Source of the DNA: a virus
Lineage: Duplodnaviria; Heunggongvirae; Uroviricota; Caudoviricetes
IMG/VR virus record: IMGVR_UViG_2671180338_000009
DNA length: 12,094 nucleotides
Strand: one strand, 5' to 3'
Shown here: piece after piece, positions 1 through 12,094 of the stretch
How the letters are laid out: each line of letters opens with the position of its first letter
Position numbering within the stretch: position 1 is the stretch's first letter
The notes under the pieces: model-generated
Database searches by the model: none
What the model saw: the letters and a program-made list of their open reading frames with translations, nothing else
What the model was told of the DNA's origin: nothing
Position numbers and translations under genes: made by a program

Positions 1-185
1 GATACTGGTTGTCTGGAGATTCAGGGGGCCAGTCTACCACCCCTGATGTCAGGTAGGAAAACACCATATGTTTCTGCTCTGTTTTTCCTTAGAAATAGGC
101 ATCCTTGCTGGAACAAAGCGAGCAGCTATATTGACTCTATGTTGTGAGTGTGTTGATCCGTTCTGAGTTAATACATTTAAGTTGC

Positions 186-1295
186 TCACTCTGTTTCTGC
201 TATCCATTCCGGGATTTTTGCCTCAAGCTCAAGCTGCGTGGTAAAGCCGCTGTTATCAATGGTGTGCTCGGCTTTTGCAATAATCCAGTCCTGATTATCA
301 ATCTCGCTTTTAAATCCTGTTACCGTGCCATGCATTTCGGGGTAGAGTTCTGCACGTCCATGCGCCAGTGTGATGGAGAATGATGCGGCTCCGCGTTGTA
401 GCTGCTGCCACTTTGCCGCCGCTGCACGTCTTGCTGCCTGCTCGTTCTGATAAGTTTTGCGTAACACAAACACGTTGCCTTCCGCACCTTCCATATAGTC
501 GCCTTCCCGGCTGCTGCTTTTCTCCTTTTTTGGTTTTGACGGTTTGCGGCGTTTCACGCTGACTTTTTTCTTTTTCCCGTAATTAAGATCAAGCCAGTAA
601 GCGCGTACCCCCGTATACGCTTCGCGGTCAGCAATGCGGAACTGATGGCGATCGCCGCTGCTGCGTGTGATGGCGAACGAGGGCAACGGCTGGCCCTGTG
701 CGTTCACGCCACCACCGGGCATGATGAATAACAGATTACCGCTTTTTACCGTGGTGATTGCGCCCAGCATTTCCGCCATGCGCGTAAGGAAGGACATGTC
801 GCTTTCTTCGGTCTGGTCGGCGTGGTCGATTTCGATATCCATCAGCATTTCGCTGATTTGCGGTTTCAGACCATACCGATGAGCGATGGCGGATACCACA
901 CGCTCAACGGTCACATCATGCCAGGACACCTCACGTTTAACGTTAAATTCAGCCCGAAAATCTGCGCTTCTGGCTGAAACAGTCAGCCTGTCCGGCGGTC
1001 CTTCGTGAGCGATTTCATCAACAATGTAAGTGCCTTTTTCTGTCAGCGGTTCTCCCTTCCAGCCAATGAGAACCGTCAGGCGCGCGCCCCGTGGCGGTAG
1101 CTGCAACTGACCATCCGCATCATCCAGCGTGATGGTGAGCTGGTCCGCCTCAAATCCCCGGTTGTCGGTCAGTGACAGGCTCATCAGGCGCTCTGCCACG
1201 CCTGACAGCGTTTTACCCTCCGCGAGAATATCAAAATCCGGCATTTTCACGGGGTCTGTGCCCTGACTGAGCAATTGCATGGTGGTGTCGGTCAT
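186..1295 (-). CDS. D: P2 gpD-like tail protein (phage late control gene D family)
   Basis: Minus-strand ORF from ATG at 1293-1295 (MTDTTMQLLSQG...), about 369 aa, with a purine-rich Shine-Dalgarno (GGGAGGGAG, revcomp of 1299-1307) 3 nt upstream. The ORF-track start at 1427 adds an S/P/T/R-rich extension that looks non-coding. Assignment rests on size and on context next to FI-FII-E-T-U; family resemblance is recalled, not searched. Alternative start ATG at 1280. Confidence 0.6.
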   Translation of the reverse strand: MTDTTMQLLSQGTDPVKMPDFDILAEGKTLSGVAERLMSLSLTDNRGFEADQLTITLDDADGQLQLPPRGARLTVLIGWKGEPLTEKGTYIVDEIAHEGPPDRLTVSARSADFRAEFNVKREVSWHDVTVERVVSAIAHRYGLKPQISEMLMDIEIDHADQTEESDMSFLTRMAEMLGAITTVKSGNLLFIMPGGGVNAQGQPLPSFAITRSSGDRHQFRIADREAYTGVRAYWLDLNYGKKKKVSVKRRKPSKPKKEKSSSREGDYMEGAEGNVFVLRKTYQNEQAARRAAAAKWQQLQRGAASFSITLAHGRAELYPEMHGTVTGFKSEIDNQDWIIAKAEHTIDNSGFTTQLELEAKIPEWIAETE

Positions 1296-1452
1296 CTGCT
1301 CCCTCCCTGTGTGGCATGGTCGCATGTGCGTGCGGAGGGGGTTACTGCTTTTTGTTGTCGCCGTGGCGGGAGAATGGCGCAGGGGTGAGATTACGCGCGT
1401 GGTGGGTGATGATTGTTGCCGAATCATTTAACGGATACAAGGGGTTGAAGCT
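1296..1452. promoter_or_regulatory. Divergent intergenic region between D and FI; expected site of the late tail-operon promoter
   Basis: 157-bp non-coding gap between divergent start codons. In P2 the FI operon is driven by an Ogr-activated late promoter, but I could not find a clean TGT-N12-ACA activator site by eye. Confidence 0.3.
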
Positions 1453-2637
1453 ATGAGTGAAACTCGTTTTCATGGTGCCCGTGTTACGGAAAATACCGAC
1501 CTGGTAACAGCGATTAACGATGTTGATTCCAGCGTTATCGGTATCGTGGCAACGGCGGATGATGCGGACGCGGAGCTGTTCCCGCTGAACAAGCCCACAC
1601 TGCTGCCCCGCGTCAATGACGTGCTGGGAAAATGCGGAACAACGGGGACGCTTTATCGTGCGCTTAAGGCCATCGCAGACCAGGTGAGCACAAAGGTGAT
1701 CGTCGTTCGCGTGGCTGAACACAAAGAAGAAGACGGAAAAACGCAGGATCAACTGGTTATCGGTGGTTCTGAATCTGACGGCAGCTATACGGGGATGTAT
1801 GCGCTGCTTGTTGCAGAGCAGGATGAAAGCATCGGATACCGTCCGCGTATTCTGGCCGCGCCGGAGCTGGACACGGAGGCGGTGACAAAATCCCTGTGCG
1901 TGATTGCGGGTAAACTGCGCGCGTTTGTGTATGCCTCATGTCATGACTGTAACACGATGGCTGAGGCAATTACCTACCGCCAGAAATTCAACGAACGTGA
2001 GGTGATGCTCTTATGGCCGGACTTCATCGCCTACAACCCGAAAAGTGGCAAAAACGAAACGTTCCCCGCGCCTGCCTATGCGTGCGGCCTTCGTGCGTAC
2101 ATTGACCATGAGCAGGGCTGGCACAAATCGCTGTCCAACGTTCCGGTTAAAAATGTGCTGGGGATGTCCAGGCATGTGTTCTGGTCGTTGCAGGCCGAAG
2201 ACAGTGATGCCAACAGCCTCAACAACAAAGAAATCACGACCATTATTCGTCGCAACGGGTTCCGCTTCTGGGGCAACCGCACACCGGAAACGAACGCCTA
2301 CATCTTTGAGGTGTATACCCGAACCGCACAGGTGCTGGCTGATTCAATTGCGGAAGCGCAGTTTGAAACCATCGACAGTCCACTGACGCCTGCGAACGTG
2401 AAGGATGTTATCGGTGCCATCAGGGCAAAACTGGATTCACTGGTTACTGCCGGGAAACTGATTGGGGCGTCGTGCTGGTATGACGTGGTGGATAACGGCA
2501 CCACGAATTTACGTCAGGGGCGCGTGCGTATTCGCTACAAATATACGCCTGTTCCCCCGCTGGAAGACATGGAGCTTTACCAGTCGTTTACTGATGAATT
2601 CTTTGGTCCCGCATTTGCGGTGCTGGGAGGTGCCTGA
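1453..2637 (+). CDS. FI: Contractile tail sheath protein (P2 gpFI-like)
   Basis: 394-aa ORF. Conserved blocks recalled from P2 FI: DADAE.FPLNKP, KLRAF, EQGWHK.LSNV, IRR.GFRFWGNRT, YTRTAQV, YKYTPVPPLE. Stop codon overlaps the FII start (TGATG). Confidence 0.9.
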   Translation: MSETRFHGARVTENTDLVTAINDVDSSVIGIVATADDADAELFPLNKPTLLPRVNDVLGKCGTTGTLYRALKAIADQVSTKVIVVRVAEHKEEDGKTQDQLVIGGSESDGSYTGMYALLVAEQDESIGYRPRILAAPELDTEAVTKSLCVIAGKLRAFVYASCHDCNTMAEAITYRQKFNEREVMLLWPDFIAYNPKSGKNETFPAPAYACGLRAYIDHEQGWHKSLSNVPVKNVLGMSRHVFWSLQAEDSDANSLNNKEITTIIRRNGFRFWGNRTPETNAYIFEVYTRTAQVLADSIAEAQFETIDSPLTPANVKDVIGAIRAKLDSLVTAGKLIGASCWYDVVDNGTTNLRQGRVRIRYKYTPVPPLEDMELYQSFTDEFFGPAFAVLGGA

Positions 2638-3149
2638 TGGCTGTACCAAAACATCTTCGCTTTTTTACGCTGTTTGTGGATGGTGAAAACGAAGTGGGTA
2701 AGGTGACGTCCGTCACTCTGCCTAAGCTGACGCGCAAAACCGACAGCTACCGGGGTGGTGGCATGATGGGAGCGGTAAGTATTGATCTCGGCCTGGATGA
2801 CTCCGCGCTTGATGCGAGCTTTGTCATGGGGGGCGCAGTTCGTGAGCTGTTCCTTAAGTATGGCGGCACGATTGACGGTACGCTGCTGCGTTTTGCGGGT
2901 GAATACTACACCGACGCTGAAAGCGACCTGTATGAAGTCGAAATGCGCGGACGTGTGACGGAAATTGATATGGGGGAAGCCAAACAGGGCGAAGCCACAT
3001 CACACACTTACGCCATTAAAAACACCTACTACAAGCTGAGTGTTAACGATCGCCCGTTGTGGGAGATTGACCTGCTGAACTTCATTTACCGGAAGGACGG
3101 CAGGGACATTGTGCCCGATCGCATCCGTTCCGCGCTCGGGCTTGGCTGA
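2637..3149 (+). CDS. FII: Tail tube protein (P2 gpFII-like)
   Basis: 170-aa ORF directly after FI with translational coupling (ATG overlaps the FI stop). Motifs VTLPKLTRK, YRGGGM, DLGLDD and RFAG.Y resemble P2 FII. Confidence 0.9.
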   Translation: MAVPKHLRFFTLFVDGENEVGKVTSVTLPKLTRKTDSYRGGGMMGAVSIDLGLDDSALDASFVMGGAVRELFLKYGGTIDGTLLRFAGEYYTDAESDLYEVEMRGRVTEIDMGEAKQGEATSHTYAIKNTYYKLSVNDRPLWEIDLLNFIYRKDGRDIVPDRIRSALGLG

Positions 3150-3203
3150 TAAGTAATATGCAGGCGGCGCAGTGCGTCGCCTCTGACTGAAAGGAGTTTC
3201 CTG

Positions 3204-3569
3204 ATGAAAGAGACGAAAAACATCGATACCGAAAACACGGTCGTTGCTGACACTGTGAAAGAAACCAGTGAGCGTGGCGTAAAACTTACCCAACCAATTG
3301 AGCGAGGCGGCGAAAAAATCACGTATGTGGAGATCACCGGGGCTATTGAGCAGGCTGGATCTCTGCGAGATTTGTCGCTGTCTGATGTGCTGAATTTGAA
3401 AGCGGAATCCATGTTTACGCTGCTGTCACGCGTGACATCACCGCGACTGGATGAAGTGACGATCAAAAAAATGGCATCCCGTGACTTTATTCAGTTATGT
3501 GTGGTTGCCGTAAATTTTTTGAGCGGTGCGGACTCTGGCGAGAAGAACGAACAGGCGACGGAAGCCTGA
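3204..3569 (+). CDS. E: Tail assembly chaperone gpE (zero-frame product)
   Basis: 121-aa ORF with AAGGAG Shine-Dalgarno at 3191-3196, in the position between tube and tape measure. Contains the TTTTTTG slippery heptamer in frame. Confidence 0.8.
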   Translation: MKETKNIDTENTVVADTVKETSERGVKLTQPIERGGEKITYVEITGAIEQAGSLRDLSLSDVLNLKAESMFTLLSRVTSPRLDEVTIKKMASRDFIQLCVVAVNFLSGADSGEKNEQATEA

Positions 3570-3733
3570 TCACGGTTGTGTGCTTTGAGCACATAGAAGA
3601 CTTTGTGGCGGATATTGCCGCCATTTTTAACTGGTCGCCCGCCGAAATCTTCATGATGACGCCCGGCGAAGTGGTTAGCTGGCGTGAGCGGGCGGCACTT
3701 CGCAGCGGGAATGCAGACAATGAAGACTCTTGA
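3204..3733 (+). CDS. E': Tail assembly chaperone E+E' fusion made by programmed -1 frameshift (join 3204..3521 with 3521..3733)
   Basis: Slippery heptamer T_TTT_TTG at 3515-3521 is in X_XXY_YYZ phase with the E frame. The -1 frame is open from there to TGA at 3731-3733 and matches ORF 3497..3733. This is analogous to P2 E/E' and lambda G/GT. The fusion overlaps the start of T. Confidence 0.7.
3515..3521 (+). other. -1 ribosomal frameshift slippery site (TTTTTTG)
   Basis: Seen directly in the sequence; phase is correct relative to the E reading frame. Confidence 0.7.
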
Positions 3734-6527
3734 TATCCGGGTCGCTTTCAGCGCCGTTGACAGGCTGACCCGGCCTGCCGAAAACGCCCGCCGCCTGATG
3801 GGGCAGTTTGGTGACTCCATCCAGCGAACGCAGGGGGCGATCAAAAATCTCGAGCGTCAGGCGCGTTCATTTGAGCGCGCCCGTGACGCTGTCAGTAAAG
3901 CGGATGCGGGCATCGTGAAAGCACGACGCCAGCTTAACGCCCTTAATCAGTTACAACGCACGGGTACAGTGCTCAGCGAAAAACAACAAAAGCTGATGCA
4001 GCAGTTAAGCACCCGGCTTGAACGCCTGAATGAATCGCGCACACGGGAAATTCAGAAAATGCGGGAACTTGGCGGAGAGCTGAAACGCCACGGCATTTCC
4101 CTGACAGGCAGCGATAACACCATCCAGCAGGCCATCAGACGCACCGGACAATACAACAACCAGCTTGAACGCGAACGGCGGGCGCTTGCGCGTGTAACGC
4201 AGGCGCGTGAGCGGTATTCACGCGCGCAGGAAACAGCGGGAAAACTGAAAACAGGTGGTGCGCTGGCAACAGGTGCGGCGGCAGCGGGCGGCTATGCTGC
4301 CGGGCGTTTTTTGCAGCCCGCTATCGGGTTCGGGAAAGAGATGTCCCGTGTTCAGGCACTGACGCGAATCGATAAAAACAGCCCGCAGTTTAAGGCGCTG
4401 CGTGAGCAGGCGTTAAAACTTGGCTCTGAAACGCAGTTCACCGCAGGCGATGCCGCCAGTGGACAGGCATTTCTTGCAATGGCTGGTTTCACACCGCAGG
4501 CCATTCAGGCTGCGCTTCCCGGCGTGCTGAGCATGGCAACGGCTGGCGGTATGGACCTCGGCGAGACGGCGGATATTGGTTCCAATATCCTGACGCAGTT
4601 CGGCCTCTCTGCTGACCAGATGGACCGGGTCGGTGACACACTTACCGCAGCGTTTACCCGTACCAACACTGACCTTCGCGCACTGGGCGAAACCATGAAA
4701 TATGCAGGTCCGGTGGCGGGTAAGCTGGGAATATCGCTGGAGCAGGCCGCAGCGATGGCGGGCGTGCTGGCGAAGATGGGTATCAGGGGGAGTGATGCAG
4801 GTACAGCGTTGCGTAAAAGCCTGGCCAATCTGTCATCACCGCCAAAGGCAGCGGCAGAAGCACTGAAAGAGCTGGGGGTGTCAGTTGCTGACGCCAAAGG
4901 CAAAATGCGCCCGATGGAGAATGTGCTGGCCGATCTCTATAAAGCCACCCGCAAATACGGGGAGGTTGACCGGGTATCGTTCTTTAAGGACATTGCCGGA
5001 GAAGAGGCTTTCACATCATTTATGGGCCTCGTTGATGCGGCAGGTGACGGCTTCTTAGCCAAACTGAGAAAAGAACTTGAAGGCGCGCGCGGTGAGGCAG
5101 AACGCACGGCAAAGGTTATGGCCAATAACCTTGATGGCAACCTGAAATCACTCGGCAGTGCATGGGAAGGTCTGCGTATTCGCATCAGTGATCTGGTTGA
5201 CGGTCCGCTGCGTTCTGTCACGCAGTGGCTCACGCGGGTTGTCTCAAAGGTGACGGCGCTGGCGCAGGCCCACCCGGCACTGACGCGCCAGTTACTGATA
5301 GCGGGAGGCGCACTGCTGGCGACAACAGCAACGGTTGGTTCGTTGTCTCTGGTTATTGGGGTGCTTCACGGGAAGCTGGCTACGTTGCGTCTCGGTTTTT
5401 CTCTCCTGACCGAATCAATGAATGTTGTCAGGGTTCTGCCTGCATTATGGGGAATGGTGACGGGTTCCGTTTCTTTACTTGGTGGCGCTATCGGGGCGCT
5501 GTTCAGTCCGGTTAGTCTTATCGTGGCTGCGCTTGCCGGAGCTGCCGTTCTTATCTGGAAATACTGGGATCCCATCAGGGCATTTTTTGCCGGGGTGTTC
5601 AGCGGGATTATGGAAAGGCTGACCCCGTTGCGCGAAACCTTTGAACGGTTTGGCCCTGTTTTTGATGTCGTGCGCGATGGGATTATTCAGGTCTTTAACT
5701 GGTTTAAATCGCTGCTGTCACCGATGGAGTCCAGCAAGGAAACGCTGGATAAATGTGCCAGTGCTGGCGAGATATTCGGTAACGTTCTTGGCGGTGCGTT
5801 ACAACTTGTTCTGACACCTGCAAAAATGCTACTGGATACGCTGGCGTGGATACTTGAAAAACTTGGCGTCCTTCCGGATGAAGCGGAAAGGGCGCGCAAG
5901 AAAATCGAAGACGCACAGCGTGCGGCCATTCTTCAGGACAAGGTTGCCTTGCTTCAGGGGGACCTGGCGAAAATCAATCCGCCGAAGCCTGTGGAAAATG
6001 GCAATGGCACCGGAGGTGATAAACCCAAAGACAACAAACCGCTCACAGACAGCAATACCGGGACGCTACGCAGACTCAGCAAAATTGCTGATAACACAGG
6101 TAAGCTGGTTGATGAGACGAAAAAACGCATTGGCCCCGGCGATATTGTCTTTAAGAACCTGCCCCGCGCACTTGCTGTTCGTGGGGAGTGGCAGGAGCGG
6201 AAGATTGCGCAGGTCAGTAAGCCTGCCCCCGCAATTAATATCACACCCGTGGTCCCGGCTCCGCTGCCTCCGGCGCTGGTCCCTGTTGTTGCGGCCAGCT
6301 CCCGCCCGGTGGCGGAGGCCATACGCTCTCCAGTGGCATCAGTTCCTGTAACTTCCCGTAACCGGGAGCCTGTTGCCTCCGGATTTGGTGGTGAAATTCA
6401 TGTTCATCTGCATAACGTTGTTACGCAGAATCCCCGCGAACTGGCGAAACTGGTCGGTGAAATGGTCAGGGCAGAAATGGAACGGCGCGCCCGTGCCGGG
6501 CGTGGCAGTTTTTACGATAAAGATTGA
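3711..6527 (+). CDS. T: Tail tape measure protein (P2 gpT-like)
   Basis: About 938-aa ORF after E/E'. N-terminal half is coiled-coil-like and rich in Q/R/E/L; there is a central Ala/Gly-rich hydrophobic stretch and a C-terminal Pro/Val-rich tail. Start taken as ATG 3711 (alternative ATG 3720); the ORF-track start at 3684 is a GTG extension. Confidence 0.85.
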   Translation: MQTMKTLDIRVAFSAVDRLTRPAENARRLMGQFGDSIQRTQGAIKNLERQARSFERARDAVSKADAGIVKARRQLNALNQLQRTGTVLSEKQQKLMQQLSTRLERLNESRTREIQKMRELGGELKRHGISLTGSDNTIQQAIRRTGQYNNQLERERRALARVTQARERYSRAQETAGKLKTGGALATGAAAAGGYAAGRFLQPAIGFGKEMSRVQALTRIDKNSPQFKALREQALKLGSETQFTAGDAASGQAFLAMAGFTPQAIQAALPGVLSMATAGGMDLGETADIGSNILTQFGLSADQMDRVGDTLTAAFTRTNTDLRALGETMKYAGPVAGKLGISLEQAAAMAGVLAKMGIRGSDAGTALRKSLANLSSPPKAAAEALKELGVSVADAKGKMRPMENVLADLYKATRKYGEVDRVSFFKDIAGEEAFTSFMGLVDAAGDGFLAKLRKELEGARGEAERTAKVMANNLDGNLKSLGSAWEGLRIRISDLVDGPLRSVTQWLTRVVSKVTALAQAHPALTRQLLIAGGALLATTATVGSLSLVIGVLHGKLATLRLGFSLLTESMNVVRVLPALWGMVTGSVSLLGGAIGALFSPVSLIVAALAGAAVLIWKYWDPIRAFFAGVFSGIMERLTPLRETFERFGPVFDVVRDGIIQVFNWFKSLLSPMESSKETLDKCASAGEIFGNVLGGALQLVLTPAKMLLDTLAWILEKLGVLPDEAERARKKIEDAQRAAILQDKVALLQGDLAKINPPKPVENGNGTGGDKPKDNKPLTDSNTGTLRRLSKIADNTGKLVDETKKRIGPGDIVFKNLPRALAVRGEWQERKIAQVSKPAPAINITPVVPAPLPPALVPVVAASSRPVAEAIRSPVASVPVTSRNREPVASGFGGEIHVHLHNVVTQNPRELAKLVGEMVRAEMERRARAGRGSFYDKD

Positions 6528-6539
6528 GGAGTCATGGCC

Positions 6540-7028
6540 ATGATGATGATCTACGGCATGTTTGTTTTTGAGCTGCGTACATTGCCGCATCAGCAGTTAC
6601 AGCAAAACAAAAGCTGGCGGCATGTGAAAAATGAACGCGTTAACCGTTCGGCAAGCTGGCAGTATATCGGTGCAGGTGATGAGCGCATCGTTCTTTCTGG
6701 TGTGCTTTATCCTGAAATTACAGGTGGCGAAGTGTCGCTGTCGCTGCTGACCACGCAGGCGTATACAGGACGACCCTGGCCTCTGATTGATGGCGTCGGG
6801 CAGATTTACGGCATGTATGTCCTGACCGAAACGAATACGACCCGCTCCGAGTTTGATCGCTACGGTAAGGCGAAAAAGATAGAATTTTCACTGACTCTTG
6901 AACGCTGTGATGAGGATTTGCGGGAGCGCCTGCAATCCTCATCGTTCAGCGATATGCTGTCCGGCTTCAAAGATAAGGTAACATCATCCCTTAACAGCGC
7001 GGCCAGTTCAGTTAAAGGGTTGTTCTGA
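6540..7028 (+). CDS. U: Tail protein gpU-like
   Basis: MMMIYGMFVFELRTLP... resembles the P2 gpU N-terminus. GAGGA Shine-Dalgarno at 6526-6530 gives 9-nt spacing to ATG 6540; ATG 6534 is an alternative start. Confidence 0.85.
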   Translation: MMMIYGMFVFELRTLPHQQLQQNKSWRHVKNERVNRSASWQYIGAGDERIVLSGVLYPEITGGEVSLSLLTTQAYTGRPWPLIDGVGQIYGMYVLTETNTTRSEFDRYGKAKKIEFSLTLERCDEDLRERLQSSSFSDMLSGFKDKVTSSLNSAASSVKGLF

Positions 7029-7039
7029 TTTAACACAAA

Positions 7040-7075
7040 AACCGCTAATGGTCAGATTAGCGGTTATTTTGTTTC
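7040..7075. terminator. Bidirectional rho-independent terminator between convergent U and pin
   Basis: 10-bp stem AACCGCTAAT (7040-7049) pairs with ATTAGCGGTT (7056-7065) around a 6-nt loop. It is followed by ATTTTGTTT on the + strand and by TTTGTGTT on the - strand. Confidence 0.5.
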
Positions 7076-7651
7076 CTGACTCTTCTCTATTGTTCCGATT
7101 GATTCTCCTGCGGGGTGGTAACGATAAATCGTCGATATACCAATGCCGTAAATTATTGCCAGTTGTTTTCTGTCGTGCCCGTTTTTGATCAGCCTTGCTA
7201 TTTGCTCATGCTGTTCTTTTGTCAGCTTCGGTCGACGTCCGCCTGTGCGCCCCCGTGCGCGTGCTGCCGCCAGTCCGGCCAGTGTACGTTCAACAATTAA
7301 TTCACGTTCCATTTCAGCCAGGGCACCCATCACGTGGAAGAAAAAACGCCCCATTGGAGAAGATGTATCTATGCTGTCGGTCAGACTGCGAAAATTAATT
7401 CCTCGCTCCCGTAGTTCCCCGACGAGAGAAATCAGATGTTTCATGCTTCGCCCGAGGCGATCCAGTTTCCAGACAACCAGCGTGTCACCTTTTTGAAGGC
7501 GCTTTAAAGCGCGTTTTAATCCCGGTCGGTCTGTCTTTGTCCCGCTTAATTTATCTTCAAATATTTGTTCACATCCTGCACAAACAAGAGCGTTTCGTTG
7601 CAGGTCTGTATTCTGGTCATTTGTTGATACCCTTACATAGCCAATCAGCAC
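7064..7651 (-). CDS. pin: Serine DNA invertase, Hin/Gin/Pin/Cin family
   Basis: N-terminus (M)LIGYVRVSTNDQNTDLQRNAL... with the catalytic Ser in the GYVRVS motif and a C-terminal HTH. It is near-identical over long stretches to Gin/Pin as I recall them. Start taken as GTG at 7649-7651 with GGGAGA Shine-Dalgarno upstream; the ORF-track start at 7675 is also GTG. Confidence 0.85.
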   Translation of the reverse strand: MLIGYVRVSTNDQNTDLQRNALVCAGCEQIFEDKLSGTKTDRPGLKRALKRLQKGDTLVVWKLDRLGRSMKHLISLVGELRERGINFRSLTDSIDTSSPMGRFFFHVMGALAEMERELIVERTLAGLAAARARGRTGGRRPKLTKEQHEQIARLIKNGHDRKQLAIIYGIGISTIYRYHPAGESIGTIEKSQETK

Positions 7652-7705
7652 GCTGAATCTCCCGTCCAAAAGCACAAATCATGCCATGCAGGCCAGAAAC
7701 CGCCA

Positions 7706-7733
7706 TTATCTAAAACCTCGGTTTACAGGAAAC
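7706..7733. other. gix/pix-like invertase crossover site 1
   Basis: TTATCTAAAACCTCGGTTTACAGGAAAC. Its reverse complement TTCCTGTAAACCGAGGTTTTAGATAA differs at one position from the Mu gix sequence as I recall it. The 2-bp core TC is at 7717-7718. It sits 55 bp upstream of the invertase start. Confidence 0.75.
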
Positions 7734-8412
7734 GGTAAATCAGGCTTCTGGCGCATTACAGAAAAACCAGAACGGCGCAGATATTCCGGGGAAAGATACC
7801 TTCACCAAAAATATTGGTGCCTGCCGCGCATATAGCTCATGGCTGAATATTGGTGGCGATAGTCAGGTCTGGACAACCGCGCAATTTATTTCGTGGCTGG
7901 AGAGTCAGGGAGCATTTAACCATCCTTACTGGATGTGCAAAGGCTCATGGGCTTATGCAAATAATAAGGTCATTACAGATACAGGTTGCGGAAATATTTG
8001 TCTTGCAGGTGCTGTGGTGGAAGTTATTGGCACTCGCGGCGCAATGACCATACGCGTTACCACGCCGAGCACGTCCAGCGGTGGCGGAATTACTAACGCT
8101 CAATTCACTTATATTAATCATGGTGATGCTTACGCTCCTGGCTGGCGACGAGACTACAACACGAAAAATCAACAACCTGCATTTGCTTTAGGGCAAACAG
8201 GAAGCACTGTCGGAAATGATAAAGCTGTTGGCTGGAACTGGAATAGCGGGGTCTATAACGCAAACATTGGTGGCGCATCGACATTAATCCTCCACTTCAA
8301 TATGAATACGGGGAGCTGCCCTGCTGTACAGTTCCGCGTGAATTACAGGAACGGCGGTATTTTTTATCGTTCAGCGCGTGATGGTTATGGCTTTGAAGCT
8401 GACTGGTCAGAG
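7714..8412 (+). pseudogene. 5' portion of a variable tail-fibre C-terminal domain, truncated by IS insertion
   Basis: The frame is open from just after TAA 7711-7713 (inside the gix site) to the IS boundary, with no start codon of its own. It begins LGLQETVNQASGALQKNQNG..., typical of an invertible-segment tail-fibre module that is expressed only when fused to the constant part. It ends ...GFEADWSE, and the IS left end supplies the TGA stop at 8413-8415. Confidence 0.7.
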
Positions 8413-8476
8413 TGAGGTAGCCTGAGTTTAACGGACACTCCTTCCTGAAATAGAATGGCATCAGAAGGAGCTAATA

Positions 8477-8779
8477 ATGAGCAGAAAAACCCAACGTTAC
8501 TCTAAAGAGTTCAAAGCCGAAGCTGTCAGAACGGTTCTTGAAAATCAACTTTCGATCAGTGAAGGCGCTTCCCGATTATCTCTTCCTGAAGGCACTTTAG
8601 GACAATGGGTTACCGCCGCCAGAAAAGGGCTCGGTACTCCTGGTTCCCGCACGGTGGCTGAACTGGAATCTGAAATTCTGCAACTGCGTAAGGCGTTAAA
8701 TGAAGCTCGCCTTGAGCGAGATATATTAAAAAAAGCAACAGCGTATTTTGCACAGGAGTCGCTGAAAAATACGCGTTAA
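8477..8779 (+). CDS. IS3-family transposase OrfA (HTH and leucine-zipper part)
   Basis: 100-aa ORF MSRKTQRYSKEFKAEAVRTV... with the slippery run A_AAA_AAA_G at 8728-8735 near its 3' end. Confidence 0.9.
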   Translation: MSRKTQRYSKEFKAEAVRTVLENQLSISEGASRLSLPEGTLGQWVTAARKGLGTPGSRTVAELESEILQLRKALNEARLERDILKKATAYFAQESLKNTR

Positions 8780-9633
8780 TCGAACAATGGCGACAACAAT
8801 TTCCCATTGAAGCGATGTGTCAGGTATTTGGTGTATCCAGGAGCGGTTATTACAACTGGGTACAGCATGAACCCTCAGACAGAAAACAAAGTGATGAGCG
8901 GCTAAAACTGGAGATTAAGGTGGCACATATCCGCACTCGCGAAACATATGGAACCCGGCGGCTCCAGACGGAGCTGGCAGAGAATGGCATCATCGTTGGT
9001 CGTGACCGACTGGCACGTCTTCGTAAGGAGCTAAGGCTACGCTGTAAGCAGAAACGCAAGTTCAGAGCGACTACGAACTCGAACCACAATCTGCCAGTTG
9101 CGCCAAATCTGCTGAACCAGACGTTCGCTCCTACAGCACCAAATCAGGTCTGGGTGGCGGACCTGACGTATGTTGCCACACAGGAGGGATGGTTGTACCT
9201 CGCTGGCATCAAAGATGTTTATACGTGCGAAATTGTCGGCTACGCCATGGGAGAGCGCATGACAAAAGAGCTGACAGGTAAAGCCCTGTTTATGGCGCTC
9301 AGGAGCCAGCGCCCACCTGCCGGGCTAATCCACCACTCTGATCGAGGTTCACAGTACTGCGCATACGATTACCGGGTCATACAGGAGCAGTCTGGTCTGA
9401 AAACATCAATGTCGCGTAAAGGTAACTGTTACGACAACGCTCCGATGGAAAGCTTCTGGGGAACGCTGAAAAATGAGAGCCTGAGCCACTATCGTTTTAA
9501 TAACCGGGATGAAGCCATCTCAGTAATACGGGAATACATTGAGATTTTCTACAATCGTCAGCGTCGTCACTCTCGTCTGGGGAATATCTCCCCGGCAGCC
9601 TTCAGGGAAAAATATCATCAGATGGCTGCTTAA
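8477..9633 (+). CDS. IS3-family transposase OrfAB (-1 frameshift fusion; OrfB DDE catalytic domain 8815..9633)
   Basis: OrfB is in the -1 frame relative to OrfA, and that frame is open from 8734. DDE-type motifs are present (HSDRGSQY, SMSRKGNCYDNAPMESFWGTLKNE, YNRQRRHSRLG). Confidence 0.9.
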
Positions 9634-9676
9634 AAAAAGAACAAATGGTAGTGTCCGCTATTGCCAGTACACCTCA

Positions 9677-10693
9677 ACGGCAGGCAAGTTTCCGTATTTT
9701 ACGGGGAATGATGTCGCCAGCCTGGCAACCCTGACAAAAGTCGGGCGGGATATTCTTGCGAAATCGACCGTTGCTGCCGTTATCGAATACCTCGGTTTAC
9801 AGGAAACGGTAAACAAGGCTGGTAACGCCGTTCAGCGTTCCGGCGATAAAATGACCGGAGAACTGAAAATTGGCACGGTGAATGCGCTGCGAATTTTCAA
9901 TGATACCTTCGGTCTAATTTTCCGTCGTTCAGAAGATTTTCTTCATTTCATTCCGACGGCTGAAGGACAAGGCGAAAACGGTAATATCGGCCCATTAAGG
10001 CCATTCGCTATAAATCTGAGAACAGGTGCTATATCTGTCAGCCACGGGGCCAAAATTAAAGGAGGTCTAGCTATTGGAGCTACTGATAACGCACTGGGTG
10101 AAAACTCCATTGTTCTGGGAGATAACGACACCGGATTTAGGCAAGATGGAGATGGTATTATTAGCTTCTATTCAAATGGTTCGCGCATCGGACATATTGA
10201 TGAGTTAGGATTACATCTTTATAAAGATATTGAATCTAATGGCAGCAATTTTAGATTAAAAAGTAATTACCGCCACCACATTACATTCGCCAACGAAGAC
10301 GGAAGAATTCGTATGTTTTTGTGGAAAGATAACGGTGGTGATGGTGTTCATATTAATAACGGTTCAGATGGTGGTGGTGATTTCATTTTTAAAACAGATG
10401 GGGGATTTGCGCTGGGAAGTGGTGCGCAAGTTGCGTCTAGTGGCGATATTTATGGTTCAGTGTGGGAAAACAACTGGTTAAGCACATGGCTGCATAATCA
10501 TGTCGTTCGGGATATTCGTCTTGGCAGCATTGAATATAAAAACGTATGGCGCGACTACGGCTTTGGCGATGCGTCAGGTTATGTTTTAACAGCCGCAATT
10601 AACAGCAATGCGGATGATATTGTCGACACTGTTGCCAGAAGGCCAATTCAGAAATTGATTGGGGGAATATGGTACAACGTGGGGAGTGTTTAA
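9677..10693 (+). pseudogene. 5'-truncated tail-fibre gene (P2 gpH / Mu S type): 38 codons of constant region, embedded gix site, variable C-terminal domain
   Basis: The frame is open immediately from the IS right end (TAGKFPYFTGNDVASLATLTKVGRDILAKSTVAAVIEYLGLQETVNKAG...) and ends ...[11 protein letters not shown], like the P2 H C-terminus I recall (…GTWYNVAQV). There is no start codon or promoter of its own; the ORF-track start at 9539 lies inside the IS. Confidence 0.75.
9780..9807. other. gix/pix-like invertase crossover site 2 (inside tail-fibre coding sequence)
   Basis: TTATCGAATACCTCGGTTTACAGGAAAC. Sequence 9790-9813 is identical over 24 bp to 7716-7739 around site 1. It is on the same strand and in the same orientation as site 1 in the present arrangement. 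Confidence 0.65.
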
Positions 10694-10694
10694 G

Positions 10695-11222
10695 ATGATG
10701 CACCTGAAAAATATTAAGGCCGGGAATCCGAAAACACCGGAACAATACCAGCTAACTAAAAAAGCGGGCGTGGTATGGCTCTTTTGCGAAGATGGCAAAA
10801 ACTGGTATGAGGAACAAAAGAATTTTCAGCCAGACACCATAAAAATTGCTTACGATGAGAACAACATCATCGTTGCTGTCAGTAAAGACGTTTCAACTAT
10901 TAATCCTGAAGGGCTAAGCATAGTTGAAGTTCCTGATATTACGGCAAATCGTCACGCAGACAATAACGGAAAATGGATGTTTCTGGATGGTAAAGTAGTA
11001 AAGAGGGAATATACAGAACAGGAACTGCAACAACAGGCCGAATCACAAAAGGCCGCATTGCTTTCCGAAGCTGAATCAGTCATCCAGCCGCTGGAACGCG
11101 CTGTCAGGCTGAATATGGCGACGGACGAGGAACGCACACGACTGGAAGCATGGGAACGCTACAGTGTTCTGGTCAGCCGTGTGGATACGGCAAAGCCAGA
11201 ATGGCCACAAAAGCCTGAGTAA
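10695..11222 (+). CDS. tfa: Tail-fibre assembly chaperone (Tfa / P2 gpG-like), partner of the + strand variable domain
   Basis: Starts [23 protein letters not shown]... at ATG 10695, 1 nt after the tail-fibre stop. Its N-terminal ~45 aa are shared with the convergent paralogue and the C-terminus diverges. Confidence 0.85.
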
Positions 11223-11227
11223 AAATT

Positions 11228-11247
11228 AAGGCCCGATATCGGGCCTT
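11228..11247. terminator. Perfect 20-bp palindrome; bidirectional terminator between convergent tfa genes
   Basis: AAGGCCCGATATCGGGCCTT lies 5 bp after the tfa stop and 3 bp after the opposite tfa stop, flanked by A-rich and T-rich sequence. Confidence 0.55.
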
Positions 11248-11250
11248 GTT

Positions 11251-11784
11251 TCATTCTGGTTGTTCGGGAAACGTTACTGGCAGGCTGGAGGTGTCTGTGG
11301 ATTCGACCTTCTGCGCATAGAGCATCCACTCGGTTAATTTTTGTTTATTCTCGTCGGAAATAATGCCCAGCCGTAGCTGTGAGTCCCATAGCTGGGTTTT
11401 ATCCCTGACGAGCTGTAGCAGGCTTTGCTTTTCATTTTCCGCTTGTTGCCTCTGCTCTTCCCCGGTATAAGTTCGCTTTATCACTACGCCATCTTTGAAC
11501 ATCCATTTACCTGAAATATCAGCCCGGCGATTTGCTGTAATATCAGGAACCTCAACGACGCTTGCGCCTTCCGGATTAATTGCTGAAACATCCTTTTCAA
11601 TACAAATAATAACGCCGTTGTGGTCATAGACCATTTTCAACGTATCAGGCTGAAAGTTCTTTTGTTCCTCATACCAGTTTTTCCCATCCTCTGTATAAAG
11701 CCATTTGATGTTAAATTGTTTCGTTAGCTGGTATTGCTCTTTTGTTTCAGGATTACCAGCAGAAATGTTTTTTAAGTGCATCAT
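11251..11784 (-). CDS. tfa: Tail-fibre assembly chaperone, alternative copy (Tfa'), partner of the - strand variable domain
   Basis: Starts MMHLKNISAGNPETKEQYQLTKQ... and is convergent with the + strand tfa. Its start lies 2 nt downstream of the stop of the - strand tail-fibre fragment. Confidence 0.85.
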   Translation of the reverse strand: MMHLKNISAGNPETKEQYQLTKQFNIKWLYTEDGKNWYEEQKNFQPDTLKMVYDHNGVIICIEKDVSAINPEGASVVEVPDITANRRADISGKWMFKDGVVIKRTYTGEEQRQQAENEKQSLLQLVRDKTQLWDSQLRLGIISDENKQKLTEWMLYAQKVESTDTSSLPVTFPEQPE

Positions 11785-11786
11785 CG

Positions 11787-12053
11787 TTAAATACTCCCCG
11801 CGTTATACCACGTCCCATTAATGCAATACTGAATTGGCCTTGCCTGAGTTGTATCAATTAGTTCATCTCTGTTTGAGTTAACGGAACCGGTAACAACATA
11901 ACCTGACCTGTCAGACCATCCGGGACCATTCCATGTCTGAACAGATAACAGACCACCAAGGCGAATACCTGTAATAAACCTTGAGTTACATTCTGCCTGC
12001 GTATATGCACCAACATCTCCCGCAGAGGGTTTGCGGGTTGTGGTGTAAAACTC
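11787..12053 (-). pseudogene. 3' portion of the variable tail-fibre C-terminal domain (the other half of 7714..8412)
   Basis: Hand translation of the - strand frame gives EFYTTTRKPSAGDVGAYTQAECNSRFITGIRLGGLLSVQTWNGPGWSDRSGYVVTGSVNSNRDELIDTTQARPIQYCINGTWYNAGSI, then a stop at 11787-11789. The frame is open right up to the IS boundary at 12053 and has no start codon; it is absent from the ORF track for that reason. Confidence 0.7.
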
Positions 12054-12094
12054 TGAGGTGTACTGGCAATAGCGGACACTACCATTTGTTCTTT
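12054..12094 (-). mobile_element. Terminal 41 bp (right-end inverted repeat) of a second, inverted IS600-like copy, cut by the window edge
   Basis: 12054-12094 is the exact reverse complement of 9636-9676, the right end of the complete IS. Identity stops precisely at the IS terminus. Confidence 0.75.

Follow-up and report, generated by a model that had tools for sequence, protein, structure and literature searches.

The inverted FI-U tail block of a P2-like locus is the normal gene order of P88-like phages

The window analyzed here, a stretch of 12,094 nucleotides (IMG/VR record IMGVR_UViG_2671180338_000009), carries a P2-like tail module in which the genes from FI to U run opposite to gene D. 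This inverted FI-U block is the normal inherited order of P88-like phages and is not peculiar to this locus. We consider it very probable that the window represents the tail region of a defective P88-related prophage and that its order was inherited from one ancient inversion in a deep P2-like subclade. The layout is already known, being standard in published, annotated phages, and the FI-U inversion does not merit a flag as a rearrangement or as a novel system.

The contractile tail module was P2-like (Peduoviridae), with homologues of gpD, FI, FII, gpE/E', gpT, and gpU all present at 32 to 50% identity to P2 (blastp and Pfam; Table 1). The canonical P2 order, in which FI-U is collinear with D and with H-G, was not found; instead, the ORF layout bore out the original prediction that the FI-U block lies on the + strand, inverted relative to P2, with D and the invertase gene on the − strand. 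The ORF at 186-1295, which had been read as D, indeed encodes a gpD homologue (50% identity to P2 gpD, E value = 8e-121, and a PF05954 domain), and its product was 98.6% identical to P88 gpD. We dropped a longer D ORF (186-1427, 413 amino acids) because the alignments to the gpD proteins of P2 and P88 both begin at 1295; the extension would also overlie the conserved promoter region described below. The gpT ORF opens at a GTG at 3684, and the ATG at 3720 is the start used in the P88 annotation. A −1 frameshift from E into E' at TTTTTTG is predicted, as the heptamer and a −1 ORF with a GpE domain are both present. No ogr gene was found directly downstream of D within the window; beyond D, the sequence corresponds to that of an O111 prophage in which a PIN-domain gene separates D from ogr.

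Table 1. Positions of genes, sites, and predicted signals in the window
Feature	Coordinates	Strand	Basis
gpD gene (tail/baseplate hub protein, 369 aa)	186-1295	−	Pfam PF05954 Phage_GPD 5e-17; blastp P2 gpD
Predicted extended −10 of D promoter, TGCGACCAT	1316-1324	−	Hexamer 1316-1321, 35 nt from activator-site edge
Ogr-type late activator site TGTCGCCGTGGCGGGAGA, TGT-N12-AGA	1356-1373		Position conserved in relatives; consensus per PMC3931495
Predicted −10 of pF, GATGAT	1408-1413	+	Hexamer at offset 35 from site edge
FI tail sheath gene	1453-2637	+	Pfam sheath domains; 45% identity to P2 FI
FII tail tube gene	2637-3149	+	PF04985 Phage_tube 2e-46; 42% identity to P2 FII
gpE tail assembly chaperone gene	3204-3569	+	32% identity to P2 gpE
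Slippery heptamer T TTT TTG, predicted −1 frameshift into E'	3515-3521	+	Read from sequence; zero frame of E
E' extension, −1 frame (predicted)	3522-3733	+	PF06528 GpE 2.6e-12 on ORF 3497-3733
gpT tape measure gene	3720-6527	+	PF10145 PhageMin_Tail 1e-57; 32% identity to P2 gpT
gpU tail gene	6534-7028	+	PF06995 GpU 8e-39; 47% identity to P2 gpU
Bidirectional intrinsic terminator hairpin, convergent U/invertase	7040-7065	both	10-bp stem, T-runs on both strands
Gin/Pin-type serine DNA invertase gene	7064-7675	−	Resolvase + HTH_7 1.5e-50
gix-type crossover site	7706-7731	+	Exact pattern match; none expected by chance
Second gix-type copy	9780-9805	+	Pattern match

The window was 94 to 96% identical at the nucleotide level to the phages P88 and PhiSM (genus Xuanwuvirus), with exactly the same gene order; this identity held over the shared parts, which covered 62 to 73% of the window. 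High identity to P88 together with the same organization fits the genus Xuanwuvirus, an assignment that applies to the 12-kb window only. P88 and PhiSM both form plaques (PMC5285337, PMC6456863), and so does SEN4/5, a contractile-tailed phage (PMC5261728) that has the inverted order and no invertase. The inverted order was present in 80 of 80 IMG/VR relatives and in Klebsiella phages of the genera Reginaelenavirus and Reipivirus. Furthermore, a species-level genome survey, which covered prophages of many bacterial species, showed that every locus with a gpD at least 58% identical to that of the window was inverted (59/59), while every locus at or below 53% kept the P2 order (22/22). The divergent arrangement of D, which the original prediction had treated as an anomalous break from the canonical order, was thus shared by all of the more than 140 loci examined at gpD identities of at least 58%, spanning four ICTV genera, and is native to intact P2-like phages, the outcome named beforehand as refuting an anomaly.

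This distribution bears on two other explanations. That the block was inverted in place recently, in this one prophage, is barely credible: the order does differ from that of P2, and the locus has otherwise been rearranged by IS600, but viable phages and more than 140 independent loci down to 58% gpD identity share the order and the junction sequences, the regulatory architecture at the junctions is conserved, and neither junction has an IS end or a repeat. A recent inversion is already refuted by the clade-wide distribution. An assembly artifact, for which we could name no specific point in favor, has a vanishingly small probability and is likewise already refuted, given that both complete phage genomes and complete chromosomes show the identical layout, as do many independent assemblies.

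Neighbor-joining trees of D, FI, FII, and U, built without bootstrap and rooted on the canonical phiCTX, each recovered the inverted loci as monophyletic, which points to one ancient inversion that is now a trait of the clade. Divergence from P2 was alike inside the block (FI, 45% identity; FII, 42%; U, 47%) and outside it (D, 50%; V, 47%; W, 44%; J, 54%). The ancestor of the clade might instead have swapped FI-U for the homologous module of another P2-like phage in the opposite orientation; tailed phages commonly exchange modules, and the branch leading to the inverted clade was longest in the FI tree (0.149, versus 0.048 for D). We nevertheless regard such a replacement as unlikely, as the divergence from P2 is much the same for FI, FII, and U as for D, V, W, and J, FI identity to the window rises and falls with D identity over the full set of loci, and the geometry of the pF promoter is unchanged. 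Inversion of the FI-U unit in situ, as the original prediction had it, is the most economical origin of the order, but the event did not happen at this locus, the order being native to P88, PhiSM, and SEN4/5.

Both intervals to which the breakpoints had been assigned, 1296-1452 (the 157-bp spacer between D and FI) and 7029-7063 (between U and the invertase gene), are intergenic junctions. As had also been predicted, they contained no repeats or gix-like sites in a whole-window inverted-repeat search and in searches with the full gix pattern (3 mismatches) and the gix core (2 mismatches), with the exception of the terminator hairpin at 7040-7065, which is the only inverted repeat at either junction. 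The terminator scan matched this hairpin on both strands, with folding z-scores of −3.3 and −2.9. An invertase gene (7064-7675) adjoins one of the junctions, and serine invertases occasionally use secondary sites; the ancestral inversion might on these grounds be ascribed to a Gin-type invertase acting at pseudo-gix sites flanking FI-U. We find this highly improbable, since most loci of the inverted clade have no invertase at that place, phages of canonical order carry one too (e.g., Cartapus, between H' and FI), and neither junction holds a gix-like site even with 2 to 3 mismatches.

The invertase gene is part of the fiber module and lies outside the inverted block; it was 98% identical to that of P88 over 7067-7651. 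As in Gin/Hin/Pin-type segments, a serine invertase with Resolvase and HTH_7 domains adjoins the segment, but the inverted gix pair that would flank alternative fiber ends was not found: the two gix copies are direct repeats because a pair of IS600 copies flipped one of them. These two IS600 copies, inverted relative to each other, break the fiber region, with 9677-12053 flipped, which is also why the sole in-window piece of the constant tail-fiber part (9674-9865) lies on the + strand. Judged on the 12-kb window, the locus therefore does not represent an intact Xuanwuvirus phage, its tail-fiber genes being interrupted and rearranged by IS600.

The spacer between D and FI holds an Ogr-type activator site with one mismatch in its right half (AGA in the window, ACA in the consensus). 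A TGT-N12-ACA/AGA site at a fixed distance from FI was found in 58 of 61 distinct D-FI spacers; its center lay 74 to 89 nt upstream of the FI ATG in relatives, compared with 83 nt in P2 pF. Across the clade spacers, −10-like hexamers occurred exactly 35 nt from both edges of the site and practically never (~0) at other offsets, and the same offset rule recovered the four annotated P2 late transcription starts. Among clade members, 55/58 had the right (FI-side) hexamer at offset 35, as did 15/17 canonical loci, while the left (D-side) nAnn[A/C]T hexamer occupied the same position in 51/58 distinct clade intergenic regions versus 2/17 canonical loci. The spacer has the geometry of a pP/pO-type bidirectional promoter, with one dyad site and mirror −10 sequences on both sides. 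Predicted transcription would start near 1309 on the − strand for D, with a leader of only ~14 nt, and near 1420 on the + strand for pF. A sigma-70 consensus scan of the D-FI spacer gave no match, which is expected because late promoters are activator dependent. The conservation of these motifs suggests that a single shared Ogr-type site drives both D and FI-U; the D promoter is predicted from its motif, and we infer from sequence that the spacer motifs are working promoters.

We propose that the ancestral inversion took the whole pF-FI-FII-E/E'-T-U transcription unit, with one breakpoint between U and D and the other immediately upstream of the activator site of pF. The resulting order would have the baseplate and fiber genes on one strand, U-T-E/E'-FII-FI on the opposite strand, and D-ogr on the first strand again, and it would work because the inverted unit brought along an Ogr-dependent late promoter of its own. 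The inversion would also have put the dyad-symmetric Ogr site ~60 nt away from the start codon of D, where a mirror-image −10 on the D side may let transcription from the single site run leftwards into D (and ogr) and rightwards into FI-U, and the bidirectional terminator would shut the other junction, between U and the invertase gene. An operon split by inversion would in this way keep its late regulation through a symmetric activator site used both ways. On balance, we lean toward the broader proposal that a single ancient event defines a large, unremarked subclade of the Peduoviridae and that this inversion was able to become fixed because the Ogr site moved to the 5' end of D and a mirror −10 was then gained, creating a pP/pO-like bidirectional late promoter that keeps D-ogr under late control.

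The proposed subclade would include Xuanwuvirus, Senquatrovirus, Reginaelenavirus, Reipivirus, and many Enterobacterales prophages, and most members of the inverted clade have no invertase. The inversion cleanly marks this deep P2-like subclade and makes a convenient structural character for taxonomy. Within the papers searched, we found no explicit account of the inversion or of it as a synapomorphy, nor of a bidirectional D/FI promoter. We considered the xenorhabdicin locus (xnp1) as a published example and rejected it, as a variable region between its sheath and fiber genes implies the canonical order. The two junctions, D-ogr and U-fiber, were also observed to act as cargo slots, occupied in different relatives by a PIN-domain gene, an O-acetyltransferase, or an invertase cassette.

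Among known systems, P88 (Escherichia) and PhiSM (Citrobacter), Xuanwuvirus members of the Peduoviridae, have their genes ordered and oriented as in the window, starting at D and continuing over FI-U to the invertase and the invertible fiber segment; the window differs in its IS600-broken fiber region and in that ogr does not directly follow D. Salmonella SEN4/SEN5 (Senquatrovirus) and the Klebsiella phages of Reginaelenavirus and Reipivirus likewise have FI-U inverted and D-ogr on the fiber strand, but their gpD proteins are only 62 to 71% identical to that of the window, they have no invertase cassette by U, and they carry other fiber modules. Escherichia phage Cartapus (Elveevirus) is P2-like and shares with the window a Gin-type invertase (77% identical) and an invertible fiber segment, whereas its order is canonical and collinear (H-G-G'-H'-inv-FI...U-D-ogr) and its gpD is 53% identical. 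The F operon of P2 (Peduovirus) runs pF-FI-FII-E/E'-T-U-D, followed by ogr; the window resembles it in its homologous gene set, the internal order of FI-U, the TTTTTTG of E/E', and the activator site and −10 geometry of pF. In P2, however, D is the last gene of this operon and all are collinear with H-G, whereas in the window FI-U lies opposite to D and the fiber genes. The closest parallel to the spacer is P2 pP/pO, a mapped pair of divergent late promoters that share one 18-bp TGT-N12-(A/C)CA site, with −10 hexamers 35 to 40 nt from each edge and starts ~55 nt from the center on each side; the shared-site pP/pO promoter of Smp131 has been annotated likewise (PMC3931495). The site in the window is alike, but the pair predicted here from conservation would have D and FI, and not P and O, as its targets.

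We assigned the genes in the window by combining an ORF map with Pfam scans and blastp searches against the P2 proteins. The original prediction placed FI-U on the + strand and D and the invertase on the - strand, took the 186-1295 ORF to be a gpD homologue, and located the ends of the block in the intergenic stretches 1296-1452 and 7029-7063; all three points were confirmed. The FI-U genes and D are intact, with lengths equal to those of their P88 counterparts, and a T TTT TTG heptamer lies at 3515-3521 in the zero frame of E.

Genes and predicted promoter elements in the window
Feature	Position	Strand	Sequence	Basis
D (gpD)	186-1295	-		Pfam Phage_GPD; P2 gpD 50% identity, E 8e-121 (blastp)
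Predicted D-side extended -10	1324-1316	-	TGCGACCAT
Predicted activator site	1356-1373		TGTCGCCGTGGCGGGAGA	motif
Predicted FI-side hexamer	1408-1413	+	GATGAT
FI sheath	1453-2637	+		P2 FI 45% identity (blastp)
FII tube	2637-3149	+		P2 FII 42% identity (blastp)
E	3204-3569	+		P2 E 32% identity (blastp)
-1 frame ORF with GpE domain	to 3733	+		Pfam; overlaps E region
T tape measure	ends 6527	+		P2 T 32% identity (blastp)
U	6534-7028	+		P2 U 47% identity (blastp)
Invertase	7064-7675	-		Pfam Resolvase+HTH_7

This gene order had been taken for an anomaly of the locus, a view that did not hold, since viable phages share it. Megablast against phage genomes showed that the window is 94-96% identical to Escherichia phage P88, Xuanwuvirus P884B11, Citrobacter phage PhiSM, and several induced E. 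coli prophages. In their annotated records, P88 and PhiSM show exactly the order of the window, with D on one strand and FI-U on the other, followed by the invertase, an invertible fibre segment, and then H-I-J-W-V on the D strand. P88 is inducible and plaque forming (PMC5285337), and PhiSM is released spontaneously, forms plaques, and lysogenizes K-12 (PMC6456863); intact P2-like phages with this native order were thus found. FI was also divergent from D in 80/80 of the closest IMG/VR loci, found with the window gpD, and those long enough show U-T-FII-FI / D-ogr. The order is already known, since annotated genomes on deposit for ICTV-classified genera show it, and the window adds a further, degraded copy.

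Two records had peculiarities of their own. Product names in the PhiSM record (OR565851.1, 2294-4745) appear shifted by one gene: gpD carries the name "ogr/Delta-like zinc finger," and the name "late control gene D protein" stands at the sheath gene. In an IMG/VR relative with two invertase genes (IMGVR_UViG_2654587728_000014), the genes run T+ U+ inv- inv+ FII- FI- D+, with T-U flipped back relative to FI-FII; either a hybrid assembly or a secondary rearrangement could account for this.

One genome per bacterial species was scanned with a gpD alignment, and the resulting 80 loci were classified by tblastn. The block was inverted in 59/59 survey loci whose gpD is 58% or more identical to that of the window, where V W J I (H G) and D-ogr share a strand and U T FII FI lie on the opposite one, and it was canonical in 22/22 loci with gpD at most 53% identical (Cartapus counted in). 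Hosts of inverted loci include Salmonella, Edwardsiella, Symbiopectobacterium, Serratia, Erwinia, Enterobacter, Pantoea, Kosakonia, Klebsiella, Raoultella, Xenorhabdus, Photorhabdus, Providencia, Morganella, Yersinia, Hafnia, Pectobacterium, Brenneria, and one Aeromonas MAG. When phage genomes were searched with gpD (tblastn), a band of 60 to 80% identity appeared, and the members fetched all carry the inverted block. The block is inverted in Klebsiella phages Kp4871-3 (Reginaelenavirus) and Kp4848-1 (Reipivirus) and in Salmonella phage SEN5 (Senquatrovirus), where the invertase is missing and G directly faces U; SEN5 has a contractile tail and forms plaques (PMC5261728). In Escherichia phage Cartapus (Elveevirus, gpD 53%), the order is canonical and collinear, and an invertase gene sits between H' and FI. 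A P88-like prophage whose gpD is 95-98% identical to that of the window was also found on a contig labelled Vagococcus sp. WN89Y (NZ_JBQPOM010000071.1), in the assembly of a Firmicute; enterobacterial DNA that contaminated the assembly or was mislabelled is the likely source.

In neighbor-joining trees of D, FI, FII, and U (built without bootstrap and rooted on phiCTX, whose order is canonical), the inverted loci formed one clade with no canonical members inside. Identity to P2 is similar within the block (FI, 45%; FII, 42%; U, 47%) and outside it (D, 50%; V, 47%; W, 44%; J, 54%). It is formally conceivable that a homologous module replaced FI-U in reverse orientation; the simplest reading of the sequences is that FI-U inverted once, anciently, in a common ancestor and was inherited vertically since. 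Relative to P2, an in-place inversion, as a single ancestral event, is thus the most economical proposal, but it does not hold as a local event, since P88, PhiSM, and all of the inverted survey loci share the order. An invertase-mediated origin is unsupported: most inverted loci lack an invertase, and a search of both junctions for a gix-like core found none, as the original prediction had noted, the only gix sites in the window being at 7706-7731 and 9780-9805. The invertase is part of the fibre module and lies on the fibre strand in inverted and canonical phages alike.

At the U/invertase junction, a hairpin at 7040-7065 (10-bp stem, T-runs on both strands) was scored by a terminator scan in both directions and folded more stably than shuffled sequences (z = -3.3 and -2.9); it is a normal terminator shared by convergent genes. 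Both block junctions serve as cargo slots. An E. coli O111 prophage adjoining ihfA (L170, 14424-15926), to which window positions 35-260 are 100% identical, has a PIN-domain gene between D and ogr; in place of the invertase cassette, it has an O-acetyltransferase gene separating U from the fibre genes. No ogr was found directly after D within the window.

The D-FI spacer is 157 bp in the window and apparently 122 to 195 bp across the clade, as computed from extrapolated alignment starts. In 58/61 distinct spacers, a TGT-N12-ACA (or AGA) site is centred 74 to 89 nt upstream of the FI ATG, compared with 83 nt at P2 pF; TGT-N12-ACA is the published consensus for the four late promoters of P2 that depend on Ogr (PMC3931495). 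In spacers where the D ATG itself was readable, it lay at a near-constant 50 to 73 nt from the site edge. Spacers anchored on the site had conserved blocks on both sides, with a hexamer nAnn[A/C]T whose first base was exactly 35 nt from the site edge in 55/58 spacers on the FI side and in 51/58 on the D side, and which was almost absent at other offsets in 25-45. Placing the transcription start 7 nt past the hexamer reproduced the starts annotated in the P2 record within ~1 nt (pP, 3016; pO, 3127; pF, 17626; pV, 10308) and predicted starts at ~1420 (FI side) and ~1309 (D side) in the window. In contrast, canonical-order loci had the FI-side hexamer in 15/17 cases and the mirror hexamer in only 2/17. 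From the site position, the hexamer conservation, the match to P2 starts, and this contrast, we infer that D and FI would have late promoters sharing an activator site: FI-U would have retained its own pF through the inversion, which would have put the symmetric activator site beside D and so given D a mirror-image late promoter. P88 gp50, a 43-aa ORF annotated over this conserved spacer and the FI start (window 1345-1473, - strand), is probably a spurious call.

An IS600 at 8413-9676 lies inside the alternative fibre end H'v, which occupies 7933-8412 and resumes on the - strand around 12053-11790; positions 12054-12094 hold the start of another IS600 copy, in inverted orientation, in the constant part of H. 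Comparison with P88 and an un-rearranged relative (L005) showed that 9677-12053 was flipped between the two copies, and because of this flip both gix sites are on the + strand, as direct repeats. The Gin-type switch has probably become frozen or lost the ability to invert the segment. With its fibre genes broken, this copy is unlikely to be a functional phage.

In the literature searched, we found no explicit description of the inversion as a character of the clade or of the putative shared D/FI activator site; these are the one mildly new element, and their basis is sequence conservation. Among known entities, those closest to the window are P88 and PhiSM, which are organised in the same way, P2, whose genes and promoter logic match but whose orientation differs, and the P2 pP/pO promoter pair. 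The predicted D/FI pair has the same geometry as the P2 pP/pO pair, in which divergent promoters have one activator site in common.

Follow-up and report, generated by a model that had tools for sequence, protein, structure and literature searches.

The genes E and E' of the prophage analysed here are very probably decoded by a programmed -1 frameshift from one start codon, giving the short protein E and the longer E+E' as in phage P2. This reading is based on the anatomy of the locus, on the homology of both of its parts, on selection acting in the -1 frame beyond the slip site and on the conservation of slipperiness, and from these we infer that the fusion is produced. Neither the mechanism nor the family is new: the frameshift of P2-like E/E' was described in 2002, and tail-chaperone frameshifting in general in 1993 and 2004.

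The window, meaning the whole stretch of 12,094 nucleotides that was analysed (IMG/VR record IMGVR_UViG_2671180338_000009), corresponds to the tail module of a P2-family prophage, with the genes in the order sheath, tube, E, tape measure and U (Table 1). The E/E' pair sits between FII and T, and the gene order is the same in P2 (NC_001895). The window was 98% identical to phage P88. Over positions 3150-3800, the identity was 98-99% to the Escherichia phages 500465-2, PhiR44_2 and P88 (Xuanwuvirus, Peduoviridae) and ~85% to the sister lineage of P884B11, 503458, 520873 and Citrobacter phage Shae_phiSM (PhiSM). Judged by sequence, the element is assignable to the P88-like E. coli prophages of Xuanwuvirus, Peduoviridae. 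Many complete E. coli genomes carry related prophages.

The zero-frame codons of E at the slip site are TTT (3516-3518) and TTG (3519-3521), which places TTTTTTG in the X_XXY_YYZ phase. Reading in the -1 frame from G3521 gives 70 sense codons (3521-3730) followed by TGA at 3731-3733, and the end of E' overlaps the tape-measure ATG (3720) by 14 nt. The initial annotation had placed T_TTT_TTG at this position and in the correct phase, and had described a -1 frame open for 70 codons with a stop overlapping the tape-measure start; the codon reading bore out all of these points. The second in-phase heptamer, A_AAT_TTT, is absent from that description. The two heptamers overlap in a 10-nt stretch, A_AAU_UUU_UUG (3512-3521), and both are located 16-17 codons before the E stop codon (3567-3569). 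Joining 3204-3521 to 3521-3733 gives an inferred E+E' product of 176 aa and ~19.5 kDa; E would have a mass of 13 kDa, and a free E' initiated at 3578 one of 5.7 kDa.

Table 1. Features of the E/E' locus and of the surrounding tail module (positions in the window).
Feature	Position	Strand	Basis and remarks
gpD	186-1427	-	Pfam
Tail sheath gene FI	1453-2637	+	Pfam Phage_sheath_1, E=2.3e-19
Tail tube gene FII	2637-3149	+	Directly 5' of E; Pfam Phage_tube, E=1.9e-46
Shine-Dalgarno AAGGAG	3191-3196	+	7 nt 5' of the E start codon; read from the sequence
Gene E, putative short tail assembly chaperone, 121 aa, zero frame	3204-3569	+	ORF; PHROG 103; RefSeq 'phage tail protein E'
Slippery heptamer A_AAT_TTT, in phase, 5' candidate shift site	3512-3518	+	Genus-wide in Xuanwuvirus
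Slippery heptamer T_TTT_TTG, in phase, 3' candidate shift site	3515-3521	+	Identical to the P2 E/E' site
E' extension, -1 frame, 70 codons + TGA	3521-3733	+	PF06528, PHROG 1756, purifying selection
Annotated separate 51-aa 'GpE family phage tail protein'	3578-3733	+	GenBank/RefSeq, GTG 3578
Tape measure gene T	3720-6527	+	Pfam PhageMin_Tail, E=1.4e-57; ATG as in the P88/RefSeq annotation
gpU	6534-7028		Pfam

Both parts of the inferred fusion matched the corresponding parts of the P2 system. The zero-frame E protein belonged to PHROG 103 (E=1.8e-35), the family of P2 gpE (9e-43), and scored 17.2 bits against Pfam Phage_TAC_7, under the gathering cut-off of 25. The -1 peptide within the fusion matched Pfam PF06528 Phage_P2_GpE with 44.6 bits (cut-off 23, E=9.7e-12), and the 70-residue peptide matched PHROG 1756 (E=2.1e-38) and PHROG 6416 (4e-11). 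The PHROG 1756 alignment spanned residues 103-174 of the fusion, beginning at the slip site. The motif IEDxVADIAxIFxWxPxE...WRERAxxRSG of E' was conserved over 15 phages. A search of solved structures with the fusion sequence returned nothing relevant (best match SoxA, E=0.7), and an NCBIfam scan of the fusion gave no match.

The P2 record itself (NC_001895) describes 'E+E', shares amino terminus with gpE; -1 frameshift', and annotates both E and E+E' as essential tail proteins. The frameshift is marked directly after TTTTTTG and, when checked, the P2 heptamer was in phase and at homologous Phe-Leu codons, between FII and T as in the window. P2 E+E' matched the same three PHROGs as the fusion (103, 1756, 6416) as well as PF06528, and its -1 extension likewise ends overlapping the T start. 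In a BLASTP comparison, P2 E+E' and the inferred fusion aligned in a single segment that crosses the junction (GFL|V in P2, NFL|E here; E=3e-25, 31% identity). The -1 region therefore does resemble E' homologues, and the initial proposal of a conserved P2-type chaperone recoding is supported by the Pfam and PHROG matches, by the alignment with P2 and by the gene order. The P2 E/E+E' frameshift, by which a low, fixed proportion of the fusion is produced and of which neither product is dispensable, goes back to Christie et al. 2002 (J Bacteriol 184:6522), as cited in PMC3091744 and PMC3931495, and its TTTTTTG site is conserved among P2-like phages (PMC3091744; PMC3931495).

The two loci also differ in several respects. 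P2 E has 91 aa and the E of the window 121 aa, with an N-terminal extension in the latter, and the E tail after the slip site counts 6 codons in P2 versus 15 in the window. E' is 57 codons long in P2 and 70 codons long in the window because of a longer linker in the window (ERCGLWREERTGDG...). P2 lacks A_AAT_TTT, having C GGT TTT TTG instead, whereas the window carries the additional overlapping heptamer. Finally, the frameshift is annotated in P2 but unannotated in the clade of the window.

We have compared 32 E/E' regions, 19 of them taken from phage records and 13 from bacterial genomes each representing a species; a scan of viral contigs with E alone gave only loci of 98-100% identity, which were of no use for covariation. 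An in-phase X_XXY_YYZ heptamer within the two-frame overlap was present at all 32 loci. It lay at the codons aligned with Asn-Phe-Leu of the window in all of them but a Mannheimia phage, where G_GGA_AAG is found further downstream, and among 15 phages of gamma-, beta- and alpha-proteobacteria, 13 shared one alignment column for the junction. When 23 loci were compared without gaps, the codon preceding Phe always ended in T (23/23), although it encoded N, P, D, T, G or S; Phe was TTT in 21 and Leu was TTG in 20, while the flanking columns varied freely. T6G or T7 occurred in 20 of these 23 diverse relatives, and the majority of the 20 lack a 5' heptamer. In each lineage lacking T6N, a perfect heptamer (A_AAT_TTT or C_CCT_TTC) stood one codon further 5', versus 2 of the 20 lineages with T6N. 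The few departures from T6N are compensated by this upstream heptamer. Taken together, the comparison shows at the sequence level that slipperiness itself is conserved in the nucleotides.

Two related lineages illustrate this compensation. In the sister Xuanwuvirus phages (P884B11, PhiSM, 503458, 520873), E is orthologous with 80% identity, and the long E' linker and the overlap with T are the same, but T6G is lost (TTTTATG) and A_AAT_TTT is the one heptamer kept. The Klebsiella Reipivirus E/E' genes are likewise orthologous (43% identity in E) and share the long linker and the T overlap; they read TTTCTTG and have C_CCT_TTC one codon upstream as their single heptamer. The window, in contrast to both, has two heptamers. 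Among P88-like IMG/VR loci, the slip site was kept in 80 of 80. An IMG/VR search with GTAAATTTTNTGAGCG was followed over the first 120 matches listed, unrelated ones included, of which 94 were in Xuanwuvirus context. Among these matches, 49 sequences were of P88 type with TTTTTTG, ~45 were of sister type with TTTTATG, and one P88-type sequence had TTTTATG; A_AAT_TTT was present in every Xuanwuvirus-context sequence among the matches listed.

The pattern of substitutions changed at the slip site. Between the window and the P884B11 lineage, 35 of 60 substitutions 5' of the site were at zero-frame third positions, and after the E stop codon 6 of 8 were at third positions of the -1 frame. Over 11 diverse loci, the highest variability upstream was at zero-frame position 3 (0.56), and right after the Phe-Leu codons it moved to -1-frame position 3. 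At this latter position, the overlap preceding the E stop had a variability of 0.45, the linker one of 0.59 and the conserved domain one of 0.36. As read from these substitutions, the comparison shows the -1 frame to be under purifying selection, beginning at the slip site.

The heptamer by itself is no more than expected by chance. About 0.3% of the codons in this window carry an in-phase X_XXY_YYZ heptamer, and a second in-phase TTTTTTG lies at 4307 within the tape-measure gene, with only 20 open -1 codons after it. Among the codon positions of neighbouring genes, 2.8% had a -1 frame open for at least 70 codons, and the share in shuffles was 4.4%. What takes the E/E' site beyond chance is the combination of the position of the heptamer, a -1 ORF ending on the T start, the setting between the tube gene and T, the homology and the conservation.

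In public annotation, E' is not an extension of E. P88, its relatives and RefSeq E. coli genomes carry it as an independent protein of 51 aa initiated at GTG 3578, a sequence deposited from at least 1000 contigs and with a GTG that is conserved in the sister clade. Were this correct, no recoding would take place. Yet GTG 3578 has no Shine-Dalgarno sequence and is buried in the stem of a 9-bp hairpin (3576-3596), and the -1-frame constraint, already present at the slip site, starts 57 nt upstream of it. Across 3521-3577, the -1 peptide was identical to that of the P884B11 lineage at 14 of 19 residues, versus 8 of 15 for the zero-frame E tail. The PHROG 1756 alignment also starts ahead of the GTG, at fusion residue 103, and an independent E' would leave the invariant T-run and the compensated heptamers unexplained. 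In P2, E' is reported to have no ribosome binding site and to be produced as an extension of E (PMC3931495). Given the constraint upstream of the GTG, the missing Shine-Dalgarno sequence and the hairpin stem, we consider separate initiation very unlikely, and the annotated 3578-3733 ORF was judged, from sequence features, to be the probable 3' part of E+E' and not an independent gene.

A recoding at the level of transcription would be another way to obtain the fusion, with RNA polymerase slipping on the T6 run and adding one U to a fraction of the mRNAs. The run is homopolymeric here and extends to T7 in relatives. However, appreciable transcriptional slippage in E. coli takes runs of about 8-9 or more, for which six residues are too few, and the run is only T4 (TTTTATG) in about half of the sampled Xuanwuvirus sequences among the matches listed and TTTCTT in the Klebsiella relatives. 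Moreover, X_XXY_YYZ is kept in the correct codon phase at all loci; as the phase matters to ribosomes only, this argues for the ribosome rather than the polymerase, and slippage during transcription seems to us hardly credible.

For a ribosomal frameshift, the window offers two sites whose predicted junctions differ by one residue, ...VNFLER... for T_TTT_TTG and ...VNFFER... for A_AAT_TTT. The fusion junction peptide would be DFIQLCVVAVNF(L/F)ER, and the expected tryptic junction peptide would be DFIQLCVVAVNFLER for a shift on T_TTT_TTG and DFIQLCVVAVNFFER, heavier by about 34 Da, for a shift on A_AAT_TTT. In E. coli reporters, UUUUUUG gave 0.12% frameshifting with no stimulator, 0.25% with the IS911 stimulators and 0.77% with the IS3 pseudoknot, the corresponding values for AAAUUUU being 0.07%, 0.36% and 11.4% (PMC4066793 supplement). 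A phage with TTTTATG, PhiSM, is described as temperate and fully functional (PMC6456863). Since A_AAT_TTT is invariant in the genus and PhiSM is functional, this heptamer ranks no lower than T6G as a candidate, and since about half of the sampled genus retains A_AAT_TTT only, the shift may fall on either. The T6G slip site put forward in the initial annotation therefore stands as far as its presence, its phase and its identity with P2 are concerned, but it is neither the sole candidate nor surely the main one, given that A_AAT_TTT is found genus-wide.

It is possible, if doubtful, that the frameshift takes place on T_TTT_TTG (3515-3521) only, with the junction ...VNFL|ERC... and with A_AAT_TTT being incidental. 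The same heptamer at homologous codons is the annotated -1 site of P2, T6G or T7 prevails among the diverse relatives, mostly in the absence of a 5' heptamer, and unstimulated UUUUUUG (0.118%) shifts slightly more than AAAUUUU (0.070%) in the E. coli reporters (PMC4066793 supplement). On the other hand, ~45 of the 94 Xuanwuvirus-context sequences among the matches listed, PhiSM included, have TTTTATG and A_AAT_TTT alone, the lineages lacking T6N all carry the perfect heptamer one codon upstream, and UUY is preferred over UUG in the A site by E. coli rules. Another possibility is a slippage mainly on A_AAT_TTT (3512-3518), with the junction ...VNF|FERC... and T6G being here an ancestral or redundant second site. 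In addition to its invariance across the genus among the IMG/VR matches listed, A_AAT_TTT is of the H_HHU_UUY type, which is among the most efficient in E. coli (11.4% for AAAUUUU vs 0.77% for UUUUUUG with the IS3 pseudoknot), and the sole heptamer of the Klebsiella relatives, C_CCT_TTC, stands at this position. Nevertheless, unstimulated AAAUUUU is near background (0.070% vs 0.055%), no stimulator was detected at E/E', and P2 and most relatives have no 5' heptamer and rely on T6G, so we hold this second possibility only tentatively. Finally, we may speculate that the window represents an evolutionary stage in the migration of a recoding site, in which a slippery sequence of 10 nt contains two overlapping and usable heptamers, the sister lineages keeping one heptamer each, either A_AAT_TTT or C_CCT_TTC upstream or the P2-type T_TTT_TTG.

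An RNA stimulator appears not to be involved. No structure beyond that of shuffled sequences was found in the 50-60 nt after the site in five folds (z from +0.65 to -0.46), which included 3522-3581 (+0.65), 3526-3575 (-0.37), the P884B11 lineage (-0.46) and P2 (-0.01). Hence, the stimulatory structure downstream of 3521 that the initial annotation had suggested looking for was not supported in the window (z +0.65 to -0.37). P2 resembles the window in this respect, as it is described as having no downstream RNA structure (PMC3091744; PMC3931495). The nearest solid hairpin begins 55 nt downstream of the site, as against the 5-9 nt expected of a dnaX- or IS3-type stimulator, an Rfam scan of the whole window gave no match, and no Shine-Dalgarno-like motif was present 6-17 nt upstream of the site (3498-3509, TGTGTGGTTGCC). 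With no stimulator found, the efficiency of slippage is not predictable. A terminator-like hairpin at 3605-3624 was also considered as a regulatory element and rejected; it encodes VADIAAIF, the most conserved E' motif, and is thus probably a by-product of coding.

The best model is accordingly that of unstimulated tandem tRNA slippage. The IS3-family orfA/orfB and dnaX frameshifts also proceed by tandem tRNA slippage on X_XXY_YYZ in E. coli, but their heptamers are A-rich and depend on strong stimulators, be it an upstream Shine-Dalgarno-like sequence, a downstream hairpin or a pseudoknot, none of which was found at E/E'. An element of the IS3 family, IS600, is present in the same window, with its frameshift heptamer A_AAA_AAA at 8728-8734.

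In the proposed mechanism, translation would start at 3204 and most ribosomes would stay in the zero frame up to 3567-3569, producing the 121-aa E. A minority would slip back by one nucleotide on A_AAU_UUU_UUG (3512-3521) as their P-site and A-site tRNAs re-pair, either on A_AAU_UUU, on U_UUU_UUG or on both. The shifted ribosomes would then read the -1 frame up to 3733, giving the 176-aa E+E'. By analogy with E/E+E' of P2 and G/GT of lambda, the two products would serve the tape measure T as tail assembly chaperones, and the slippage efficiency would set the ratio of the short to the long product.

Phage lambda, whose slip site is G_GGA_AAG, is like the window in having two overlapping ORFs flanked by the major tail or tube gene on one side and the tape-measure gene on the other. 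Its tail is non-contractile, in contrast to the present system. The lambda and P2 families are not expected to share sequence similarity (PMC3931495). The lambda proteins G and GT bind the tape measure and the T domain recruits the major tail protein; assembly depends critically on their 30:1 ratio, and the virion contains neither product (PMC5009743). On the lambda model, the E' domain might bind the tube protein. The work on the tail-chaperone frameshift by Levin et al. 1993 and by Xu, Hendrix and Duda (2004, 2013, 2014) is referred to here as cited in PMC5009743.

The proteins of 121 aa and 51 aa have been deposited from hundreds to thousands of contigs, and the 176-aa fusion, in either junction version, was absent among 15 billion proteins. 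We attribute this absence to annotation practice. The frameshift is mentioned in neither the P88 nor the PhiSM paper.

If both heptamers were used, two E+E' isoforms would be made, with ...VNFLER... and ...VNFFER..., respectively. If the double site is indeed one in migration, a frameshift site would have moved by one codon with function never being lost. The P2 shift is said to occur at a frequency of ~10%; set against ~0.1% or less for unstimulated slippage, this value would, under the same supposition, point to an unrecognised stimulator such as the nascent peptide or ribosome spacing. The practical value of the finding is the correction of an annotation in a very widespread prophage family, one that is very common in E. 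coli and Shigella. With E' deposited as a free-standing ORF and the fusion undeposited, the long chaperone is systematically missing from the databases. In addition, the compensated variation of the heptamers within one genus provides a clean natural series for testing which of them E. coli ribosomes use when no stimulator is present.

In public records E', the -1-frame extension of the short tail assembly chaperone gene E, appears as a protein in its own right, a 51-aa "GpE family phage tail protein" with GTG 3578 as its start codon (3578-3733). This is the case for the Xuanwuvirus phages P88, P884B11, 503458 and 520873, as well as for RefSeq E. coli entries. No copy of the 176-aa E+E' fusion was present among the 15 billion proteins of the collection searched. 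The E+E' product is systematically missing from annotation across this prophage family. One of the relatives' loci collected for comparison (L102, NZ_JBQPOM010000071.1, 226-kb contig) carries a copy of the enterobacterial prophage region studied here with 94% identity, in an assembly labelled "Vagococcus sp. WN89Y", and Vagococcus is a Firmicute; it is most likely a contaminated or mislabelled assembly.

The tape-measure gene provided an internal control for the slippery sequence. It contains a second in-phase TTTTTTG, after which the -1 frame stays open for 20 codons only. This is probably a chance occurrence, showing that the heptamer by itself is not diagnostic. The two hairpins inside E' lie at least 55 nt from the slip site, a distance too great for classical frameshift stimulators. 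The hairpin preceding E has a fold z-score of -1.9 and no T-tail. The annotated partial terminator tI of phage 186 sits at the matching place, as does a terminator predicted in a Mannheimia phage. This hairpin might reduce expression of E, the tape-measure gene T and the tail gene U relative to that of the sheath and tube genes.

Features located in the window
Feature	Position	Strand	Remarks
gpD-like gene	186-1427	-	
Hairpin GGCGGCGCA...UGCGUCGCC	3162-3182		tube-E intergenic region; 9-bp, GC-rich
Hairpin	3576-3596		inside E'; 9-bp stem, annotated GTG 3578 within it
Hairpin	3605-3624		inside E'; 7-bp stem then TTTTT; codes for conserved VADIAAIF motif
TTTTTTG, second occurrence	4307-4313		within tape-measure gene
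Serine DNA invertase and two tail-fibre-assembly genes	7064-7675, 10659-11222, 11251-11784	-, +, -	post-U region
IS600 copy (IS3 family)	8401-9677		in tail-fibre region; 99.6% identity to annotated copies
IS600 orfA	8477-8779		
IS600 orfB frame	8716-9633		open
A_AAA_AAA, -1	8728-8734		IS600 slippery heptamer, in-phase

The gene order differs from that of P2, in which gpD follows U, whereas in the window the gpD-like gene lies upstream of the sheath gene FI and on the opposite strand. Downstream of U we found a serine DNA invertase gene and two oppositely oriented tail-fibre-assembly genes, the latter with an imperfect inverted repeat on either side (10639-10763 and 11716-11841). This region looks like an invertible tail-fibre host-range segment of the Gin/Cin/Pin type.

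The IS600 heptamer is a second programmed frameshift within the window, unrelated to that of E/E'; the shift gives a 385-aa OrfAB transposase. The last 41 nt of the window (12054-12094) repeat the right end of IS600 (9636-9676) perfectly in inverted orientation, which suggests that a second, inverted IS600 copy starts there. The IS600 insertion has probably disrupted a tail-fibre gene and, thus, the prophage copy in the window may be defective.

Follow-up and report, generated by a model that had tools for sequence, protein, structure and literature searches.

Likely disruption by IS600 of the S'-like arm of a Mu-type Gin/gix tail-fibre switch in a P88-like prophage

The contig and its P2-type tail module

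The window, i.e. the whole stretch of 12,094 nucleotides that was analysed, is the complete draft contig CXBJ01000144.1 save for one base at position 9677, and the source of this contig is a Shigella sonnei-type genome. It opens with a P2-like (Peduoviridae) tail set that has homologues of the FI sheath, the FII tube, E/E', T, U and D. A gpD-like baseplate hub gene (186-1295, minus strand; Pfam PF05954; 369 aa in identical S. sonnei loci) is transcribed divergently from the sheath operon. This P2-type tail operon (1453-7028, plus strand), recognised from its open reading frames, Pfam and nucleotide identity to relatives, holds the genes for the sheath FI (1453-2637), the tube FII (2637-3149), E (3204-3569) and E' (to 3733), the tape measure (3720-6527) and gpU (6534-7028). 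Pfam found GPD and GpU on the window itself, and the sheath, tube, GpE and tape measure were called on loci that are 99.9% identical to it. Between gpU and the invertase gene that follows is a hairpin with a 10-bp stem (7040-7065), a bidirectional terminator serving both strands. Going by sequence, the closest phage is P88 (Xuanwuvirus, Peduoviridae), with about 95% nucleotide identity overall, and positions 1-7800 are 99.96% identical to S. sonnei 53G. The initial annotation had described an invertible host-range switch attached to P2-type tail genes, and the Pfam domains and the identity to P88 bear out the attachment.

Invertase, crossover sites and the two arms

The next gene, on the minus strand, encodes a Gin/Pin-type serine DNA invertase (7064-7651; 195 aa, GTG start), and its reading frame is apparently intact. 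The protein has the Pfam domains Resolvase (PF00239, 1.3e-50) and HTH_7 (PF02796, 1.6e-13), is 86% identical to Mu Gin and 78% to e14 PinE, and has its best match among solved structures in Gin (4m6f/3uj3, E about 1e-100). Its residues 1-120 are those of Gin except at 2 positions, and they contain the stretch YVRVS9TNDQ; Ser9 in Gin is the nucleophilic serine of the N-terminal resolvase catalytic domain (PMC3575834). The divergence from Mu Gin lies in the final 60 or so residues, the DNA-binding domain, and the DNA-binding domain of Hin (1hcr) matches residues 139-182. The sequence EQIARL fits the invertase-specific Q..RL motif, whose residues in the C-terminal helix-turn-helix DNA-binding domain contact Fis (PMC3798978).

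When the DNA was aligned with Mu and D108, the first 108 coding nucleotides of the invertase gene were 100% identical to Mu gin. We take these 108 nucleotides to be the region that holds the Fis-dependent enhancer of Mu, which Kahmann and co-workers are said to have located in gin in 1985. A putative Fis-dependent enhancer would then lie in the 5' end of the invertase gene, near one of the gix sites.

There are two such sites, both 26 bp long with two 12-bp inverted half-sites around a 2-bp core, TC. The invertase-proximal crossover site, gix1 (7706-7731, plus strand; TTATCTAAAACCTCGGTTTACAGGAA), has 1 mismatch to Mu gix and is the same as D108 gixR, and gix2 (9780-9805, plus strand; TTATCGAATACCTCGGTTTACAGGAA), at the boundary between the constant and variable parts of a fibre gene, has 2 mismatches. 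The Mu gix reference was verified in NC_000929 and the D108 record was used too; no gix-like matches of such quality were found in 200 shuffles. A Gin/Pin-type invertase beside a near-consensus gix, as proposed initially, is thus what the window holds, and both the enzyme and the sites align with Gin and gix. In the contig as deposited the two sites are both on the plus strand and form a 60-nt direct repeat with a spacing of 2,074 nt. Intact relatives have inverted gix sites; the intact architecture is seen in E. coli T28R, E. coli 720632, phage P88 and S. sonnei 53G.

Immediately before gix2 is a constant-region stump, the last 34 codons (9678-9779, plus strand). Its amino acids, including the gix-encoded EYLGLQETVN, are those of the same stretch of P2 H at all residues except the first one aligned. 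These 34 codons are all that the window contains of a constant N-terminal exon, common to both fibres, before the outer gix; the relatives have full-length H genes of 656 or 678 aa, and in L028 and L026 the sequence upstream of the stump runs on without an IS. The second gix at a constant/variable boundary, which had been suggested before, is there, with the qualification that its constant part is a stump that directly follows an IS600 and a scaffold seam.

Two arms converge on a perfect palindromic hairpin (11227-11248), a bidirectional terminator at a place equivalent to that where D108 has annotated terminators. On the plus strand there is Sv_B (9806-10693; Pfam gp37_trimer), a complete variable tail-fibre domain, followed by tfa_B (10695-11222; PF02413), the assembly chaperone for Sv_B, which is 82% identical to Mu U and 79% to P2 G. 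Sv_B shares 38% identity with P2 H and about 30% with P1 S, is unlike Mu Sv, and is found with 100% identity in L025, L026, L028, L029 and L030. On the minus strand there is tfa_C (11251-11784; PF02413; 98% to Mu U'), the chaperone of a Mu-S'-like tip that is itself split in two. Its 5' 233 codons, Sv_A (7714-8412, plus strand), are 100% identical to S. sonnei 53G, and its 3' 88 codons with the stop, Sv_C3' (11787-12053, minus strand), stand beside tfa_C. What comes next to the 5' fragment beside the invertase is IS600, and no tfa. Of the proposed two variable domains, each with its own tfa and convergent on a terminator, the tfa pair and the hairpin stand, and one of the domains is cut by IS600. 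The span originally given for the switch, 7064-11790, leaves out the 3' tip piece and the IS600 end behind it (12054-12094). The strong difference that had been noted between the alternatives is real: the two tips have 25% overall identity, far from near-identical, and the two Tfa proteins have 69% identity over residues 1-120 and 28% beyond.

The IS600 insertion and the scaffold seam

The element that follows Sv_A is a complete IS600 of the IS3 family (8413-9676, plus strand; 1,264 bp; 99.8-100% identical to annotated IS600), with TG...CA ends, orfA at 8477-8779, orfB to 9633, an A7G slippery site at 8728 and the Pfam domains HTH_Tnp_1 and rve. The terminal 41 nt of an IS600 right end occur once more at 12054-12094 (minus strand), inverted relative to 9636-9676 and 100% complementary to it, and there the contig ends; the length of this piece fits a k-mer overlap. 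The target duplication is the 3-bp GAG, found at 8410-8412 where Sv_A ends and again at 12051-12053 where Sv_C3' starts. At the insertion point the uninterrupted S' tip reads ...TGGTCAGAGTTTTACACC..., the left IS600 junction in the window reads ...TGGTCAGAG / TGAGGTAG, and the right one, on the other strand, reads ...CACCTCA / GAGTTTTACACC. Identical junctions are carried by L003 and L025. The two halves of the tip are 3.6 kb apart on opposite strands, and rejoined at GAG they give a 320-aa open reading frame that is 98% identical to Mu S'; the same two pieces are contiguous in intact genes of T28R, 720632, L026 and L029. IS600 splits the Mu-S'-like tip, and this arm would no longer be able to make a fibre.

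Position 9677, an A in the window, is an N in the public copy of CXBJ01000144.1, and it is the sole mismatch between the window and L027. The N is placed exactly at the IS600 terminus, and sister assemblies have single Ns at IS600 ends as well. The junction between IS600 and the constant stump is therefore a scaffold seam, without read-supported sequence, and the contig moreover stops in an inverted IS600 end. Sequence therefore does not establish how 9678-12094 is ordered and oriented. The contig is unbroken over 1-9676, from the invertase via Sv_A into IS600. Directly observed are the invertase, the two gix sites and the two arms, together with the two true junctions of IS600 and an S' tip that can be rebuilt without a gap. 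The placement of the whole segment past the IS600 end (9678-12094), which is joined by a single-N seam, is what we infer. Among the E. coli complete genomes and the species-representative genomes searched, no long-read genome has this junction.

The layout of the switch

We consider it very likely that the window holds a Gin/gix switch of the Mu type in a P88-like prophage, with the S'-like arm broken by IS600 and the order of the contig not established. Among loci with the identical 935-aa tape measure, the invertible segment is found in both orientations at the level of assemblies, and these include the complete genomes 53G and CP026802. The H protein is 678 aa long in L009, L011 and L012 and 656 aa long in L007, L008, L013 and L023, and the two forms are identical up to GLQETVN and divergent after it. 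The switch thus flips within the lineage, and the mixed orientations that the initial annotation had proposed to look for in related strains do exist among the assemblies.

Probably the switch really has the canonical inverted layout, and its S' arm has been knocked out. In intact relatives the constant part of H is followed by gix, tip 1 with its Tfa, a convergent Tfa' with tip 2, an inverted gix and the invertase. The Gin-type invertase, with host Fis bound to the enhancer in its 5' coding region, would cut each gix in its central TC, and rotation of the DNA would fuse the other tip and its chaperone to the constant part. In the window the switch is decayed, as IS600 has entered the Mu-S'-like tip and duplicated GAG. 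The simplest real structure would contain one IS600 and have 9678-12094 in the opposite orientation, which would make the gix sites inverted again and put Sv_B and tfa_B behind the constant part. That the same switch has 9678-12094 in this canonical orientation is a tentative reading, which we hold a little short of evenly. The deposited scaffold goes against it, as it orients the segment so that the gix sites are direct, and so does the sister scaffold L025, which likewise joins an IS600 right end to a constant-region stump; this joint in L025 may reflect a real second IS600 near that stump. The stump variant also goes against it, being that of a lambdoid Stf gene (L025, L028) and of P88, and not that of 53G H.

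In another reading the scaffold is a chimera of two switches in one genome, with 1-9676 from the P88-like prophage and 9678-12094 from a lambdoid (Lom-Stf) prophage, whose invertase would be reduced to a remnant; the S'-U' half would be 100% shared and IS600 could be in either copy. Between S. sonnei 53G and the contigs that bear Sv_B there is 100% identity in Sv_A, Sv_C3' and tfa_C, so short-read graphs would collapse the copies. L028 has Sv_B and tfa_B after a lambdoid Stf that carries the Pfam domain phage_tail_N, and elsewhere they stand beside an invertase remnant (a 60-aa open reading frame in L029, a pin-5' DNA fragment in L025). In the S. sonnei loci with an identical tape measure the arm that faces S'-U' is Mu-S-like and never Sv_B, and the right-hand segment may therefore stem from another prophage; the Stf/P88 variant of the stump fits as well. 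However, L026 joins Sv_B, tfa_B, tfa_C and S' to P2-type H-I-J without any N, the same type of cassette lies inside a P88-like prophage in E. coli T28R, a complete genome, and the left part of the contig is unbroken from the invertase into IS600. On balance we find two source prophages doubtful.

It is also conceivable, and in our opinion unlikely, that the contig order is real. A second, inverted IS600 would then lie within the constant part of the fibre gene or close to it, and homologous recombination between the two IS600 copies would have flipped the 2.4-kb segment and left the gix sites direct, 2,074 bp apart. In such an arrangement an invertase that depends on Fis and the enhancer would invert nothing, and at most cause a rare deletion of 7719-9792. 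Taken at face value the contig agrees with this, with its direct gix repeat (D1) and inverted IS600 ends (I3), and with one copy of GAG on the outer flank of one IS end and the second copy on the inner flank of the other end. An independent sister scaffold links an IS600 right end to a constant-region stump, and a segment between inverted IS copies can take either orientation, between which short reads cannot discriminate. Against it, the IS600/stump junction is an N and not sequence, the stump lacks the k-mer overlap with IS600 that the other end of the segment has, and the arrangement is absent from all complete genomes searched. The start of the stump also differs between the window and L025, so that an insertion point is not defined and a second target duplication is lacking.

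That 7064-11790 is an intact, operating switch, with inverted gix sites around two complete arms, has practically no chance of being right: every type of component is present and the invertase looks intact, but the window sequence itself rules it out, with one tip interrupted by IS600, the 3' part of that tip beyond the span, the gix sites direct in the contig and the constant exon absent.

Relation to known switches

The invertase, gix and one tip with its chaperone are essentially parts of the Mu G segment. In Mu and D108 (and also SfMu), the gix sites, Gin, S', U' and U are close to those of the window, and the tfa genes are convergent around a bidirectional terminator in the same way. However, Mu is a transposable phage whereas the host element here is a P2-type prophage, Mu Sv is unrelated to the second tip Sv_B, and the S' arm of the window is cut by IS600. 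An architecture of the G-segment type was thus rightly recognised as to its family and parts, but with gix sites that are direct in the contig and a missing constant exon the switch is incomplete as it stands there. Comparisons with other systems had been suggested as well. Pin of e14, Rac and Qin, Cin of P1 and Hin of Salmonella belong to the same invertase family, and the Pin and Cin systems swap tips by the same logic, whereas Hin controls flagellin and not fibres. The likeness to Mu S' and U' and to PinE is high, as given above, but TfaE of e14 is only about 27% identical to tfa_C, and P1 S has about 30% identity to Sv_B. P2 lacks an invertase and a second arm, and it transcribes FI-U-D and H-G in the same direction, whereas here FI-U runs opposite to D and H.

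Such parts on P2-type tail genes are also found in P88 and in many E. coli and Shigella prophages. P88 and the P88-like prophages of E. coli T28R, E. coli 720632, S. sonnei 53G and Citrobacter phiSM match the gene order of the window: D (minus strand), FI, FII, E, E', T and U (plus), invertase (minus), an invertible cassette, and H, I, J, W and V (minus). Unlike the window they are uninterrupted, or have IS600 elsewhere. The paper on P88 does not discuss inversion. The annotation of these records already includes a DNA invertase, two fibre genes and two tfa genes. A switch of the Mu type in a P88-like prophage is thus known, and the one in the window is of this ordinary kind.

The tail module and the parts of the switch

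The locus is a Mu-type G segment placed on a P2-type tail module. The ORF map and Pfam domains give a gpD-like gene on the minus strand (186-1295) and on the plus strand a P2-type tail operon with sheath (1453-2637), tube (2637-3149), E/E' (3204-3733), tape measure (3720-6527) and gpU (6534-7028), and there is a bidirectional hairpin at 7040-7065. Among sequenced phages, Escherichia phage P88 (Xuanwuvirus) is closest, with about 95% nucleotide identity overall, and positions 1-7800 are 99.96% identical to Shigella sonnei 53G. In that genome (L009) an IS2 copy at about 4998-6282 lies between gpD and a gene with a PIN_4 domain, and the left end of the window (1-35) coincides with the edge of this copy, so the contig is bounded by IS elements on both sides. 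Relative to gpD/ogr and H-I-J-W-V, the genes FI-FII-E-E'-T-U are inverted as a block in P88, E. coli T28R, E. coli 720632 and S. sonnei (window 186-7028; loci L001, L004 and L024), and in the same group gpD and FI have divergent transcription, whereas in P2 the FI-U, D and H-V genes all run in one direction, with D within the F operon.

The invertase gene (7064-7651, minus strand) encodes a serine recombinase of 195 aa with Resolvase and HTH_7 domains (Pfam). The protein is 86% identical to Mu Gin and 78% to e14 PinE, and among solved structures it best matches 4m6f and 3uj3, both of Gin. The first 120 residues, Ser9 included, show only two differences to Gin, while the last 60 or so, which hold the DNA-binding domain, have diverged and end in an 11-residue extension. 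The invertase is a mosaic, with a catalytic domain nearly identical to that of Gin also at the DNA level and a diverged C-terminus (window 7064-7300). Over its first 108 nt, GTG start included, the gene does not differ from Mu gin; Mu's Fis-dependent enhancer lies in this region.

A search with the Mu gix sequence, which was confirmed in the Mu record at both boundaries of the G segment, found gix1 at 7706-7731 with one mismatch and gix2 at 9780-9805 with two; the same search gave no match in 200 shuffled sequences. The first site is identical to the invertase-proximal site of phage D108. Both are plus-strand sites with an identical TC core, and in contig order they form a 60-nt direct repeat with a spacing of 2,074 nt.

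Downstream of gix2 there is a complete variable domain, Sv_B, that ends at 10693 and is unlike Mu Sv, with 38% identity to P2 H and about 30% to P1 S. Its chaperone gene tfa_B (10695-11222; 82% to Mu U and 79% to P2 G) is separated by a perfect hairpin (11227-11248) from tfa_C on the opposite strand (11251-11784, minus; 98% to Mu U'), the chaperone gene of the other, S'-like tip. The initial annotation had stated that the two arms differ strongly, and this is correct since the tips are only 25% identical overall and the Tfa proteins, 69% identical over residues 1-120, fall to 28% beyond that.

The IS600 insertion and the seam at 9677

A complete IS600 occupies 8413-9676 (1,264 bp, with TG...CA ends, orfA/orfB and an A7G slippery site) and is 99.8-100% identical to annotated copies. 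It interrupts the reading frame that starts from gix1 (7714-8412, 233 codons), which is the 5' part of the S'-like tip. The 3' part, of 88 codons, is encoded by the minus strand at 12053-11787 and precedes tfa_C. In E. coli T28R and 720632, whose genes are intact, nothing separates the two pieces. Rejoined, they give an open frame of 320 aa that shares 98% identity with the Mu S' variable part. The intact tip reads ...TGGTCAGAGTTTTACACC... at the insertion point; in the window ...TGGTCAGAG meets TGAGGTAG at the left IS end and, on the other strand, ...CACCTCA meets GAGTTTTACACC at the right one. Read from these junctions, a single IS600 insertion with a 3-bp GAG duplication has split the tip. 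The window closes with 41 nt that are again the right end of IS600, in inverted orientation to 9636-9676.

IS600 is found in at least four different positions of the cassette when the gixR insertions are counted. Independent insertions are present inside a tfa gene in E. coli 720632 (L002, 13239-14502) and inside tfa_C in another draft isolate (L028, 4200-5463).

The window is the public contig CXBJ01000144.1 (12,094 bp, assembly GCA_001257935.1), and over the part of the record that was fetched (window 2695-12094) the only difference is at 9677, immediately past the last IS600 base, where the record has N and the window A. The seam was invisible to the initial annotation because of this replacement. 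Single Ns at IS600 ends occur also in sister assemblies of the same series: the sister draft scaffold L025 (GCA_001253915.1) has them at 6434, 10624, 12106 and 16387, and L028 at 5464. In L025 a 1.5-kb contig is moreover placed between two full IS600 copies, within what is expected to be a single insertion. The adjacency around IS600 in this series is unreliable, and L025, which had been considered as independent support for the contig order, was rejected as such on account of its four seams and this contig.

The sequence past the N begins in the middle of the fibre constant region, with the last 34 codons (9678-9779), and its upstream continuation is found without any IS in L028, in another draft contig (L026) and in P88; in L025 the corresponding start lies 51 nt further in. 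The junction of IS600 and constant region at 9677 has no read support, and a second target duplication is absent there. The segment 9678-12094 is attached via the seam on one side and the IS600 right end on the other, and its orientation against 1-9676, and hence the direct orientation of the gix sites, therefore rests on the scaffold order.

Readings of the segment order

We tentatively prefer, at somewhat below an even chance, the reading that this is one and the same switch in canonical orientation. The two true junctions would then join the right end of 1-9676 to the right end of 9678-12094, and with one IS600 the order would be the invertase (minus strand), gix1, the S'-like tip with its IS600 and tfa_C, convergent with tfa_B, Sv_B, an inverted gix2 and the constant part of H. 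P88 and T28R have this architecture, from which the window would differ by its knocked-out invertase-side arm. The complete genome of T28R carries this type of cassette within a P88-like prophage, and in L026 the cassette is linked to H-I-J without any N.

A scaffold that is a chimera of two switches is possible but rather unlikely. S. sonnei 53G and the contigs bearing Sv_B have the same S'-U' half, at 100% identity, and in S. sonnei loci with an identical tape measure a Mu-S-like arm, not Sv_B, stands opposite it. Sv_B and tfa_B are also found behind a lambdoid Stf in L028, and they adjoin an invertase remnant in two drafts (a 60-aa ORF in L029, a pin-5' fragment in L025). The constant-region stump is the Stf/P88 sequence variant.

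That the deposited order is real we consider unlikely. An earlier model with two IS600 insertions and an inversion between them, in which 'ACG' at 9677-9679 was the second target duplication, was withdrawn to the place of a rival because of the N in the public record and the mid-gene start of the stump in relatives. Among complete E. coli genomes no place covered at least 80% of the query, and an exact junction scan of species-representative genomes gave no match. The junction-specific ORF of 160 aa was matched in one 649-bp contig only, and the exact tfa_B protein in six draft contigs, the window being one of the six.

It is more doubtful still that a real order arose because two prophage switches with gix sites exchanged DNA within a single S. 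sonnei genome. In that case a P88-like prophage would have the sole intact Gin-type invertase and a lambdoid one a remnant, the two would have IS600 copies and a 100% identical S'-U' half in common, and IS600- or gix-mediated recombination would scramble both switches into directly repeated gix sites; if true, a single invertase would act in trans on two fibre switches. Under the preferred canonical switch, the chimera and the deposited order alike, the S'-like arm is non-functional and no complete fibre gene is present in the window.

Inversion in the lineage and known systems

The mechanism in intact relatives is the one known from Mu and Hin: invertase dimers bind two inverted gix sites, a Fis-bound enhancer assembles the dimer-bound sites where a supercoil branches, and Ser9 cuts at the 2-bp core. 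The subunits then rotate by 180 degrees, which inverts the segment and places the other tip and chaperone behind the constant exon (PMC3575834, PMC4817059, PMC3798978). From the Fis/enhancer complex, wild-type enzymes carry out inversion and no other reaction (PMC4817059), and the switch would therefore be inert, rare deletion aside, if the direct gix orientation were real.

Comparison of related loci shows that the switch does flip in the lineage. Loci with an identical 935-aa tape measure have the segment in either state, with an H of 678 aa in 53G, L011 and L012 and of 656 aa in L007, L008, L013 and the complete genome CP026802, and the two forms are identical through ...EYLGLQETVN and divergent after it.

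In another S. sonnei locus (L010, 9927-11897) the S'-fused H is called as two ORFs of 377 and 247 aa with a 94-nt gap, which points to a nonsense or frameshift mutation close to where the S' tip begins.

Four complete S. sonnei genomes (CP026836, UGZB01000001, CP180280 and CP029794) have IS600 at an identical position in the outer half of the invertase-proximal gix (window 7706-7731), with the structure TTATCTAAAAC, IS600, AACCTCGG... and the duplication AAC. Half of them have the segment in one orientation (L015 and L019) and half in the other (L020 and L022). The IS600 end and the duplication recreate CTCAAACC, the original being CTAAAACC, and the hybrid site may therefore still be able to recombine. 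Alternatively, the site is an insertion hotspot.

Textbooks have covered fibre switches of the Gin/gix type since the 1980s. The parts of this one are 82-98% identical to their Mu counterparts, and annotations of the locus already exist for P88 and for many complete genomes of E. coli and Shigella. A literature search for inversion in P88 showed that the P88 paper characterises the fibre and never mentions the invertase. The locus is thus already known, with the IS600 damage and the assembly seam as its sole departures, and carries little weight as a discovery. It is a clean example of how IS600 drives the decay of prophage functions in Shigella, and also a warning, since the unusual-looking layout with direct gix repeats and a two-piece tip is due to an IS insertion and a one-base scaffold seam. 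The mosaic is visible already in P2 H, which matches the stump, including the gix-encoded peptide, in all residues except the first, while P2 has no invertase.

Follow-up and report, generated by a model that had tools for sequence, protein, structure and literature searches.

Comparison with intact relatives identifies this region as a tail-fibre switch of the Mu G-segment type in a P2/P88-like prophage of Shigella sonnei, in which one of the variable ends, SvA, is interrupted by a copy of IS600 that is accompanied by a 3-bp target duplication. The two halves of SvA lie on opposite strands of a scaffold that contains a gap between them. We favor, with a probability of about 0.6, a plain insertion of IS600, the opposite-strand placement being a product of assembly. 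The window, that is, the whole stretch of DNA analyzed here, is coextensive with CXBJ01000144.1, a publicly available S. sonnei contig of 12,094 bp that was scaffolded as a draft from short reads.

The N-terminal 233 codons of SvA, an S'-type variable domain truncated by IS600, occupy positions 7714-8412 on the plus strand and are 100% identical to the corresponding sequences of S. sonnei 53G and E. coli FDAARGOS_943; the C-terminal 88 codons and the stop codon, assigned by translation and by identity to intact homologues, lie at 11787-12053 on the minus strand. The earlier note on this DNA had proposed that these are pieces of a single tail-fibre domain, each set against an IS600 end, and this proposal is borne out: both fragments translate without interruption and keep the phase at their boundaries, and the form joined through a single GAG (963 nt) is contiguous and 100% identical in NZ_CP065615.1 (E. 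coli FDAARGOS_943). In S. sonnei 53G, SvA is likewise intact and contiguous at 100% identity, with the two halves overlapping by exactly the 3-nt GAG. A lack of intact homologues with contiguous halves, which the earlier note named as grounds for rejecting the proposal, is thereby ruled out. The joined sequence is 95-98% identical to the S'-type tail-fibre ends of Mu, D108 and P88 (95% in DNA to Mu S'), and the gp37_C domain extends across the junction in the joined protein. By these comparisons, one variable domain, homologous to S' of phage Mu, is divided between the segments 7714-8412 (+) and 12053-11787 (-).

The GAG codon is present at both SvA junctions, as the left copy at 8410-8412 (+) and as the right copy at 12051-12053 (-), which reads CTC as its complement and adjoins the inverted right end of IS600. 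Where these junctions fall, the intact allele carries GAG only once. Given that the halves joined via one GAG match the uninterrupted gene at 100%, IS600 inserted in SvA with its usual 3-bp duplication, in agreement with the single insertion event that had been suggested previously. Six draft assemblies, all of one accession series, have the insertion at this site; none of the finished genomes examined has it. When finished E. coli genomes were searched for the N-terminal half of SvA joined to the IS600 left end, none contained it, the one full-coverage match being a different two-piece arrangement, and exact-protein look-ups with the truncated SvA ORFs (160 aa and 132 aa), the read-out ORF at 9539-10693 and the mosaic chaperone described below returned only draft contigs of at most 47 kb, or no match.

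The inserted element is a complete IS600 (IS3 family) at 8413-9676 on the plus strand, 1264 bp in length, which aligns over its full extent, with 99.9% identity, to copies annotated as 'IS3-like element IS600'. It has terminal inverted repeats that start with TGAGG at both ends, as read directly. The frames orfA (8477-8779) and orfB (8815-9633) encode, in this order, an HTH domain and a DDE/rve-type domain (HTH_Tnp_1 in orfA; rve, rve_2 and rve_3 in orfB, according to Pfam); the run of seven A at 8728-8734 is the likely -1 frameshift site, and a fused 385-aa product is on record. Copies of IS600 in finished genomes are flanked by the 3-bp target duplications AAC and GGC. A perfect inverted copy of the right end of the element, reported previously at the window edge, is indeed found at 12054-12094 on the minus strand (41/41 match to 9636-9676); the second IS600 copy is visible for these 41 nt only, the contig stopping inside the repeat. 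The sole variable position among the IS600 copies, IS nt 126, is N in one sister scaffold and, with 41 nt of the second copy at hand, is uninformative for the assignment of copies to flanks.

In nearly every respect, the insertion resembles those in other Shigella genomes: the same element at 99.9% identity, TGAGG termini, orfA and orfB with the A-run, a 3-bp duplication and an inactivated gene. What sets it apart is only where it lies, at a GAG codon within a variable tail-fibre end of the S' type in a prophage. Shigella chromosomes hold hundreds of gene-inactivating IS copies (PMC7373316), and an IS600 insertion that disables one of two alternative tail-fibre tips is a known, ordinary form of decay of a Shigella prophage. 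The biological weight of the case is accordingly small, that of one more IS600 insertion in a decaying prophage.

The switch into which IS600 inserted follows the layout of the G segment of Mu with its invertase Gin, as well as that of the C segment of P1/P7 (Cin) and the P segment of e14 (Pin), consisting of the invertase, a crossover site, Sv' and U', followed by U, Sv, a crossover site and Sc on the other strand. Two alternative receptor-binding ends stand head to head, each with its own assembly chaperone. A serine DNA invertase of the Gin/Cin/Pin type (195 aa; Resolvase, E=1.3e-50; HTH_7, E=1.6e-13), apparently intact, is encoded at 7064-7651 on the minus strand, the same position that gin occupies beside the Mu G segment. 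The crossover site on the invertase side (7706-7731, +), which we take to be gix-like by comparison with the gix consensus, is repeated in direct orientation, as scaffolded, at 9780-9805 (+). The two sites share an identical core of 25 nt (7715-7739 and 9789-9813) and lie at the constant/variable boundary of the fibre gene, the Mu G-segment boundary mapping to position 7718 of the window. Unlike the Mu G segment, the switch is carried by a P2/P88-like rather than a Mu-like prophage, one of its variable ends is broken by IS600, and its crossover sites, being direct as scaffolded, would not support inversion. This direct orientation depends on an order of pieces that rests on a single N at 9677; the sites are inverted in all intact relatives and become inverted here if the right-hand piece is flipped. 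S. sonnei assemblies with identical flanks include both the state with SvA by the invertase and the state with SvC by the invertase.

The window differs from CXBJ01000144.1 at one position only: at 9677 the public record gives N, and the window displays A. Because the record has N there, the join between the right end of IS600 and position 9678 is a scaffold gap, not sequence. Moreover, the intact genes have G before CGGCAGG, in place of the A of the window, and the equivalent piece in sister scaffold L010 continues through the point that corresponds to 9678 for 116 nt more, so that no insertion site is defined at 9677/9678. The hybrid IS600 copy, flanked by GAG on the left and ACG on the right, that the earlier note described finds no support in the sequence: the right flank begins at N, the record reading N-CG, and ACG is not real sequence. 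Similarly, the description of the SvA halves as lying 3.6 kb apart on opposite strands holds for the scaffold, whereas as a statement on the genome it hangs on the one-N join.

The piece to the right of the gap, 9678-12053, combines sequences that are identical to two different loci. There are two prophages to be considered, a P2-like one near pheST-ihfA and a lambdoid one near trp with a near-identical switch. The first 112 nt of the right-hand piece (9678-9789, +) are a tail-fibre constant-region end of the lambdoid Stf type, 100% identical to the trp-near locus of finished S. sonnei genomes versus 97.3% identical to the local H gene. They are followed by the alternative variable domain SvB (9790-10693, +; gp37_trimer), also 100% identical to the trp-linked lambdoid locus, and by a mosaic tail-fibre assembly gene (10695-11222, +; Caudo_TAP) that is of the trp-locus type in its 5' part and of the local-prophage type from 11027, as mapped by mismatches. 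The last gene, UA (11251-11784, -; Caudo_TAP), is 100% identical to 53G and, by its position in the Mu layout, is the homologue of Mu U' cognate to SvA. Over its length, the right-hand piece agrees exactly with the trp-linked locus as far as 11119-11352, and from 11027 onward it agrees exactly with the local prophage. Because the locus switch lies inside a stretch of 93-326 nt that is common to both loci, the right-hand piece may be an assembly chimera.

Conceivably, recombination between IS600 copies or between the near-identical chaperone genes fused the tail-fibre switches of the two prophages, in which case both the mosaic, with its break at 11027-11352, and the IS link would be genuine. 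The same mosaic right-hand piece is common to L004, L007 and L010, and L021 contains an apparently reciprocal UD-UC adjacency. However, every one of the supporting contigs is a short-read draft, the finished genomes compared contain the parental arrangements only and no mosaic piece, and the shared stretch suffices for an assembler to switch loci. Furthermore, in L003 the parental version occurs alongside the mosaic one and a segment is duplicated, which suggests an artefact. We therefore regard such a fusion as quite unlikely.

Under the plain insertion that we prefer, IS600 would have entered the S'-type end SvA at the GAG codon with a duplication of 3 bp, leaving this version of the fibre truncated; the real order would be the N-terminal half of SvA, IS600, the C-terminal half and UA. 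The right-hand piece would have been attached across the unsequenced gap, and the placement of the halves on opposite strands would have arisen from the threading of a collapsed multi-copy IS and shared repeats during assembly. When 9678-12053 is flipped, it overlaps the IS end perfectly over 41 nt, and we infer that both SvA junctions belong to the same IS600 copy. With the piece flipped and IS600 and one GAG removed, 1-9793 aligns as one to 53G, whereas the scaffolded order produces broken alignments; the restoration of a single collinear alignment makes plain insertion the simplest reading.

Several observations count against this reading. If the sole contact of the right-hand piece with IS600 were at the C-terminal half of SvA, a read-pair scaffolder should have oriented the piece accordingly; instead, it linked the IS600 right end to the constant-region side. 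The UB/UA adjacency also occurs, with 0 mismatches over 1300 nt, in L007, which was assembled in a project unrelated to this one; the mosaic might therefore be genuine. In sister scaffolds L003 and L010, IS600 right ends are linked to pieces of the Stf constant region, which suggests that a real IS600 copy lies upstream of an Stf-type constant region somewhere in these genomes. Finally, long-read data from S. sonnei have confirmed inversions that have IS4- or IS3-family elements at their borders (PMC12795559). That the scaffold is right as it stands, with a 2.4-kb cassette bounded by inverted IS600 copies and either inverted through homologous recombination or put together from parts of two prophages, seems to us doubtful, though a reading to be weighed seriously. 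This cassette contains one crossover site, one variable end and two chaperone genes; if the scaffold were true, the invertase sites would be direct and the Gin-type switch frozen, with a RecA-dependent inversion nested in a site-specific one.

The first of these two routes is the one that had been proposed before, an inversion of 9677-12053 by recombination between two inverted IS copies after the insertion at GAG. The second IS600 copy would have lain in the constant region, and the SvA halves would truly lie on opposite strands. The order of the scaffold itself speaks for this possibility, as do the right ends of IS600 that bound the segment on either side, provided that the N join is trusted, the additional joins of this type in L003 and L010, and the long-read cases in S. 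sonnei, which follow the same pattern. In the present case, by contrast, an N takes the place of one junction and the second copy is cut off by the contig end after 41 nt, without read-through. The copies that bound the segment are thus one complete element and one fragment, the N-CG flank marks no insertion site, and the constant-region end is of the type of the other prophage. In addition, short reads cannot separate the two orientations of a segment bounded by inverted 1.26-kb repeats. A search for swapped target duplications recovered the GAG pair only, the partner of the N-CG flank being absent from the window and from all loci fetched. Given the gap at 9677, the 97.3% identity to the local H gene, the mosaic switch and the unorientable segment, the inversion of 9677-12053 is possible but unlikely, and the sequence does not support it as claimed. 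Intramolecular replicative transposition, as the source of both an inversion and a second copy, was set aside: it would have the same outcome here as recombination, and it is atypical for IS3-family elements.

The sister scaffolds from the same accession series show how an arrangement of this kind might be assembled. They contain single Ns exactly at IS600 ends and, in one case, at a polymorphic position within the IS; behind one such N there are at least 42 hidden nt. One sister scaffold duplicates the segment consisting of UA and the C-terminal half of SvA, another carries a chimeric constant-region end, and the assemblies L002, L011 and L012 break at the IS. The element is longer than typical short-read fragment sizes, and the likely assembly pipeline is called greedy and prone to false joins by its own authors (PMC5320598). 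The single Ns where a multi-copy IS ends or varies, and the duplicated or chimeric segments at shared repeats, resemble artefacts of the Velvet/SSPACE/GapFiller type at collapsed repeats, with the difference that the pipeline is not documented for this assembly; its use for CXBJ01000144.1 is likely, judging from the accession series and the pattern. The practical lesson outweighs the biological one: an N in the source record that was displayed as a base, together with a join through a collapsed multi-copy IS, had the look of a rearrangement with a tidy mechanism. Claims on the order of pieces around repeats in draft contigs require the gap positions of the record, and ideally long reads, before a mechanism is considered.

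The left part of the window is a P2/P88-like tail module (186-7028), recognized by its Pfam families and 100% identical to S. sonnei 53G (HE616528.1). It consists of gpD (186-1295, -) followed by the sheath, tube, gpE/E', tape measure and gpU genes (1453-7028, +), in the same order as in intact relatives. The position of the minus-strand gpD upstream of the sheath gene was considered as another rearrangement and ruled out, this being the normal order in the phage group. The first 34 nt are the end of a multi-copy IS at the contig boundary, presumably IS2 to judge from its terminal sequence, with prophage homology beginning at about position 35: bases 35-185 match the prophage, and the whole query matches 6488 records. 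In S. sonnei 53G (L015, 4998-6226), ORFs of an IS3-family transposase lie directly upstream of the equivalent region.

Positions 1-7063 of the window match Shigella sonnei 53G (HE616528.1) at 100% identity; in that genome the stretch encodes the tail module of a P2/P88-like prophage adjoining pheST-ihfA. Downstream of this module lies a serine invertase gene (7064-7651, minus strand; Resolvase and HTH_7 domains), which appears intact, followed by a tail-fibre switch of the Mu G-segment type. Intact relatives carry, in sequence, the invertase, a crossover site, SvA (the S'-type variable tail-fibre end) and UA (its assembly chaperone); these are followed on the opposite strand by another chaperone, another variable end, the other crossover site and the constant portion of the tail-fibre gene H. 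The S' DNA of Mu is 95% identical to SvA, with the annotated G-segment boundary at window position 7718, and two flip states with identical flanks were found among S. sonnei assemblies. GC-rich hairpins in the gap between gpU and the invertase gene (7032-7073) and between the convergent chaperone genes (11228-11247) look like candidate terminators. The window starts inside the end of a multi-copy IS (1-34), IS2-like by its terminal sequence; in 53G an IS3-family element occupies this place, upstream of gpD. Thus, the left and right contig ends are repeat-induced breaks.

The insertion of IS600 into SvA with duplication of a GAG codon is solid. The complete element (8413-9676; 1264 bp; 99.9% identity to annotated copies) has TGAGG termini and orfA and orfB domains. 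The terminal GAG of one half of the gene, SvA-N (7714-8412), abuts its left end, and the initial GAG of the other, SvA-C (12053-11787, minus strand), abuts an IS600 right end present as an inverted, perfect repeat (12054-12094). Fused through a single GAG, the halves form 963 nt that are unbroken and 100% identical in NZ_CP065615.1; in 53G, SvA-N and SvA-C overlap by exactly 3 nt, and IS600 copies in finished genomes have 3-bp duplications (AAC, GGC). The gp37_C match in the joined protein crosses the break. The proposal of the earlier note that a single domain was split by IS600 with a shared GAG is thus borne out, the search it suggested for an intact homologue with contiguous halves having led to NZ_CP065615.1 and 53G. 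The insertion allele is common to six draft assemblies and occurs in no finished genome among those reachable.

The window corresponds in full to the public contig CXBJ01000144.1 (draft assembly GCA_001257935.1), from which it differs solely at 9677, A in the window and N in the record; the join between the IS600 right end and 9678 is therefore a scaffold gap. Consequently, ACG, which the earlier note had taken as the right flank of a hybrid element left by recombination between inverted IS copies, begins with an N and does not have the status of a sequenced flank; the base preceding CGGCAGG in intact genes is G. Of that model, the single insertion with GAG duplication stands, and the inversion of 9677-12053 falls back on a gap character, on which the striking part of the finding depends; herein lies the chief value of the comparison. 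Scaffolds of the same series carry single Ns precisely at IS600 ends, and one carries an N at IS position 126, which varies between T and C among copies of this clade (window 8538; sister scaffold L003, 8434; L010, 3737); in finished genomes, the difference from the window copy lies instead at nt 980. One sister N conceals at least 42 nt visible in another sister scaffold, and in three further sister assemblies the sequence breaks off roughly 30 nt inside the IS. These features are consistent with greedy scaffolding and gap filling, in which extension through a collapsed repeat halts where reads disagree. False joins are cautioned against by the authors of a pipeline behind 299 public S. sonnei assemblies (PMC5320598), which, to judge from the accession series and the pattern of Ns, probably also produced GCA_001257935.1.

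The piece to the right of the gap is itself mosaic. Identity of 100% to a different locus, a lambdoid prophage near trp, extends over the constant-region end (9678-9789), the second crossover site, the alternative variable end SvB (9790-10693) and the 5' portion of the chaperone gene that follows. This locus, present in four finished S. sonnei genomes, comprises a methyltransferase gene, an invertase remnant, SvB, UB, UD, SvD, the tail-fibre gene Stf and Lom; against the local H gene, the 112 nt of 9678-9789 show only 97.3% identity. Positions 11027-12053, in turn, are identical to the local prophage. The chaperone gene (10695-11222) is of the trp-linked type in its 5' part and of the local type in its 3' part, with the break in 11027-11352; in one strain (L008), the allele at the trp locus agrees with the window without a mismatch up to 11352. 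Depending on the allele, 93 to 326 identical nt are shared at the switch point, a length that would let a short-read assembler pass from one locus to the other; read length averaged 59 bp in a published S. sonnei collection (PMC7373316), to which this isolate may or may not belong. The composition of the gene points to gene conversion between the switches of the two prophages, to chimeric assembly, or to a combination of these. What locus switching in assembly can yield is illustrated by L003, in which the constant-region end is itself chimeric and a duplicated block of UA and SvA-C is joined to the chaperone gene in its parental as well as its mosaic form.

Inverting 9678-12053 produces a perfect 41-nt overlap with the IS end; once IS600 and one GAG are taken out, positions 1-9793 of the resulting sequence align to 53G in one piece, compared with broken alignments for the scaffolded order. 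The simplest arrangement is accordingly a plain insertion, in the order SvA-N, IS600, SvA-C, UA, to which we assign a probability of about 0.6. The estimate is no higher because a read-pair scaffolder is normally expected to orient a piece correctly, IS600 right ends are likewise linked to Stf constant-region pieces in L003 and L010, the mosaic recurs in L007, which was assembled in an unrelated project, and IS-flanked inversions are known in S. sonnei (PMC12795559). These points lend some weight to a real rearrangement. If an inverted IS600 did lie upstream of the constant-region end, right ends would bound the cassette at each side, so that its orientation could not be determined with short reads, and both isomers might even coexist. 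In two assemblies from another project (L021, FUCS01000052.1; L024, FUFY01000052.1), lambdoid J, Lom and Stf and P2-like U, T, tube and sheath genes lie on a single contig of 28-29 kb, connected via switch modules with single Ns at the joins, which reflect an extensive rearrangement between prophages or else an artefact of the same type.

Given a plain insertion, the switch would still be able to flip, and one state would give a fibre ending after SvA residue 233, without the C-terminal 87 residues; were the scaffolded order real, the crossover sites would lie in direct orientation, leaving the switch frozen. All the components are of known kinds: the switch is Gin-type, the SvA insertion is an ordinary IS600 insertion with a 3-bp duplication, and IS-driven decay and rearrangement are familiar in Shigella, whose chromosomes carry 229-348 IS copies each (PMC7373316).

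Finished S. sonnei genomes contain an extra IS600 within the 26-bp invertase-side crossover site (L031, ~5771-7035, CP026836.1; L035, 10121-11384, CP180280.1), with the junction TCTAAAAC / IS / AACCTCGG and an AAC duplication equivalent to window 7714-7716. This insertion, independent of the one in SvA, affects the same switch and would be expected to inactivate the site, locking the switch. Furthermore, other S. sonnei drafts have IS600 junctions at two other positions in the UA gene (L006, 4200-5463; L024, 13456-13746), and this small region is either a recurrent IS600 target or a recurrent assembly trap.
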